Made by a program: the position numbers and the translations under genes. This document shows, piece after piece, positions 1 through 64,000 of a DNA stretch of 64,000 nucleotides. Position 1 is the first letter of the stretch. Every line of letters begins with the position of its first letter. This stretch comes from Candidatus Micrarchaeota archaeon (GTDB lineage: Archaea; Micrarchaeota; Micrarchaeia; Norongarragalinales; SBBD01). The stretch is taken from the NCBI GenBank assembly GCA_043806595.1, contig JAZDGU010000004.1, forward strand, positions 8,353 through 72,352. Reading direction: 5' to 3'. The notes under the pieces were generated by a model. It saw only the letters and a program-made list of their open reading frames with translations, had not been told where the DNA came from and did not search any database.

Positions 1-750
1 GAGCGTGGAACGGAAGTCATGTACAACGGCGTGCCGATAAGCAAGGTCGTCGGCGAGGGCATGGGGATCGGCGACGTAATCGGGCTGCTGTGGTTCAAGA
101 AGAGGCTGCCGCCGTATGCAAGCAAGTTCGTCGAATTGTGCCTGATCATCAGCGCCGACCACGGCCCCGCGGTTTCCGGCGCGCACAACACGATCGTCGC
201 CAGCAGGGCCGGAAAGGACGTGATATCGAGCCTCTGCTCGGGGCTGCTGACCATCGGGCCCCGATTCGGGGGGGCGCTGGATGACGCGGCGAGGTATTTC
301 AAGGAGGCGAAGGACTCGGGCATGGCGCCGCAGGAGTTCGTCGACAGCATGAAGAAGAAGGGCGTGCTGATTCCCGGCATCGGCCACAGGATAAAGAGCG
401 TGCAGAACCCGGACGAGAGGGTGACGCAGCTCAAGGAATACGCCAAAAAGCACTTCAAGTCGACGAAATACCTGGACTACGCGCTCGAGGTCGAGAAAAT
501 CACCACGGGCAAGCGCAACAACCTCATCCTCAACGTCGACGGGTGCATGGCGGTGCTGTGGCTGGACCTGCTGACGTCCTGCGGGGAATTCTCCGAGGAA
601 GAGGTCAAGGACCTCGCGGAGGGCGGGTTCTTCAACGGGCTTTTCGCGCTCGGCAGGAGCATCGGGCTCATCGGCCACGCGCTCGACCAGAAGCGCCTGA
701 AACAGCCCCTGTACCGGCACCCGTGGGACGACATACTCTTTGTCAAGTGA
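1..750 (+). CDS. ATP-citrate lyase / citryl-CoA lyase, citrate-synthase-like C-terminal domain (5' partial, runs off window start)
   Basis: Translation ([16 protein letters not shown] ... NLILNVDG ... [29 protein letters not shown]) closely matches, from memory, the C-terminal citrate-synthase-like region of ATP-citrate lyase. The reading frame is open from base 1. Confidence 0.75.
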
Positions 751-846
751 CCCACCATTCGCCTGCCTTCAGCCAATCGATCCAATACGTGCAACAAAGT
801 AAAGCATTTAAAGTAAGTGCTTGCACATATAATGCGGGTGGAGGCC

Positions 847-1071
847 ATGGTGAACGTCACGGTGTCGGTTCCGGAGGATTTTAAGAAGGAGTTGGATAGG
901 CGGGCGGAAATCAACTGGTCGGAAGTCGCAAGGCAGGCTTGGAAGTCGAAGCTGGACCAGCTGGAGCTCCTCGACAGCCTGACTGCCAAAAGCAAGGCGA
1001 CTGACGAGGACATCGAGGAATTGGGCCGGATGCTCAGAAAAAACATGGCCGACAGGCACAAGAAGGCGTGA
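847..1071 (+). CDS. RHH-type antitoxin (paralog 1 of 3)
   Basis: 74 aa, MVNVTVSVPEDFKKELD ribbon-strand then helices. SD GGTGGAGG upstream. Stop overlaps GTG start of the downstream PIN gene. Paralogous to the 21090 and 56672 genes (shared M-x-N-V-T-x-S-x-P N-terminus). Confidence 0.6.
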   Translation: MVNVTVSVPEDFKKELDRRAEINWSEVARQAWKSKLDQLELLDSLTAKSKATDEDIEELGRMLRKNMADRHKKA

Positions 1072-1478
1072 ACTTGGAGGTCGTGGCAGACACGAACGTA
1101 ATCGTGGCGGCAATCCTGCGGAGGGGGCTTACGCGCAACCTCATCTTCAGCGCAGGGTTGCAACTGATTTCGCCGGATTTCGCATATCAGGAAATCAAAA
1201 ACCACGAGGAAGAGTATCTAAAAAAGTCGGGACTCGAACACAAGGCTTTCGAGCGATCCGTCGAAATCGTGCTTTCGCGAATCACGCCAATACCTGAAGA
1301 GGAATACGGGGGCCAACAAGCGACTGCCAAGGAATTCTCCCCGGATTTGGCGGACTGGCCTTTCTTTGCCTTGTCTCTTGTGAAAAAATGTCCTCTCTGG
1401 AGCAACGACCGCGTGTTGAAAAAGCAAAACCGCGTGCAAGTGATAAGCACGCCGGAACTGCTGGAAATGCTCGGATAA
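1068..1478 (+). CDS. PIN-domain toxin (VapC-like, paralog 1 of 3)
   Basis: 136 aa with acidic PIN residues (VVADTNVIV ... SNDRV). 4-bp overlap with the upstream antitoxin. Paralogs at 21316 and 56909. Confidence 0.7.
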   Translation: MNLEVVADTNVIVAAILRRGLTRNLIFSAGLQLISPDFAYQEIKNHEEEYLKKSGLEHKAFERSVEIVLSRITPIPEEEYGGQQATAKEFSPDLADWPFFALSLVKKCPLWSNDRVLKKQNRVQVISTPELLEMLG

Positions 1479-1576
1479 TAAAAGCAGCCACCCCACCGGC
1501 ACTTCATGCGTGCGGCATACTGTTTGTCAGGTAGCGAAACCGTGGGCCGCATGCAGTGCACGGCCGGCAGGCGAAA

Positions 1577-1723
1577 TCACGGCATATGGAAGACGCCCCA
1601 GAGGAGGATTCCCGCGACGAGCAGGAATTGGCCGAAGCCATCGCCTTGGACGGTCAGCCACGTGCCGATAACCAGCGCGCCGTACGCCGCGTAGTCGTAC
1701 GATGAAATGCCGCCGCCGCTCAT
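1577..1723 (-). CDS. small membrane protein (48 aa)
   Basis: Hand-translated: MSGGGISSYDYAAYGALVIGTWLTVQGDGFGQFLLVAGILLWGVFHMP. AGGGTGAA SD 8 nt upstream. Below the ORF-track size cutoff. Convergent with PIN module 1. Confidence 0.4.
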   Translation of the reverse strand: MSGGGISSYDYAAYGALVIGTWLTVQGDGFGQFLLVAGILLWGVFHMP

Positions 1724-1751
1724 CGGAAAATTCACCCTAACAATCCGCTAT

Positions 1752-2465
1752 TCAATGGTAGAGTTCGGCGAAGACCTTCTCCTTGGGCGCGCCCAGCTGG
1801 AGCAGCTTCTCGCGCGTCTTTTCGGCCATTATCGGCACGCCACAGGCGTAGAATTCCTTGTCCCCCGCATCGCGCCCGAACAGCCGCTCGATGAGGTCGG
1901 GCACGAAGCCCTTCTCACCCTTCCAGTCGCCGACATCCTCGTCGCTCAAGACCGGGTAGTAATGGAAGTTCTTGTGCGATTCCGCCAGCGCCCGGAATTC
2001 CTTGTCGTAGATTATCTCGGACTGGTTGCGGATGCCGAAGAGGAGCCACACCTGCCTTGCGGTGCCCTCCCCGAACATTAGGTCGAGCATGGACTTGAAT
2101 GGCGCTATGCCCGTGCCGCTCGCGCAGAATACGACGTCCTGCTCGTTGCCCTTCAGGCCGAACATGCCGTACGGGCCTGAGACTGTGACGGGGCTGCCGG
2201 GCGCGAGGTCGCACAGGTAGTTCGAGCCGGGGCCTTGCGGCACGCGCTTGATGCAGAGCTCGAAAAAGCGTTTCTCCAGGGGGCTGCTGGCGAAGGAATA
2301 CGGCCGCGGGAGCTCCTTTCCGTCCGGCAGGGGGACGTGCGCCATGGCGAACTGGCCGGGCTTGAACGAGAAGGGGTTCGACGCCTCCACGGAAATCCTG
2401 ACGAGGTGCACCGTCGGCGTCGCCTGGACGTTCTCCACCACCGTGGCTTGAATTTTCTGTACCAT
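1752..2465 (-). CDS. FAD/NAD(P)-binding oxidoreductase (ferredoxin-NADP reductase-like)
   Basis: 237 aa with RPYSFAS (RxYS FAD motif) and CASGTGIAPF (NAD-binding GTG motif). The FNR-like two-domain layout is inferred from these motifs. Confidence 0.7.
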   Translation of the reverse strand: MVQKIQATVVENVQATPTVHLVRISVEASNPFSFKPGQFAMAHVPLPDGKELPRPYSFASSPLEKRFFELCIKRVPQGPGSNYLCDLAPGSPVTVSGPYGMFGLKGNEQDVVFCASGTGIAPFKSMLDLMFGEGTARQVWLLFGIRNQSEIIYDKEFRALAESHKNFHYYPVLSDEDVGDWKGEKGFVPDLIERLFGRDAGDKEFYACGVPIMAEKTREKLLQLGAPKEKVFAELYH

Positions 2466-2528
2466 TCAAATGCACCGGCACAATTTGGGCGGCAACGGTT
2501 TTTAATGTCTGCGTAGGGTACATTCCGC

Positions 2529-2975
2529 ATGGAGACGCTCGCGAGGAAAATGCGGGGGCAGGGATTCACTTTCGCCGGGATATGCAGGCCTCAGGATAAC
2601 TACGTCCAGATCCGGCTCGTCAAAAACCGGGGAAAAATCACGCGAAAAGGGCTCGAAAGGCTCGGAGCCGCCGCAAGGGAATTCGAGAGACGGCAGGGAG
2701 CGCGCGACCTGTATACGGAATCTGCGAGCCGAGCAATTTTAAACGACATCAGGGGCTACGCCCGGACCGCGAGGAGGCTCCTTTCGCGGAAACCGGAGCC
2801 GGAGCCGCTGGAAGGCCTCAGGGGCATCAATGCGCAGGTACGGCACATAAAAGGCTGGAAGAGGGAAGTGGTAATTGACCTGTTCGCGAAGGGAAGCCCG
2901 GGGCACACGAAGCGCTTCAGCGATGAAACAGTAGGGGCGATTGAATCGGCGATGCGTGCGGTGCGCCGCCGGTGA
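2529..2975 (+). CDS. hypothetical protein
   Basis: 148-aa ORF in intergenic space between flanking genes, non-repetitive composition. No domain recognised. Confidence 0.35.
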   Translation: METLARKMRGQGFTFAGICRPQDNYVQIRLVKNRGKITRKGLERLGAAAREFERRQGARDLYTESASRAILNDIRGYARTARRLLSRKPEPEPLEGLRGINAQVRHIKGWKREVVIDLFAKGSPGHTKRFSDETVGAIESAMRAVRRR

Positions 2976-2977
2976 AC

Positions 2978-3277
2978 TTAGGCCGGAAGGGCAACCCGGT
3001 CGACAGGAAGCTTGAACCTGAACAAATGCCTGGTGGACTTGCATGGGAGAAGCCTGCCGGATTCCGCCACGCGCATGACCAGCTCCTTTGAGACTGGCAG
3101 GCGCCTCCTACGCGCGCTGACTGAAACGCCGCCGCCCGAATAATCCACGACGACGGCCGGCACCATGCCGATGCCGATTCTTTTCAGGCATGCCAGCCGG
3201 TGGTGGCCGTCGAGCACGACGAAATCCTCGCTCACGACGAGCGGGTGGACGCCGCCGGCGGAGGCGATTTCGGCCAT
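2978..3277 (-). CDS. ParB-like nuclease domain protein
   Basis: VLDGHHRLACLKRIG matches the ParB/sulfiredoxin DGHHR motif. Start chosen at the internal ATG preceded by GGAGAGGGAGGTG. The ORF track extends to 3367. Confidence 0.55.
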   Translation of the reverse strand: MAEIASAGGVHPLVVSEDFVVLDGHHRLACLKRIGIGMVPAVVVDYSGGGVSVSARRRRLPVSKELVMRVAESGRLLPCKSTRHLFRFKLPVDRVALPA

Positions 3278-3347
3278 CACCTCCCTCTCCCGGCGCGCGC
3301 TGGTCCTCTCGTGCGCCTTGAGCAGGGACGTTGGCAACATTACTGGC

Positions 3348-4670
3348 CTAATCCTTGAGCTCGCCATCCAGATACGCCCGGTACCCGTTCAAGTCCAGCA
3401 GGCCGTGGCCGCTGAGGTTGAAGACAATGGCCTTTCCGGCATTGCTCTTCCTGCACGCAAGCGCCTCGTCGATTACTGCGGAAATCGCATGCGCGGACTC
3501 CGGCGCGGGGACTATCCCTTCGGTGTGGGCGAAGAGCAGACCGGCCTCGAAGGTTTTCGCCTGCGGGTAGGCAACGGGCCGCACGAGGCCCTGGTCGATG
3601 AGCAGGGAAACCGCCGGGGCCATGCCGTGGAAGCGCAGCCCGCCGGCGTGTATGGGGGAGGGCACGAAGTCCCTGCCAAGCGTGTGCATCTTCAACAGGG
3701 GGGTCGTGCCCGCGGCGTCGCCGAAGTCGTACTCGTACCTGCCCTTGGTCGTCGACGGGCAGGAAACCGGCTCGACGGCAACGAACTTGGCCGAAGACGT
3801 GCCTTTCAGGCGGTCCTGCATGAAGGGAAACGCGAAGCCCGCGAAGTTGGAGCCTCCGCCGACGCAGCCGATGAGCACGTCCGGGGTATCGCCGGCAATC
3901 TGCAGCTGCGCCTTGGCCTCAAGGCCGATGACGGTCTGGTGCAAGAGCACGTGGTTGAGAACCGAGCCGAGCGAATATTTAGCGCCAGGGTTTGCCGCGA
4001 CCATCTCGAGCGCCTCGCTTATCGCGATTCCGATCGAACCGGGGTGGCCCGGCCGTGCGGCAAGCACCTTGCGGCCGAACCGGGTGCGCTTGCCCGGCGA
4101 GGCGTGGACCTTGGCGCCGTACGACTCCATGAGCGTGCGCCGCATGGGCTTCTGCTCGAAGCTGGCCTTGACCATGAACACCTCCACCTGAAGGCCGAAG
4201 AGCGCGCCGGCATATGCCAGCGCCGTCCCCCATTGGCCCGCGCCGGTCTCGGTGTAAAGCTGCCCTACGCCTTCCTTGGCGTTGTAATACGCCTGCGCGA
4301 CCGCGGTGTTCGCCTTGTGGCTGCCGCACGGGTTGAGCGACTCGTTCTTGAAGTAAATTTTCGCCGGCGTCTTCAGGTAGGATTCGAGGCGTTTCGCGCG
4401 GACCAACGGCGTCGGCCTCCCGAGCCGAAGGAGGGCGTCCCTGACCTCGCCGGGAATGCGTATCCGCGGCTCAGCGCTCATCTCCTGCGCTACCAGCGCC
4501 TTGGGGAATATCGCCTCAAGCGCCGCGGCAGGCACCGGCTCCCTTGTCGCGGGGTGCAGGGGCGGCGGCAACGGCGCCGGCAGGTCGGGGAGAATGTTGT
4601 AATACTCCCGCGGGACGTCGTTCTCGTCCAGCAGTATCTTCACCGGTTCACTTGCGCTCATCCAAATCAC
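3348..4670 (-). CDS. trpB: tryptophan synthase beta chain, TrpB2 type
   Basis: 440 aa with the PLP-lysine region [15 protein letters not shown], a GGGSNFAG loop and an overall TrpB2-like N-terminal extension. Confidence 0.85.
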
Positions 4671-4975
4671 CCATCGAACAACGCCCTTGCCAGCCGAGTC
4701 GGCACTACGGGCATGAACTTCGAATCCCTACCGCCGCCCTCAAGCAGGCCGAGCGTGCGCATCCGCCGGATCGCCCTGCGGGCCGTCGGCTCGCTGACCC
4801 TGCAGGCCCCCGATACTTCAAGCGCCAGGTGGTAGGAGGAAAGCCGGCCGGAATAGGAATAGGAGTACACGGTCGTGTAGAGCTGGAGCCTGCCGGCGTC
4901 CGAGGAAAGCAACGCACGGCACAGGCGGATGGCTTCAGAATCAGGTTGAGCTAGCGCTGTCCGTGCCCGCGCCAT
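4667..4975 (-). CDS. winged-helix transcriptional regulator
   Basis: 102 aa, HTH-like [20 protein letters not shown]. Stop overlaps the trpB start (ATGA), so it is operonic and a possible trp regulator. Confidence 0.5.
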
Positions 4976-5149
4976 CGGCGGGCCCCGACCTCGAATGCTT
5001 GGACGTTTGCCTGCTCCATTTGATACCGGAAGGGTATTGGCGGCCCAAGGAATATAAGCGTTTTCAGTCAGCGCGCTGACGGAGGCCGCCTGAGTTCAAC
5101 GCACGGTTTAAAAGCCGGGGGGAGCGGAAGACTTGCTGGTGAAAAGAAA

Positions 5150-5287
5150 ATGCCGAAAGCCACGCACGTCTGCGCCGGAACCTGCGGCGCAAGGATCACC
5201 CGCGAGGAGTACGGGAAGGGGCTGCACGCCTGCGGCGCCAAGACCTGCAGCCACCATGGGAAGCCTTTTAAGAAGGTAGCAAACTGA
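5150..5287 (+). CDS. small Cys/His-rich putative metal-binding protein (45 aa)
   Basis: Hand-translated: MPKATHVCAGTCGARITREEYGKGLHACGAKTCSHHGKPFKKVAN. GGTGAAAAG 7 nt upstream. The competing minus-strand ORFs here are low-complexity Ser/Pro runs. Confidence 0.35.
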   Translation: MPKATHVCAGTCGARITREEYGKGLHACGAKTCSHHGKPFKKVAN

Positions 5288-5302
5288 TTTCCAGCGGTCG
5301 AA

Positions 5303-5455
5303 ATGCCAAGGAAGAAGAAGGCAACGGGCGGAGGCCCCGGCGGGGGCATGGATGCACCCGCGGGTATAGAGGGCGAGGACCTCGACCTGCTCAAGACGCT
5401 GCGCGCGCGGCGCAAGGCGGAGCTTGAGGAGCTCGCAAAGCAGGAGGATGACTGA
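5303..5455 (+). CDS. small basic/Gly-rich protein (50 aa)
   Basis: Hand-translated: [50 protein letters not shown]. No SD, so speculative. Confidence 0.3.
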   Translation: MPRKKKATGGGPGGGMDAPAGIEGEDLDLLKTLRARRKAELEELAKQEDD

Positions 5456-5513
5456 AGACATCTGATTATGGCAGACAAATTCCTGACGCACCCGAAAAAT
5501 GAGGGGGAAGGAA

Positions 5514-5933
5514 ATGGGCGAGCGCATCGTCAGACACCCTGACGCCGAAGGAAGGATACTGATAGATTCCGGGGGAGAGGTTCGCGGGCGCATCCGCTAC
5601 AGCTCCCGCATTGGACAGCGAATCACGAAAATCCGCATGCATGGATTGAACCACTTCATTCTCCCATCAAGCGAGGGCGGAGTCAGAATCCTCAATCGCT
5701 TGCTGGGAAAAATAATAAGGACCGGCCTGCGCGGTCGTTCGGGGGTATTCCAGAATCCGTTGGGAGGCGAACCGCTGCTTGTTCACGACGGACGGGTGCT
5801 TGGGCGCATTATTGCGAGCGGCAACCCGAGGGAAGGCCTTATGGCCGTTCAAACAGGCGCCAGAATGCACGTAGTCGGCCCGATCCCCACGGAGACTGCA
5901 AGAGCAATCGCAGCGGCCATCAGGAAAGGATAG
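5514..5933 (+). CDS. hypothetical protein
   Basis: 139 aa from the ATG preceded by GAGGGGGAAGG. No domain recognised. Confidence 0.45.
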   Translation: MGERIVRHPDAEGRILIDSGGEVRGRIRYSSRIGQRITKIRMHGLNHFILPSSEGGVRILNRLLGKIIRTGLRGRSGVFQNPLGGEPLLVHDGRVLGRIIASGNPREGLMAVQTGARMHVVGPIPTETARAIAAAIRKG

Positions 5934-5994
5934 GCCACAGGTGCCGGAAAGTGACATAATGCAAGCCGCACGATGCGGACACGCGGGTCGGAGA

Positions 5995-6720
5995 CTACGA
6001 ATAGGCGGGGTTGTTCTGCATCTCGTCGTAGTCGGTGTGCATGGCCTTTATCTTGCTCATGTTGTCCGCGATTTTCTCCTGAATCGCCTTGCCCTCGGCC
6101 TCGAGCTGCTTGACGTCGACGTCCAGCCCCACGACGGCCTTGACCTTGTTCAGCAGCATTGCCGCGCGCTGGGGCGCCATCGGCAGGTCCACCTGCACCA
6201 GCAGGTTCGCCGCGGGGATGCCCTCGGAGGCGCATTCCGCGATGAGGATGCCGCTCACGCCCTGCGTCGCGCCCTCGCGCACGAGCTCTATGTCGAACTT
6301 GCGGAGCTTGTCGGCCATCTTCTTCGTCGAGCAGATGCCATAGACCTTGGAATCCGGGGTCTGCGACGCTATGCCAGCGAGGGAGTAGATTTCCGAGGCG
6401 TTCTTGTCCTTGGCGTACTTGATTATGCGCTGCGAGAGCGCGTAGACGACCTCCGCGGGTATCATGAACTCGGAAAAGAGGATGATGAGGTTGTGCTCCT
6501 CGCTCGCGTAGATGCGCGCCGGGGACATCGGCACGAAGTCGTGTATCGCGGCAATCGGCGGGAAGTGCGAGCTCTGTATGTAGCCGACGAGTTTCATCTT
6601 CAGCTTGTCGGCGAGGAACGAGGAGGAAATCGTGCCGATCATGCCGACGCCGGGGAATCCCTCGATGATTACGGGGTTCTTCAGCCTGACCTTTGCTACT
6701 TCGCGGATTTCCACGAGCAC
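5995..6720 (-). CDS. proteasome assembly chaperone PAC2 family protein
   Basis: 241 aa. IIEGFPGVGMIG is recalled from memory as the PAC2/ATP-grasp-like signature. Typical archaeal size. Confidence 0.7.
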   Translation of the reverse strand: MLVEIREVAKVRLKNPVIIEGFPGVGMIGTISSSFLADKLKMKLVGYIQSSHFPPIAAIHDFVPMSPARIYASEEHNLIILFSEFMIPAEVVYALSQRIIKYAKDKNASEIYSLAGIASQTPDSKVYGICSTKKMADKLRKFDIELVREGATQGVSGILIAECASEGIPAANLLVQVDLPMAPQRAAMLLNKVKAVVGLDVDVKQLEAEGKAIQEKIADNMSKIKAMHTDYDEMQNNPAYS

Positions 6721-6730
6721 GGCGACTCCC

Positions 6731-6835
6731 CTAGAATTTGGTGAAGACGGTCTTCGCGTAGTATGCGACTATCGTCACGAACAGCACGGCCGTGCCGACC
6801 AGCAGAAGATACTCGATTGCAGCCTGCGCCTTCAT
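6731..6835 (-). CDS. Flp-like type IV prepilin (class III signal peptide), 34 aa
   Basis: Hand-translated: MKAQAAIEYLLLVGTAVLFVTIVAYYAKTVFTKF. AQAAIEYLLL resembles the Flp/archaeal prepilin processing motif (G/A-x-x-A-I-E-Y). ATGA-overlapped with the upstream TadC-like gene. Confidence 0.55.
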   Translation of the reverse strand: MKAQAAIEYLLLVGTAVLFVTIVAYYAKTVFTKF

Positions 6836-7647
6836 GCGAACACCCGCGCGCCCGCCACCGCCCGGAAAACGAGCAGCGAAAACGGGGCAACAATACACAG
6901 ATACACGCCCGCTTTTTTAATGTTCCCCTCCTGCAGCGCCACGAAGCACGAGGACAGCGCGGAGAAGAGGAACAGGTAGAGCTGGCAGGCGAGAAAGAAC
7001 GCCGGCGGCACCGGCGCCGCGCCGTCAAGGGAGGCAAGGGACGCGCTCGACTGGATAAGGGAGCCGAGGATGAAGGGAAGCAGCAAGGCAGCCGCGGCGA
7101 GCAGCGTGTACTTCTGCAGGGACGCCAGCGCGGCGCCCTCTTCCGACAGGCGGAGCATTTCCCCGGCGTCCTCGGCGACGCCGTGGACCGCGCGCGAGAG
7201 CTGGCCGCCGGACTCGTGGAGCGAGACAAGCATGCGGGAGGCGCGCGAGAACGCGGGGGAGCCGTATTCTGCGGAGACCGCGGCGAACGCCCTGGCTGCT
7301 GGCACGCCGCGCCCGGCCATGGCAGAAACCCGCGCGAACGCGGAGCCGGTCTCGCCGCCGCAGGACGCGGCCTCGCAAAGCAGCTTCTCGAAGGGGGCGC
7401 CGGGAGGGGCCGAGGTCATGCGGAACAGCGCGGAGGGCAGGCCAAGCTCGAGGCCGCGGACTCTCCTTGAGAAGGCGTATTCCTCGAGCGCGGGGACGAG
7501 GAGCAGCGCTGCTGCCGCGGAATATGCGATGAGCAGGTAATCCGCTGCGAGGCCGCGGAACGCCGCGAACGCGACCGCGGAAGCGAGAATTGACGCGACG
7601 AAGTAATGGGGCAGCCTGCTACGGAAGTACTGCCATGCGGGTCCCAT
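6832..7647 (-). CDS. TadC/GspF-domain membrane protein (one T2SS-F domain)
   Basis: 271 aa, TM segments at both ends with a cytoplasmic GspF-like core (LVSLHESGGQLSRAVHGV). ATG abuts the stop of the 1129-aa gene. Confidence 0.55.
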   Translation of the reverse strand: MGPAWQYFRSRLPHYFVASILASAVAFAAFRGLAADYLLIAYSAAAALLLVPALEEYAFSRRVRGLELGLPSALFRMTSAPPGAPFEKLLCEAASCGGETGSAFARVSAMAGRGVPAARAFAAVSAEYGSPAFSRASRMLVSLHESGGQLSRAVHGVAEDAGEMLRLSEEGAALASLQKYTLLAAAALLLPFILGSLIQSSASLASLDGAAPVPPAFFLACQLYLFLFSALSSCFVALQEGNIKKAGVYLCIVAPFSLLVFRAVAGARVFA

Positions 7648-10600
7648 CTAGAGTTCCACCTTCCGCGGGCGGTTGCGGGCGAGCGCGGTTCCGGCAAGCG
7701 CGGCGAGGCCGACGGGGGCGAGCCATAGGTAGTCCGGCTGGTTGGATGGAACCGAGCGGGGGACGAGGCGGGCCGAGATTTCGGATGCGGCAAGGTAGGC
7801 GTCGAGATAAAGCTCCTGCGAGATGCCGGCGTCGATTGCCTCGAGGGCTAGCCTGTCCTCCTCGCCGCCGAACTGGCCTACGCGGCTACGCGCGATTTCC
7901 GCCTGATCCAGCGCCATCTCCCGGATTTCCGAGTTGTATGAGTAAAGCGCCGAGGAAGCGCCTTGCAGGGATGCGAGGAAACTCGAGATTCTTGCCGCAG
8001 ACTGCCTGCCCAGCACATCCGGGTCCTTCTCCACAGCATTCGCAACCGCATCGAGCTGCTTGAGTGCAGCCGAAGCCGACTTGAATTCCGCTGCTGCGGC
8101 TGCGGCAAGCGCGGGCTTGCCCGCCCTGGAGGACGAGAAGAAGCGGGAATATTCCTCAATGGCGGTCGAAAAATCCGTTCGCGAGGCCGAGAAGTTCTCC
8201 AGCAGTTCGGAGACCGCCTGCGTCGAATCGGGTGCGCCTTCCGCGCCGGCCGGGTTCCATGCGGCCGCGGATGCCGGCGCGCCTACAGCGTCGGACGCGG
8301 GCGGGGGCGTCGCAAGGATTGCGGGCTGCGCGCCCTCCATCGACGCAAGGGACTGTTCGACCTCGTAGGCGGCCTCGAGCGCCTCCTCCCAACGCGAATC
8401 CAAGGCAAGGCTCTTGGCGTCCGAGAGTTTGGCCTGAAGCGGGGAATCCGGCACGGACGCAAGGCGTTCATCGAGCTCGGCGAGCTTGAGCCGGAACGCA
8501 TCCTCGGAGAAGCCCGCGCATTCGACGGACAGCGCGACGGAACGGGCCTCGCCCTCGCGCCAGGCACCTGAAGAAAGCCTCGCCCAGAGCATTCCTCCGG
8601 CATGCCCGACCGACGCCTTCAGTTCTGGCGGGAAGGACGCATTCGCGGAAAGTATTTCGCACGGCAGGGAGTCGTCGAACCGGAGTTCCGCGGAGCCGAG
8701 GTCCGAAAAAACGTTCCGGTAGTGTAGCGCGTAATCGAACCGTACGGGCAGGCCGTAAACGGGAACCGTTGTCCGGGAGGCGGAATGCTCGAACGGGTTT
8801 GCGGAGAAGAATGTGATTTCCAGATCGGTCCTGCCGGATGCAGCGTCGAGGACCAGCTCCAGCCAGCCTTTGGAGAACGTATCGCCGTAGGGCGCGGAAG
8901 ACGACACGGAATAATTCGAGCCCGGGGGAGCCCGAATCCGGAACAGCACGGGCAGGGGCAACGAGGAGTCGATTGAAACGGAAACCGCCTTCTCGGCGGA
9001 ATCCAGCCCAGCGGCAGACGCGCGCTCATTCATTGCGACAATCCGCGACGGCACCGCGGAGAAGGCGATGGCGACGGAATAATCCGATTGGATTACGCCG
9101 GAGAAGACCGCGCGCAGGCCGCCCTGACCCGATTCAACGGAAAGTCCGGGGGAGGCGTTCACAACGCGGGCGTCGGAGGCGTTGAACGGAAGGGCGACAT
9201 AAAACTTTTCCGGGGACTCGAAGGGCAAGGAATTCCCGAATGAGACCCGGGCTTCAACGTCGGCCCGCGCCCCAGGCTCGGTGGGGACAGCTGAAAATTG
9301 GACGAGCATGCTCCCCTCCAGCTCGCCCTGGATAAGCCGGCCTTTGTCCTTCTCCACGCCTGCGCGCACTGACGAGAGAAAAACCCGCATCGGCTTGAGG
9401 CGCCCGACGGCCTGCAAAGGGTCCAACTTGCCGCCGTGGAAAAACCCGGAATAAGCGGAAAGTGCATCGCGCTCGCCCGCCGAAAGGAACGCCTCCGCGG
9501 CCTCGGCGAATGCGAAGTCGGATTCGACGGAAGCGAACTCCTCGAACGCAGCGCGCCGCAGGCCTTCCTCGATGCCCAACAGTTCTCCGGAAAGAACCCT
9601 GACCGCGGCGTAATTGCCCTCGGAAGGCTCGGACAGGCGGCCGAGTGCGGACGCAACGGTCGACAGCCTCTGCCGGAACGCGGTGACGTCGATGCCGTCC
9701 TTCTCCGCGCCGGCGAGAAGGCCGCCGAGGCGCTGCGCCGCGCCTTCCGCCTCGGAATGGGCGAAGGCATATGCGTCCTGCGCGCCGCATGCCTCGCGGA
9801 TCCTGCCGAGGAAGACCAGCTGGGCCAGCAGGTGCGTGATCCTCGCGCCCGCCGAATTCTTCGACGCGTATTCGACGCGCATCTTCCCGAAATCGGAGAG
9901 CATCGACTGGAGCACGGCATACGATACCGGCTCGCCGCGCCTGCCTTCGGCAAGGAGCCTCACTTCCGCTTCTTCCCTCGCGGACCTTCCCTCGAGCAGC
10001 ATGCGCGCCGAGGACGCCGACTCCATGAGCTCGCCCCCGCCGTCCGAAATTCCCTCGAGGATGGCGAGTGCGCGCCGGCGCAGGACCACGGCGCGGCCGA
10101 GGTAGCCGCGGCTCCTCGCCGAAAGCAAATCATCCGCCTGCCTGGCAACCAGCTTTGCGAGCGACCCGTCCTCCTCGAGTGCGCGCACCCCGTCCTTGAA
10201 GGAGACCGGCCCGCTTGAGGGCTCGAAGATGCCGCCGTAGATGTACGGATACGCCTCCTCCGGGATGTCGGCAAGCTCCTCCTGCTTGATGCGGGCGAGC
10301 ACTGCATCCGCGGCCAGCCGTGCCACCTCGAGTGCCTCGCCGAGGCTCCGGCTCGCCTGCCACATGCCGGTTATGGATTCGTCGATGCGGCGGGCAAGCG
10401 AAAAAGTGCACGCCAGCACGGAATTCGGGCCGGCGAGGTCCTGCAGCACCGACAAATTGGCGATGTTCGCGAGGTAGTCCTCGCTGAGGGCGCGGAGCTT
10501 TGACGAAGACGAGACCATCCTCTGCCCGAGGGAGGTGCCGTCCGACGACGAGGAAAGGAGATGGCGCTCGGTCTCCCTGATTTCGTTGCGCACGCCCTGG

Positions 10601-11037
10601 GCGAAGTCATCGGACTCGTCCTGCAGGGCCTCGAACTCCGCGAACCGCGAGTCAAGCGCCTCGAGTCCGGCGCGGGCAGCCGAGGACGCCTCGTTGAGCG
10701 CGTCGACGGCCAGGTAGTGGCAGCCGAGGACGACGAGCGGCCGCAGGTGCGGGGCGATGTGGAACACATCCTGCACGGATGCGAGCAGCTTAGCGTGCCG
10801 GAGGTGCGTGCGGGCGGAATCGTAGTGCGCAAGCGCCTTGGCGAAACCCGCGCCTTGCAGCACGGGCAGCCCATCGAGGTCCATCGCCGACACGTAGCGG
10901 CAATTCGAGGACAGCGAGGCGAGCTTGACGAAGGAGACGTGCACTTCCGGAAGAAGGTAGTTGTATTCCGAAAGCGATGAGGCGCCCGCGAGGAACGCGA
11001 GCAAAAGCGAGGCAAAGACGGCACGCAAGCGAATCAC
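7648..11037 (-). CDS. large secreted alpha/beta protein, N-terminal signal peptide and C-terminal TM anchor with basic tail (1129 aa)
   Basis: Signal-like N-terminus (MIRLRAVFASLLLAFLAGASS). Ala/Leu/Glu/Arg-rich helical halves flank a Ser/Val-rich beta region. C-terminus LAPVGLAALAGTALARNRPRKVEL. No Walker A motif. Translationally coupled to the TadC-like gene. Confidence 0.6.
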   Translation of the reverse strand: MIRLRAVFASLLLAFLAGASSLSEYNYLLPEVHVSFVKLASLSSNCRYVSAMDLDGLPVLQGAGFAKALAHYDSARTHLRHAKLLASVQDVFHIAPHLRPLVVLGCHYLAVDALNEASSAARAGLEALDSRFAEFEALQDESDDFAQGVRNEIRETERHLLSSSSDGTSLGQRMVSSSSKLRALSEDYLANIANLSVLQDLAGPNSVLACTFSLARRIDESITGMWQASRSLGEALEVARLAADAVLARIKQEELADIPEEAYPYIYGGIFEPSSGPVSFKDGVRALEEDGSLAKLVARQADDLLSARSRGYLGRAVVLRRRALAILEGISDGGGELMESASSARMLLEGRSAREEAEVRLLAEGRRGEPVSYAVLQSMLSDFGKMRVEYASKNSAGARITHLLAQLVFLGRIREACGAQDAYAFAHSEAEGAAQRLGGLLAGAEKDGIDVTAFRQRLSTVASALGRLSEPSEGNYAAVRVLSGELLGIEEGLRRAAFEEFASVESDFAFAEAAEAFLSAGERDALSAYSGFFHGGKLDPLQAVGRLKPMRVFLSSVRAGVEKDKGRLIQGELEGSMLVQFSAVPTEPGARADVEARVSFGNSLPFESPEKFYVALPFNASDARVVNASPGLSVESGQGGLRAVFSGVIQSDYSVAIAFSAVPSRIVAMNERASAAGLDSAEKAVSVSIDSSLPLPVLFRIRAPPGSNYSVSSSAPYGDTFSKGWLELVLDAASGRTDLEITFFSANPFEHSASRTTVPVYGLPVRFDYALHYRNVFSDLGSAELRFDDSLPCEILSANASFPPELKASVGHAGGMLWARLSSGAWREGEARSVALSVECAGFSEDAFRLKLAELDERLASVPDSPLQAKLSDAKSLALDSRWEEALEAAYEVEQSLASMEGAQPAILATPPPASDAVGAPASAAAWNPAGAEGAPDSTQAVSELLENFSASRTDFSTAIEEYSRFFSSSRAGKPALAAAAAAEFKSASAALKQLDAVANAVEKDPDVLGRQSAARISSFLASLQGASSALYSYNSEIREMALDQAEIARSRVGQFGGEEDRLALEAIDAGISQELYLDAYLAASEISARLVPRSVPSNQPDYLWLAPVGLAALAGTALARNRPRKVEL

Positions 11038-11080
11038 CCTACGCCCTTTGCCTCAAGGGGGTTTGGGGGGCTAGCAATTA

Positions 11081-11332
11081 TTAAATCGTTGCCGGGGGGT
11101 CTTCGGGAGGCTTGAATCCGGGTTCGGGCCCGAGGCCCTCAAGCTCGCTCGCGATGGCCGAGCGGGCGAACCCCTGCGATTCGCGCTCGCGGCGCGCCTC
11201 AAGCGCATCGTCGCGCTCGGCCTCGCGCCTGCCCTTCATGCGGTAGAACACGAGGACAAACGCGCCGACGACCAGGAGCAATACGGCCACCAGCCCGAGG
11301 ACTGCGAGAAGCCGCGCGCCGAATTCGTCCAT
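11081..11332 (-). CDS. small single-TM membrane protein
   Basis: 83 aa, TM helix LLAVLGLVAVLLLVVGAFVLVF then a charged tail. First gene of the pilus-like operon. Confidence 0.45.
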   Translation of the reverse strand: MDEFGARLLAVLGLVAVLLLVVGAFVLVFYRMKGRREAERDDALEARRERESQGFARSAIASELEGLGPEPGFKPPEDPPATI

Positions 11333-11337
11333 GAGCG

Positions 11338-11679
11338 CTATTTCCGCCTCTCCTTCTCTAGGACAACGGCAGTGCCGTAGGCGTAGATGTCAATCGTCGC
11401 CGGGAGGATCTGCGTGGAGTTCATCTGGACGCCGAGAACCGCATTCGCGCCGAGGAGCCTTGCCTGCTCAGCGAGGCCGTGCACGATGTCCTTGCGCGCC
11501 TCGTTCATCATGTGCCGGTACGCGTGCGACTCGCCGCCGGCGAGCGATTTCGTGACGGCTATGAGGTCGTGAGCGAAGCTCCTGCTTCTCGCCGTAGAGG
11601 TCCACACGAGGCCCTTGTGCTCGCTGACGCAGTAGCGCGGAACCTGGTGCAGCGTCGAAATGATTACCTTCTCTGGCAA
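11338..11679 (-). CDS. YbjQ/UPF0145 family protein
   Basis: 113 aa with GANAVLGVQMNSTQI ... AYGTAVV, typical of UPF0145. Confidence 0.7.
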   Translation of the reverse strand: MPEKVIISTLHQVPRYCVSEHKGLVWTSTARSRSFAHDLIAVTKSLAGGESHAYRHMMNEARKDIVHGLAEQARLLGANAVLGVQMNSTQILPATIDIYAYGTAVVLEKERRK

Positions 11680-11685
11680 GATTCC

Positions 11686-13074
11686 TCACCTTCTCAGGAA
11701 GCCCTCGGCGCGCAGGACGTATGCGCAGAGGCCTTCCGACAAACCCTTGTTTCTCCCGGCCGCCTTTAATATGCTTCCCCCGGAGAGGATGCGCGCCTTG
11801 GAAAACGGCTTGAGGAAGTGGGACGCGACGCCGAGGCTGCGCCCGCGGGCGCGCGCTCCGGCGAGGAACGACTCGGCGGAACCGCCGGAGGCCTCCTCGA
11901 CGAATACCCTCCCGCCCTCGACGTACGGCCCGCGCAGCACGCGGCCGTGGCTGGCGAGGAACTTCGAGACGTCCTTCTCCAGTGTCACCGGCGGGCCCGC
12001 GCGCCGCTTCAGCTTGGGCGCGGATGCGGATTCGAGCTCGAAGACGAGCGCGCACTCTGACCCCGTGCAGAACGAATGCGAGCCGAACACGCGGAAGCCC
12101 TCGAGCGCGAGGTGCCGCTCGAGCGAGCGCTGGGTGTGGCGCAGCTGGGGAACGAGGATGTCGGACACGATCCCCTTCGGCGAGGGCATGACCATGACGA
12201 CCATGTGCATGCGCCGGACAAGCGTCTTGGAGAGCAGCGCGCTGCTGCATGGAAGCCTCTTGGGGAAAAGCAGCTGCAGGGAAGGCCTTGCGAGGAACTC
12301 ACGAGCCAGCAGGATGAGACGCGAGAAGTTGGTCTCGCTGATTGCCGCTGCGGCATTGCGGTTGCAGTCGACGAAGTCCACGAGCACTAGGTGGTGCTGG
12401 AACTTCGCGCGCAAGGCGTCCTCCTCACCGTCGTAGGCGCCCTCGATGTCGAGAATCACCGGCGGAACCCATTTCGCGGCGCTCTGGAGGAGGCCGTGGA
12501 GCGAGCGGTAGTTGAGCACGAGATATTCGCAGACGAGGCCCGAGAAGCCCTCGACCTCGGCCTCGGCGCCATAAATCCCGTGCGACTTGAGCAGCTGCTT
12601 CAACAGACGCACGTCGCGCTTCTGTCTAGAGGAAAGGTGCTTCTGCAGGTAGAGCGCGTGCAGCGGCGTGCGGTCAACTGCGGAGGCGAGCGCCTCGTTC
12701 TCGACTATGCGGTAGCACGGGATGACCTCGACCTTGAAGCCCCGCACCACCGCCTGCAGGTACGGGTGCTCAGCGTAATGCATCTCCCAGTCGGGGTGCA
12801 CGGCGAGTGCCGCTCTCCGGGTTAGCTCGACTATCTCGTCGCGGCTGCGCTCCTTGGAGAAGGAAATGAACAAGTCTATGTCGCGGTCGCCGGCGATTCC
12901 CGTGTCGCGGGCGGCGCTGCCGACGAAATTGACCTCCGCATCCTTCGGGAGCCTGCTCGCGAGCCGCTTTGAGGCCTGCGAGGCGAACCTCTTCTCGGCC
13001 TTCAGCTCGGCTGCCGAGGGCGTGATGCGCCTGCTCGCCGCGGCGAAGACCTTCTCGCACTCCTTCTCCCCCAT
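11686..13074 (-). CDS. cca: CCA-adding enzyme (archaeal class I tRNA nucleotidyltransferase)
   Basis: 462 aa. GSAARDTGIAGDRDIDLFISF is the archaeal CCA-enzyme nucleotidyltransferase motif. Confidence 0.85.
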   Translation of the reverse strand: MGEKECEKVFAAASRRITPSAAELKAEKRFASQASKRLASRLPKDAEVNFVGSAARDTGIAGDRDIDLFISFSKERSRDEIVELTRRAALAVHPDWEMHYAEHPYLQAVVRGFKVEVIPCYRIVENEALASAVDRTPLHALYLQKHLSSRQKRDVRLLKQLLKSHGIYGAEAEVEGFSGLVCEYLVLNYRSLHGLLQSAAKWVPPVILDIEGAYDGEEDALRAKFQHHLVLVDFVDCNRNAAAAISETNFSRLILLAREFLARPSLQLLFPKRLPCSSALLSKTLVRRMHMVVMVMPSPKGIVSDILVPQLRHTQRSLERHLALEGFRVFGSHSFCTGSECALVFELESASAPKLKRRAGPPVTLEKDVSKFLASHGRVLRGPYVEGGRVFVEEASGGSAESFLAGARARGRSLGVASHFLKPFSKARILSGGSILKAAGRNKGLSEGLCAYVLRAEGFLRR

Positions 13075-13179
13075 GACGGGAATAACCGCGCCGGCGTTTA
13101 AAATGGTTTGTCGGAGGAGGCCCGGGGGAAAGTTAATAAATGCCGGAAAATACGGTAGAGATTACAAAATGGTGATCGC

Positions 13180-14535
13180 ATGAAAGCCCCCGCGTTGCTT
13201 CTGCTTGCCGTCATGGCCTCGTTCGCCACCGCGCTGCCCGACCTGGTTTCCAGCGTCTATGCTTCCAACTCGATGCCATACGTTGGCGACACCGTCACAG
13301 TCTTTACCACTACCAGCAACATCGGATCCGATTGGGCGTCGAGCTCGGTCACAAGCCTGTTCCACCGCTACGGGGGGGCGTTATTCAATGTCCCGCCGCT
13401 GGCCCCTGGCGCCAACATCACCAATACGTCCTCCTTTACGTGCAATGAGACCGGATTCTTCAACTTCTCCTCCTTCGCCGACTTCTATTTCAGCGTGTCG
13501 GAGTCCAACGAGAACAACAACTATAATACCTACTCGATTTTCTGCCAGCCGGCGCAGAACCAGACGCTGCCCGACCTGACGGCATCGATCGACTTTAGCA
13601 ACCAAAACCCGAGGGTCGGCGACACCGTCACGGTCCACGTCAAGACGCAGAACATCGGCGACGGCGCGGCGGGCACCAGCTGGACGTACGCCTGGGACCC
13701 GACGGCGTACATCCCATACATGTTCTTCGTACCGGGGCTTGCGCCGGGACAGGCCGCGGACAACAACTTCACGTTCACCTGCCCGTGGGCGGGCAACTTC
13801 GGGTTCAACGCCTCCGCCGACTTCAGGCACAATGTCGACGAGTCGAACGAGGGCAACAACTACGCCTTCGCCAATCTCTACTGCGCGCCCATCGTCACCG
13901 TGACCCCGCCGCCGGGGCCGGTAATCACCAACGTGAGGGCGGAGAACGTCACCGCCGTCTCCGCGGCCATCAGGTGGTTCACCGACGTGCTCTCGGACAG
14001 CCGCGTGGAATACGGGCTCGCGAGCGGGCAATACGGGTTCGCCGCCGGCAACCCGAATTACGTGACGTACCACGTGGTGCCGCTCAACGGGCTTCGGCCG
14101 TTGACGAAGTACTTCTTCCGCGTGAGGAGCTGCAACCGGGGGGGCTGCACTTACAGCCCGGAGTCCTCCTTCAAGACGAAGACGATGGCGGTGGAAATCG
14201 GGAAGAGCGACACGGGCTATGCCCTGCTCGCGCAGATGCTCAACACCAACCTCAACACCGAGCTCAATGAGCTAAAAGGCGTCGACGCGTCCGAGGCCGC
14301 CAAGTACGAGCCTGCGGCGCGCAGCCTCAACGAGCTCGCGGCGGTCAACCCTCCGGCCTCCATCGGCAGGCTGCAGCAGCTCCGCGCGATAATCGACGAC
14401 GCGAGGAAGAAGGCGAGCGGCACGAGGACTGCGCTGCTTGCGGTCGCACTCCTCGGCATCGCGGTGATTTCCACGTGGTACTTCTGGGGCAAGCGCAGGA
14501 CAAGGATGAGGATGCACAAGAAGCGCCGGCGCTGA
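13180..14535 (+). CDS. secreted surface protein with two CARDB domains, one fibronectin-III-like domain and a C-terminal TM anchor
   Basis: Signal peptide MKAPALLLLAVMASFATA. Two repeats of PDL ... GDTVTV ... QNIG ... ESNExNN (CARDB). FN3-like VTNVRAENVTAVSAAIRWFTD ... YFFRVRS. C-terminal TM plus KRRTRMRMHKKRRR. Confidence 0.75.
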   Translation: MKAPALLLLAVMASFATALPDLVSSVYASNSMPYVGDTVTVFTTTSNIGSDWASSSVTSLFHRYGGALFNVPPLAPGANITNTSSFTCNETGFFNFSSFADFYFSVSESNENNNYNTYSIFCQPAQNQTLPDLTASIDFSNQNPRVGDTVTVHVKTQNIGDGAAGTSWTYAWDPTAYIPYMFFVPGLAPGQAADNNFTFTCPWAGNFGFNASADFRHNVDESNEGNNYAFANLYCAPIVTVTPPPGPVITNVRAENVTAVSAAIRWFTDVLSDSRVEYGLASGQYGFAAGNPNYVTYHVVPLNGLRPLTKYFFRVRSCNRGGCTYSPESSFKTKTMAVEIGKSDTGYALLAQMLNTNLNTELNELKGVDASEAAKYEPAARSLNELAAVNPPASIGRLQQLRAIIDDARKKASGTRTALLAVALLGIAVISTWYFWGKRRTRMRMHKKRRR

Positions 14536-14559
14536 AATGAAGGCAGAAGCAACGCGGCC

Positions 14560-16674
14560 TTAGGCGGCATCCGTCTTTGATTGGCCGCTGCCGGCATCCT
14601 TGGCCGCGGCATTTCCGGAAGCCCCGCTGGAGTCCTTCTTCGCCCAGCCCGCCTTGCTCGGGCACGAGGGGAGCAGGCACATCTCGAACGGCTTGCGGCC
14701 CTTCCTCAGCACCTTCACCTGGGGAGTGCCGCACTGCGGGCACTGCGTCCCCTTGGGAAGGATTTTTGCCATGCGCGGCAGGGGGAAGGTGTTCCTGCAC
14801 GCGGGGTACTTGTTGCACGCCGCGAAGAAGCCGAACTTGGACTTCTTGATGACTATCTTGCCCTCCTTGCAGATGTTGCAAGAGCCGAGCACGTCCTCCT
14901 GGCGCTGGAACGTGTGGAGGCCAGAGGCGAGCGCCTTGCCGACGGTCTCCTCCTTGAGCTTGAAGCTCTTGAGGATCTTCGCGAGCGCCTCGCGGCCCTC
15001 GTCGACCACCTGCTTCCCGCCGTACTTGCCTTCCTGTATTGCGTCCATCTCCTCCTCGAACTGGCGAGTGAGCTGCTCGTCCATTATCTCCGGCACGTTC
15101 TTCTTCAGCGCGTCGAAGACGGACATGCCGAACGCAGTAACCTTGATGCTCTTCTTGTCCGAGAGGTAGCTGCGGCTGTAGAGGGTGTCGATGACGGCGG
15201 AGCGCGTGCTCTTCGTGCCGAGGTTCTGGCGCTCGAGCTCCTTGACTATGCTAGCCGGGGTGAACCGCTTCGGGGGCTGGGTCTGCTTCTCGCGCCTCTC
15301 GACCTTCTGCACGGCGGGCCTCTCGCCCTGCGCGAACGGCGGCAGCTGCACCTCCTCGAGGTGGACGTACGGCTGGTAGAACGCGAACCAGCCGCGCTCG
15401 ATGGTGCGCGTGCCTTCGGCAAGGAAGCCGTGCTTTACGGCGAGCAGCATGCGAACCTTCATGCTCTCGCGCAGCGCGTCCTCGGCGAAGCACGAGAGGA
15501 ACCTGCGGACGATGAGGTCGTAGAGCTTGGACTCCTCCGCGCCGGGCTTGCCGGGCTTCTGGCCCGTGGGGTATATGGCGACGTGCGCGCTGTCCTCCTT
15601 GCTGCCCTCCTTTGGCTTGAAGCGGCGCTTGAGGACGAGCTCGCCGGCAAGCGCGGAATACTGCGGGTTCTCGCCGATCTGCCGGATGACCTTCGCCAGG
15701 TTGAGCTTCTCGGGCAGTTTCTGCGAGGAAGTGCGGGGGTAGCTGATGAGCGCCTGCTCGTACAGGTTCTGCGAGATCTCGAGGGTCCTGGAGGGCGAGA
15801 AGCCGAAGTTCTTATATGCCTCGACCTGCAGCGTGGTGAGGTCGAACGGGTGCCCCGGCGGCTGGTGGAACTGCCTGACGTTGACTGAATCAATCTCCCC
15901 GGTCTTGCACGCCTTGCACTCCTCGAACACGCGCCCTGCCTCCTCACCGTCGAAGAACCTCTCCGCCTCGTGCAGGAACTCCACGCCCTTCGAGAACGCG
16001 GCAATCTGCCAATAAGTCTTCGGGAGAAACGCCGCAATCTCCTTCTCGCGCTTGGCGAGGATCGCGAGCGCGGGGCCCTGCACGCGGCCGATGCTCATGA
16101 CCTTGTACCTTCCGGCTGCCCGGAGGGACTGCATGAGGGCGCGGCTTGCGTTGATTCCCCAGAACCAGTCCATCATGTGCCTGGCCTCGCCTGCATCTAT
16201 GGAGGGCTGGTCCAGCTGGCCGCGGTTGTCGTACGCGTCCTGCAGCTCGTCTTCGGTGAGCGACGAGAAGAGCATGCGCTTGGCCGGCTTGCCCTTGGCC
16301 GCGAAGCGCATGATGTTTCCGCCGATGACCGACCCCTCGACATCAAAATCGCACGCGTTCACCACCTCGTCCGCGGATTTCGCGAGCTTCTTGATGGCGT
16401 CGAGGTATTTCTTGGTGAAGGCGCTGCCCTTGTCCTGCGCGCTGCTCTCCACCCACTCGATGTCGAACACGGGGTAGCTGGAGGTCCTCTTCTTCTCGGC
16501 GAGCGTGTAGACGTGGCCGACGGCGGGCGCGACGAGCACAGTGTTGCCGCCGCGCTCGAGCTCGAAATACGACACGCCTTGGGCGGCCGGCTTGCGCTTT
16601 GCGGACTTGGAGAGGGCGGCGGCTAGCTTTTCCGCGACGCGCGGCTTCTCCGTGATTACCAGAATCGTTGCCAT
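14560..16674 (-). CDS. topA: DNA topoisomerase I (type IA) with C-terminal zinc ribbons
   Basis: 704 aa with Toprim N-terminus (ILVITEKP), GRVQGPAL, and C-terminal CxxC pairs (CNICKEG ... CNKYPAC, CPQCG). Confidence 0.9.
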   Translation of the reverse strand: MATILVITEKPRVAEKLAAALSKSAKRKPAAQGVSYFELERGGNTVLVAPAVGHVYTLAEKKRTSSYPVFDIEWVESSAQDKGSAFTKKYLDAIKKLAKSADEVVNACDFDVEGSVIGGNIMRFAAKGKPAKRMLFSSLTEDELQDAYDNRGQLDQPSIDAGEARHMMDWFWGINASRALMQSLRAAGRYKVMSIGRVQGPALAILAKREKEIAAFLPKTYWQIAAFSKGVEFLHEAERFFDGEEAGRVFEECKACKTGEIDSVNVRQFHQPPGHPFDLTTLQVEAYKNFGFSPSRTLEISQNLYEQALISYPRTSSQKLPEKLNLAKVIRQIGENPQYSALAGELVLKRRFKPKEGSKEDSAHVAIYPTGQKPGKPGAEESKLYDLIVRRFLSCFAEDALRESMKVRMLLAVKHGFLAEGTRTIERGWFAFYQPYVHLEEVQLPPFAQGERPAVQKVERREKQTQPPKRFTPASIVKELERQNLGTKSTRSAVIDTLYSRSYLSDKKSIKVTAFGMSVFDALKKNVPEIMDEQLTRQFEEEMDAIQEGKYGGKQVVDEGREALAKILKSFKLKEETVGKALASGLHTFQRQEDVLGSCNICKEGKIVIKKSKFGFFAACNKYPACRNTFPLPRMAKILPKGTQCPQCGTPQVKVLRKGRKPFEMCLLPSCPSKAGWAKKDSSGASGNAAAKDAGSGQSKTDAA

Positions 16675-16761
16675 GGCCGCTCAGAGGGTTACAAGTGCTG
16701 GCCTGCCGGTATATAAACCATGCTGCCGCTCGGCTGGGGAAAACGCGGACGCGGGGGGGGC

Positions 16762-17490
16762 TCAGCGGAGGAGCGCGTATTTGCTGAGGAAGACCTGCGT
16801 CTTCAAGACCTCGAGGAACGGCAGCAGCACGACGGCGTTGACGAGCACCGCGAAATAGCGCGCCTGCCTGAAGCCCGGGAACTGCAGCGACACGTAGGAC
16901 ACGACAAGGAGGAGCACGGCGGACACCGCGATGAAGAAGACCACGTACGGGAGCTTGTAGTAGAGCATCGAGAGGCTGCGCTTGATGCTCGCGCCGATGC
17001 TCAGGTCCTCGAGCACCATCGCCTGCGGCACGAACAGCATGCCAAGCGCGAGCGCCAGCGACACCGCCATGCCGAGAGAGCCGGCCAGCCCGGCGTCGTA
17101 GAGCAGCAGGTTCGCGACGAGGGAAACCACGAACACGAACAGGAAGACCGTGAAGAGCGAGAGCGTGTGCGCCTCGATCTTCTCCTGCTCGTAGTGAGAG
17201 AGCTTGAGGAGAGTGCGCTGGCTCTTGATGACCATGTTGATGCCGACGAGCGCGAACGAGAAGAGCAGGAGGGAGACGAGGTAGGCGGCGATCGTGGCCG
17301 CGGCGTCTAGCACGGAGAGGTCGGAGCGGATGCTGCCGTAGCGCAGGAATATGCCGCCGAGCGCGACGAAGTTAGGCAGGAGCACGGAAAGCGGGAAGAC
17401 GAGCGCGAAGGGGAAGGCGAAGAAGGAGAGCATCTTGAGGTTGTGCCAATAGGACCTCGCGGACACCTCCAGCAGGCCGGCAAACGACAT
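16762..17490 (-). CDS. polytopic membrane protein
   Basis: Start moved to the internal ATG preceded by GGGGGGT SD (242 aa). About 6 TM segments. The ORF track starts at 17769. Confidence 0.5.
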   Translation of the reverse strand: MSFAGLLEVSARSYWHNLKMLSFFAFPFALVFPLSVLLPNFVALGGIFLRYGSIRSDLSVLDAAATIAAYLVSLLLFSFALVGINMVIKSQRTLLKLSHYEQEKIEAHTLSLFTVFLFVFVVSLVANLLLYDAGLAGSLGMAVSLALALGMLFVPQAMVLEDLSIGASIKRSLSMLYYKLPYVVFFIAVSAVLLLVVSYVSLQFPGFRQARYFAVLVNAVVLLPFLEVLKTQVFLSKYALLR

Positions 17491-17587
17491 TTGGTAACCC
17501 CCCCTGAAGGGTTTCTGCGCGCCGCGCTTAAAAATATTGTGATTCACTGCGGAAAAGGTAAAAAGCCCTCCGGCGCCAAACAAGGGC

Positions 17588-18157
17588 ATGAGGCTCGTAA
17601 TCACCGGCACGCCGGCTACTGGAAAGACTACGCTCGCCAAGGCCATTGCGGACAAGGCCGGCGCGGAGCTCGTCAAAATCAACGAGTTCGTCAAACGGAA
17701 CGGTCTCGGCAAAAAGGTGCAGGGCGGCGAGACTGAAGTCGAGCCCGCGGTCCTCGAGAAGGCGCTCAACCGCGAGCTGGAAGGAAAGCGCTCTTATGTC
17801 GTGGAAGGGCATCTGGCATGCGAGTGCAGGCTGCGCGCGGATGCGGTCGTGGTTTTGCGCTGCGACCCCGCGAAGCTTCGCCTGCGGTATCGGAAGCGGG
17901 GCTACGCGGCGGCGAAGGCCAAGGACAACCTTCTTGCGGAGGCGCTCGACTACTGCCTCGTGCGCGCCGAGACCATTTACGGCAGGAGTATGGTGCTCCA
18001 GCTGGACGCGACGCGGAAAAGGACCGCGGAAGGGGTGCTCGCCGCGCTCGCGAAGTGGAAGCCGGAGAAGGTCGACTGGGCGAAGGACATGCTTCCCGGA
18101 GGCAGGCTCTCGTTCCTGCTTCGAGAGAAAGGGTTTAAAAAGGGGGGAGGGGAATAA
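17588..18157 (+). CDS. Fap7/AK6-like nucleotide kinase (putative adenylate kinase)
   Basis: 189 aa with P-loop ITGTPATGKTT. Size and architecture fit the archaeal Fap7 family. Confidence 0.7.
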   Translation: MRLVITGTPATGKTTLAKAIADKAGAELVKINEFVKRNGLGKKVQGGETEVEPAVLEKALNRELEGKRSYVVEGHLACECRLRADAVVVLRCDPAKLRLRYRKRGYAAAKAKDNLLAEALDYCLVRAETIYGRSMVLQLDATRKRTAEGVLAALAKWKPEKVDWAKDMLPGGRLSFLLREKGFKKGGGE

Positions 18158-18184
18158 CAGCAGGGTTTTACGGAGGTGAATCTG

Positions 18185-18304
18185 ATGCCGAAGGGCAAAA
18201 AGAAGCCGAAAGACGACGACGCTTTCGACGAAGACGAGGACGAGGACTGGGAAGAGGACGAGGACTGGGAGGAAGACGAGGACCTCGACGAGGACGAGGA
18301 ATAG
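18185..18304 (+). CDS. highly acidic micro-protein (39 aa)
   Basis: Hand-translated: MPKGKKKPKDDDAFDEDEDEDWEEDEDWEEDEDLDEDEE. Strong SD GGAGGTGA 4 nt upstream. Below the ORF-track cutoff. Confidence 0.35.
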   Translation: MPKGKKKPKDDDAFDEDEDEDWEEDEDWEEDEDLDEDEE

Positions 18305-18371
18305 CTTTCCCCCAAGCCCCCTTAGCCTTTCCCACGGGAATCCGCAATTCCAAGGCAGGAGAGCGCAAGCC

Positions 18372-18914
18372 ATGCTTAAAAAAACAGCGGGCGCTAATGC
18401 CAAAAGCATGCAAACCCGCCGCGTGACCCCACAGCTGCGCCGCAGGCTCAAGAGGCCTTTCGGCAAGGTATACCCCGGAAAGACCGCAGCCGCGGCGCTC
18501 CATGGCAGGAAGGTGGTCGTGGCAGTCGGTGACATCGCCACCGAGGCGCTCCTCGAAAAAGGGATGGCCCCGACGGTCGCGGTCGTTGACTTCAAGTGCA
18601 GGAGGAGGGACGTAGCATTGCATACCGCTAGGAGAATCGCCGCGTTCAAGGCGAGGGAATTCACCGTCGATAACCCTCCCGGCGGCATCTCCTCGGCGCT
18701 AAACTCGGCGATAGCGCGCATTTTCTCGGAAAGGCTGTTTCCGGCTAAGGTGCTCGTGCGCGGCGAGGAGGACCTCGCGGTGGTTCCGGCCGTGCTGTAT
18801 GCACCGGAGGGCGCAGCGGTCTACTACGGCCAGCCGGGAAAGGGCGGGGTAATAGTCGAAGTCGACGCCAAGAGCAAGAGGAGGTTCAAGGCGATTTTCG
18901 CGGGCATGGAATAG
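18372..18914 (+). CDS. GTP-dependent dephospho-CoA kinase (DUF359 family)
   Basis: 180 aa. VAVGDIATEALLEKG and GEEDLAVVPAVLYAPEGAAVYYGQPGKGGVIVEV match the DUF359 motifs. Confidence 0.7.
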   Translation: MLKKTAGANAKSMQTRRVTPQLRRRLKRPFGKVYPGKTAAAALHGRKVVVAVGDIATEALLEKGMAPTVAVVDFKCRRRDVALHTARRIAAFKAREFTVDNPPGGISSALNSAIARIFSERLFPAKVLVRGEEDLAVVPAVLYAPEGAAVYYGQPGKGGVIVEVDAKSKRRFKAIFAGME

Positions 18915-20180
18915 ATGGAACTGCATTTCCTCGGGGGGGCAAGGGAGGTCGGCCGCAGCGCCGTGATGGCCGAGAGCGACGGCCTGCGCCTGCTGCTTGA
19001 CTGCGGCGTGAAGACCGGCAGGCAGAACCAGTTCCCGTTGATGGAGAAGGCGAAGAGGCCGCACGCAGTCGCGCTGACGCACGCCCACCTCGACCACTCG
19101 GGGTACATACCCGCGCTTTTCCGGCACCAGGCGCTGCCCGTGGTCTGCACGTTCCCCACGATTCCGCTCGTCGACCTGCTCCTCGAGGACACCATGAAGC
19201 TCGCGAGGGAGAACCGGCAGCGGGCCTACTTCTCGCGCGCGGACATGCGCAAGATGCAGAGGCACGCGGTCGCCGTGCCATACGAGCAGGACTACGCGTT
19301 CTATAACGGCGACCGGCTGAGGCTCTACGACGCCGGGCACATCCTCGGGAGCGCGCAGGCGCTCTTCCAGACGCGCTCCGGCAGCGTGCTCTACACCGGG
19401 GACTTCAACAAGGTGAAGACCGTGATGCACGAGCCGGCGAAGGTGCCAAAGGAGAAGGTCGACGTGCTCGTCACGGAGAGCACTTACGGGAACGAGGACC
19501 ACCCCGACCGCGGGGAGCTCGTCAAGAGGTTCTGCAGGGAGGTGAAGGAAGCGCTCGACAACCGCATGGCCGTGCTCGTGCCGTGCTTTGCCGTCGGCCG
19601 CACGCAGGAGATGCTGCAGGTACTCTACGAGAACAAGCTCTCGGACCGGCTCTACCTCGACGGCATGGGCCGCCTGACCTCCGAGGTCGCGCTCGGCTTC
19701 CCGTCGTACATGCGCGACGCCAAGACGTACTCCGCCGCGCTCTCCAAGGCGAGGCTCGTTACGGACGCCATCGGCCGCAAGTCCGCGGCACGCGCGGGAA
19801 ACATCATCGTAACCACAGCGGGCATGATGGAGGGCGGGCCAGTGCTGAACTATCTGGAGCGCTTCGTCAAGACCGGCACGAAGGCCAAGGTGTTCCTCAC
19901 GGGGTACCAGGTGCCGGGCACCAACGGCCGCCGGCTGCTCGAGGAAGGCAAAGTGTATTCCAACGGCCGCACGCTCGAATTCCGGGGGGAAGTCTCGTTC
20001 TACGACTTCAGCGCGCACAGCGGGAGGAAGGAGCTCATCTGGCACGCGAAGGACGTAAACCCCGGGAGGGTGCTCTGCATGCACGGCGACGCGGACAAGA
20101 TCGGCGGGTTCGTATCCGCGCTGAGGGAGGAAGGCTTCGACGCGTACGCGCCCGAGCTCGGGGAGAGGATAACGGTGTGA
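18915..20180 (+). CDS. beta-CASP family metallo-beta-lactamase ribonuclease
   Basis: 421 aa with HAHLDHSG MBL motif, downstream conserved Asp/His, and the beta-CASP region (TESTYG ... HSG). Confidence 0.75.
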   Translation: MELHFLGGAREVGRSAVMAESDGLRLLLDCGVKTGRQNQFPLMEKAKRPHAVALTHAHLDHSGYIPALFRHQALPVVCTFPTIPLVDLLLEDTMKLARENRQRAYFSRADMRKMQRHAVAVPYEQDYAFYNGDRLRLYDAGHILGSAQALFQTRSGSVLYTGDFNKVKTVMHEPAKVPKEKVDVLVTESTYGNEDHPDRGELVKRFCREVKEALDNRMAVLVPCFAVGRTQEMLQVLYENKLSDRLYLDGMGRLTSEVALGFPSYMRDAKTYSAALSKARLVTDAIGRKSAARAGNIIVTTAGMMEGGPVLNYLERFVKTGTKAKVFLTGYQVPGTNGRRLLEEGKVYSNGRTLEFRGEVSFYDFSAHSGRKELIWHAKDVNPGRVLCMHGDADKIGGFVSALREEGFDAYAPELGERITV

Positions 20181-20184
20181 GAAA

Positions 20185-20823
20185 ATGGTTCTGAACCTTG
20201 CTCATGTCGCCATAAAGGGTTGGAAGGGAATGTGGAACGGCAGGAGGGAAGTCTCGGGCCATGTGGTGGTAAGGGGAGCGCATACCCTCTCCGTCATGAC
20301 GTCAAAGTATCGCATCGCATTGAAAAATTGCGATTGCTTCAGCGTTGTGAGCTTTCCCCGACCAGAGCATTTCAGTGATTTAATAAATGCCAGCAGAGGA
20401 ACACATGAAAATGGCCCGTCTTCGTACAATCCCGTGGCCGTCGGAACTGCACACTATGAAATCCGCGGTGGCTACGCGGAACTCGTGTACCTGATGGCGC
20501 ATTACAAGCTGAAGCAGGATGCCCGCCGCCAGGGGCGAGCGGTTTTATCCGAAAAACTGCACGCGCTCCACCACGGCTGGAGACTCCAGAACCTCGAGGC
20601 CGGCATCAGATGGGCTCTCGAGAATGTGGGAGACGTCAGGATTGACAAATACTATCTTGATAATCGGGATCGGAAAAACGTGAGGGACAGTGTCTTCGCG
20701 GTATGCCGTAAGAAACGGTGGAAGCTTGAGGGGCCAACGGAAGAAAATCCTTTGTATTATACGATAAGGAGGCCAGACGGCATGGCCGATACCCCAAAGG
20801 GTAAGAAATACGCGGTTTACTAA
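20185..20823 (+). CDS. hypothetical protein (low-GC islet)
   Basis: 212-aa ORF, about 50% GC locally against about 65% background. No domain recognised. Confidence 0.45.
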   Translation: MVLNLAHVAIKGWKGMWNGRREVSGHVVVRGAHTLSVMTSKYRIALKNCDCFSVVSFPRPEHFSDLINASRGTHENGPSSYNPVAVGTAHYEIRGGYAELVYLMAHYKLKQDARRQGRAVLSEKLHALHHGWRLQNLEAGIRWALENVGDVRIDKYYLDNRDRKNVRDSVFAVCRKKRWKLEGPTEENPLYYTIRRPDGMADTPKGKKYAVY

Positions 20824-20978
20824 CCGTTTCCTCCCCTCGGGGCAACCATTAAAAACCTGCTTTCCCAAACAATTGGTGTCAGCGGTCATAGGCCGGGGGC
20901 AACACCCGTTCCCTTTTCGAACACGGAAGTAAAGCCCCGGTGCGATTCCGTCGGTACTGCCCTGCGGGTGGGAAAGCG

Positions 20979-21013
20979 GGATACCGCTGCGCTTCAACAA
21001 CCCCCAGCGCAGC
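20979..21013 (+). repeat. direct-repeat / hairpin element, upstream copy flanking RHH-PIN module 2
   Basis: GATACCGCTGCGCTT (15 nt exact) plus CAACAACCCCCAGCGCAGC. The inverted GCTGCGC/GCGCAGC arms can form a hairpin. Second copy at 21734. Confidence 0.5.
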
Positions 21014-21063
21014 TTGGGGAAGGGGGGAAAAGCCACCTCAAAGGCAAGGTATTTATATGTGCG

Positions 21064-21084
21064 TTCACATAAAAAATATGTGAA
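21064..21084 (+). promoter_or_regulatory. palindromic operator candidate upstream of antitoxin 2
   Basis: TTCACATA-AAAAA-TATGTGAA, perfect 8-bp arms, ends 5 nt before the ATG at 21090 and overlaps the AT-rich promoter. A GTGAATTT motif is also upstream of antitoxin 3. Confidence 0.45.
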
Positions 21085-21089
21085 TTTAT

Positions 21090-21332
21090 ATGACTAACGT
21101 GACACTGTCCTTCCCGGATGCGTTCTGGAGGAGGATGAAGGCGTTCCCGGAAATCTGCTGGTCGAAGGCAGTGCGGAGCGTCATCGAAGGCAAGCTCGAC
21201 GACTTCGAGGAGGCCGAGCGCCTCGTCGGAAAAAGCCGCTTTCGCGAGGAGGACGTCGCGCGCCTTTCAAAGAAGGTGGACGACGCCATGGCCAGGCATG
21301 CCGGGGCGCTGTTGAATGAAGCTCGTCGTTGA
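21090..21332 (+). CDS. RHH-type antitoxin (paralog 2 of 3)
   Basis: 80 aa, MTNVTLSFPDAF N-terminus paralogous to 847 and 56672. 17-nt overlap with the PIN gene. Confidence 0.6.
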   Translation: MTNVTLSFPDAFWRRMKAFPEICWSKAVRSVIEGKLDDFEEAERLVGKSRFREEDVARLSKKVDDAMARHAGALLNEARR

Positions 21333-21726
21333 CGCCAATATCCTCCTTTCCGCGCTGCTGCGCAAGGGATTGACCCAGCGGCTCTGGTTCCATCCGTCGT
21401 TGCGGCTCAGCGCCCCCGAGTTCCTTCTCGTCGAGGCGCGCGCGCATATAGAGGAAATGAGGCAAAAATACGGCGGCACACAGGACGAGCTGATGCGTGT
21501 GTTCAGCCTGCTGGAGAAACAATTAACCCTGGTTCAGGATGAAAAGCTCCTGCCCTTCCTGCCCGCGGCTTCCACGCTCACCAAGGACAGGAAAGACTTG
21601 CTTTATCTGGCCTGCGCCCTTTATGAGGATGCGGCCTTGTGGACGCACGACAAGGGCTTCAAATCCCAGCGGCGGATCAAAATATACTCCACGCTGGAAC
21701 TCGGGGAAGAAATCGGTTCGCTTTAA
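21316..21726 (+). CDS. PIN-domain toxin (paralog 2 of 3)
   Basis: 136 aa, MKLVVDANILLSALL ... WTHDKGF. PIN acidic residues conserved. Confidence 0.75.
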   Translation: MKLVVDANILLSALLRKGLTQRLWFHPSLRLSAPEFLLVEARAHIEEMRQKYGGTQDELMRVFSLLEKQLTLVQDEKLLPFLPAASTLTKDRKDLLYLACALYEDAALWTHDKGFKSQRRIKIYSTLELGEEIGSL

Positions 21727-21733
21727 GGCCAGT

Positions 21734-21768
21734 GATACCGCTGCGCTTTTCAAAACCCCGGCGCAAGC
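21734..21768 (+). repeat. direct-repeat / hairpin element, downstream copy flanking RHH-PIN module 2
   Basis: GATACCGCTGCGCTT exact, then TTCAAAACCCCGGCGCAAGC. Begins 8 nt after the PIN stop. Confidence 0.5.
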
Positions 21769-21843
21769 CTTACCCGGCTCCGACACGAAATAACCGAACG
21801 CTAGCGCTAGCCGCATAAAAGAAGAAAAGGGGGCCGGAGCCCT

Positions 21844-22542
21844 TCACAGGTGGAACTTCTCGCGCGTGGCACGTATTGCGGCCTTGGCGTCGTCCTGGCC
21901 GCCGAAGCCGAACGCGATGCCTATGGCGAGCGCGATGCCGTAGACGAGGCCCTGCAGTATCGTGAGGAACGACGCGGTTATGATGGTCGTGTCGAAGCCC
22001 ATCGTTGCGAGGCCGGTCACCACGCCGAGGAAGATCACGACGGCCTTCGTGAACTGCGAGAAGAACCTCGCAATCTTCGACTTGGGGCCGAGCGCCAGAA
22101 TCTTCTCCTTCGCAATCTCGCCGACGACCGCGGATAGGATGACGATGAGTATCGCGCCGATGAACACGGGGGCGTAGCCGACGACCATCGTCAGGAAGTG
22201 CGACAGCGTCCCGAGGTAGAGCAGGGTCATCGCGGCCTGCAGGAAGAGCAGCAGGATGTAGTACTTGATGAGCTTGACGAGAACCGGTTGGAGCTTGATG
22301 CTGCCGAGGGCGTCGTCCACGCCGTATTTGGCGAGCATCTTCTCGAACCGGATGAAATCGAGGAGCTTCTTGGCGATGTGCGAGATTATCGTCGCAAAGA
22401 CCCAGCCCACGAAGAGTATGAGGAAAGCCCCGAGCAAACCGGGAACCAGCTGGATCACGTTGTCGAAGAGCGAGTTCGCGCTCTTGTCAATGGCCAGGCG
22501 GAACGCGTCGCCGGCGCTTGCAATAATGTCCTCCAAGTCCAT
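21844..22542 (-). CDS. conserved TM-helix-repeat membrane protein (MscS-associated TM_helix family)
   Basis: 232 aa. Two DxxxxIxxLVPGLLGAxLILxVGW-type repeats, as recalled for the TM_helix family. Confidence 0.55.
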   Translation of the reverse strand: MDLEDIIASAGDAFRLAIDKSANSLFDNVIQLVPGLLGAFLILFVGWVFATIISHIAKKLLDFIRFEKMLAKYGVDDALGSIKLQPVLVKLIKYYILLLFLQAAMTLLYLGTLSHFLTMVVGYAPVFIGAILIVILSAVVGEIAKEKILALGPKSKIARFFSQFTKAVVIFLGVVTGLATMGFDTTIITASFLTILQGLVYGIALAIGIAFGFGGQDDAKAAIRATREKFHL

Positions 22543-22641
22543 ACACCCCCGTTTTACTGTTAAAAGAAAAAATGAAAAGCACTAACGGGTACTCGGCGGG
22601 TATATATAAGCCTTTTCCACACGGGAGAAGGCTCTGGCGGA

Positions 22642-23391
22642 TTAGGCGGTCTCGACGCGGGGCGCGAGGAAGTAGGTCAGCTGCGCCTCGCCGATCTTGT
22701 ACGTCATCTTGACGGGGTTGGCGGCCTTGAACTCGAGCTGGAGCAGGTCGTGCTCCACTGCGGCCTTGCTCATCTTGTCCAGGTATTCCGCGGGGTACAT
22801 CGCCTTCGCGGCAGCTGAGGCCTTGACCTCGACGTCCTTCGACTTCTCGTTCTCTATCCTCAGGTCGCCGGAGTCGCCGTGCGCCTCGACGACGAACGCG
22901 TGGTCGCCTGCCTCGAGCGTGAGGTGGGAGGAGACGAGCGAGGCGTCCTTGAGCATCTCCTTGAAAACGCCGGCCTTTATCCTCACCTGGGCGTCGAAGA
23001 CTGTCTTGGGCTCGCGCGGGAGGCCGGCCTCGCGGAGGTCGAGGAGCGGCAGGCGGAAGGAGCGCTTGCTTTCCGCGGTGAACTCGAAGAGGACCTTGTT
23101 GCGCTCCTCGTCGTCGAGCTTGACGGAGAGCTTCTCGTTGGGCCTGCTGCGCGCCAGTATCTTGGAGAGGTCTACGAGGTTCAACGCGATGTTGCGCACG
23201 CCCTCGACCTCGAATCCGGAGAACGAGGGGCCCTTGGGCAGCTGGAAGTCGACCATGGATATCTGGGAGGGGTCGAGCGAGCGGAGGTGGATGCCGGTGC
23301 TGGAAATCTCGAAGCTGCCCTCGTCCACGAGGTTCGCTATCGCGTCCACGCACTGCTTGAAGAATTTGGCATCCTTGAAGGTAATCTCCAT
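22642..23391 (-). CDS. pcn: DNA polymerase sliding clamp PCNA
   Basis: 249 aa, two-domain PCNA fold (MEITFKDAKFFKQCVDAI ... interdomain loop). Length and pattern typical of archaeal PCNA. Confidence 0.9.
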   Translation of the reverse strand: MEITFKDAKFFKQCVDAIANLVDEGSFEISSTGIHLRSLDPSQISMVDFQLPKGPSFSGFEVEGVRNIALNLVDLSKILARSRPNEKLSVKLDDEERNKVLFEFTAESKRSFRLPLLDLREAGLPREPKTVFDAQVRIKAGVFKEMLKDASLVSSHLTLEAGDHAFVVEAHGDSGDLRIENEKSKDVEVKASAAAKAMYPAEYLDKMSKAAVEHDLLQLEFKAANPVKMTYKIGEAQLTYFLAPRVETA

Positions 23392-23501
23392 CAGAACCCC
23401 ACCCTTGCAACTGCCCCCATTTTGGCCTTGCTTTTTTTGCCGACACTGAATACGGCAAAATCAGGTTATTAAAAGTTTGTTTGTGCCATTCCCCGGGGGC
23501 C

Positions 23502-24812
23502 TCAACCGGTTCGGAGGGGCCTTCCGGAGGCGCGGCGCGCGGTAATGCTCCCGCCGTCGAAGGCCTGTTCCCCGCGAAGGAACACGCGCGCGACCTTCCC
23601 CTTCACCCTCATGCGCTCGAATGCCGTCCATCGGCATTTCGTGAATAGCGAGTCGCCGCGCAGGGTCCACTCCTTCTTCAGGTCCACCAGCACCAAGTCG
23701 GCGTCAAGGCCTTCCGCGATCCGCCCCTTGTGCCTGATTCCGTAGATTTCGGCGGGGCGCGAGGAATAGAGGCGCACGACGTCGGGGAGGGACAATCTCC
23801 GGTCGTTGACCGCGGTAAGCAGCAGGGGCAAGGCGGTCTCGAGGCCGGGCATGCCCGCGGGCGCCTCGGAATAGCGCTTCAGTTTCTCGTCGGCGGTGTG
23901 GGGCGCGTGGTCGGTGGCGACGATGTCGACGGTTCCATTGCGCAGCGCACCCCAGAGGGCGGCGACGTGCGTTTTGCCGCGCAGCGGGGGATTCACCTTG
24001 GCGAAGTTGCCCAGCCGCGCCGCATCCGCGCCGGAGAGGAAAAGGTGGTGGGGGGTGGCCTCGCAGGTGACCCGGACGCCTTCATTTCTTGCCTCCGCAA
24101 TCAAATTGAGCTCTTCCTCTGTCGAGACGTGGCAGACGTGCAGCCTCGCCTTGGTGCGCTCGGCGACGTCGATTGCAGCCGAGACCGCCAGCTGCGCGCA
24201 CAGTTCGTCCCTGATTTTCGAGTGGTTGGCCGCGGTCTTCTCGAACTTGTCCGAGAAGTATTTCAGGCAATCTCCGCTCTCGGCGTGCACCGCGATGGGC
24301 TTGCGGAAGGCGTGGAAGTGGTCGTACAGCGAGGCGAACGCCCCGGCATCGAGTCCGCCGGTGCTCGGGCCCATGTACACCTTGAGGCCGGCAACGGAGG
24401 AATCCGAGGCGGAGCGCGCGGCCTCGCCCGCGTTGGAAGGCGTGGCGCCGAAGAAGAAGGCGTAGTCGCAGAAGGATTTCGCGGCCGCCACTTTCTTCTT
24501 GGCCTCGAGCGCGGCATGGCTCGTGGTCGGGAGCGGGGAGTTCGGCATCTCCATGACGGAGGTGACGCCGCCGGCGAGGGCCGCCGAAGAGCCGGAGAAC
24601 CAGTCCTCCTTGTAGGAGTCCTTGAAGTCGCGGAAGTGCACGTGCGCGTCGACCATGCCGGGCAGCACGTATAAGCCGGCGGCGTTGACGACCGTCTCGC
24701 CCGAATGGCATGGCAGGGACTTGCCGATTTTCGTTATTTTGCCGCCGGAGACGGATATGTCTGCGGGCACTGCCCTGCCTTCGATTACTGCCTTTCCCCC
24801 GCGGATTATCAT
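23502..24812 (-). CDS. pyrC: dihydroorotase
   Basis: 436 aa with GMVDAHVHFRDF metal-binding His pair and DHAPHT. Amidohydrolase fold. Confidence 0.85.
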   Translation of the reverse strand: MIIRGGKAVIEGRAVPADISVSGGKITKIGKSLPCHSGETVVNAAGLYVLPGMVDAHVHFRDFKDSYKEDWFSGSSAALAGGVTSVMEMPNSPLPTTSHAALEAKKKVAAAKSFCDYAFFFGATPSNAGEAARSASDSSVAGLKVYMGPSTGGLDAGAFASLYDHFHAFRKPIAVHAESGDCLKYFSDKFEKTAANHSKIRDELCAQLAVSAAIDVAERTKARLHVCHVSTEEELNLIAEARNEGVRVTCEATPHHLFLSGADAARLGNFAKVNPPLRGKTHVAALWGALRNGTVDIVATDHAPHTADEKLKRYSEAPAGMPGLETALPLLLTAVNDRRLSLPDVVRLYSSRPAEIYGIRHKGRIAEGLDADLVLVDLKKEWTLRGDSLFTKCRWTAFERMRVKGKVARVFLRGEQAFDGGSITARRASGRPLRTG

Positions 24813-24851
24813 GGCGACCGCAATAGGAAACCGGAGGCGGTATTTAACGGT

Positions 24852-25631
24852 TTAGGCCTTTGAGTATGATTGCCTTTTGCCGCCCCAGTCGAGGTAGGAC
24901 TTGCCGAAGTCGGGGTTCTTCGCGAGGTCCCCGCCGCCAAAGACAGTGCCCTGCGCGCACACGAGCCTGTCGCCGCACGCGCATTCCCCGCAGACGCCGA
25001 AGCCGCACTTCATCATCCTCTCGACGCTCACCCAGACGGGCACGCGGCGGCGGGCGCAGACGCGCACGAGCTCCACCTCCATCATCTCGGGGCCGCAGCC
25101 GTACACCGCGGAGAACCGTTCCTTGGAGAGAATCGAGTCGGCGTCCTGCGTGCAGTAGCCCTTCGAGCCCCTGCTGCCGTCGTCCGTGCACACCGACATC
25201 CTGCAGCCGAGCCTCTTGAAATCTTCCTCCAGCACCACGTCCTCGGCCTTGCGCGCCCCCGCGACTACTGTCACGCCGATTTTCCTCTTGCGCGCCTCGA
25301 CCGCAAGAAAGTACAGCGGCATGAGGCCGTAGCCGCCGCCGACGAGAAGGATGTTCCTGCCTTGCAGCTTGAAGGAGTTCCCGTAGGGCCCGCGGATTCC
25401 GACCTTGTCGCCGGGCTTGAGCTCGAGCGCCTTGGAGGAGAACTCGCCGACCTTCGCGACGGAGAGCGAGAGCGGGTCCGGCCCGTGGATGGAGATCGGG
25501 CGCTCGTTGACGCCCGGCAGCCACATCATCACGAACTGTCCGGGCCTCGAGGGCAGCGGGCGGTCGAAGGAGATGGTGCTGATGCGGTAGTTCTCCTTCT
25601 TCACTCTTACGACGGTGAAAGCCTCGGGCAT
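24852..25631 (-). CDS. pyrK: dihydroorotate dehydrogenase electron-transfer subunit
   Basis: FAD-binding RPISI, NAD-binding LLVGGGYG, and a C-terminal CGxGxCGxC ... C 2Fe-2S motif (CGFGVCGECAC). Start placed at the internal ATG giving an N-terminus like other PyrK. GTG 25697 or ATG 25688 are alternatives. Confidence 0.8.
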   Translation of the reverse strand: MPEAFTVVRVKKENYRISTISFDRPLPSRPGQFVMMWLPGVNERPISIHGPDPLSLSVAKVGEFSSKALELKPGDKVGIRGPYGNSFKLQGRNILLVGGGYGLMPLYFLAVEARKRKIGVTVVAGARKAEDVVLEEDFKRLGCRMSVCTDDGSRGSKGYCTQDADSILSKERFSAVYGCGPEMMEVELVRVCARRRVPVWVSVERMMKCGFGVCGECACGDRLVCAQGTVFGGGDLAKNPDFGKSYLDWGGKRQSYSKA

Positions 25632-25680
25632 GTCGTACTTTGAACCGAGCGCCGCGGAACCCGGCGCGGGATGCCGGATG

Positions 25681-26610
25681 CTATCCATGCGCGGCACCCA
25701 CCAATTGCTTGACCGAGGAATAGCCGTTCGCCTTCATCCACTGCCCCATTTCCGTGCAGACCTGCGAAAATACGTCGAAGCCGCGCCAGTAGACCGCGCT
25801 GCCGATGCCTACCGCAGAGGCGCCGGCCATGAGCATCTCGACGGCATCCGAGCCGGTGGCGACGCCGCCGGTGCCAATAATAGGGATTTTTACGGAGGCG
25901 TAGACGTCGTAGACGCACTTGAGCGCGATGGGCTTGAGCGCCGGGCCGGAGACGCCGCCGGACTTGTTCGCGAGCACCGGCCGACGGAGCTCGGCGTTGA
26001 TTGCCATGCCCTTCGCGGTGTTGATGGCGGTGATGCCGTCGGCGCCGGCGGATTCAACTGCCTTGGCCATGACGGAGATGTCCGCGCAGTTGGGCGACAG
26101 CTTTGCAAATACGGGAATCTTGGTCGCGGACTTTACCGCGGAGACCACTGCAGAGGCCGACTCCGGGTTGCTGGAGAAGTCGCCGTAGGAGGAGAAGTCC
26201 TTTTCAGTCGAAAGGTGCGGGCAGGAGAGGTCGAGCTCGAGGAAATCGGGCTTTGCACGCGAAATTTTCTCCGCGACCTCGGCGAACTTGCGCGGCGAGG
26301 ACTCGAAGACGCTGGCGATGACCGCGGCCTTGGTCTTCTTCTTCAGCAGGGCGACGGTCTTCGCCTCCTCCTCGACGCCCGGATTTGCCAGGCCTACGGC
26401 GTTGAGCATGTAGTGCGGCGTGCTCACGACCGTCGGGTTCGGAAAGCCCTCGCGGCCCCGCAGGTTGCAGGACTTGGTGGTGAGCGCGCCTGCGCCGCAC
26501 CTGGCGGCGAAGGACATGACGTCCGCCGAGGTCCCCAGGATTCCGCTGGCGAGCACGGTCGGGTTGGAAAGGCGCTTCCCGCAGAGGTTGGTTTCGAGAG
26601 AGGTATTCAT
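25681..26610 (-). CDS. pyrD: dihydroorotate dehydrogenase catalytic subunit (class 1B)
   Basis: 309 aa with SNPTVLASG, NAVGLANPG, and an FMN-binding TIM-barrel pattern. Directly upstream of pyrK and pyrC. Confidence 0.85.
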   Translation of the reverse strand: MNTSLETNLCGKRLSNPTVLASGILGTSADVMSFAARCGAGALTTKSCNLRGREGFPNPTVVSTPHYMLNAVGLANPGVEEEAKTVALLKKKTKAAVIASVFESSPRKFAEVAEKISRAKPDFLELDLSCPHLSTEKDFSSYGDFSSNPESASAVVSAVKSATKIPVFAKLSPNCADISVMAKAVESAGADGITAINTAKGMAINAELRRPVLANKSGGVSGPALKPIALKCVYDVYASVKIPIIGTGGVATGSDAVEMLMAGASAVGIGSAVYWRGFDVFSQVCTEMGQWMKANGYSSVKQLVGAAHG

Positions 26611-26616
26611 GTGGGG

Positions 26617-26796
26617 TCACGACTCGAGGAAGAGCCACGCGGCGAGGGAGACGGCAAAGCACGCGCCGGAAATCCACAAGAGCGGGCTTACGGCTCCGCG
26701 CTTGCGGTGCCGCGCCAGTCTCGCGAAATAGATGAACGCGCCCGCGGAGACTAGCACCACGCCCAGCAAGGCGATTTTCCGGGTATCGAGCGGCAT
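26617..26796 (-). CDS. small membrane protein (59 aa)
   Basis: Hand-translated: MPLDTRKIALLGVVLVSAGAFIYFARLARHRKRGAVSPLLWISGACFAVSLAAWLFLES. GGAGAA SD. Two TM helices. Below the cutoff. Confidence 0.35.
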   Translation of the reverse strand: MPLDTRKIALLGVVLVSAGAFIYFARLARHRKRGAVSPLLWISGACFAVSLAAWLFLES

Positions 26797-26865
26797 TGGT
26801 CTGTTCTCCTAACGGAATATTTCGGGAAACCCGAATAAAAAGGGGCGCGATGGCAGGCGGGGGCA

Positions 26866-27561
26866 TCAGGCAAGGAAGTACAGCAGCGCCCACGTGAGCG
26901 CCAGCCCTGCGAAGAAATACAGCGGACGGCCCTTGCGCTTCTGCGGCAGGATGCCGCGGAGCACGGAATACAATATGACGCCGAGCATGAAGCTGAAGAT
27001 GATGAAGAAGTAATGAGGGTTCAGCTGGAGGTAGCCTGCGGCAAGCGCGCCCGCTATCGGGGCGGAGGCGAGCACGGCATTCCCGAACACGCCGGCGCTG
27101 AAATGCTCGAGGATGTGCGCCGTGGAGAGGCTGGAGGCGAGCATGTGCACCACGAACGGAATCAGCGCGAAGTAGGCCTTGGCAGGATCGACGGCCTGCA
27201 TGACGAACACGAGCGCGAAGCCCACGATGAAGCTGTCGGCGAACGAACCGAGGGCGTGCAGTTCGCCGAGTTCGCTTATCAGCTGCCTCCTGTTGGAAAC
27301 GTGCTGGTAGACGTACTTCTCGACGAGGTGGAATGCTGCCAGCCCGAGCAGCATCGCCGCGAACAGTTCCTTCTCCGCGGAAGGCGGGGCGCGCAACAGA
27401 ACCGGGAACAGCGCGAGGAAGAAATAGGAGAGGAACACGCCCGCGGAGAAGCTGACGACCTCGGAATGGTGGCGTTCGAGCCTGCGGGCTATGGGGACGC
27501 TGAAGAAGCGGAGCACTGCGAGAACCGTCACGAAAGCCAGCGCGAAGTCGGAGGCAAGCAT
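26866..27561 (-). CDS. ZIP family metal transporter
   Basis: 231 aa, about 8 TM segments, with ZIP His/Asp motifs (HxxxD and HALGSFADSFIVG). Confidence 0.7.
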   Translation of the reverse strand: MLASDFALAFVTVLAVLRFFSVPIARRLERHHSEVVSFSAGVFLSYFFLALFPVLLRAPPSAEKELFAAMLLGLAAFHLVEKYVYQHVSNRRQLISELGELHALGSFADSFIVGFALVFVMQAVDPAKAYFALIPFVVHMLASSLSTAHILEHFSAGVFGNAVLASAPIAGALAAGYLQLNPHYFFIIFSFMLGVILYSVLRGILPQKRKGRPLYFFAGLALTWALLYFLA

Positions 27562-27647
27562 GCAAGCGTAATGCCTGACGAATAGAAAAAGGTTGCTGCG
27601 GCGAGCAAAGCGAAAGCGTTTTTATTGGCACGCGATAAAGGGGGGTC

Positions 27648-29867
27648 ATGGTCGCCGTGGAGCAGCTGCCCATAATCGAGATAGGGGTCGTCATACTCAC
27701 GGCGCTGCTATCCGGCATACTCTTCTCCAGGCTCGGCCAGAGCTCGGCGATCGGCTACATCGCCGCGGGCTTGGTGCTCGGCCCGCTCGGGTTCAACATG
27801 CTCGCCGGCGAAGGCGTCGGCGTCGCCTCCCTGCTCGGCGAGATCGGCGTCACCATGCTGCTGTTCTACCTCGGGCTGGAGCTCAGCATGAGGAAATTCC
27901 AGGAGACCGGCGCGGTGGCGACGGTGCTCGCGTTCGTCGAGATGCTCTTCGCGTTCGTCGCCGGCTTCCTCATCGCGCGCTTCTTCGGGTTCTCGCAGAT
28001 AGAGGCGATGGTAATCGGCGCGATGCTGACTGCGACGAGCACCGTGATCACGGGCAAGTTCCTCATCGAGCGCGGCCTCATCAACACGCCGGAGGCGCGC
28101 GTCACCATCTCAGTGCTCATCCTCGAGGACTTCTTCGCGATACTCGTGCTCGTGTTCATCGCCATGCTGTCCCAGCAGCAGACCGTGAACCTGCCGGTGC
28201 TCAACGCGCTGTTCTTCGTCATCGCGATGTTCTTCGTCGTGAGCAAGGTCAGCAAGCACGTGCTCAACATCCTCAACAGCATCGGCAGGGAGGACCAGAT
28301 GTGGCTATACAGCATGGGCATCTTCCTCGTCGTCTCATACTTCGGGAGCGAGTACCTCGGCCTGAGTCCGGCAATCGGCGCGTATTTCGCGGGCTTCGCC
28401 CTCGCCGAAAGCGCCTACGGGGAGAAGATAAAGCGCGAGCTGGGGCTGTTCCGCGAGTTCTTCGTGCTGTTCTTCTTCGTGAGCTTCGGCGCAACGACGA
28501 CGTTCCCGTCGGACCCGATGCTCTATTGGCTCGTTGCCGCGCTTGCCGCGGGCTACGTGCTGGCCAAGCTCGTCGCGCACGGCATCACCGGCACCGCGAT
28601 AGGCATGGAGCTCAAGTCCGCGGTCACGGGCGGCATACTCATGAGCCCGCTCGGCGAGTTCGCAATAATCATCGCCATCGCCGCGAAGGGCATACTGCCG
28701 CATGCTTCCGACGTGCTCTCGGTCGCATTCCTGCTCACGATCTCGACGACGATAGCCTTGCCGATACTGTATGGCGGCAGGGAAAGGATCGCAGCAGTGT
28801 TCGAGAGGTTCTTCCCGATAAGGCTGCAGGAGCAGAGCCGCATCCTCCAGAGGGAGATGAACGCCGTGGACCGCATGGCGCGCGACGTCGCCGCGCAGAA
28901 CGAGTTCGTGCGCTCCCTCGGGAGGCTGTTCACGCAGCTGGTCATCGCGGTCTCCATCGTCTACCTCAGCTACCTCACGCAGGCCGAATTCTCGATCCCG
29001 TTCCTCGAGTTCCTGCCCGCGGGGCTTTCCCCGGGTCTGGTCATCCTGCCGCTCGTGGTGTGGCCCCTGTACAAGTTCATTGCCGAGCTCAAGCACCTGA
29101 CGCGGCAGGCCGCGCGCGGGCTCGTGTTCAACAGCTTTCGGCCGTCGAACGAGGTCGTCGAGGGCATCGAGCTCGACGCAGCCGACGTCTTCACGGGCAT
29201 AGTCCTCACGCTCTTCGGCGTGGGCTCGACGGCGTTCGTGTTCTACGCGTTCCCGGGCGAGTACATGTTCGTGCTCATCCCCGCTACCTACACGCTGCTC
29301 TCGCTCATGTACCTCAGCAAGTCGTTCTACGGGCTCATCGAGCAGTACGAGGCTATGGAGACGCAGATGGGCATAGAAGGAGAGAAGATACCGGACAAGA
29401 GGGTGGTCGAGCTGGCGAAGGAGTTCAACGAGCACGCCAAATACTTCCGGCAGCTCAACCTCGAGAGGCTGAAGGCGCACGAGGACGTCTCGGACGCGCT
29501 CAGGAGCGAGGACCTGCAGTCCGCAAAGCATTCGCTCATCAGCTTCAAGAAGAGGGAGACCAAGGCGCTCGTCAACCTCTTCGACTTCAAGGGGCTCGCG
29601 GGGTTCCCGCGGCTCAAGAAGCTCGTCGGCGAGGGGCTGGAGCGCAACAAGGAGTTCCACGGCGGCGTGCACGAGGCCAAGACGCGCGCGGCGTTCCAGA
29701 AATACCTCTCGCAGCACCTCAAGCCGCACCTCTTCGAGGCCCGGCCCTCCTCGCCGGAAGCCGGCTCGAGCCTGGATGCCGCGGCGCAGACGCTGATAGA
29801 GCGCGAGCTCGCCAAGAGCAGGCAGAAGCCCGGGAAGGCCGCCGGAAAGCTGAGGAAGCGCAACTGA
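27648..29867 (+). CDS. cation:proton antiporter (CPA2/Kef-type) with long C-terminal soluble domain
   Basis: 739 aa. N-terminal approximately 400-aa Na+/H+ exchanger membrane domain (GYIAAGLVLGP, LFYLGLEL). C-terminal charged helical region. The 817-aa ORF in another frame is an Arg-rich artefact. Confidence 0.8.
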   Translation: MVAVEQLPIIEIGVVILTALLSGILFSRLGQSSAIGYIAAGLVLGPLGFNMLAGEGVGVASLLGEIGVTMLLFYLGLELSMRKFQETGAVATVLAFVEMLFAFVAGFLIARFFGFSQIEAMVIGAMLTATSTVITGKFLIERGLINTPEARVTISVLILEDFFAILVLVFIAMLSQQQTVNLPVLNALFFVIAMFFVVSKVSKHVLNILNSIGREDQMWLYSMGIFLVVSYFGSEYLGLSPAIGAYFAGFALAESAYGEKIKRELGLFREFFVLFFFVSFGATTTFPSDPMLYWLVAALAAGYVLAKLVAHGITGTAIGMELKSAVTGGILMSPLGEFAIIIAIAAKGILPHASDVLSVAFLLTISTTIALPILYGGRERIAAVFERFFPIRLQEQSRILQREMNAVDRMARDVAAQNEFVRSLGRLFTQLVIAVSIVYLSYLTQAEFSIPFLEFLPAGLSPGLVILPLVVWPLYKFIAELKHLTRQAARGLVFNSFRPSNEVVEGIELDAADVFTGIVLTLFGVGSTAFVFYAFPGEYMFVLIPATYTLLSLMYLSKSFYGLIEQYEAMETQMGIEGEKIPDKRVVELAKEFNEHAKYFRQLNLERLKAHEDVSDALRSEDLQSAKHSLISFKKRETKALVNLFDFKGLAGFPRLKKLVGEGLERNKEFHGGVHEAKTRAAFQKYLSQHLKPHLFEARPSSPEAGSSLDAAAQTLIERELAKSRQKPGKAAGKLRKRN

Positions 29868-30140
29868 ACGTTGCCCGCGGCAGCTGCGGGAACAACATGA
29901 AGCCCCCGCAGCCTTCATCGCCCGGCAAACAAATCCCTCAAGACCGGCGACGCAGCTGCGACGCCGTCGAAATAGGCATAAAAACTCGCGCGGCATCTCA
30001 ATTGGCATGGAACCGGAGAACCGGAAGCGCCGAGGTGGCGCGATAGTTGGAATCGTCCACGACCCGCCCTGGGCCGGGCTAATGTTCAGAAGGAAGACCA
30101 TGCAGTCGCTTAGGCGAACTATATCCGAATACCCCCCCCC

Positions 30141-30830
30141 ATGGAGCAGGGTTTCAACGCCGCAGTGAAAGCCATGCGCAAGCTGCGCCCGGGGCAGACG
30201 GTGATGATAGAGGGAACGCACACCCCTGGCGCGCACATCTTCCGCCTGCTTGCCGACACCGCGCGGGCAAGGGGGCTCAAGGTGAAGGGCTTCCATCCGG
30301 AACGCGCGCTTGACGCCCGAGCGAGAGCGCTCGCGAAAGTGATTGACGCGGAAAAATCCCGGCAAAGCATGCCAGAAATTTTCCAGTTGGCCAATCGCGA
30401 CATAACCGACGCGGCGCTGGAGTCGATAGACGCGGCCACGCGCGCCAAGAAGCGCAGTGCGGCGCGAGAACACGGAAGGCCCAGCCTAGCGTGGATGAGC
30501 GAAAACGAAGCCGAAAAGCTCATACTCCTCGATTACGAGGTTATGACTGACTTCCTGGTGATGAGGGCCATGCGCTTCCGGCCGGCTCTGATCATCGTGG
30601 GGGGGCAGCATGCCATGGACGCCCATCCTTATCTAATGAAAGCGGGCTATTCAAACCTGACACCGCGCGGAATCCGCCGCATATACGCCGAAGTCCTACG
30701 CGTCAGGCGCGAAACCCATCCGGCGTATGAAAAAATGCGGGAGAAATTCGTCACCCACCGGAGGAAACTGCTGCAGCGCGCCTTACCGCAGCCGGAGACT
30801 GCGGGAAAAAAGGCCGGCAAGCGCAAATAA
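30141..30830 (+). CDS. hypothetical protein
   Basis: 229-aa ORF with balanced composition. Immediately upstream of the PriL-like gene. No domain recognised. Confidence 0.45.
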   Translation: MEQGFNAAVKAMRKLRPGQTVMIEGTHTPGAHIFRLLADTARARGLKVKGFHPERALDARARALAKVIDAEKSRQSMPEIFQLANRDITDAALESIDAATRAKKRSAAREHGRPSLAWMSENEAEKLILLDYEVMTDFLVMRAMRFRPALIIVGGQHAMDAHPYLMKAGYSNLTPRGIRRIYAEVLRVRRETHPAYEKMREKFVTHRRKLLQRALPQPETAGKKAGKRK

Positions 30831-30863
30831 ATAGCTTGCCGGCGAGAATAATCCAGGAGGCTA

Positions 30864-31790
30864 GTGGTGCCAATGGAGCTCTGGGAGAGATACCCGTTCC
30901 TGTCCGAGGCGAGGCGCAGGCTCAAGCAGGAGGGAGTCGAATCAGTCACCGGCGAGGAAGTGGAGAGCGCCGAGAGGCAGGTGCTCGAGACTCTGCAGGG
31001 CGGGCCGCGCCCGCCGAAAGACGCCAAGGGATACGTACTTGCGAGGCTCCTGCTCGCGGCCGGCGGGGACTCGAACGCGATGCAGAGGTACGGCGAGGCC
31101 GAGGCCCGGAGGTACATGCTGCAAATTGAAACCGCCGGCGTGCAGGAGTATGAAGCAGTGGCGAAGGACTTCTTCCCCGGACTGCAGACGGACGCGCAAG
31201 GCGGGGGGTATTCCATCGCATTGCTAGACTACCTTTCCGCCGGCACGACGCTAGCCGACGAGGCAGTAGAGGAAGGCAGGGTGCACGTCGGCAGGACCGC
31301 GCTCTCGCGGCTGCTGGCGCAAGCCATCGCGCAGAGGATAACGCAAGTGCGCGCGGACGCGAAGGCGCTGCCCAAGGAAATCCGAGACGCCGGCAGGAGG
31401 CTCTCCGCGGCGCTGCCTAGGCCCGCAGTGTCCCTGCAGACCTATGCCGGCAAGTACCTCGGGCTGCCGGCCGTGCAGGCGCTGCTGCAGGGCGTCGGCG
31501 AGGGCAAGCGGTATTACGCGTCGGTGACGGTAGCCATCGCATGCCTCAAGGACGGGCTGCAGCGCGAGCAGGCTGCTGAAGTCATGCGGACATTCGCGAA
31601 GAACTGCAGGAGGAGCACGCACGACTTCACGGAAAAGGAGGCGCTTGCCAGCATGGAATGGGTCTACAAGCACCCGACGATAAACTTCTCCGTGAAGACT
31701 CTGCGCGACCAGCAGATCGTCGACGAGCAGTCGCTGGCGAAGACCGCGGAGATGCTCCGGCGGAGAAGAAAAACTATCCGAAAGGCCTAA
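30864..31790 (+). CDS. possible DNA primase large subunit PriL-like protein (Fe-S cysteines absent)
   Basis: 308 aa, N-terminal WERYPFLSEARRRLKQEG resembles the archaeal PriL N-terminus (YPF motif). Only 2 Cys, so the canonical 4-Cys cluster is not present. Confidence 0.4.
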   Translation: MVPMELWERYPFLSEARRRLKQEGVESVTGEEVESAERQVLETLQGGPRPPKDAKGYVLARLLLAAGGDSNAMQRYGEAEARRYMLQIETAGVQEYEAVAKDFFPGLQTDAQGGGYSIALLDYLSAGTTLADEAVEEGRVHVGRTALSRLLAQAIAQRITQVRADAKALPKEIRDAGRRLSAALPRPAVSLQTYAGKYLGLPAVQALLQGVGEGKRYYASVTVAIACLKDGLQREQAAEVMRTFAKNCRRSTHDFTEKEALASMEWVYKHPTINFSVKTLRDQQIVDEQSLAKTAEMLRRRRKTIRKA

Positions 31791-31806
31791 AACCCGTCGT
31801 CGGGGT

Positions 31807-32115
31807 TTAAGCCTTGCCGTTTGAGTCGGCTCCGTCGGCCAAGACGATGACTCCACTGCCGGCGCCGTTTAGAGCAACCTTCCAGCTGCCGTCGGAAGGG
31901 TCGCTTGTTGCCTGCAGTTCGTGCATGATCCATTGCGTGTCGTCGTCCGGGTCCGTTACGGAAATCTTGAAGCCCTCGTCTTCGCCACCGATGAAAGTCT
32001 TGCCGCCTCCGAGTTCGTCGCCGGAGTCTGACGGCCTTGCATGGGTAACAACGAACGCCGAAACGCTTACGGTCATGACGGCCAGCAGGCCGATTGCCAC
32101 AATGAGCCTATTCAT
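31807..32115 (-). CDS. small secreted protein
   Basis: 102 aa, signal peptide MNRLIVAIGLLAVMTVSVSA, Asp/Gly-rich mature part. Confidence 0.5.
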   Translation of the reverse strand: MNRLIVAIGLLAVMTVSVSAFVVTHARPSDSGDELGGGKTFIGGEDEGFKISVTDPDDDTQWIMHELQATSDPSDGSWKVALNGAGSGVIVLADGADSNGKA

Positions 32116-32221
32116 GCAATCACCTGCAAGGCGTTCCGTTCCCCCTCAATAAAAAGCATTCGGTTGGGAGAAACGCGCCGGGACGGCGCACCGGAAACGC
32201 GGCCGCGGAAGGAATAAAAAC

Positions 32222-32256
32222 TTTAGTGTAAAAAGTGTTAAAGGTGTTAAACGTGT
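32222..32256 (+). promoter_or_regulatory. three tandem approximately 9-bp repeats (AGTGTAAAA / AGTGTTAAA / GGTGTTAAA) overlapping the start of the vapB-like gene
   Basis: Visible tandem GTGTTAAA units immediately before or over the GTG start codons. Candidate autoregulatory operator. Confidence 0.35.
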
Positions 32257-32519
32257 CCGAATCGGGGCTGATTACGAAGAAGGTGCCGCGCAGGATCGTG
32301 CCGAAGATCCGCAGGCTGCAGGCCAACTACATGCTGAGGCACCGCAGACGGATTTCCGAGGCGGAAATCATCGAGAAGGGGGTCGAGAAACTCACGGAAG
32401 ACGACCTGATGGAAACCGGAAAGAAAAGCGCCAGATGGGAGGACTTTTTCGGAATGGACAAGTCAAGGACAAAAGGAGATTCGCGCACCGATGTTGACAA
32501 GGTAGTTTACGGGATTTGA
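32235..32519 (+). CDS. vapB: VapB-like antitoxin
   Basis: 94 aa, GTG start (alternative GTGs at 32244 and 32253). KKVPRRIVPKIRRL DNA-binding-like N-terminus. 3-nt gap to vapC. Confidence 0.5.
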   Translation: MLKVLNVSESGLITKKVPRRIVPKIRRLQANYMLRHRRRISEAEIIEKGVEKLTEDDLMETGKKSARWEDFFGMDKSRTKGDSRTDVDKVVYGI

Positions 32520-32522
32520 GCC

Positions 32523-32921
32523 ATGATTTTCGTCGACACGAGCATTTTCATAGCCGCGGCGCGCGCCAACGACCCATCCCACGCCCAAGGCTTGGCGCTC
32601 ATACAACGCGCAAAAAGGGAGGGGGAGACCCTCATCACTTCCGACCATGTGCTTGACGAGACTGTGACATACCTGCAGGCAAAGGGAGGGAAGGAGAGGG
32701 CAAGCGAGGCTGGCAGGCAGATGCTGCGCCTGGAGAAGCTTCAAATGGAATACAATTCTCCCCCGCGCACGGACGCCGCCCTGAGGATCGTGGGAAAAAT
32801 CGACGGGATGAGTTTCTGCGACGCCTTGAGCATCGTCGTCATGCAGGAACTCGGAATCAGGACCATCTACTCTTTCGACTCCGACTTCGACAAAATCGCC
32901 GGGATAAGGAGAATCGAATAG
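32523..32921 (+). CDS. vapC: VapC PIN-domain ribonuclease toxin
   Basis: 132 aa. MIFVDTSIFIAA ... ITSDHVLDET ... SFCDA ... YSFDSDF gives the classic PIN acidic quartet. Confidence 0.8.
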   Translation: MIFVDTSIFIAAARANDPSHAQGLALIQRAKREGETLITSDHVLDETVTYLQAKGGKERASEAGRQMLRLEKLQMEYNSPPRTDAALRIVGKIDGMSFCDALSIVVMQELGIRTIYSFDSDFDKIAGIRRIE

Positions 32922-32993
32922 CGAGCGCACGACCGGAGCCGCCGGCAAGGGTTTAATAGCGTTCGCGGGCACAATGGGGGGAAGTGATCGTAC

Positions 32994-33359
32994 ATGGCAG
33001 AAGACGAGGAAATCAAGAGCGACGTGCGCGACTTCCAGAGCCTGCAGCAGCAGCTGCAGATAATCGGCATGCAGAAGCAGCAGGTCTCCGCGCAGAAGCA
33101 GGAAATCGGGAAGGCGATTGAGGAGGTCACGAAGCTCAAGTCGGAAGGCAAGGTGTTCCGCCTGGTGGGAAGCGTGTTCGTGCCCAAGCAGAAGGACACG
33201 CTCGAGAAAGAGCTAAAAGGGGAGGCACAGACGCTGGAAGACCGTAAGGCGACGCTGGAGAGGCAGGAGACGAGGCTTGCCGAGCGCATGGAGGTCTTCC
33301 GCAAGAAATTCGAGGCCCTCGAGAAGGGCGAACGCGCCACGGCTAAGCCAGCAAAATAG
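32994..33359 (+). CDS. pfdB: prefoldin beta subunit
   Basis: 121 aa coiled-coil/beta-hairpin/coiled-coil (QQLQIIGMQKQQV ... VFRLVGSVFVP ... LEKELK). Confidence 0.8.
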   Translation: MAEDEEIKSDVRDFQSLQQQLQIIGMQKQQVSAQKQEIGKAIEEVTKLKSEGKVFRLVGSVFVPKQKDTLEKELKGEAQTLEDRKATLERQETRLAERMEVFRKKFEALEKGERATAKPAK

Positions 33360-33627
33360 CCCTACGGCAGCCGACGAATAGACTTTTGACGTTAGCCGAA
33401 GCGCAAGCAATAAATAGCACCCAATCGAACAAATAACTGCACTCGAATAGAGCATTGAGTGGTGAGAGAGAAAATAGGCGTTTTTCCGTCTAATAGCACA
33501 AGGATTTGCCTCCTTTTGGTCAAACAGCCTCTTCCTCTCCCAACCACTCCGAAATCATGAGCTCCAGCGCCAAACGTCCAAAGTTCCTACTGCCGGCGCG
33601 ATGAAAACGGACAAACGTTGGGAGAGG

Positions 33628-34398
33628 TCAGACGCGCTTCTTGCCTGCGGCCTTGACTGCGGCGCGCACGTCGCGGATTTTCTTGCGCACGTCACCCTCC
33701 TCGAAGGCCGTGCCTATCTGGATGCCGTCGGCACCTGCCGCGATGATGTCGCCGGCCTGCACGGGAGTGCGCGCTCCGCCGGCGTAGAAGTAGAACATCT
33801 CCTTCGCGCACGCCTTCGCGACCGCGCTCACCAGCTCGACTGGCGCGGGCTCGGCGGCTCCGCTGCCGACGTCCGTTATGAGCACGTGCGAGCCGCTGAA
33901 CTTCGCGGCAAGCGCGCACGAATAGGCGAGGTCGGGCCGGTCTCGGGGCACTATGTTCGCGTTGCCTATCCAGCCGACGGTGCGGCCGGGCTCGAGCACG
34001 AGGTAGCTCGTGGGAATGGCCTCGATCTTCATCCTCTGGACAACGGGCGCGGCCTGTATCTGCGCCGTGGAAAGCCAGTAGACGTCCCTGCTGTTCATCA
34101 TGTGCATGAAGTAGATTGCGTCGGCGTAGTGCGAGAGACCCGAGATGTTGCCCGGAAAAAGCACGACGGGGATGCTCACCTCCTCCTTGATCATCTTGAC
34201 GGTGTCGTCGAGGACCGAGCCCTGCGCGCCGATGCTTCCGCCGATGAGGATGACGTCGCTGCCCTCGTCGAAGGCGACCTTCGCTATCTGCACGCCGCGC
34301 TCGAGGTAGCTCTTGTCGGGGTCGATGAGCGAGAACAGCATGGCTCCCTCGGACTCCAGCTTTTCGGCGTAATATTTCTCTATCCTACCCGGATGCAT
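33628..34398 (-). CDS. geranylgeranylglyceryl phosphate synthase
   Basis: 256 aa PcrB/GGGPS family (LIDPDK ... ILIGGS ... FPGN ... GGARTP TIM-barrel motifs). Confidence 0.85.
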   Translation of the reverse strand: MHPGRIEKYYAEKLESEGAMLFSLIDPDKSYLERGVQIAKVAFDEGSDVILIGGSIGAQGSVLDDTVKMIKEEVSIPVVLFPGNISGLSHYADAIYFMHMMNSRDVYWLSTAQIQAAPVVQRMKIEAIPTSYLVLEPGRTVGWIGNANIVPRDRPDLAYSCALAAKFSGSHVLITDVGSGAAEPAPVELVSAVAKACAKEMFYFYAGGARTPVQAGDIIAAGADGIQIGTAFEEGDVRKKIRDVRAAVKAAGKKRV

Positions 34399-34486
34399 GG
34401 CAACACACCCTTTCCACGCGCTATTTTGCCGCGGCGGCTTTAAAAGAGGTTGCCCTGAAAGGCCTTCTGGCCCGCCTGCCCCGGTG

Positions 34487-35413
34487 CTATTTCCGCAGGC
34501 GGCTTATCTTCTCGCGCAGTCTGGCAAGGCTCTCGTCGCTCAGAAGCCGGAGCAGCTCCGCCGAGGGCGTCATCTCAAACATGACATAGGCCTCCTTGCT
34601 GGCTTTGCGCTCCCGCACCGCAAAGCCTGCGTCCGAGAAAAACGAGTGCGCCGAATCCCTGTCCTTCGAATGCACTTCGAACAACAGTTTTTCGGGAAGG
34701 GAACCGCCGGGCCATTTCCCATTATAATAAATCGAATAGACCAGCCCCGCGTAGTCTACAGCCCGGTCTTCGCGGGCATGAGTTTTCCAGAGGGCAATCA
34801 AGTTCATGATGCTGGCCCGAATTTTTTCCGCAGGCAGAATGCCCGCGCGTTTTTCCTGCTGGCCGTGCATGGCCGCAAAATATGAGCGCATATGGCTTTC
34901 CAGCCGCTCTTCGAGGGGAGGGGCCGCTCCCCCCCAGAACACAGCAGGAGCAGTGTGATGCTCGGAGACCGGAATGCGCTGGCCTTTCGCTTCAAGCGCC
35001 CCGATTATCACGGACCTCCGTAACCCATGGCCCCTGAAGAACTCCGCGATTATTCCTTCTGCTCGTTCTGGCGGAAGGCTCCTGTGCTGAAGCAGGCGCC
35101 GGGATGCCTCGACGGCACGGTAAAGGTTGAGCTTCACCGCCGCCCTGGCCGCCGCCTGGGTAGACAGGCCTTCGAGTCCAACAAAACGCGCGGTTTCGGG
35201 GTAACGACTGGATGAAGCCAAAAACCGTTCCGTTTCCTCGTCGAAGATAAGCGGGCTCCTTCTGATGCGTCGGTGCTGGCCTAGGCTTAAAAGGAGGCGG
35301 TCGTGGGCTTCCGAAAAACGGCGCTCGGCGGGATTCCGCAATTCACGGGGCCTCTCGAAGGCCGCCTGGAGCGGGTTGTGTTCGCGAAAGGGGGGCTTCC
35401 TCATGAAGGACAC
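34487..35413 (-). CDS. hypothetical protein
   Basis: 308-aa ORF with non-repetitive composition. No domain recognised. Confidence 0.4.
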   Translation of the reverse strand: MSFMRKPPFREHNPLQAAFERPRELRNPAERRFSEAHDRLLLSLGQHRRIRRSPLIFDEETERFLASSSRYPETARFVGLEGLSTQAAARAAVKLNLYRAVEASRRLLQHRSLPPERAEGIIAEFFRGHGLRRSVIIGALEAKGQRIPVSEHHTAPAVFWGGAAPPLEERLESHMRSYFAAMHGQQEKRAGILPAEKIRASIMNLIALWKTHAREDRAVDYAGLVYSIYYNGKWPGGSLPEKLLFEVHSKDRDSAHSFFSDAGFAVRERKASKEAYVMFEMTPSAELLRLLSDESLARLREKISRLRK

Positions 35414-35539
35414 CGAGGCAAGGTCATGGCGAAATAAACTTCAATAATACCCTTAAAAATGGAGGTTAAAAAGGAGGCTGCCTGGGGGGCGGCAGCGGGA
35501 GAAAAGACATTTATTAACCCGGCAATGCACTTGACGGTA

Positions 35540-36406
35540 ATGCACAACGCGGCGCGCGGCCAGGCCGCGCTGGAGTACGTCATACTGCTCGCAGGCATAC
35601 TCCTCATCATCTTCCTCACCATAGCGGTCATGCAGGCGCTGCAGGGGCGCTCAAAAGCTCAGATTGAGGAGAGCGTGGGGACGTGGAAAACGTTCGTCTG
35701 CCTCTCCAAGTACCTCGCCGAACCCGACAGCACGCTGCTCGCATACAAGCTCGACGGCCTGCAGGGCGGGACAACGCCGGACTCCAGCGCCAAGCACAAC
35801 GACGGCATCCTCAAGGGCGGCCTTCCCACGCTCGACTCGGCGAACTGCAAGTTCCCGCCGTGCCTTCACTTCGGCGCAGCCCCGGGCCACGTCGAGAGCA
35901 GCAAGCCCATCGAGGGCGTGGGGAGCATGACGTTTCTGGCTTGGATAAGATTCGACGACAGCGGGGACGGCAGCCAGCCCGTCATAGCGGCCATCGCCAA
36001 CTCGTTCGACCTCTCGTTCACGCAAGTCGATTACATAGTCTGGTCGATGGACGACCCTCCCCCGCCGGCCATGGAAGCCGCGTTCCACTTCTCGGTCTGG
36101 ACCGGCCTCTTCAACCCCGTAATAGTGGATCCGGAGGACATGACCCTCGAGGGATACCACCACATCGCCGCGACGTACAACGAAACCACAGGCACGGCGA
36201 ACGTCTACATCGACGGCAGGCTCAATGCCACTGTAAGCGGCCCTGCGAACAAGCCGATGTGGCACTCCAATCTGCCGCTGTCAGTGGGCAACAAGCAGAA
36301 CGACGCGTCACAGGCGTTCAAGGGCAACATCGACCAGGTCGAGTTCTACAGCAGGGAGCTGACCGCGGAGGAAATCATGCAGGAGATAAGGTGCCAGCCC
36401 GCCTGA
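35540..36406 (+). CDS. class III signal peptide (pilin-like) protein with LamG/concanavalin-like lectin domain
   Basis: N-terminus MHNAARGQAALEYVILLAGILLIIFLTIAV is prepilin-like. C-terminal FKGNIDQVEFYSRELTAEEI matches the Laminin_G_3 signature. TATA TTTATTAA about 25 nt upstream suggests a leaderless start (35525 is an alternative). Confidence 0.65.
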   Translation: MHNAARGQAALEYVILLAGILLIIFLTIAVMQALQGRSKAQIEESVGTWKTFVCLSKYLAEPDSTLLAYKLDGLQGGTTPDSSAKHNDGILKGGLPTLDSANCKFPPCLHFGAAPGHVESSKPIEGVGSMTFLAWIRFDDSGDGSQPVIAAIANSFDLSFTQVDYIVWSMDDPPPPAMEAAFHFSVWTGLFNPVIVDPEDMTLEGYHHIAATYNETTGTANVYIDGRLNATVSGPANKPMWHSNLPLSVGNKQNDASQAFKGNIDQVEFYSRELTAEEIMQEIRCQPA

Positions 36407-36887
36407 ACCTGCGCTTCATCCTGCGAAGGCCGGCAAGGATCTTCGCGTTGTGCGAGCCCCGCCAGTAGGCCTTGCCGCACGAGCCGCAGACGAGGAATTC
36501 CGCCGCATGAAGCCAGGACTTCCTCGGCACTTTGCCTTCCAACGATTTTTTCGGCGTTTTCTTCAGGCGGCCGCTGCACTCGGGACAGACAGACGTGCTC
36601 GGCACCGAATCCTCCCGGATTGCGGAAAGGTCGAGGCCGGCGGCCCTGCAGAACTCCAGCACCTGGCCGTCGAGGTCCGAGGAACGCAGGAGCAGGCAGC
36701 GGCAGTAGCTCGATGATTTTACAGAGAGAGCGACGTCGCGGGTCACGAGGACAGCCCTCTCCCCGATGCACTGGCGGATTATGTCGTCGTCGGATTGCGA
36801 GCGCGGGGGCGAGACACGAACGCCGAGCATGCGCAGCCAGCGCGCGAGCCTCGCGAGCATCACGTCGGCGACGAAATTCATGCGCAT
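36375..36887 (-). CDS. Mut7-C RNase domain (DUF82) protein with C-terminal zinc ribbon
   Basis: 170 aa. N-terminus MRMNFVADVMLARLARWLRMLGV matches the Mut7-C/DUF82 start. C-terminal CPECS ... CGSCG. 32-nt convergent overlap with the LamG gene. Confidence 0.65.
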   Translation of the reverse strand: MRMNFVADVMLARLARWLRMLGVRVSPPRSQSDDDIIRQCIGERAVLVTRDVALSVKSSSYCRCLLLRSSDLDGQVLEFCRAAGLDLSAIREDSVPSTSVCPECSGRLKKTPKKSLEGKVPRKSWLHAAEFLVCGSCGKAYWRGSHNAKILAGLRRMKRRFRRAGTLSPA

Positions 36888-36951
36888 GAATGGCTCTCCG
36901 CGGGGAGCGGTTATAAAGGCTTATATACGCCGCGAGGGAAAGGCAGTCATG

Positions 36952-39051
36952 CCGCCCAAGCAGAGGAAGGCGAAGGAGGAGAAGTTCGAGTCGCTCTACA
37001 CGCAGAAGTCGCAGGAATACGTCGAGGAGGAGAAGGAGCAGAGGAGGGAAAGCTTCTTCGTCGGGCTGACGCGGTTCATGTACTCCCGCAACAGGTCCGG
37101 CGGCGCGGGCGCTAAGTTCTCGCCGGAGCAGAAGGCGCTATTCGACTTCCTCAACTGGAACATCCCCGCGGAGGAGTACTACGCTACGGCGAAGGCGCTG
37201 CTGACCTACGGGCTGGGCGTCGGCGTGGTGTTCGGCGCGGCGTTCTATTTCTACCTCGGGCCGGAGCTCACGACGGACACGATGATGATATACCTCGGAA
37301 GCCTACTGTGTCTGCTCCTGCCGGTGACGCCGAGCATTTTCTACCAGTATTATCCGGGGATGGCGGCGGAGCGCGAGAGGATGCTTTCGCTCGCGTACAT
37401 CCCGGAGATCGTAAACTACCTCGTGATGAGCCTGAGGCTCAACCCCAACCTCGAGAAGGCCGTCGAGTTCGCGGCGAACCACGGCCGGGGGAAGATAGCG
37501 GACGAGCTCAAGGAGCTCGTATGGGAGGTGCAGATAGGGACGTTCCTCAGCGTGGAGGAGGGCCTGGACGCGATGGCTTACCGATGGGGGGGCTACAGCG
37601 ACGACTTCAAGCACGCGCTCATGATCATCCGCTCGTCCTCGCTGGAGACGGACCACGTGCGAAGGGTAGAGCTGCTGGAGAAGGCCTCGTTGGACGTGCT
37701 CGAGGGCAGCAAGGAGAAGATGGACATCTACGCGCGCAACTTGCACCAGCCGACGGTGTTCCTCTACTACTTCGGGATACTCCTGCCGCTCATGCTCGCC
37801 ATTATCCTGCCCATCGGGTCGGCGTTCGTGAAAGGCCTGCCGATCGCGCAGGCGGGGTTCATATTCCTCATATACTGCGTACTCCTGCCCGCGGGCATCT
37901 ACATCTACGGGAACAGCATCCTCGGGGGCAGGCCGCCGACTTACATCCCGCCGCAAATCACCGACCGCTACCCCGGGCTGCCGAGAAGGGGCAACATGCG
38001 GTTCCTCGGCATGGAGTTCTCGTACACCCTCGCGGCCGTGGTCGTCTTCGCCGCGGTGCTGCTCGCGGGCAACTTCGCGGACAACCTCACGCTCCAGCAG
38101 ATTCCGACGTACCTGCAGGACGAGTACCTCGCCTCGACGCCGCACGTGGAGCTGCTCGGGCTCAAGCTGTACGTGTTCTCGATACTCGCGGTGGTGCTTG
38201 CGGTAAGCTTCGCCTTCTCGGTCTACCTCTGGGGGAAGTTCGGCGAGCGGAAGAAGGTGCAGGACGAGATACGCGAGATGGAGAGGGAGTTCAAGGACGC
38301 GACGTACGTGCTCGCGTCGAGGCTGGGGGAGAACAAGCCTATGGAGGACGCGCTCGCCTACGCCATCGACTTCCTCCCGAAGAGCAAGGTCGGGGAGAAG
38401 TTCTTCAGGCGCGTGCTTGAGAACGTCACTTTGCTCGGCATGACGCTGGAAGCGGCCGCGTTCGACAGGACGTACGGCGCGCTGCGCTACATCCCCTCGC
38501 AGATCATCCGCAGCGGCACGAGGCTCATGGTGGACAGCGTGGAGCTCGGGGTCAACGTAGCCGCCAAGTCGCTCATGAGCCTCAGCTTCCAGATGAGGAA
38601 CGCCCAGAAGATAGACGAGACGCTGCGCAGGCTGCTCGCGGACATCACGACGCTGCTGAGCACCATGTCCACGTTCGTCGTGCCGGTAGTCATCGCCGTA
38701 GTCAGCTCGCTTCAGACCATCATCATAAACTCGTTCGCGGGCATGAGCCTCGGGGATTCTCTGGGGAACACCAACGTCCAGCTCGGCGGCCTGAGTTTCA
38801 AGGGCTTCTCGTCGCTGCTGGACACCTCCGGCATAAGGGAGACCACGGCGTCGCCCGGGGAGTTCCTCCTGATAATGGGGCTGTACGTGGTCGAGGTCGT
38901 CATACTGCTGACGTACTTCAACTCGCAGGTCGAGGACAGCAACAACAAGCTGCACACCTACACGAGCATCGCCAAGACGCTGCCCATCGCGGCGATAATC
39001 TTCGCCGTCACGGCGTTCCTCGCGAGCAGCACCCTCTCCGGATTCGGATGA
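36952..39051 (+). CDS. FlaJ/TadC-like polytopic membrane protein with two T2SS-F (GspF) domains
   Basis: 699 aa from the ATG preceded by GAGGGAAAGG. Two cytoplasmic GspF-like modules each followed by TM triplets. The ORF track starts at 36766. Confidence 0.7.
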   Translation, partial: PPKQRKAKEEKFESLYTQKSQEYVEEEKEQRRESFFVGLTRFMYSRNRSGGAGAKFSPEQKALFDFLNWNIPAEEYYATAKALLTYGLGVGVVFGAAFYFYLGPELTTDTMMIYLGSLLCLLLPVTPSIFYQYYPGMAAERERMLSLAYIPEIVNYLVMSLRLNPNLEKAVEFAANHGRGKIADELKELVWEVQIGTFLSVEEGLDAMAYRWGGYSDDFKHALMIIRSSSLETDHVRRVELLEKASLDVLEGSKEKMDIYARNLHQPTVFLYYFGILLPLMLAIILPIGSAFVKGLPIAQAGFIFLIYCVLLPAGIYIYGNSILGGRPPTYIPPQITDRYPGLPRRGNMRFLGMEFSYTLAAVVVFAAVLLAGNFADNLTLQQIPTYLQDEYLASTPHVELLGLKLYVFSILAVVLAVSFAFSVYLWGKFGERKKVQDEIREMEREFKDATYVLASRLGENKPMEDALAYAIDFLPKSKVGEKFFRRVLENVTLLGMTLEAAAFDRTYGALRYIPSQIIRSGTRLMVDSVELGVNVAAKSLMSLSFQMRNAQKIDETLRRLLADITTLLSTMSTFVVPVVIAVVSSLQTIIINSFAGMSLGDSLGNTNVQLGGLSFKGFSSLLDTSGIRETTASPGEFLLIMGLYVVEVVILLTYFNSQVEDSNNKLHTYTSIAKTLPIAAIIFAVTAFLASSTLSGFG

Positions 39052-39095
39052 CATGGGATAAAACCGCGACCCGGGAATTTTTTATCGAGAGTATA

Positions 39096-39107
39096 TTCCT
39101 ATAGGAA
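39096..39107 (+). promoter_or_regulatory. perfect 12-bp palindrome TTCCTATAGGAA upstream of the MetE-like operon
   Basis: Read directly from the sequence. Sits in an AT-rich promoter about 50 nt upstream of the ATG at 39155. Confidence 0.3.
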
Positions 39108-39154
39108 TTATTGCGTCAGGAGGGAATTTATATCCCGGGCGGCGAAAAACGCGC

Positions 39155-40114
39155 ATGGACGGTTTTTCGGGGGCGATGGTCTGCGGAAGGCTGCCGCGGT
39201 CGGACTCTACTGCAGCAGTGCACCGGCTTGTCCGCGACGGGCACGCCGAAGCGGGCGAGTTCGGGAAGGCAGTGGGGGCCGACCGGGCAAGGCTGCTGGA
39301 GGCGCAAAAGGGGTTCGCGTTCGCCAGCGGCGGGCAGTCCGACTGGCTCGACCTCCTGCGGCCGATTGCGAAAACCTTCGGAGGCTTCGAGAGGAGGGAA
39401 ACCGCAGGCGAGGACTCGGTCGGCCCGGTGACGCGCTGGTTCCGCACGAACACGTTCTACCGCAAGCCCAACATCGTGTCGGAAATCTCGTGCGAAGGCG
39501 GGGAAATCGCCGACGCCCTGCCCGGACTGAAGGGAGGGATTCTGTCCCTCATCGGGCCGTACACTTTCGCGGCGCTCGTGCAGGACTCGCACTATTCCGA
39601 CCCGGCGGAGCTCGCCCTAGGGTACATGAATGCCGTCGCGAAGAGCCTGCCGGCCGTGCAGAGGAAGGGCTATAACTGCCTCGTGCTGCTCGAGCCGGGC
39701 GTCGGCTACGACCTCTCGAGGGAAGGGCTGCGCGAATCAGGATGGGCCGCGGAGTGCATTTCGCTAGCGAAGGCGGAAGGCTGGCAGCTCGGCGTGCACT
39801 TCCCCCTTGCGGACGCGCGCCACGCGATCGCGGTCGCAGAGGAATCCGAGGCCGACTTCCTCGGGATAGACTGCCTGCGCACGGAGCCGGAGGGGGTCTC
39901 CACTGGAAAGGGCCTGCTGCTCGGCGTGGCGGACGGCGCGAGGGCGGGAATCGAGGCGCTTGAAACCTCGGAAAAGATGGTGCGGGAGTTCGCCGGCGCG
40001 GAATTCTCCGGCAAATTCTACGTAGGGAGCAACGACAGGCTCTGGGACGTGCCGTTCGGCGTCGCCCTGGAAAAAATCATGCTGCTGTCGCAACTCAGCG
40101 GTCGATTGGGATGA
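39155..40114 (+). CDS. MetE N-terminal-domain-like protein (cobalamin-independent methionine synthase family, non-catalytic barrel)
   Basis: 319 aa. UroD/MetE-like barrel (GPVTRWFRTNTFYRKP). 4-nt overlap with the downstream catalytic-domain gene. Confidence 0.55.
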   Translation: MDGFSGAMVCGRLPRSDSTAAVHRLVRDGHAEAGEFGKAVGADRARLLEAQKGFAFASGGQSDWLDLLRPIAKTFGGFERRETAGEDSVGPVTRWFRTNTFYRKPNIVSEISCEGGEIADALPGLKGGILSLIGPYTFAALVQDSHYSDPAELALGYMNAVAKSLPAVQRKGYNCLVLLEPGVGYDLSREGLRESGWAAECISLAKAEGWQLGVHFPLADARHAIAVAEESEADFLGIDCLRTEPEGVSTGKGLLLGVADGARAGIEALETSEKMVREFAGAEFSGKFYVGSNDRLWDVPFGVALEKIMLLSQLSGRLG

Positions 40115-41295
40115 ACAAACCGTTTGTCACGCAGGAAATCGGGAGCATCCAGCGGCCCATCTGGAGGCAGAAGCTCTCCGCCCCAGCAGACAAGGCGTGG
40201 ATTGCGGACGCGCTGGCGTGGGGCGAAAGGCTGGGGGTCGGGGAGAGGAAGGAGCTCGCGGACGGCAGGGGCGGCGGGCTGCTCGAGAAGGACGGAGCCC
40301 TCAGGACGGAAGAGGAAAGGGCGCGCATCGTGGAAATCGCGTCGATCTACGTCATCCGGATGTTCGAGGGCGTCGGGCTCGACCGGGTATTCAACGGCGA
40401 GCAGCCGCGGACCGAGATGTACGACTTCCTCGCGAGGAACACCGAGGGCATCGAGCCCGCGGGCGTGCTGAACTCGTTCGACGCCAACTACTTCCGCAAG
40501 GGCATCGTGGCCTCGCCGGTCAAGGTGAAGGAAGAGGGGGCGCGCTTCTTCGAGGAGGAATTCGATTTCGTCCGCCGGCACACCGACCGGGAGGTGAAGC
40601 CGTGCCTCACCGGGCCGTACACGATGGCCGACTGGTCGTACATAGAGCACCACCGCGCCGTCCGCGAACGTGCAGGAGAAGCGCCGCTGCAGGCGCTGCA
40701 GGGCGGAAGGCGGGACGCCATCATGGACTTCGCGGAACACGTGCTGAACCCCGTGGTGCGCAGGCTCGCGGACGCCGGGGCGAAGGTGATCCAGGTGGAC
40801 GAGCCGGCTGCCGCGACCAACGAGATGGAATCCGGCGTGTTCACCGCGGCCATCAACGCATCGTTTGAGGGCGTGCCGGCCGGCGTCGAGAAGGCGGTCC
40901 ATTTGTGCTACAGCAGCTACCCTGCGCTCTTCCCCGCGCTCGCGGAATGCGTCGCGGACTCGTACCTCATCGAATTCACCAACCACGCCTCGCCGACGCA
41001 CTTCCGTCCGGACGAGGTGAGTCCCGAGGCCTTCAAGGCGATTGGGCTGTTCAAGGAATACGGCATGGAAGTCAACGTCGGCGTCGGCGTCATCGACATA
41101 CACTCGGACGTCGTCGAGACCCCCGAGGTCGTCCGGGACAGGCTGCTGCACGCGGCGAGGCTGGTCGGAGACGCGGGGCGCGTGCAGGCCAACCCCGACT
41201 GCGGGCTGAGGACGCGACGGTGGGAGGTCGCCTACGCCAAGCTGAAAAGCATGGCGGAGGGCGCAGTGCTCGCAAGGAAGGAGGCGGGTGGTTGA
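40111..41295 (+). CDS. metE: cobalamin-independent methionine synthase catalytic domain (MetE C-terminal-like)
   Basis: 394 aa with IQVDEPA, HLCYSSY (zinc His/Cys) and NPDCGLRTR ... E, matching MetE catalytic motifs. Confidence 0.8.
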   Translation: MNKPFVTQEIGSIQRPIWRQKLSAPADKAWIADALAWGERLGVGERKELADGRGGGLLEKDGALRTEEERARIVEIASIYVIRMFEGVGLDRVFNGEQPRTEMYDFLARNTEGIEPAGVLNSFDANYFRKGIVASPVKVKEEGARFFEEEFDFVRRHTDREVKPCLTGPYTMADWSYIEHHRAVRERAGEAPLQALQGGRRDAIMDFAEHVLNPVVRRLADAGAKVIQVDEPAAATNEMESGVFTAAINASFEGVPAGVEKAVHLCYSSYPALFPALAECVADSYLIEFTNHASPTHFRPDEVSPEAFKAIGLFKEYGMEVNVGVGVIDIHSDVVETPEVVRDRLLHAARLVGDAGRVQANPDCGLRTRRWEVAYAKLKSMAEGAVLARKEAGG

Positions 41296-42223
41296 ATTGC
41301 TTCCCGGCCCGGTGATGTTCGAGGTCTCGCCGCCGTCCAAGAGGTCCTCCGCTGATGCCGTCGGCAAAGCGGTGGCCAAGATCGCGGACGCGGTCAAACG
41401 CACGCGCTGCATAGACGCGTTGAACGTGCCCGAGATCATCGCCGAAAACCGCGACGGCGAGCCCCTGTACCGCAACATGGACGTGCTCGAGTTCGCCTCG
41501 CTGGTCTACAAGGCGACGGGCAAGCCCGTCGCGGTCAACAAGGTCGTGGCGTTCTTCAGCTCCGCCGAGGAATTCGACTCATGGCTCGGCAGGGCCTCGG
41601 CACAGGGAGGAATCTGCGCGGCGGTCCTCGTGGGCGGAAGCAGCGACGCGGTCAGGTACCTGGGGCCGCCGGTGATAGAGGCCGACCGCAGGGCGACCGC
41701 GTTCGCCGGCACCGGCGTTGGCAACATCTCCATCCCCGAAAGGCAGGGGGAGGCGGCGCGCGTCCTCGCGAAAACCGCGGCCGGCTGCTCGTTCTTCACG
41801 ACGCAGGTAATCATGGAGCCGGAGAGCACGCTCGCACTGCTCAAAGAATATTCCGGAAAATGCGGGGAAACCGGGATTGCGCCGGCGACGTTCTACCTGA
41901 GCCTCGCGCCAGTGGGGGACGCGCACGACCTCGAGTTCCTCAAGTGGCTGGGGGCGAAGGTGCCTCAGGAAGTCGAGAGCAGGCTCGCCGGCAGCTCGGA
42001 CATGGCCTCCGAGTCCGTGGAAATCGCCTTGCAGACGTTCAATGCGATACTCGATTCCGCGGAAAGCCGCGCGCCCGACGTGCCGCTCGCGCTCAACGTC
42101 GAACCGATATCTATGCACAACCTCGAGCCGGCGGAAAGGCTGCTGCTCCGGCTGGAGAAGAGGACCCGCACGGCGCCCAAATGGATTGCCGCGCACGGCG
42201 AGGCGGCGGTCTCGAGCCGCTGA
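41288..42223 (+). CDS. metF: methylenetetrahydrofolate reductase-like protein
   Basis: 311 aa. N-terminal FEVSPP matches MTHFR FEFFPP. TIM-barrel-like pattern. Context with metE. Confidence 0.65.
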   Translation: MVELLPGPVMFEVSPPSKRSSADAVGKAVAKIADAVKRTRCIDALNVPEIIAENRDGEPLYRNMDVLEFASLVYKATGKPVAVNKVVAFFSSAEEFDSWLGRASAQGGICAAVLVGGSSDAVRYLGPPVIEADRRATAFAGTGVGNISIPERQGEAARVLAKTAAGCSFFTTQVIMEPESTLALLKEYSGKCGETGIAPATFYLSLAPVGDAHDLEFLKWLGAKVPQEVESRLAGSSDMASESVEIALQTFNAILDSAESRAPDVPLALNVEPISMHNLEPAERLLLRLEKRTRTAPKWIAAHGEAAVSSR

Positions 42224-42224
42224 C

Positions 42225-42392
42225 TCAAGCTATAGGAGAGAGCGCGACTGCGAGCACGTCCGAGAACGAGACGCTCTCGGAGCCGTGGAACAGCACCAGG
42301 TGGTCCCATATTTGGGGCACGACAGCTTCTTTGCCGCCGCTGACGCGCACCTCGCAACCCGAAGGGCACGCATAGCAGGCGTCCTTTTTCAT
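42225..42392 (-). CDS. small Cys-containing protein (55 aa)
   Basis: Start at the internal ATG preceded by AGGGGTG: MKKDACYACPSGCEVRVSGG ... . The ORF track starts at 42503. Confidence 0.35.
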   Translation of the reverse strand: MKKDACYACPSGCEVRVSGGKEAVVPQIWDHLVLFHGSESVSFSDVLAVALSPIA

Positions 42393-42483
42393 GCCAACAC
42401 CCCTTAGAAAAAATACGAATGGTATGAAATACATACCAGATATAATTGGGAGGTTTAACCCTAAAAGATGCCGTTCTGCCGCG

Positions 42484-43005
42484 TCAATACCTTCCGCCGG
42501 CATACCTCGGGGGCGTGGCCTGCGGCGCGCCTGGCGAGGCCGAGGCCGCGAGGTAGCCGTAGAGCAGGCCCACCAACAGCGGCACCGCCTGGAATTCCTG
42601 AACCACGAGGAAGTTGAACGCGAGCACCGCCACGGCGCCCAGGAACGCGGGCACCGGGAAGAAGTTGAAGACGATGACGAGCGCGTACGGGTCCGCTGCG
42701 ACGACTGCGCCGAGCAGGCCGCCCATGCCGGCTACCGCGGGCGAAACCGAGACGCCTAGGGCCGGCAGCGCGAGGGGGACCGCAGAGGCGAGCACCCACA
42801 CGAGGGCTAGGTTCCACGGCCCGAGCCTCTTCTCGACGACCCCGCCGATAAAGAATATGCCGAGCGCGCACCCGAAGAGCAGGAAGGGGTGCCGGATTGC
42901 GAAGAATGAGGTGACGTAGGCGAGCGGCGGCTCGGCGACGAAGGGGAACAGCCACGAGGCTACCGAAACCGTGACCACGAGGGCGAAGAGCAGCTTGTGG
43001 AGCAT
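42484..43005 (-). CDS. membrane protein
   Basis: About 173 aa from MLHKLLFAL, 5-6 TM helices. No catalytic motif recognised. Confidence 0.45.
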   Translation of the reverse strand: MLHKLLFALVVTVSVASWLFPFVAEPPLAYVTSFFAIRHPFLLFGCALGIFFIGGVVEKRLGPWNLALVWVLASAVPLALPALGVSVSPAVAGMGGLLGAVVAADPYALVIVFNFFPVPAFLGAVAVLAFNFLVVQEFQAVPLLVGLLYGYLAASASPGAPQATPPRYAGGRY

Positions 43006-43125
43006 AACGCGACTACACACAATCCAGCGCACGCCCCCCTTTTAAACGGCATATTTTGTCGGGCGGGCTCCGCAGGCTAAACGGGCAACCGCTGCCCCGA
43101 GTATGAAAACTGCCCCATTGCGGTC

Positions 43126-43377
43126 CTACTTCGGCGGCGCGGCCTCCGGCGGTAGCTGGCCCACGGGGATTTCCACGAAGCGCACGTTGTCGTCGTCCGC
43201 GGTGTAGATTATGCGGATTACCCCGCTGACGAGCTGCCTGTCATTGAGCTTGTCGAAGAACATGAGCGACGTGTCCTCCTTGACGCCGACGGCGCCCTCG
43301 AACACCGCGTCTATCGGCGAGAAGCCGGCCTTCTTGAGGGACTCTATCATCTTGAGCACTTCGTCCTTGACCTTCAT
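43126..43377 (-). CDS. hypothetical protein (83 aa)
   Basis: Start at the internal ATG (MKVKDEVLKMIESLKK ...). Soluble and charged. No domain recognised. Confidence 0.4.
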   Translation of the reverse strand: MKVKDEVLKMIESLKKAGFSPIDAVFEGAVGVKEDTSLMFFDKLNDRQLVSGVIRIIYTADDDNVRFVEIPVGQLPPEAAPPK

Positions 43378-43512
43378 GCGAACCACCCCTGCAGAAACAC
43401 AAATTGCACGCATTACTGGCAATAGGTTTAAATACATATGGCTATTATGACTGGCTTCGCGCAAAAAACCCACTTGCGCTAAAACCGATTCCGGCAGACA
43501 AGGTGAGTCCGC

Positions 43513-43668
43513 ATGACCGTGAAGGGAGACGAGCTCGTGTACAACTGCAGGAACTGCTACTGCACGTACGGCTACGGCATCAACCTCAAGCCCTCGGGCA
43601 ACGCCTACTCCTGCCCGCAGTGTAGCACGCGCTACATAGCGCAGCAGGGCTACATGGTCAGGGCGTGA
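43513..43668 (+). CDS. small zinc-ribbon protein (51 aa)
   Basis: Hand-translated: MTVKGDELVYNCRNCYCTYGYGINLKPSGNAYSCPQCSTRYIAQQGYMVRA. CxxC ... CxxC. AGGTGA SD. Confidence 0.4.
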   Translation: MTVKGDELVYNCRNCYCTYGYGINLKPSGNAYSCPQCSTRYIAQQGYMVRA

Positions 43669-43708
43669 GACGTAACCGGATTTAAACCTGCCCGCTCATT
43701 CTGAACGC

Positions 43709-44467
43709 ATGAACAAGCTCCGCGAACCTGAATCGTCCAAGGAGCACATCGCCGACGCCATCTTCAACGCGTACAAACACCCGCTGGAGAACATCGAGGA
43801 AGTCGTCACGCGCCCGCCGAAGGCCTTTATCGACTATCTAGAGTTCGTGGCGACGATCGGGGCGCTTGCCGGCGCGATGGGCGTGCGCTGGCAGAAGCGG
43901 AAACCCGGCAGCCCGCTTGGAGGGAGGCGCAAATTCGACGTCGTAGGGGGCGCGCACGATACGGCGCGCGTGCCCACGGTCAACCTCGAAACCGTCCAAC
44001 CGGAGATAACCGAGTTCGCGGGCTGGCAGAACAGCTACCACGCGCGCAACAGCTTCTACCAGCACCTGCTGAAAATGCCGGTACGCGGAAAAAACTGGCA
44101 GACCCAAAGGCTGCGCGCCGGCGCCGCGTGGAACACGTTGCTCGGGCAAGTCGGACGCGCCAAGGCGTACACCCCGAAGGAAATCCGGGCCAACGACCTA
44201 GGGATTGCCGTGGAACGCATAGCACGGAAGTCTGCGCACTCCGCGGGGCGCGAGTATATCGCAGGGTTAAGGGAGGCCTTTGCGGAACTCATGCGCGCCA
44301 ACGCCGAAGGGCGGTTGCCGGAGGCGAATGAGGAATTCCAGAGGTATGCGGCGCGGACGGCGAGACTTGCAATCAAGAGGGGCCACGAGGAGGGCCTGCG
44401 GCTCCGGCAGGAAAAGCGCTTCAAGCCCCTGCTGGAGAACTTCAAGGGCGACCCCGCGCCGGCCTGA
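43709..44467 (+). CDS. hypothetical protein
   Basis: 252-aa ORF. No domain recognised. Confidence 0.45.
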   Translation: MNKLREPESSKEHIADAIFNAYKHPLENIEEVVTRPPKAFIDYLEFVATIGALAGAMGVRWQKRKPGSPLGGRRKFDVVGGAHDTARVPTVNLETVQPEITEFAGWQNSYHARNSFYQHLLKMPVRGKNWQTQRLRAGAAWNTLLGQVGRAKAYTPKEIRANDLGIAVERIARKSAHSAGREYIAGLREAFAELMRANAEGRLPEANEEFQRYAARTARLAIKRGHEEGLRLRQEKRFKPLLENFKGDPAPA

Positions 44468-44517
44468 CGGCTTGCATGGCAGAGAAGCGAATGCGGTTGG
44501 CGGAAAGACGAGCATGC

Positions 44518-44994
44518 CTAAAGCCGGAAACCTACGCCCCTGCGCTCAGCCTGGTAATTGTAGCCCATGCGGAACGCAAATTCCATTGCGCGGTTTAAAT
44601 CGGCTGGATTGCGGGCGCTGATTGACGGCGCCAGTTTCCGGGCCAGTGCATGGGCGCGCAGGCCGGAACGGCGGTCCTCCCCCTCGAACGGTTTTTGGGA
44701 GACACGCCGGTCTCCTTGGACCTTCACGCCGAAGGCATGCGCGCGCAAGAGGCAATCGAGGAGAAACGACTTCGGCGACTCGAGCGGCTTGATCTCGCGG
44801 ATATGCTCCTGCCACCTGCGGGCGATGGGCCGTGCGAACCTCGAAAAATTGCGTTCAGCCCGGGGAGAAAGCGGAATCAAATGCAGGTCGGAGAGTTTGA
44901 AGCCGTTCAACGCCAGATCGGAGACGAACGGGTCGCCCATAAGCTCAGGATCAGCCTTGCGGCTATCGCGCCAACTCCGAATTCTTTCTCCCAT
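44518..44994 (-). CDS. hypothetical protein
   Basis: 158-aa ORF convergent with the upstream gene. No domain recognised. Confidence 0.35.
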   Translation of the reverse strand: MGERIRSWRDSRKADPELMGDPFVSDLALNGFKLSDLHLIPLSPRAERNFSRFARPIARRWQEHIREIKPLESPKSFLLDCLLRAHAFGVKVQGDRRVSQKPFEGEDRRSGLRAHALARKLAPSISARNPADLNRAMEFAFRMGYNYQAERRGVGFRL

Positions 44995-45063
44995 GCCAAA
45001 TACCCGAATCCAGCAATAGAATGCTCTCCTTTTTTATTCCTTGCAAGGCATAGCAATACCACC

Positions 45064-45642
45064 ATGGACGACAAGGCCAAGATAGACGAGAAGAATTACA
45101 CCGAGGCGGAGCTCAACCAACTGTTCCGTGACGCGGGAAAGAGGGGCGCGGTGCTCGCGCTGCTCCATTTCGACGCCTACGGCAGGGACAAGGAGGTCAT
45201 CCGGCAGGCCATAGTCGAGATGGTTTCCAGCGTCACGCGCGAGCCCGGCGTAATCTATGCCAAGGGCGAGGTCGAGGAGGTCCGCGAGGGCAAGGACAAG
45301 GACGGCAACACGGAATTCTCGACGTACACGGAGGTCAAGGTGCTCTTCGCGAGCCTCAGCCGCGCGCTCTCGCTCTGCCTGAAATACGCGCCGGTAGCGG
45401 TAGAAATTCTGGAGCCGGCGGAGCTGAAGCTGAACGCCGAGGAAATCCAGAACATCATGCTGGACGCGAGCAGCATCAGCCAGCAGTACACGAATTTCTA
45501 CATGAAGAAGCTGTTGAGCAAGGAGGAGCTCGCAGACTTCCAGGACCACTTGAAGAAGCGCGCGGAGGAGGGCAGGAGGCTGCTGGAGAAGGCCGGGGAT
45601 CCCAAGAAGGAGGAAACCCTGAAGCCTGAAGAGAAGAAGTGA
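45064..45642 (+). CDS. hypothetical protein
   Basis: 192 aa from the internal ATG downstream of a TTTTTATTCC box. Charged and helical. Directly upstream of scpA. Confidence 0.45.
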   Translation: MDDKAKIDEKNYTEAELNQLFRDAGKRGAVLALLHFDAYGRDKEVIRQAIVEMVSSVTREPGVIYAKGEVEEVREGKDKDGNTEFSTYTEVKVLFASLSRALSLCLKYAPVAVEILEPAELKLNAEEIQNIMLDASSISQQYTNFYMKKLLSKEELADFQDHLKKRAEEGRRLLEKAGDPKKEETLKPEEKK

Positions 45643-45730
45643 ACCCCGGGGGGCGGACCCCCGGGCGAAAGATTTAAGAGCACGGGCACAGTATCTAGGA
45701 ATCCCGTAGGAACCCACCGGGACTGAGGCC

Positions 45731-46459
45731 ATGCCAGAAGACGAGTCTTTCGACGACGAGGAATCCGTTGCGGAGCGCGCTGCAGAAGACTTCCGCCAGC
45801 TTGACCTGAGCGAGTTCGTCAAGGAGCCGAGCTGGCGCGAGGTCCTGCTGGAGGCGATAGAGAACGAGCGGCTCGACCCGTGGAACGTCGACATCGCCAA
45901 GGTCGCGGACGCCTACCTGCAGACCGTGCGCAAGATGCAGGCGCTCGACCTGCGCGTTCCCGCGAACGTCATACTGGCAAGCGCGCTGCTGCTGCAGTAC
46001 AAGGCGCAGGCCTTGCGGCTGGAGGAGCCCGAGCCCGCGGTCGAGGAGCAGGTGCGCGCGCTCTACGACGAGGAGATTCCGGCGCTCGCATACAACACGA
46101 ACAACCCGAGGACGAGGCCGGTGACGCTCGGCGAGCTGCTGGAGGCCGTCGAGGAGGTTCTGAGCCAGGGCCCGAGGGAGATTCCGCGGAGGGAGAGGCC
46201 CGCTCCCCTGGAGCTGGAACTTCCCAAGGAGGAAATGCACGAGCTCATGCAGAGGGTATACGACAGGGCGCACGAGTTGAAGGACCGGGAGAGCATGCTG
46301 CTCTTCTCCAGCCTAGCAAGAAGCTTCAACGGCCACGGCGAGCCCGCGGCCAGCGTCGTGTCCCACAGCCTCATTCCCGTGCTGCACCTCGTGCAGGACC
46401 AGAGGATGATGGCGTGGCAGGACGCGCTTTTCGGCGAGATATTCATCAAGGTCTACTGA
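45731..46459 (+). CDS. scpA: segregation and condensation protein A (kleisin)
   Basis: 242 aa. LDPWNVDIAKVADAYL and ANVILASALLL match the ScpA N-terminal motifs. Confidence 0.7.
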   Translation: MPEDESFDDEESVAERAAEDFRQLDLSEFVKEPSWREVLLEAIENERLDPWNVDIAKVADAYLQTVRKMQALDLRVPANVILASALLLQYKAQALRLEEPEPAVEEQVRALYDEEIPALAYNTNNPRTRPVTLGELLEAVEEVLSQGPREIPRRERPAPLELELPKEEMHELMQRVYDRAHELKDRESMLLFSSLARSFNGHGEPAASVVSHSLIPVLHLVQDQRMMAWQDALFGEIFIKVY

Positions 46460-46489
46460 CCCTGCGCTGCAGCCTTCCGAAAAGCCGGC

Positions 46490-47383
46490 TCAACCGCACT
46501 CCGAGAGCGAGAAGCACGCCCCCTCGCGGTATTCGCAGCCCTTGAAGACGGCGGGCGCGCCGGAATCGCATAACAGGAGCGCCTCGCTGCATGTGTCCGG
46601 CCGGGACTCGAGGCAGCAGATGCCGTCGTGTGCGACGCAGTTACCGGCAACGGGGGCTGCGGGGGGCTCGGCAGCGCAGTCCTGCGGGCAGTTCTCCGGG
46701 GTCTCAACGAGCGGGCAGCCCGCGCCGGTGCAGCTGACCCTCTGGCAGAAGCCGTCGCCGCAGTCGGGGTTGAAGAAGCGGGCCCCGAACTCTTCGGGGG
46801 TGAGCAGGCTTGCCAGCGGGGAGAACGAGTAGGAGCCGAGGTCAATGCGGAGGGAGCGGGCGTCGATGTCCAGTATGAGCCGGGACTCCTGTCCGGCAAG
46901 GACGATGAACGGGCTGCCCACCGCGACGGACGACTTCGGGGCCTTGACCGAGTATTTCTTGAGAACCGGCGCACAGACGGACCTCGGCAGCTGGTTGAAC
47001 GGAAGGCCGTAGCACTCCTTCGGCTTCTCCCCGAAGAGCGCGCGCACGGACGACACCCTGAAGCGCAGCTTGGTGTAGCCGCCCTGCGCCAGCGGGAAGC
47101 GGCCCCAAGGAGCGGAACGGTTCGCCAGCGCGATCAAATCGAAGTCCTTCGCGGACTTGGAGAGCAGCACCCAGCCGCCCTCCCCTGCAGTCGAGGCGTA
47201 AAGGTCCGTTAGGGTGACGTTGAGCTGGAGCAGGCCGGGCAGCGGGGCGTCGACGACTTCCAGCACGAGGAAGCCGGAATCCGGGCCGGGTTCCGGCGAC
47301 GCACGGGCGAAAGGGTTCGGTATGGTGCAGCCCGCAAGCAGTATGAACGCGGCGGCCAATGACGCAAAGGCAGGGAACCGCAT
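46490..47383 (-). CDS. secreted lipoprotein with Cys-rich C-terminal region
   Basis: Signal plus lipobox-like LLAGC. C-terminal cluster of about 14 Cys (CGDGFCQRVSCTGAGC ... ). Confidence 0.55.
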   Translation of the reverse strand: MRFPAFASLAAAFILLAGCTIPNPFARASPEPGPDSGFLVLEVVDAPLPGLLQLNVTLTDLYASTAGEGGWVLLSKSAKDFDLIALANRSAPWGRFPLAQGGYTKLRFRVSSVRALFGEKPKECYGLPFNQLPRSVCAPVLKKYSVKAPKSSVAVGSPFIVLAGQESRLILDIDARSLRIDLGSYSFSPLASLLTPEEFGARFFNPDCGDGFCQRVSCTGAGCPLVETPENCPQDCAAEPPAAPVAGNCVAHDGICCLESRPDTCSEALLLCDSGAPAVFKGCEYREGACFSLSECG

Positions 47384-47589
47384 GACGGAATAGGAACGCG
47401 GGGCGGTATAAAAATGCTCGGCACGGGAGACGACGGGAAGGTGGAAACGCCAAAATGGGCGCCGGGGGATAAAGATAAAGTTTTTATTCTTTGAATGCGA
47501 TGGTTATTGGCGATTGGACGTTTTCCTAGCGGGCTAGGATGGGGTTTCACGGGCTTACTGCTAATTGTCTGTGACGGAAAACTACAGGG

Positions 47590-49251
47590 GTGGATAATAT
47601 GGCACAGGACGGACGGCTGGGCAACCAGCAGATGGTGATACTGCCAGAGGGCTCCCAGAGAATCCTCGGCAGGGACGCGCAGCGCACGAACATAGCCGTC
47701 GGCTACGCGGTCGCGCAGGCGATCAAGAGCACGCTCGGGCCGCGCGGCATGGACAAGATGCTCGTCGACGAGATGGGCGACATCGTGATAACGAACGACG
47801 GAGCGACAATCCTGAAGGAAATCAACATTGAGCACCCCGCGGGCAAGATGATGGTGGAAATCGCCAAGACGCAGGACGACGAGGTCGGCGACGGCACGAC
47901 GACGGCCGTAGTGCTGGCCGGCGAGCTTCTGAAGAAGAGCCTCGAGCTGCTGGACCAGAACATCCACGCCTCGACGATAATCACGGGCTACAAGTCCGCG
48001 GCCGCGAAGGCAATCGAGTTCCTCGAGAAGCACAGCGAGGCGGTGTCGCACAAGGACAAGGAGCTGCTCGAGGAAATCGCGAGCATCAGCATGGGAAGCA
48101 AGACCGTCGGCTCCGGCGGGGCCAAGGACGTGCTCGCCAAGCTCGTGGTCTCCGCGGTGACGCAGGTCGCGGAGGTCAGGGACGGCAAGATTAAGATCGA
48201 CAAGGACTACGTCAAGCTCGAGAAGAAGCAGGGAGGGGACGTCATGCAGACTTCCCTCATCAACGGCGTGCTCATCGACAAGGAGGTCGTGCACCCCGGC
48301 ATGCCCAAGAGCCTTTCCAACGCAAAGATTGCGCTCGTGGACACAGCGCTTGAAATCGAGAAGACCGAGACCGACGCGCGCATCAGCATAACCTCGCCAA
48401 ACCAGATGACCGCCTTCCTCGAGCAGGAGGAGAAGATGCTCAAGGACATGGTGGACAAGGTTGCGAAGAGCGGATGCAACGTGCTGTTCTGCCAGAAAGG
48501 GATAGACGACGTCGCGCAGCACTACCTGAGCAAGAAGGGAATCACCGCGGCGAGGCGAGTCAAGAAGAGCGACATGGAGAAGCTCGTCAGGGCGACCGGC
48601 GCAAGGATCGTCACCACGCTGGACGACCTGAGCGAGAAGGACCTCGGAAAGGCCGGCCTCGTGGAGGAGCGCAAGATTGCAGGCGAGCAGATGATCTTCG
48701 TCGAGAAGTGCCACAACCCGAAGAGCGTGACGATACTCGTCCGCGCGGGCACCCAGCACGTGGTGGACGAGGCCGAGCGCGCGGTGGTCGACGCCATCGG
48801 CGCGGTATCGAGCGCCATCGAGGAGGGCAAGTACGTCTACGGCGGCGGGAGCGTGGAGATGGAGCTCGCCATGCACCTCAGGAAGTATGCGGTCGAGGTC
48901 GGCGGGCGCGAGCAGCTGGCGATAACCGCGTTCGCGGAGGCCATGGAAGTCATACCCAAGACCCTCGCCGAGAGCTGCGGCATGGACGCCATAGACACGC
49001 TAGTCGAGCTGCGCACCAAGCACGAGAAGCAGGGCAAGAGCCTAGGCGTGGACGTCTATTCCGCAAAGCTGGCGGACATGAAGGCGCTGAAGGTGATCGA
49101 GCCCATGAAGATAAAGAAGCAGGCCATCCAGAGCGCTTCCGAGGTCACCGAGATGCTGTTGCGCATCGACGACATCATCGCCAGCAGGGGCAAGCCATCG
49201 ATGCCGCCGGGCGGCGCAGGCGGGCCGGGCGGCGGCATGGACATGGATTAA
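47590..49251 (+). CDS. ths: thermosome subunit (group II chaperonin)
   Basis: 553 aa. [32 protein letters not shown], and C-terminal GGM repeats are archetypal. Confidence 0.9.
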
Positions 49252-49288
49252 GGGCTCTAACGCGCGGGCCCCCGTTTCCTTTTTTATT

Positions 49289-49972
49289 TTGAACTTCCTA
49301 GTGGAAGCCATGGCTCACACGCCCATGCACGAAATCGACTGGCACAAGCTCTATAGCGGGAAAACCGGCGGCAAGCTGCTGTTCGATGGCAAGGCGCTTG
49401 AAGAATACCGCAGGCAGGAGAAGCCATTCGCGGAATTAGTCAAAAGGCATGCCGGCAGCGGGCAGAGGGGGCTCGACGCGGGATGCGGCCTCGGTAGGAT
49501 GACGCTCTTACTTTCACTGGAAGGCTACTGCATGACTGCGCTCGACAGGGACAGGCGCATGCTTGAAATCGCCGAGAAGAACGTGAATGCCAACGGCGGA
49601 AAGGCGGATTTTGTGGCGGGGGACTTGACGAGCCTCGAGTTCCCGGCGGATTCCTTCGATTTCATAGTCCACCAGGGCATCCTCGAGCATTATTCCGAGG
49701 AGGAGGCGAAGGACATTCTTCGGCACCATCTCTCGGTTGCGCGGCTGGTGGCCTTCTCCGTGCCGATCGCAGGCGAGAAGACGAAGGTTTACTTCGGCGG
49801 CGACTCGATCGAGAGGAACGTCAGGGATTTCGACGGATGGATGAAGGCGCTGGCGGGATTCAAGGTCGCCGAGGCGTTCGAGGCACAGCAGAGGAGCTTT
49901 AACCTGCTCGCGGCAATCACGCGCTGGCCGCAAAAAAGTGCACCGGAAACGCGGTTGCGCAAGGAACAATAA
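49289..49972 (+). CDS. class I SAM-dependent methyltransferase
   Basis: 227 aa. LDAGCGLGRMTLLLS (motif I), ADFVAGDL. Confidence 0.7.
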   Translation: MNFLVEAMAHTPMHEIDWHKLYSGKTGGKLLFDGKALEEYRRQEKPFAELVKRHAGSGQRGLDAGCGLGRMTLLLSLEGYCMTALDRDRRMLEIAEKNVNANGGKADFVAGDLTSLEFPADSFDFIVHQGILEHYSEEEAKDILRHHLSVARLVAFSVPIAGEKTKVYFGGDSIERNVRDFDGWMKALAGFKVAEAFEAQQRSFNLLAAITRWPQKSAPETRLRKEQ

Positions 49973-50061
49973 GCACTAGCGCCCAGCAGCTGGCGGGAAG
50001 GCCGTAAAACCAACGGCAACATTAAATACCACCCGAATCCATATTTTTAGTGGTGGTTTAG

Positions 50062-50319
50062 GTGGAAACCGTCGTGAGGTTCGTTGGAGTTCCGGAATTC
50101 GTCTTGGACAAGCTGGTTTCGATGGGCTATTTCGCGACCAAGACCGAGGCCTTGAGGGCCGGGGTGCTCGAACTCGGAAAGGAATACAAGATACTCGGCG
50201 AGGCGGGGAAGATGGAGGAGGAACTCGTCGCACGCAAGCTTGAAAGGGAGGAGAAGGAGCTCAAGCGTTCCGGCGGCAAATACCTTTCCGAGAAGGAGGC
50301 GCTGTCGAAATACCGGTGA
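50062..50319 (+). CDS. RHH (CopG-like) antitoxin (paralog A)
   Basis: 85 aa, GTG start. METVVRFVGVPEFVLDKLVSMGYFATKTEALRAGVLELGKEY is paralogous to the 59730 gene. Confidence 0.6.
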   Translation: METVVRFVGVPEFVLDKLVSMGYFATKTEALRAGVLELGKEYKILGEAGKMEEELVARKLEREEKELKRSGGKYLSEKEALSKYR

Positions 50320-50325
50320 TGCGAG

Positions 50326-50595
50326 TTGGAGCTTAAGCCGTTCAGGCTGGAATTCAACCCCGGCTGGGACAGGCATTTCAGGAAATTCGACCGCGCGGTG
50401 CAGGAAAGGATTCTCGCGAAACTGGAACAGATGAAACAGCCACTGCCGGCCCGGGGAATGCACGCGAGCCGGTACAAGATCGAGGAAGCGGGCGGCTACC
50501 GCATTGCGTACATCCAAGATGATGAGAAAAGGGAAAAGCGGATTCACTTCGTCGGCGACCACAAACAATACGAAGAATGGTATTCGTCGAAATAG
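50326..50595 (+). CDS. relE: RelE/ParE-family toxin (paralog A)
   Basis: 89 aa. YRIAYIQDDEKREKRIHFVGDHKQYEEWY matches the paralog at 59981 (YRIIYTCKEGVKRIYFVGDHKEYERWY). Confidence 0.7.
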   Translation: MELKPFRLEFNPGWDRHFRKFDRAVQERILAKLEQMKQPLPARGMHASRYKIEEAGGYRIAYIQDDEKREKRIHFVGDHKQYEEWYSSK

Positions 50596-50686
50596 GCGGT
50601 GAGGCGTTCGGCGAAAATAGTTTATTCAAGGACAGCGAAAGCAAGACTTGCAAAGCGCAAATGCTTAGGGGGAAGGGGCGTCTTGC

Positions 50687-51157
50687 ATGAAGGCAAGGAA
50701 GAAGGAGCTGGTTCCCGTGGGTTTCGACTGGCCGAGGAGGAGGCGCATGGACCTGATCCCGGCGGCCTGGGAAGAAGGATTTCCGGCGCTGAGGATGCCC
50801 GGCTTCGCGGGAATGGGGGAGCCGGTGGTGGACGTCTTCGATGCGGGCAAGGAGATGGTCGTCACGGCGGAGCTGCCGGGCACGAAGAAGGAGGACATCT
50901 CCATCAAGGTGACCGGCGAGGTAATCAACCTCACGGTCAAGAGGCGCGAGCGCGCGGAGGAGAGGCGGGAGGACAGGCGCCGCGGCTTCTACTCGTATTC
51001 CTCGTCGAGCAGGTTCGAGGGCTACAGCAGGAGCATCCCCTTCGGCACTGCCGTCAACGCGAAGGCGGCAAAGGCCACGTACAAGAACGGCGTCCTCGAA
51101 ATCCGCGTGCCCAAGACCGCAGGCAAGCGCCCGGGGCACGCCATCGAAGTCGAATAA
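50687..51157 (+). CDS. hsp20: small heat shock protein Hsp20
   Basis: 156 aa alpha-crystallin domain (PVVDVFDAGKEMVVTAELPG ... NGVLEIRVPK). Confidence 0.8.
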   Translation: MKARKKELVPVGFDWPRRRRMDLIPAAWEEGFPALRMPGFAGMGEPVVDVFDAGKEMVVTAELPGTKKEDISIKVTGEVINLTVKRRERAEERREDRRRGFYSYSSSSRFEGYSRSIPFGTAVNAKAAKATYKNGVLEIRVPKTAGKRPGHAIEVE

Positions 51158-51252
51158 GGTGAGCGGCAGATTTTTATTCCACCAGCTCCAGCAAGAAAGC
51201 GGGGCAAAAGACTGATTCTCCGGAGCGCGGCACGGCCCAGCGGAACGCCTGA

Positions 51253-51642
51253 ATGCACGAGAAACAGCTCGCCGCGGTGTGCGCCGCGGCCGCAGTCGCG
51301 GGAATACTCCTTATCGCCGCCTATTCGAAGGCGCTGGCAGCGCAGCCGATGGGCATCGCGGAGATTTCCGGGGCCGACATCGGAAAAGCCTTGAAGGTCA
51401 AGGGCGCGCTGGCCTCGATCTATTCCAGAAACGGCAACTGGTTCATCTCCGTCTGCAACAAGGGCTGCATCAAGGCGTTCATTCCCGCGTCCGTCGCAAG
51501 GGGCATGCCCGGAAAGGGAACGGACCTCAAGGCTTTGAGGAAGGGCGCGTGGATTTCCTTCTCCGGAGCCGTCCAGGAATACAAGGGCGCGCTCGAAATC
51601 GCGGCATACGACGAATACTGTGTCGAGGTGCACAGGCCGTGA
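51253..51642 (+). CDS. membrane-anchored OB-fold-like protein
   Basis: 129 aa. N-terminal TM, then KVKGALASIYSRNGNWFISVCNKG ... resembling OB-fold anticodon-binding-like domains. Confidence 0.45.
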   Translation: MHEKQLAAVCAAAAVAGILLIAAYSKALAAQPMGIAEISGADIGKALKVKGALASIYSRNGNWFISVCNKGCIKAFIPASVARGMPGKGTDLKALRKGAWISFSGAVQEYKGALEIAAYDEYCVEVHRP

Positions 51643-52793
51643 TGGAGTTCCTCGCAGGCGCACTGCTGGGCATGCTCGGCGTGCTGCCGTTCGTGCACAC
51701 CAACCTGATACTGCAGGTGGCGAAGCCCTTCCTCGCGCAGGGCGCGGGCCTCGTCGCGTTCGCCTCCGCGTTGTCGTTCTCGCACCTCGTATTCGAGACG
51801 CTGCCGGCGCTGTTCCTGTTCATCCCGACGGAAAACCTTTCTGCCAGCGTTCTGCCGTTCCAGCGCATGGCACTGCAGGGAAGGGGGGCGGAGGCGCTCA
51901 ACAGGATCATCGCGGCCACGCTTCTCGCGCTCTGCGTCGCGGCTGCAGTGCTTCCCCTGCAGGCCGCGGCGCTGCCGGCAATCAAGGAGGCCGTTGGGGA
52001 AAACCTGAAGTGGGCGCTGCTCGCCGTGCTCGCACTCTACTTCACGTCGATGCGCAAATGGAAGGAAAGGCTCGGGTCGCTGGCGGTGTTCCTGCTTTCC
52101 GGGGCGCTCGGAGTCACGGCGTTCGCCGCGCCATGGGTGCGGGAGCCCTTGTTCCCGCTGCTCACCGGCCTCTTCGCCGTGCCGGCGATACTGCTCGCCC
52201 GCGGCAGCGCGGTCAAGGACGGAGGCGCCGCCGGGGAAACCCGGCTCGACGTGCGGCTGGTGCTCGCGGGAGTAGCCGTCGGCTCCGTCTCATCCCTTTT
52301 GCCCGGCCTGACCGTCGCCGTGCTGCTCTGCATATGCCTGCTCGCGGTCAAGGAGGACTACGGCGCGTTCATGTCGCTTGCCCCGAGCATAGCCGCATCC
52401 AAGACGCTCTACGACCTCGCCTCTCCGTTCACCGTCGGGAATGCGAGGAGCATGGCAGGCGCGATCATCGCCGGGGCGCCTGGCCCGGAGGCGCAGACGC
52501 TGGCAATTGCGTCGGCTTCCGCGCTCGCCTCGGCGGCGCTGGCCTCCGCGGTACTGCTCGCGACGTATAGGAAAATCCTCGCGAAAACCGGCGGCGACTA
52601 CTCCGGATTCAAGAAGTGGCTCCTGGCGGTGCTGGCGCTGATTGCGCTCGGCCTCAACGGCTGGCAGGGAATCCTGCTGATGACCACCGCGGCGCTTGTC
52701 GGCGCGCTGCCGCTCCTGCTCGGGCTGCGCAGGAGCGCCGCCGTCGGGGCGCTCGTCGTGCCCGCGCTCGCTTACCACTTCGGCATGGCGTGA
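51643..52793 (+). CDS. TctA/DUF112 family membrane protein
   Basis: 383 aa from MEFLAGALLGMLGVLPF, 10+ TM segments with LPGLT-type motifs. Start overlaps the upstream stop (GTGATGG). Confidence 0.6.
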
Positions 52794-52958
52794 CTGAAAC
52801 CGGCCCATAAATCGTTGTGCGCATAAACCATTTGGCGACAAGCGATGCAGAGTATGGTTAGCCGGCATGCTTCAACTGACCTTGCCGCGGTTAACCGTTT
52901 TATAGGACGCTCCCGACTTGACCCCGCGTTTTAAAAACCGGGGAAAGGTAGTAGGAGC

Positions 52959-53396
52959 ATGGCCAAGAGGGCGCAGGTGGGCGTCGAGATGTTCCTCGTG
53001 TTCAGCATAGCCCTCCTCGTGCTGTTCTGGTTCTCCAACTACCTCAACGCGTTCTCGTCGTCGGCCCAGAAAATCGGGGCGAACGAGCAGCAGAAGCTCG
53101 CGCTCAAGGACCTCGCGAAACTGGCGAACGACGTCTGCGTCATGCGCGCCAACCTGACCGTCAAGGCGCCGTGCATAACCGTGGGGAGCGAGAGCATGCT
53201 TTACCGGCTCTACGGCACCCTGCCGGCGAACGTGATCCGCATGAACAACACGTTCACGAACCATTCGAGCGCGGAGAAGGTCAACTGCAACGTCGACGTC
53301 ATGGTGCCGGACTACGTGCGGTGCACGTCGAGGGAAATGCTGTGCATGTACAAGTCCGGGGACGACGTGGTCATCACGAGGGGGGCATGCACTTGA
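52959..53396 (+). CDS. class III signal peptide pilin-like protein 1
   Basis: 145 aa. MAKRAQVGVEMFLVFSIALLVLFWF. TATA GTTTTAAAAACC 25 nt upstream. Cys-rich mature domain. Confidence 0.55.
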   Translation: MAKRAQVGVEMFLVFSIALLVLFWFSNYLNAFSSSAQKIGANEQQKLALKDLAKLANDVCVMRANLTVKAPCITVGSESMLYRLYGTLPANVIRMNNTFTNHSSAEKVNCNVDVMVPDYVRCTSREMLCMYKSGDDVVITRGACT

Positions 53397-53719
53397 GGGC
53401 GCAGGTTTTCAGCATAGACTTCGTCGTCGCGACGACCATACTCCTGCTCGGGCTCGGCATAGCCCTGCAGACCGTCGACCTCGTCCAGAAGGACGCCGAC
53501 ACCTACGCGAACATGCAGACCAACAACGCCGAAACCGTCGCGGAAGGCCTGATGCGTTCCGTAGAGGGGTTCGCCAACCACTCGCCGTACTGCTTCAGGT
53601 ACAGCAACGGCACCAGCACGTGCGGCGGCTTCTCCTGCGCGTTCAACACGTTCACCGCGACGAGGCTCGTCAACTGCGAGGGCGCGGTGTGCTCGATGGA
53701 GGTAAGGACCTGTGAATAA
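53387..53719 (+). CDS. class III signal peptide pilin-like protein 2
   Basis: 110 aa. MHLRAQVFSIDFVVATTILLLGLGIAL. Start overlaps the upstream stop. The ORF track merges it into 53171..53719. Confidence 0.5.
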   Translation: MHLRAQVFSIDFVVATTILLLGLGIALQTVDLVQKDADTYANMQTNNAETVAEGLMRSVEGFANHSPYCFRYSNGTSTCGGFSCAFNTFTATRLVNCEGAVCSMEVRTCE

Positions 53720-54710
53720 GGGATTCGTGTTCACCGCCGACGCGCTGTTCGCGCTCACCGCCATCTCCGTGCTGGCGACCTCGTACGTCATCATCCACTC
53801 CATCCAGTACCAGTCGCAGAAGTACGCCAGCCTCGAGAACCAGGGGAGGGACTACCTGCGGCTGGTGTACCGCGAGGGCTTCGCGAACTTCACGAACGAG
53901 TCCTTCCACGCACTGACGGGCCACAACTGCTACGGGTGCATCCAGAGTCCCTTCTGGGGCTTCGAGACGGAAGCGGACCTTGAGGACTGGACAATCATTT
54001 ATGGCTCTTGGCAGCTAAAAGACATAGGCGCAGGAGTCTCCCATATTGTCCTAATAGAGGCAGGTACCCCCGGCTTTTCAAATTCGACCATTACGACCGG
54101 CAAATACTACTGGAGCAACTACTCGGTCAGCGCCAAGGTTGCCATGGGAACCACAGGATCCACGGATATAATGGGAATAGGCATTTATTCCAACAGCACC
54201 GGCGGCAGGTACGTTTGCGCTCTTGATTTCAGAACCGGCACATACTACATTGCCGTCTACAAGGCGTTCAACTCGACCAGTCCGTATGTTCTGCCGGCGG
54301 ATACCGCCGTCGCAAGAACGCCACTGCCGGTAGGATATGACTCGCATGTGTTCCACGACCTCAACGTCTCCGCATTCGGCGGGGTAGTCAACTGCTCCAC
54401 ATACGATAATACGAACACAATCAGCGCCGTTTACTACGACCCCAACCCCCTCGACAGCGGCAAGGTGACCCTGGGACGTGGAGAATACCAAAGCGCGGCA
54501 CAATACGATAACATTACCATCAATTTCGTCGCCGGGTACCCGCCGAGGGACGTGCCGTTCGTGATGCGCAGCTCGATGCTCACCTACCCGTGGGAGTGCG
54601 GGTGCAGCCCTTACGAGCCGAACTGCTCGATTAGCAACGCTTCGCCGTGCCTGCGCTACCAGGAGCCGCTGGAAGCGGACTGGGTGAAGCACGAGGTCTG
54701 GGTGAACTGA
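53712..54710 (+). CDS. pilin-like secreted protein 3 with large N-glycosylation-sequon-rich domain
   Basis: 332 aa. MNKGFVFTADALFALTAISVLA, then more than 15 NxS/T sequons. 8-nt overlap upstream, ATGA overlap downstream. Confidence 0.55.
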   Translation: MNKGFVFTADALFALTAISVLATSYVIIHSIQYQSQKYASLENQGRDYLRLVYREGFANFTNESFHALTGHNCYGCIQSPFWGFETEADLEDWTIIYGSWQLKDIGAGVSHIVLIEAGTPGFSNSTITTGKYYWSNYSVSAKVAMGTTGSTDIMGIGIYSNSTGGRYVCALDFRTGTYYIAVYKAFNSTSPYVLPADTAVARTPLPVGYDSHVFHDLNVSAFGGVVNCSTYDNTNTISAVYYDPNPLDSGKVTLGRGEYQSAAQYDNITINFVAGYPPRDVPFVMRSSMLTYPWECGCSPYEPNCSISNASPCLRYQEPLEADWVKHEVWVN

Positions 54711-55321
54711 TGAGAAAAGCTTTCTTCTCGTTCGTCGTGATCGCCGCGGTGTCGGTGGCGCTCATGCTGCTCGCGGCCTACGCCAAGTCGTGGTACGACT
54801 ACAGGAACACCGCGAACTACGACCTCGAGGTGCGGCTCGTCGACCAGAGGGCGAACGACAGCGAGACTTTCATCAGCGGCATGCTCGACGACATCGTGGT
54901 TGACTCCGCTTACAGCACGTGGGGCTGCAAACCGTCGGATACCGGACCGGCGGGGCCGTACAGCCTCTGCACCGAGGCGAGCAACTCGAGGATGCCGGCA
55001 TACTGGAGGGCAGTCGCCAACCTCTCGACCGCAGGCGTGACGTTTTACAACAATACCGAGTATTATTTCAGATGCGGATGGCTCTCTTGGGTCAACAAAA
55101 CCGCCGCACCAAAATACAACTATACCGAATACATCCTCAATCTCACAGTAAACTATACGGTCAACACATCCCATGCCGCGGTCAACCACACGTTGCTGAT
55201 GATAAACAAGCGGTTCGATGTCAATAGCAGCAACATGGCCAACGGCAAGTACATCAATATAACGATTTTCAACGCCGCGTTCGGGAGGGCGTATTCCTAT
55301 TACGTCGACTGCACGGTCTGA
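54710..55321 (+). CDS. signal-anchored extracellular protein 4 (sequon-rich)
   Basis: 203 aa from MRKAFFSFVVIAAVSVALMLLAAY. Many NxT/S. The ORF track starts at 54647. Confidence 0.5.
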   Translation: MRKAFFSFVVIAAVSVALMLLAAYAKSWYDYRNTANYDLEVRLVDQRANDSETFISGMLDDIVVDSAYSTWGCKPSDTGPAGPYSLCTEASNSRMPAYWRAVANLSTAGVTFYNNTEYYFRCGWLSWVNKTAAPKYNYTEYILNLTVNYTVNTSHAAVNHTLLMINKRFDVNSSNMANGKYINITIFNAAFGRAYSYYVDCTV

Positions 55322-55411
55322 CGCGCTCCCGAGGAAGGGGCCGCAAAGCGCTGGAGAGGCAAAGAGTTATAAAAAGCCGCGAAGCCTAAGATACGGGGGA
55401 GGGGTAAAGTC

Positions 55412-55993
55412 ATGCGGCAGGCCGTCATACTAATCGGGCTTCTCGTGGCGGCAATCGCCATATATGCCGCGATCCCCAAGCCGGAGCTCTCGCCCTACGG
55501 CACGGACCAGGTCAAGCAGTTCGTGCTCGAGGACGCGAGGAACGACTACCCGTCGGCGCAGGTCGAGGTGCTCTCCGCCGGGAACAAGGACGGGAAGTGG
55601 CTCGTCGACGTCAAGATAGCGAGGGACGCGCACTCCAAGTGCCCGAAGATAGTCATGCGCGCCTACACGTTCCCGCCCATACTGTTCCGCGAGGAGGTCT
55701 ACAACGACAGGTGCAGTGCCGGAGGTTCGCTGCTGGTATACCCCGAGGAGGCGATACTGGCCTCTGCGCAGACTTCGCAGGTGAAGGCGCTGCCCGAGGA
55801 CGCGCAAGGGAACGCGCGCATGTACACCGCGGAGGAAATCAGGGCGCTGCAGCAGTGCGTCGCGTGCTCGCCGTTCGAGGAGTTCTCGAAGGCGCTGCCT
55901 GCTGAAAGGCTGTGGGCCGTCCAATGGGACTACGCGGGCAAGACTCTGTACGTCGCGCTGGACATCTACGGAAAGGCGGTCGCGACAAGCTAG
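55412..55993 (+). CDS. signal-anchored extracellular protein 5
   Basis: 193 aa. MRQAVILIGLLVAAIAIYAAIP. SD GGGGGAGGGG. Last gene of the pilin-like operon. Confidence 0.5.
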   Translation: MRQAVILIGLLVAAIAIYAAIPKPELSPYGTDQVKQFVLEDARNDYPSAQVEVLSAGNKDGKWLVDVKIARDAHSKCPKIVMRAYTFPPILFREEVYNDRCSAGGSLLVYPEEAILASAQTSQVKALPEDAQGNARMYTAEEIRALQQCVACSPFEEFSKALPAERLWAVQWDYAGKTLYVALDIYGKAVATS

Positions 55994-56514
55994 CCTATTG
56001 ACACGAGCGGCCGGCACTTCCTGCAGAACTCTGCAGTCTTGCGGTCGAGGAACATCAGGTTGCGCGCCTGGTTCATGACGCAGTTCCTGTTGCTGCAGTG
56101 CGGTATGCCCATCAGGTGCCCGAGCTGGTGCACTACCTTCTTGTAGAGCCTGCGCCGGAAGAGCTCGTCGTCGTGCCTGCCCTGCATGGCGGGGTCGAAG
56201 GCGTGGTAGCTGACGATGGCCGTGCGGCCTACGTTCTCGGCGACGCCGAACACCTGTTTGCGCCTGCCGGCGAACATGTCGTAGGGGAAGAGGCCGATGA
56301 CGAACGTCCCGCGCTCCTTCGCGAACAGCCCCGAGAGCCATTCCAGCAGCTTCTCCGCGTCCCACTGGCCGCGCGGCTCCGTGAAGTGCTCGTAGTCCGC
56401 GGGCAGGGGGCGCTTGAGGAGCACTACTTCCGCCTTGAACGCGCCGGAGAGCGTCGTCTTGAGGAAGGAGGCGTCCCTGCAGGGAAGCTCGACCTCGGCT
56501 AGGATTATGCGCAT
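55990..56514 (-). CDS. amzA: archaemetzincin zinc metalloprotease
   Basis: 174 aa from MRIILAEV. HQLGHLMGIPHCSNRNCVM plus C-terminal CRKC matches the archaemetzincin HExxHxxGxxH/CPxC signature. The ORF track extends to 56868. Confidence 0.75.
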   Translation of the reverse strand: MRIILAEVELPCRDASFLKTTLSGAFKAEVVLLKRPLPADYEHFTEPRGQWDAEKLLEWLSGLFAKERGTFVIGLFPYDMFAGRRKQVFGVAENVGRTAIVSYHAFDPAMQGRHDDELFRRRLYKKVVHQLGHLMGIPHCSNRNCVMNQARNLMFLDRKTAEFCRKCRPLVSIG

Positions 56515-56551
56515 GGGAAAGGCTAGGCGGCAGAGGTTTTTATTGGCTTGC

Positions 56552-56585
56552 GGCGCGGGCTCAGACGGCGAGCATGAGGAGGCCG
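56552..56585 (+). repeat. 34-bp perfect direct repeat, upstream copy (pseudo 3' end of small membrane protein gene) flanking RHH-PIN module 3
   Basis: TCAGACGGCGAGCATGAGGAGGCCGATGAACGCG is identical to 57348..57381. Confidence 0.8.
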
Positions 56586-56671
56586 ATGAACGCGGGGAAG
56601 AGACCAGTAAGAAATGAAAAGTATTAAAAATATTAATAGTGTGAATTTTATCAACCGAGGAGGTGATTTGG

Positions 56672-56908
56672 ATGGCGCAGATGCTTTCCGTGCCGCTGCC
56701 GGACGACCTGAAGAAGGACCTCGACAGGCACAAGGAAATTAAGTGGGTGGAGATCGCGAGGCAGGCGCTCAGGGACAAGGTGGAGGCGCTTGACGAGATG
56801 GACGAATTCTTCGCAAAAAGCAGCCTGACGGCGGAGGACGTGGAAAAGCATGCGAGAGCCGTCAGCAAGAACGTGTGGAAGAGGCATAAGAAGGAACTGG
56901 GGCTTTAG
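56672..56908 (+). CDS. RHH-type antitoxin (paralog 3 of 3)
   Basis: 78 aa. MAQMLSVPLPDDLKKDLD. SD GGAGGTGA 6 nt upstream. The ORF track starts at 56663. Confidence 0.6.
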   Translation: MAQMLSVPLPDDLKKDLDRHKEIKWVEIARQALRDKVEALDEMDEFFAKSSLTAEDVEKHARAVSKNVWKRHKKELGL

Positions 56909-57334
56909 ATGCCGATCGAACTAGCAGTGGATGCCAACGTGCTGTTCTCGGCGATGCTCGCGGACGGCACGACCAGGCGGCTCATACTCGACCGGAGGCT
57001 CAGGCTCTGCGCGCCGTCTTATTTGATGGAGGAAATGCTGAGGCACATGCGGGGCGACGACAAGCTCGCAAGAAAGCTGAACCGGACAAAAGAGGAGGCG
57101 GCGATGCAGCTGCAGAGCCTCGGGAGGCACATCGAGGTTGTGCCGCTCGAGGAGTACGGGGCCAGCATACCGGAGGTTCTGAAAGACTGCCCGGATCCCT
57201 TCGATGCCGAGTATCTTGCAGTCGCAAAACGGCGCAGCATCCCATTGTGGACGAACGACAGGAGACTCAAGAACCAGGCGGCCGTTGAAGTGCTGAACAC
57301 GCGCGAGGTCCTCGAACTGCTGGGACGGAAATGA
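56909..57334 (+). CDS. PIN-domain toxin (paralog 3 of 3)
   Basis: 141 aa. MPIELAVDANVLFSAML ... WTNDRRL. ATG abuts the antitoxin stop. Confidence 0.75.
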   Translation: MPIELAVDANVLFSAMLADGTTRRLILDRRLRLCAPSYLMEEMLRHMRGDDKLARKLNRTKEEAAMQLQSLGRHIEVVPLEEYGASIPEVLKDCPDPFDAEYLAVAKRRSIPLWTNDRRLKNQAAVEVLNTREVLELLGRK

Positions 57335-57347
57335 CCGCAGCAGGCGT

Positions 57348-57527
57348 TCAGACGGCGAGCATGAGGAGGCCGATGAACGCGAGGAACACCCCGAAGAGGA
57401 TCACCGCGCCCTGGACGGCGACGCCGAGCATGGCCCAGGCCCCGGCGGACTGGAACCAATAGTACCACGAGGCTGCGATTACCAGGAGGCCGAGGATGAG
57501 AGAAGCTATGCCTGCCTTGCTCAGCAT
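57348..57527 (-). CDS. small membrane protein (59 aa) whose 3' end is duplicated upstream of TA module 3
   Basis: Hand-translated: MLSKAGIASLILGLLVIAASWYYWFQSAGAWAMLGVAVQGAVILFGVFLAFIGLLMLAV. Its last 10 codons plus stop form the 34-bp repeat 57348..57381. Confidence 0.4.
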   Translation of the reverse strand: MLSKAGIASLILGLLVIAASWYYWFQSAGAWAMLGVAVQGAVILFGVFLAFIGLLMLAV

Positions 57528-57545
57528 GTGCCTGCACCCCAGTGC

Positions 57546-57836
57546 CTACTTGATGAAGTCGTCGAGCAGCTCCACCGCGCGCCTGATGCTCTGCGCGATC
57601 TGCTTCTCGCTCTTTGCGCCGCTGCAGATTACCTTGCCGTTCTTGAACAGCAAAAGCGTGGTTCCGATCTCCTTGAGGCGCATGATGGCGCCCGGGAACT
57701 GCTCGGGCTCGTACTCGACGTTGTCGACTTCCATGGCGATGTTGAACAGGTCGAGCTCGACGTTGAGGTTCGCCGAGGCGACGATGTTCTCCACCTTGAA
57801 GCCCATGTTTATGTGCGGGCGTTTTTTCTTGACCAT
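57546..57836 (-). CDS. tbp: single-repeat TATA-box-binding-protein homolog (half-size TBP, 96 aa)
   Basis: ENIVASANLNVELDLFNIA ... EYEPEQFPGAIMRL ... LLLFKNGKVICSGAKSEKQI matches one TBP repeat (closest to the C-terminal repeat). Clean stop. No second repeat is encoded on either side. AT-rich promoter with TTTAAATA and a leaderless start. Confidence 0.7.
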   Translation of the reverse strand: MVKKKRPHINMGFKVENIVASANLNVELDLFNIAMEVDNVEYEPEQFPGAIMRLKEIGTTLLLFKNGKVICSGAKSEKQIAQSIRRAVELLDDFIK

Positions 57837-57881
57837 ACAATAAAAGGGTATTTAAAGGGACTTTAAAAAGCCATCGGTCGG

Positions 57882-58148
57882 CTAGACCAGAAGGTAGATG
57901 AAACCGAGGAAGAACAGGAAGAGGACCGCCGAACCGATCACTGGCCAGGCATGCTCCCACAAGTTGAACAGTAAGACGAATAGCAGTATCGTGGCGGGCA
58001 ACGCCAGCGAGGACCCTACAATCGAGCCTGCGAGTCCTCCCGTGAACGGCCAGAATATCTCTTCTATGGAGAGGTGGAGGTGGCCCTGGAACACGAACAT
58101 GACGACCATGAAGCCCAAGACGAGGGTTATGATGTTGTCCTGCAGCAT
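57882..58148 (-). CDS. small membrane protein
   Basis: 88 aa, three hydrophobic helices. Confidence 0.45.
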   Translation of the reverse strand: MLQDNIITLVLGFMVVMFVFQGHLHLSIEEIFWPFTGGLAGSIVGSSLALPATILLFVLLFNLWEHAWPVIGSAVLFLFFLGFIYLLV

Positions 58149-58373
58149 GCAATCACTACACCACTAAAAGGTAGTTACAAATTTAAAAACCCTGCGGTGC
58201 TTTAAAGCCGTCAAAGGGTTTGCTGAAGAGGCAAATTGACCGGAAGACATGGCCTCCCGATAATCGGGAAGGGGAGGGGGGCGAAGGGTTTAAAATGAAT
58301 CCTCGGCATAAGAGAGCATTCGCTGATTGTGGGCGAATAGGCATAATAGCTAGACTGCGGAAGGGTGTCTTTG

Positions 58374-58649
58374 TTGAAGAGAAGCCACGGCAAATATTCG
58401 GGCAGGGGAAGGAACCTGACGCGCAAGGCCAGGGTGTCCCCGGCGCGCAGGCTCGCCAGCTTCGCTGCGGGGGAGAGGGTGCGCATCGACGTTAACCCGT
58501 CGTTCAAGCACGGCATGCCGCACCTGCGGTTCAACCACAAGATGGCCAAGGTGATCAGAACGCAGGGCAACGGGATCCTGGTCAAGGTATACGACGGAAA
58601 CAAGGAGAAGACGCTGGCGGTTGCGAACGTCCACCTCGCTCGCGGGTGA
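58374..58649 (+). CDS. rpl21e: 50S ribosomal protein L21e
   Basis: KRSHGKYSGRGRNL ... FKHGMPHLRFNHKMAKV ... VKVYDGNKEKTLAVANVHL matches L21e. Start set at the TTG 6 nt after SD GGAAGGGTG (the ORF track's GTG at 58365 is an alternative). Confidence 0.8.
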   Translation: MKRSHGKYSGRGRNLTRKARVSPARRLASFAAGERVRIDVNPSFKHGMPHLRFNHKMAKVIRTQGNGILVKVYDGNKEKTLAVANVHLARG

Positions 58650-58658
58650 AAACAGCAT

Positions 58659-58991
58659 ATGAACGTCGTCGAGGACAAGAAGCTCACTAACGCGGAAGCG
58701 AAGGCACTGCTCACCAGGCGCAAGAAGGACGCGCCGGAGATGGGCTACGAGCAGGCCAATACTCTCGAATACCTCGAGAAGTTCACGCATCTCGACGCGG
58801 ACGACGCGGCGAAGATGCGCAAGGAGCTCGGCGACCTCGGGTTCCTCGAGCCGGGGCAGATAACCGACCTGGCGAACGTCCTGCCGAAGAAGGAGGAGAC
58901 CGTCAGGGCGGTGCTAACGCGGGAGAAGCTGCCGGTGAACGCCGAGCAGGTCAAGGAAGTGCTGAAGGTCTGCAAGAAGTACGCGAAGTGA
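58659..58991 (+). CDS. rpoF: DNA-directed RNA polymerase subunit F (Rpb4 homolog)
   Basis: 110 aa. Conserved archaeal gene order L21e-RpoF-DUF655. Helical HRDC-like composition. Confidence 0.65.
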   Translation: MNVVEDKKLTNAEAKALLTRRKKDAPEMGYEQANTLEYLEKFTHLDADDAAKMRKELGDLGFLEPGQITDLANVLPKKEETVRAVLTREKLPVNAEQVKEVLKVCKKYAK

Positions 58992-58997
58992 GCAAAC

Positions 58998-59615
58998 ATG
59001 TTCAAGAAGGAGGAGCACGCGCTCGTGCTCGACTTCCTGCCGACGGGGAAGGCCGGCGAGGCGAGGCAGGAGCCGACGGCGCAAGTGCTCGGGGAGACCT
59101 ATTTCACGCTGCTTGAGGTCGTGACAAAGCCGGGAGTCGAGCTCAAGCCCCTCGAGAAAGTGTACATCGGCCAGGCGGAGCGCGACAAGGTCGAGAGGAT
59201 AAAGTGCAGGCTGACGTACGCCCAGCTGACGAACTCCGCGCAGCGCGAGGCCGACACCGCGATAAGGCAGATAGTCCCGTCGCGCGAGCAGGACTTCGTC
59301 GGGTTCATCAACCGCGCCGGGCCGATAAACATCCGCATCCACGCGCTCGAGCTGCTGCCTAACATCGGGAAGAAGAACCTCGAGGTGCTTCTCGCCGAGC
59401 GCGACAAGAGGCCGTTCGCGAGCTTCGAGGACATCAAGGCGAGGGTGCCGCACCTCTCGCACGTGCAGGACAGCATCCTCGCGCGAATCATTCAGGAGCT
59501 GAAGGCCGAGGAGAAGTACTACCTTTTCGTCAAGATCCCGCCGAAGGAGGAGACCGGCGAGGGCTACCACGAGAGGAGGTACGGCGACCGGCCATACGGC
59601 GAGCGCAGGTACTGA
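58998..59615 (+). CDS. DUF655 family nucleic-acid-binding protein
   Basis: 205 aa. EHALVLDFLPTGK ... AQVLGETYFTLLEV matches the DUF655 N-terminal OB-like motif. Conserved position after rpoF. Confidence 0.7.
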   Translation: MFKKEEHALVLDFLPTGKAGEARQEPTAQVLGETYFTLLEVVTKPGVELKPLEKVYIGQAERDKVERIKCRLTYAQLTNSAQREADTAIRQIVPSREQDFVGFINRAGPINIRIHALELLPNIGKKNLEVLLAERDKRPFASFEDIKARVPHLSHVQDSILARIIQELKAEEKYYLFVKIPPKEETGEGYHERRYGDRPYGERRY

Positions 59616-59729
59616 GGCTCGACTCAGCGCGCATTGGTTCAACCGCTAGTGGCAGCCAGGGTTCGCACTGGAAACGGGGCCGCAAAGAATTTAATATCAT
59701 TTTGGTATCAAATAGTAGGTGAGGCAAGG

Positions 59730-59984
59730 ATGGAGATGGTGGTCAGGATGGAGGGAATGGTCGAGAACGTCCTCAACAGGCTTGTGGAGAAGGGCTACTT
59801 CAAAACCAAGTCCGAGGCGGTGAGGGCGGGAATCCTCGAGCTGGGGAAGGAATACGCGCTTGTTGGGAGTGAGAAATACCTAGTCAGCCGAAAAATCGCG
59901 CGTTTGGAAAGACTGGCTGACCAAGGAAAGCTCAAATTCACCCCGTTGGAAGAAGTTGCCCGCAAGGCAGGCGTGAAAATATGA
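59730..59984 (+). CDS. RHH (CopG-like) antitoxin (paralog B)
   Basis: 84 aa from the ATG after GGTGAGG SD. MEMVVRMEGMVENVLNRLVEKGYFKTKSEAVRAGILELGKEY. The ORF track starts at 59634. Confidence 0.6.
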   Translation: MEMVVRMEGMVENVLNRLVEKGYFKTKSEAVRAGILELGKEYALVGSEKYLVSRKIARLERLADQGKLKFTPLEEVARKAGVKI

Positions 59985-60238
59985 ATTATGGGGTAGTCTT
60001 CGAATCGGCTGCGGAGAATCAGCTTCTCGGCAAAGATTTTTCGGTACGCAAGAGGCTGATCCAGCGCATCGCCAGAATGCCATTTGAAACCCCGGGGCGC
60101 CATATGGAAAAGGGCCTGCCGTATTTTGTAGCGCAAGCTGGCCAGTATCGGATAATTTATACCTGCAAGGAAGGAGTGAAACGCATTTATTTCGTCGGAG
60201 ACCACAAGGAGTACGAGCGCTGGTACAAACAGTTGTGA
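59981..60238 (+). CDS. relE: RelE/ParE-family toxin (paralog B)
   Basis: 85 aa with 4-nt overlap with the antitoxin. YRIIYTCKEGVKRIYFVGDHKEYERWY. Confidence 0.7.
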   Translation: MNYGVVFESAAENQLLGKDFSVRKRLIQRIARMPFETPGRHMEKGLPYFVAQAGQYRIIYTCKEGVKRIYFVGDHKEYERWYKQL

Positions 60239-60319
60239 GCAGAGCGCCGGCCAAGGTTCAAGTGTGGCTTTTTATTGCTTGATGCAGTGGCTAGTGTGAA
60301 TGCGGGTGCGACTCCTGAC

Positions 60320-61819
60320 ATGCAGCTGAAGGCCAAGATATTCGAGATAGAGCAGGGGCAGAACGAGGTCGTGCTCAACGACGAGCGAGCGCGTGCGCTG
60401 GGGCTGAACATGTCCGACCGCGTGCTCCTGAAGCTGCGGGGCCGCAAGGCCGTCGCCATCGTGGACACCTCCCGCGACTTCATCCGCGAGGACGAGATCG
60501 GGCTCTTCGAGGAGGTCGCGCTGGCCCTAGGCGCGGGCAGGGGCGAGCTCATATCCGTGGACCCCATCGCGCGCCCGAACAGCCTGGACTTCATCCGCAA
60601 GAAGCTGGACGGCAAGGCGCTCTCTGACGCCGAGATTTCCGCGGTCATCGACGACCTCATGCACGAGACGCTTTCCCCGACGGAGCTTGCCGCGTTCATT
60701 GCAGGCATCTACTGCAACGGCATGACCACGGAGGAGACCGCGGGCCTGACGAACGCAATCTGCAACTCGGGGGAGGTGCTGAGCTTCGGCGACGAGATTG
60801 TGGTCAGCTCGCACAGCATCGGCGGGGTTGCGGGAGACCGCGTTTCGCTGCTCATCGTGCCGATCGTCGCGTCGCTCGGCATAAAGATACCCAAGACCGC
60901 GAGCCGCGCGATAAGCAGCGCGAGCGGCACGGCCGACGCGATGGAAGTGCTGACGAAAGTCAGCCTAAGCATCGAAAAGATCCAGGCAGTGGTCAGGAAG
61001 ACTAACGGCTGCCTCGTCTGGGGCGGGAGCGTGCGGCTGGCGAGCGCGGACGACAAGCTCATACGCATACGCAACCCGCTGAGGCTCGACCCCAAGCCCC
61101 TGCTCCTGAGCAGCATTCTCGCCAAGAAGAAGGCCGAGGGCGCGCGGTACGTGATAATCGACATCCCGGTTGGCCGCGGGTCGAAGATAGACCGCCTAGA
61201 CGAGGGCAGGGCGCTCGCGCGCGAGTTCGAGGGCCTTGGGACGCATCTGGGCATGAAGGTGAAGTGCATCCTCAGCGACGGGAGCTCGCCGCTGACGAAC
61301 AACATCGGCCCGGCGCTCGAGGCCAAGGACGCGCTCGAGACGCTCGAGGAGCGAAGGCAGAACATGCTGATGGAGAAGTCGTGCCTCATGGCGGGAATAA
61401 TCCTGCAGATGGTGCGCGGGGTCAGTAGGGAGGAGGGCTACAGGCTCGCCATGCAGCAGGTCATGTCCGGCAAGGCTCTCGAGAAGCTGCAGGAGATAAT
61501 CGTGGAGCAGGGCGGCAGGCAGATCAAGTCGTCGGAAATCAAAACCGGCAGGCTGCGGGCCGCCTACAAGGCCGAGGTCTCCGGAAAGGTGTCGCACGTC
61601 GACAACAAGGCGATATCGAGGGTCTGCAGAATGCTCGGCGCGCCCAGCGAAAAGCAGGCGGGCATAATCCTCAAGGCGAGCAAGGGCCAGCACATCGAGA
61701 AGGGGCAGGAGATAATCGAGCTGGTGACGAACAGCCAGGACAAGCTCGACTACGCGCTCCGGCAGCTCAAGACGATAAACATCTTCGAAGTGGAGAACAT
61801 AATCCTCGACGTGGTGTGA
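60320..61819 (+). CDS. deoA: AMP phosphorylase (thymidine phosphorylase family, archaeal DeoA-type)
   Basis: SHSIGGVAGD, LLIVPIVASLGIKIPKTASRAISSASGTADAMEV and CLVWGGSVRLASADD match the archaeal AMP phosphorylase motifs, including the N-terminal extension domain. Start set at MQLKAKIFEI. Confidence 0.8.
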   Translation: MQLKAKIFEIEQGQNEVVLNDERARALGLNMSDRVLLKLRGRKAVAIVDTSRDFIREDEIGLFEEVALALGAGRGELISVDPIARPNSLDFIRKKLDGKALSDAEISAVIDDLMHETLSPTELAAFIAGIYCNGMTTEETAGLTNAICNSGEVLSFGDEIVVSSHSIGGVAGDRVSLLIVPIVASLGIKIPKTASRAISSASGTADAMEVLTKVSLSIEKIQAVVRKTNGCLVWGGSVRLASADDKLIRIRNPLRLDPKPLLLSSILAKKKAEGARYVIIDIPVGRGSKIDRLDEGRALAREFEGLGTHLGMKVKCILSDGSSPLTNNIGPALEAKDALETLEERRQNMLMEKSCLMAGIILQMVRGVSREEGYRLAMQQVMSGKALEKLQEIIVEQGGRQIKSSEIKTGRLRAAYKAEVSGKVSHVDNKAISRVCRMLGAPSEKQAGIILKASKGQHIEKGQEIIELVTNSQDKLDYALRQLKTINIFEVENIILDVV

Positions 61820-61930
61820 TGCGGCCGCGGTGGCGTCGGACCCGCTGGAAAATCGCGCATGGGAGGACCGGAAACCTCCCCGCTCCAATCAACGATACGC
61901 TTTAAATTGCGCCTTGAGTGTTAGCCCCGT

Positions 61931-62566
61931 ATGGCAAGGCTCGCGTCGGAGAGGGAAAGCAAGGCGCTGATGGAGAAGTACGGCATACCCCACGTGAAGG
62001 AGGAGCAGGCGAAGGACTTCGAGGGCCTGCTGCGCGCGGGCAAGAAGCTGAAGCGGCCGTGGGTGCTGAAAATCATTTCCCCAGAGGCGACGCACAAGAC
62101 GGACAAGGGGCTGGTGCGGCTGCACATCGACGACGAGGGCGAGCTCGTGCGCGCGTTTCAGGAGGTCAGGCGGCGGGCGAGGGGGTTGAAAATCTACTCG
62201 TACCTGCTGCAGGAGCAGAAGAAGGGCGTGGAGCTCATCGTCGGAGGCAAGCGCGACGCGAGCTTCGGCAGGGTTCTCGTGTTCGGCCTCGGCGGTGTGT
62301 TCGTCGAGCTGCTCAAGGAGAGGGCCGTGCGCGTGCTGCCGGTGGGCAGGCGCGAGCTGCACGAGATGGTATGGAAGACGAAGGCGGGCGCGTTCATCCG
62401 GGGATACCGCAACCAGTATATATCCGAAGAAGGCGTGGTCGCGCTGCTCGAAAAGACGGGGAGGATGCTGCAGCGCGAGAACATCGTCGAGCTAGACTTC
62501 AACCCCGTCATCGCGAGCGCGGAAGAGCTGTGGGTGGCGGACGCGAGAATCGTTCTGGGTAAGTGA
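61931..62566 (+). CDS. acdB: acetyl-CoA synthetase (ADP-forming) beta subunit, ATP-grasp domain
   Basis: 211 aa ATP-grasp (LMEKYGIP, PWVLKIIS ... KTD). Immediately upstream of the alpha subunit. Confidence 0.75.
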   Translation: MARLASERESKALMEKYGIPHVKEEQAKDFEGLLRAGKKLKRPWVLKIISPEATHKTDKGLVRLHIDDEGELVRAFQEVRRRARGLKIYSYLLQEQKKGVELIVGGKRDASFGRVLVFGLGGVFVELLKERAVRVLPVGRRELHEMVWKTKAGAFIRGYRNQYISEEGVVALLEKTGRMLQRENIVELDFNPVIASAEELWVADARIVLGK

Positions 62567-62567
62567 C

Positions 62568-63968
62568 ATGGAGAAACGCAAGGCAGCCGCATTGCGCGCG
62601 ATGATGGACCCCCGGGGCATAGCGGTCATCGGGGCGTCGCGCGACGAGGAGAGCGTCGGCTACGGGGTGCTCAAGAGCCTCGTCAAGGGCGGGGTGTTCC
62701 ACTCCGCGGGCGCCAAGCCGTTCGCGGGCGGCGTCTACGCGGTCAACCCCAACGCGCACGAGATTCTCGGAAAGAAGTGCTACGCGCGCGTGCAGGACAT
62801 CCCGGGCAGGGTGGATGCAGCGGTAATCTGCGTGCCCGCGAAAATCGTGCCGCAGGTCATGCGCGACTGCGCGCAGAAGAAGGTCAAGGCGGCGATTCTG
62901 ATTTCGGCTGGATTCGCCGAGACCGGGGAGGCGGGAAGGAGGCTGCAGGAGGAAGTGGTCGCAATAGCGCGCAAGGGCGGCATGGGCGTCCTGGGGCCGA
63001 ACGTGCTCGGGATAATACGGCCGCATTCGTCGCTCAACGCGAGCTTCGCGCTTTCCTCGCCTACTGCCGGAAAAATCGCGTTCGTCTCGCAGAGCGGCGC
63101 GCTCGCGGACAGCATCGTGGACTGGGCGCTCGAGGCTCGCTACGGCTTCTCACTGCTTGCGAGCGTCGGGAACTCGGCGGACATCGACGCGGCCGACCTG
63201 CTGGAGTTCTGCATCAACGACCGCGAGACCAAGGCGGTCGCACTATATCTCGAGGGCCTCAAGGACGGGAGGAGGTTCATGGAAGTCGCGAGGCGCGCGG
63301 CGAGGCGCAAGCCGGTAGTGCTTCTGAAGGGCGGGAGGAGCGAGGGGGGCCGGAAGGCCGTAATCTCGCACACCGCGAGCCTCGCCGGCGACCACGCGGT
63401 ATACGAGGCGGCGATGAGGCAGGCCGGAGCCTTCATGGCGGAGAGCGTCGAGGACCTGCTGGACCTGACGAAGGCGCTGAGCGAGCAGCCCCGGACTAAA
63501 GGGAGGAATGTCGCAATCGTCACCAACGGCGGCGGGGTCGGGGTGCTTGCCGCGGACTACTGCGAACAGTACGGCCTCAACGTGGTCGGATTGAAGGACT
63601 CCACGCTGAAGAAGCTCGACGCCTGCGGGAAGATGCACCCCGCGTATTCGCGGGCGAACCCGCTGGACATCGTAGGCGACGCCCTGCCCGCACGGTACGA
63701 AGCCGCATGCAAAATCCTGCTCGGCGAAAAATACGTCGACGGGCTCATCGTCGTGCAGACGCTGCAGACGATGACCCGCAGCAAGGAGGACGCGGAAGCG
63801 GTAGTGAAGGCGCACGACCGGCATCCCGGGAAGCCCGTGGTCTGCGTGTTCATGGGCGGGCTGTACTCGGCGCCCGGGATCGCGGAGCTGCGCAGGCACA
63901 ACATTCCGGACTACAACGACCCGCTGAAGGCGGTCAAGGTCATGAAGGTGCTCTGCGGGGTAGTCTGA
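62568..63968 (+). CDS. acdA: acetyl-CoA synthetase (ADP-forming) alpha subunit
   Basis: 466 aa. CoA-binding Rossmann (IAVIGAS ... GYGV), a succinyl-CoA-synthetase-like catalytic His region, and ligase-CoA domains. Confidence 0.8.
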   Translation: MEKRKAAALRAMMDPRGIAVIGASRDEESVGYGVLKSLVKGGVFHSAGAKPFAGGVYAVNPNAHEILGKKCYARVQDIPGRVDAAVICVPAKIVPQVMRDCAQKKVKAAILISAGFAETGEAGRRLQEEVVAIARKGGMGVLGPNVLGIIRPHSSLNASFALSSPTAGKIAFVSQSGALADSIVDWALEARYGFSLLASVGNSADIDAADLLEFCINDRETKAVALYLEGLKDGRRFMEVARRAARRKPVVLLKGGRSEGGRKAVISHTASLAGDHAVYEAAMRQAGAFMAESVEDLLDLTKALSEQPRTKGRNVAIVTNGGGVGVLAADYCEQYGLNVVGLKDSTLKKLDACGKMHPAYSRANPLDIVGDALPARYEAACKILLGEKYVDGLIVVQTLQTMTRSKEDAEAVVKAHDRHPGKPVVCVFMGGLYSAPGIAELRRHNIPDYNDPLKAVKVMKVLCGVV

Positions 63969-64000
63969 AAAGAAAGAAAAAAAGAAGGGGCTTGCGCCCG

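Follow-up and report, generated by a model that had tools for sequence, protein, structure and literature searches.

Transcription initiation in Archaea and Eukarya requires TBP, the TATA-binding protein, whose textbook form is a pseudo-symmetric protein of two repeats, derived from a homodimeric ancestor by duplication. To our knowledge, this ancestor is known by inference only, and the two-repeat protein is universal in Eukarya and in Archaea outside the group considered here. The stirrup of the TBP fold, which is the S2-S3 loop, is used in TFB/TFIIB binding. Stand-alone TBP repeats have been described before. TbpA of Halobacteria is a non-essential single-repeat protein that closely resembles the full-length TBPs encoded by the same species (PMC3597702), and it clusters with genuine TBP repeats. 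The monopartite TBP-domain proteins of Thermococcales are ~91-97 aa long, strongly diverged and grouped in a separate cluster, and they coexist with canonical TBP (PMC3597702, Table 3). Within the full-text literature searched, a scope outside which most subscription journals lie, monopartite TBP-domain proteins were found only from Halobacteria and Thermococcales (PMC3597702), and no description turned up for Micrarchaeota. RNase HIII likewise carries at its N terminus a single TBP-fold nucleic-acid-binding module, but this TBP-like domain is fused to a nuclease, shows only distant sequence relationship and does not serve as a transcription factor.

The stretch of DNA analysed here, referred to as the window, comprises 64,000 nucleotides of a Candidatus Micrarchaeota archaeon. 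It has a G+C content of 62% and carries ordinary archaeal chromosomal genes, among them those for the thermosome, a type IA DNA topoisomerase (Pfam Topoisom_bac), an acetyl-CoA-synthetase-like ligase, a Na/H exchanger and 5S rRNA. It also encodes a protein made of one TBP repeat, which we refer to as half-TBP, in the following immediate context:

57348..57527, minus strand: 59-aa hydrophobic ORF, downstream of the TBP gene after an 18-bp spacer, unrelated to TBP
57546..57836, minus strand: single-repeat TBP gene, a 96-aa ORF running from ATG to TAG, with a basic tail (residues 1-12) and one full TBP repeat (residues 13-94)
57882..58148, minus strand: 88-aa hydrophobic ORF, upstream of the TBP gene after a 45-bp spacer, between the TBP gene and the L21e operon, unrelated to TBP

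The translated protein, MVKKKRPHINMGFKVENIVASANLNVELDLFNIAMEVDNVEYEPEQFPGAIMRLKEIGTTLLLFKNGKVICSGAKSEKQIAQSIRRAVELLDDFIK, matches PF00352 as one TBP domain (residues 13-94, profile positions 2-85 of 85, E=2.8e-28), with a Pfam score of 98 bits against a gathering cutoff of 22.9 bits. Its best PDB matches in phmmer searches are archaeal TBPs (2z8u, 1mp9 and 1ais; E=1e-36 to 1e-34), and both repeats of each of these TBPs align about equally well to the single repeat, with 64.0 and 62.3 bits in the case of 2z8u. Among the solved structures used throughout, we take 1PCZ and 1AIS to be the TBP of Pyrococcus woesei, 1MP9 that of Sulfolobus and 2Z8U that of Methanocaldococcus. Canonical archaeal TBP consists of two tandem repeats in ~180 aa, whereas this protein has one repeat in 96 aa. 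On the NCBIfam TBP models it reaches 59-86 bits, compared to cutoffs of 181-347, and these sub-threshold scores explain why most NCBI-named members of the family carry the label "hypothetical protein". Since the NCBI models miss half-TBP and leave such names behind, comparative studies may score these genomes as lacking TBP; in DPANN comparative genomics, TBP was counted as present in ~89% of genomes (PMC8407392).

Neither of the flanking ORFs has a match in Pfam or NCBIfam. The 59-aa ORF is kept in seven of the related loci described below (L001-L004, L008, L010 and L011) at 48-65% identity, and the 88-aa ORF recurs, at 35-38% identity, in just the two nearest relatives (L001 and L002). Given that small hydrophobic ORFs lie tightly against the TBP gene on both sides and on the same strand, there is no room beside it for a second repeat, and a tblastn search with the repeat identified no second copy in the rest of the 64-kb window, the next-best match having E=0.23. 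The original prediction, made from the letters of the window, had thus described the gene correctly as a stand-alone 96-aa ORF with exactly one TBP repeat and a clean stop, as borne out by the ATG-to-TAG frame and the single PF00352 domain. The motifs it had named (NIVAS, EYEPEQFPG and SGAKS) are all present in the protein, the second repeat that it had reported missing from both flanks is indeed missing there, and the 59-aa membrane protein that it had placed next to the gene corresponds to the hydrophobic ORF at 57348-57527 on the minus strand.

The window protein has no exact entry on record in public assemblies. A protein search spanning 5.8 billion proteins returned 764 relatives. The best ~110 of these 764 are 86-132 aa long (nearly all 90-116 aa) and 78-94% identical to the query; those with named sources come from Candidatus Micrarchaeota, Micrarchaeia and Norongarragalinales, some of them on contigs of 100-450 kb, and in a library built at 50% identity the single-repeat family constitutes one cluster. 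A scan of one genome per GTDB species identified orthologues at 76-97% identity in 56 species genomes (loci L001-L056), all titled Micrarchaeota, Micrarchaeia or Norongarragalinales. The orthologous ORFs encode 91-119 aa after cleaning, and the stop-to-stop frame spans 97-150 codons in all 56. No second repeat was detected in the flanks of these loci, which were covered for as much as 10 kb in each direction or as far as the contig reached, and a six-frame search with a TBP-repeat profile of 912 kb, comprising the window and the 56 related loci and consisting mostly of gene neighbourhood, produced 57 hits, exactly one per locus. Over a 75-codon core of the 57 genes, median identity is 91% for amino acids and 48% for third codon positions, and the median dN/dS is 0.055 across the 613 gene pairs with unsaturated synonymous sites. 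The single-repeat TBP gene is under strong purifying selection.

The short size of the ORF is all that speaks for a sequencing or assembly frameshift, or for a decaying pseudogene fragment, and we give such an origin virtually no chance. The short ORF is intact in 56 independent assemblies and in more than 100 protein clusters from NCBI, JGI, ENA and Logan, the stop-to-stop frames do not exceed 150 aa, and the hydrophobic ORFs on either side are unrelated to TBP. Conservation of the short frame across genomes, together with purifying selection, thus excludes frameshift, mis-assembly and pseudogene, disposing of the two circumstances that the original prediction had named as fatal to it: a frameshift concealing an upstream repeat, and a truncated pseudogene copy of a full TBP. 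One assembly, JAZDKC01, contains two half-TBP loci (L011 and L012). We considered these as paralogues and rejected the idea, as they share synteny and the L012 protein is identical to the L013 protein of another assembly; the assembly looks like a mixed bin, and half-TBP looks to be present in one copy per genome across the whole clade.

Divergent from the TBP gene and its upstream hydrophobic ORF lies an operon that anchors the locus:

58365..58649, plus strand: ribosomal protein L21e (PF01157, E=7.6e-16), first gene of the operon
58659..58991, plus strand: RNA polymerase subunit F (RpoF; Rpo4/Rpb4 family; PF03874, E=1.5e-9), second gene
58998..59615, plus strand: DUF655 protein (PF04919, E=6e-58), third gene

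The half-TBP gene divergently adjoins L21e-RpoF-DUF655, as it does in the window, in 49 of the 56 loci; the remaining seven lack the L21e synteny on account of short contigs or rearrangement. The same species-level scan also returned 24 loci from more distant DPANN genomes, mostly titled Iainarchaeum, 21 of which encode two-repeat TBPs, most of them 186-272 aa long. The two-repeat TBP adjoins the same three genes in 18 of these 21 Iainarchaeota-type loci. The Micrarchaeia contigs L081-L083 carry a canonical two-repeat TBP at the same position, and on Micrarchaeia-labelled contigs the two-repeat TBPs P0363 and P0344 are encoded immediately divergent from L21e-Rpb4-DUF655. The locus is therefore shared with two-repeat TBPs (within L057-L076 and L080-L083), and half-TBP is the positional orthologue of the canonical TBP gene, both being divergently adjoined to L21e-RpoF-DUF655.

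Within the loci that encode it, half-TBP is 76-97% identical to the window protein, compared to 32-59% for L21e, 35-78% for RpoF and 49-82% for DUF655. Using DUF655 identity as the yardstick of genomic divergence, we found that half-TBP and two-repeat TBP are equally conserved at every divergence level; at 50-60% DUF655 identity, for instance, half-TBP is 84% identical and two-repeat TBP 82%. The notion that half-TBP is the more constrained of the two was accordingly dropped, and equal conservation at equal DUF655 divergence indicates a constraint like that of a bona fide general TBP. A neighbor-joining (NJ) tree of DUF655 separates 48 half-TBP genomes from 19 two-repeat genomes by one bipartition with 86% bootstrap support, a pattern that fits a single origin and stable inheritance of half-TBP in a deep clade.

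Taken together, these data favor the reading that the 96-aa protein is the general TBP of this Micrarchaeota clade and acts as a homodimer, to which we assign a probability of roughly 0.7. We infer that these genomes encode no other TBP, on the grounds of positional orthology, the equal evolutionary rate, the clade-wide single copy, the neutrality of the repeat between N and C identity (see below) and the fact that the two-repeat TBPs in two lists of 120 closest database relatives reside on contigs that do not match those of half-TBP in length. The precedent of Halobacteria and Thermococcales, in which single-repeat TBP-domain proteins coexist with full TBPs (PMC3597702), lends some credit to a different role, namely that of an accessory paralogue, regulator or decoy comparable to TbpA, which would modulate initiation by occupying half-sites or titrating TFB while a two-repeat TBP encoded elsewhere does the general job. 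We consider this role unlikely for a gene that occupies the ancestral TBP position, is as slow to change as canonical TBPs, with a dN/dS of 0.055, occurs once per genome across a whole clade and has no second TBP domain beside it in the 912 kb of window and loci, and the distribution of two-repeat relatives over contigs of non-matching length also counts against it. TbpA, with which half-TBP shares the stand-alone repeat, appears to differ in these respects: half-TBP occupies the orthologous TBP locus, is conserved through a deep clade and is accompanied by no full-length copy in the DNA surveyed. The suggestion in the original prediction of a paralogous regulator or decoy hence sits poorly with a gene at the canonical locus that evolves at a canonical-like rate under purifying selection and keeps the residues for DNA kinking and TFB binding.

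These residues were compared with their equivalents in solved TBPs. Residues F47, F64, N17, V19, R53 and K68 align with their counterparts in 2z8u, 1mp9 and 1ais, and, like the EYEPEQFPG motif, they are invariant in 19 aligned orthologues, in agreement with the consensus of the 57 genes. We take F47 and F64 to be the DNA-kinking (intercalating) phenylalanines and N17 and V19 to be central S1 residues, assuming DNA and TFB contact roles as in established TBP structures. An identical EYEPEQFPG forms the stirrup in both repeats of Methanocaldococcus jannaschii TBP and in the C repeat of the P. woesei protein. The DNA-kinking residues and the predicted TFB-binding residues are thus retained. With canonical archaeal TBP, half-TBP shares the PF00352 repeat fold, the intercalating Phe pair, the EYEPEQFPG stirrup and, in related DPANN lineages, the locus; it differs from it in having one repeat per chain that is neither N-like nor C-like, in its basic N-terminal tail and in an EIGTT rather than an EPK turn. 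This S3-S4 turn reads KEIGTT in half-TBP and KEPK in nearly all two-repeat TBPs examined, and EIGTT is common to two other single-repeat TBPs (L058 and L059). The lysine-rich character of the N-terminal tail is conserved across orthologues.

We next asked to which half of a canonical TBP the single repeat corresponds. Compared with the repeats of 71 two-repeat TBPs, it is on average 41.5% identical to the N copy and 41.4% identical to the C copy. Its score on an N-repeat profile minus that on a C-repeat profile ranges from +1.7 to -4.6 bits and is thus about 0, with ~108 bits on each profile, compared to means of +10.9 bits for N repeats and -10.4 bits for C repeats used as controls, which belonged to the training set. 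The original prediction had looked to a phylogeny against N and C repeats to place the protein; an NJ repeat tree and the profiles were run, and the single repeat sides with neither half. Assignment to an N or C half was therefore abandoned, as the repeat is equidistant in identity, profile scores and NJ trees, and the lost repeat cannot be named. The single repeat reads as a consensus-like module that would be able to play both roles. These properties also set it apart from the Thermococcales family, with which it has in common a similar size and a single TBP-like domain: half-TBP is a near-consensus repeat, with its ~108 bits on both N and C profiles and 55-64% identity to the repeats of the nearest two-repeat TBPs, and does not belong to that strongly diverged type.

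Split genes are a known trait of DPANN genomes, and half-TBP might in principle heterodimerise with another single-repeat TBP-domain protein, more divergent than itself and encoded at some other place in the genome. Other single-repeat TBPs do occur in DPANN-like lineages (L058, L059, L078, P0198 and P0245), and a divergent partner would evade a peptide-pattern scan. We nevertheless deem a split TBP very improbable. A dedicated half should keep one identity, whereas this repeat shows no leaning at all towards N or C; the further single-repeat families that we examined belong to different organisms, with 31-42% GC and different synteny; the scan yields one locus type per genome, the two loci of JAZDKC01 pointing to a mixed bin; and neighbouring lineages run on nearly identical repeats. 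Among those other single-repeat TBPs, the ones at L058/L059 and L078 share one context in organisms of 31-42% G+C, between genes for a HerA-like ATPase and a Rad50-like protein and with TFB nearby, and P0198 and P0245 have long basic N-terminal extensions. P0196 was set aside as a further such family; it is probably a fragment, being encoded on a 746-bp contig and having two-repeat TBPs as relatives.

If half-TBP is the general TBP, as we favor, its saddle would have to be a true homodimer with exact two-fold symmetry, since each polypeptide provides one repeat. In the proposed mechanism, two identical 96-aa subunits would associate through the central strand S1 and the C-terminal helix into a ten-stranded saddle, of the kind that canonical TBP builds from its N- and C-terminal repeats. 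Each subunit would contribute one Phe pair (F47 and F64), so that the TATA box would be kinked at both ends, and with an identical EYEPEQFPG stirrup on each subunit TFB could dock on either side. The direction of transcription would then depend solely on the promoter sequence and on the contact between TFB and the BRE, and the lysine-rich N-terminal tail may add DNA contacts. A review (PMC7289017, citing Bell et al. 1999) states that the orientation of the archaeal TBP-TFB-DNA complex depends on the TFB-BRE contact; because that contact orients the complex, a symmetric TBP would be mechanistically tolerable in Archaea. Homodimerisation, TATA binding and TFB recruitment are properties that we infer for half-TBP, and the claim of the original prediction that the stand-alone repeat must pair with a second copy to make a saddle has indirect support.

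To examine the fold of such a pair, we performed a structural prediction with AF2 on the window protein fused head-to-tail to itself, using an alignment of database homologues that included seven full or partial two-repeat TBP proteins. The resulting model (pLDDT 90.5, pTM 0.81) presents two complete S1-H1-S2-S3-S4-S5-H2 modules and superposes in Foldseek on 1mp9, 1ais, 1pcz, 2z8u, 1cdw and 1ytb with TM scores of 0.8-0.9 and an rmsd of 2-3 A over ~180-194 aligned columns. Identity to the solved archaeal TBP chains in the structural alignment is 36-39%. In this head-to-tail join, the tail leaves 16 residues between the end of the helix and S1, compared to 13 in natural two-repeat TBPs, and takes the position of the basic inter-repeat linker. 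With the chains tethered and two-repeat TBPs in the alignment, the model is to be read as compatible with a saddle.

To place half-TBP among its two-repeat relatives, we analyzed a search seeded with a related protein, which returned at least 119 two-repeat TBPs of 173-191 aa, labelled, where a name is given, as Micrarchaeota, Micrarchaeia, Anstonellaceae, Bilamarchaeaceae or 'ainarchaeum'. The nearest relatives of half-TBP are the two-repeat TBPs of Anstonellaceae, Bilamarchaeaceae, 'Micrarchaeia' and Iainarchaeota, which show 52-64% identity per repeat, the shared locus and unusually symmetric repeats. In contrast with half-TBP, they are covalent two-repeat proteins of 175-270 aa, and many of the source-named ones are called TATA-box-binding protein by PGAP. 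The N and C repeats of the Micrarchaeota-type proteins are a median 67% identical to each other (range 54-93%), compared to 53-63% in Iainarchaeota-type TBPs and 25-50% in most other archaeal TBPs sampled. In one Anstonellaceae gene (L084), 82% of nucleotides and 74% of third codon positions are the same in both repeats, which indicates recent re-duplication or gene conversion.

We inferred the phylogeny of the repeats by NJ on 81 columns with 500 bootstraps, including both repeats of ten typical archaeal TBPs for comparison. The single, N and C repeats of Micrarchaeota and Iainarchaeota all fall into one clade, separated with 86% support from both the N and the C repeats of the typical TBPs. 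In several lineages, the sister of an N repeat is the C repeat of its own protein (support values of 100, 92, 75 and 73%). As the two-repeat neighbours have near-identical repeats, and as their N and C repeats are sisters in the tree, near-symmetric TBPs look to be functional in this phylum, and repeat number and identity look fluid. At face value, the repeat tree suggests that the group as a whole descends from an ancestor with a single-repeat or homogenised TBP, and gene conversion would give the same picture.

The same observations bear on a scenario in which half-TBP has the same function but is a relic of the pre-duplication TBP, the single repeat being the primitive state and later, independent duplications having produced the two-repeat TBPs of Micrarchaeota and Iainarchaeota. 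The common clade of their repeats, the sister relationship of repeats from the same protein and the 74% of third codon positions shared within the Anstonellaceae gene would all follow from it. The tree, on the other hand, comprises 81 columns and was built by NJ only, conversion between repeats yields the same pattern, and a weak but consistent N/C signal persists in Iainarchaeota-type repeats (profile differences of +1 to +3 bits for N and ~0 to -6 bits for C) and in Anstonellales-type repeats (medians of +1.1 and -1.8 bits). As far as we know, all other Archaea and all Eukarya have two repeats, so that for the deep past a loss confined to one clade is the more parsimonious course, and a primitive single repeat appears to us highly unlikely. 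We place somewhat better than even odds on a broader form of the homodimeric general TBP proposed above, in which the Micrarchaeota clade would run all initiation on a symmetric homodimeric TBP as its sole TATA-binding factor, repeat number would have switched between one and two several times by loss, re-duplication or gene conversion, and promoter polarity would lie wholly outside TBP, in the TFB-BRE contact and the flanking DNA.

Monopartite TBP-domain proteins as such were already known; what sets half-TBP apart is that it lies at the orthologous locus and defines a deep clade. Under the broader form just described, half-TBP would be a present-day counterpart of the hypothetical TBP that preceded the duplication, and the favored reading would make the homodimeric-ancestor hypothesis directly testable. 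A native homodimeric TBP would let experimenters test exact symmetry against TATA binding, bending and TFB recruitment, and would also address how direction is set without asymmetry in TBP and what the asymmetry of canonical TBP was selected for. Furthermore, near-identical repeats in neighbouring Micrarchaeota and the existence of other single-repeat forms suggest that repeat fission, re-duplication or gene conversion may be ongoing in DPANN archaea, whose TBPs would thus offer a rare view of internal-repeat evolution in a core information-processing protein.

Lastly, we analyzed the promoter region of the half-TBP gene. Runs of six or more A/T bases in the window are heterogeneous, and palindromic TATA boxes, sought among them as a signature of a symmetric TBP, show no clear bias. 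Upstream of the start codon, the region presents two TATA-like boxes:

57862..57869, minus strand: distal TATA-like box TTTTTAAA, centred ~29 nt before the ATG, a likely promoter with putative function
57849..57856, minus strand: proximal TATA-like box TTTAAATA, 13 bp from the distal box

Because the ~29 nt of the distal box matches the usual archaeal TATA-to-start spacing, the TBP gene is likely to yield a nearly leaderless transcript. Tandem TATA-like boxes are placed equivalently upstream of the orthologues in L002, L003, L005, L025 and L056.

The single-repeat TBP gene (half-TBP; window 57546-57836, minus strand; 96 aa) scored 59-86 bits against the NCBIfam TBP models NF001592-NF001601, the cutoffs of which are set at 181-347. 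Because the NCBI TBP model scores fall below these cutoffs, most NCBI-named members of the half-TBP family have been deposited as 'hypothetical protein', and genomes harboring a half-TBP may be counted as devoid of TBP.

Analysis of the two-repeat TBPs of other Micrarchaeota (P0270-P0388) revealed a repeat-versus-repeat identity of 54-93%, with a median of 67%. At the DNA level, repeats 1 and 2 of an Anstonellaceae TBP gene (L084) share 82% of all positions and 74% of third codon positions. Judged from sequence, repeat likeness of this type points to a recent re-duplication or gene conversion within the TBP gene.

Two-repeat TBP gene, by locus
L084, 74-643 (JBKBMW010000049.1, Anstonellaceae): two-repeat TBP gene

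Single-repeat TBPs of other types were also observed. The second type comprises proteins of 90-91 aa with approximately 60% identity to the window protein, from organisms of 31-42% G+C.

Second single-repeat TBP type, by locus
L059, 6217-6492: single-repeat TBP
L058, 3215-3490: single-repeat TBP
L078, 6637-6909: single-repeat TBP

L059 and L078 keep the same gene order, composed of a HerA-like ATPase, the single-repeat TBP and a Rad50-like gene, with TFB encoded about 3 kb downstream of the single-repeat TBP, which in L078 is directly followed by an RpoK-like ORF. An unusual KDIGTT turn is common to the L058 and L059 proteins and the Micrarchaeota half-TBP family. Furthermore, the 50%-identity representative library yielded two single-repeat TBPs (P0198, 152 aa; P0245, 177 aa) presenting lysine-rich N-terminal extensions of 65-90 aa.

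The region upstream of the half-TBP gene contains two TATA-like boxes roughly 13 bp apart (window 57849-57869, minus strand; e.g. CTTTATAAA...CCTTTAAATACC). These paired boxes, which may serve as a dual promoter or for autoregulation, are conserved 5' of the gene in five orthologous loci (L002, L003, L005, L025 and L056), and many more distant orthologues present a GGTG Shine-Dalgarno-like element in their place. At the 3' end, the TAG stop of the half-TBP gene lies in frame with the ATG of a 59-aa membrane ORF 21 nt downstream (window 57527-57548, minus strand). Read-through of this stop would join the two products, and the shared frame is probably a coincidence.

The half-TBP locus was found on two contigs (L011 and L012) of one metagenome-assembled genome, JAZDKC01, with the same synteny. 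L012 and L013, the latter from a second such genome of the same study (JBDRLB01), encode identical proteins, and the L011/L012 pair appears to reflect a bin that is mixed or contaminated, not a pair of paralogues.

Several other features were identified in the window.

Window features
56663-57334, plus strand: 81-aa ORF, then directly a PIN-domain protein (PF10130, E=8.8e-16)
7648-11037, minus strand: 1129-aa ORF, no Pfam match at E<=1e-4
3165-4835, plus strand: ORF, likewise without match
26204-27718, minus strand: ORF, likewise without match
20878-20992, plus strand: stand-alone 5S rRNA gene, 63 bits
26834, 32148, 32213, 27619, 47481, 56537, 60269: example sites of octamer AATAAAAA / TTTTTATT

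The 81-aa ORF and PIN-domain gene constitute a toxin-antitoxin-like pair; apart from the window, only its closest relative (L001) has this pair beside the TBP locus. The window being 62% G+C, some of these three Pfam-less ORFs may be non-coding shadows of opposite-strand genes. No tRNA genes were found across the whole 64 kb. Among the rare A/T-only runs, the octamer occurs seven times and may represent a promoter or terminator element.
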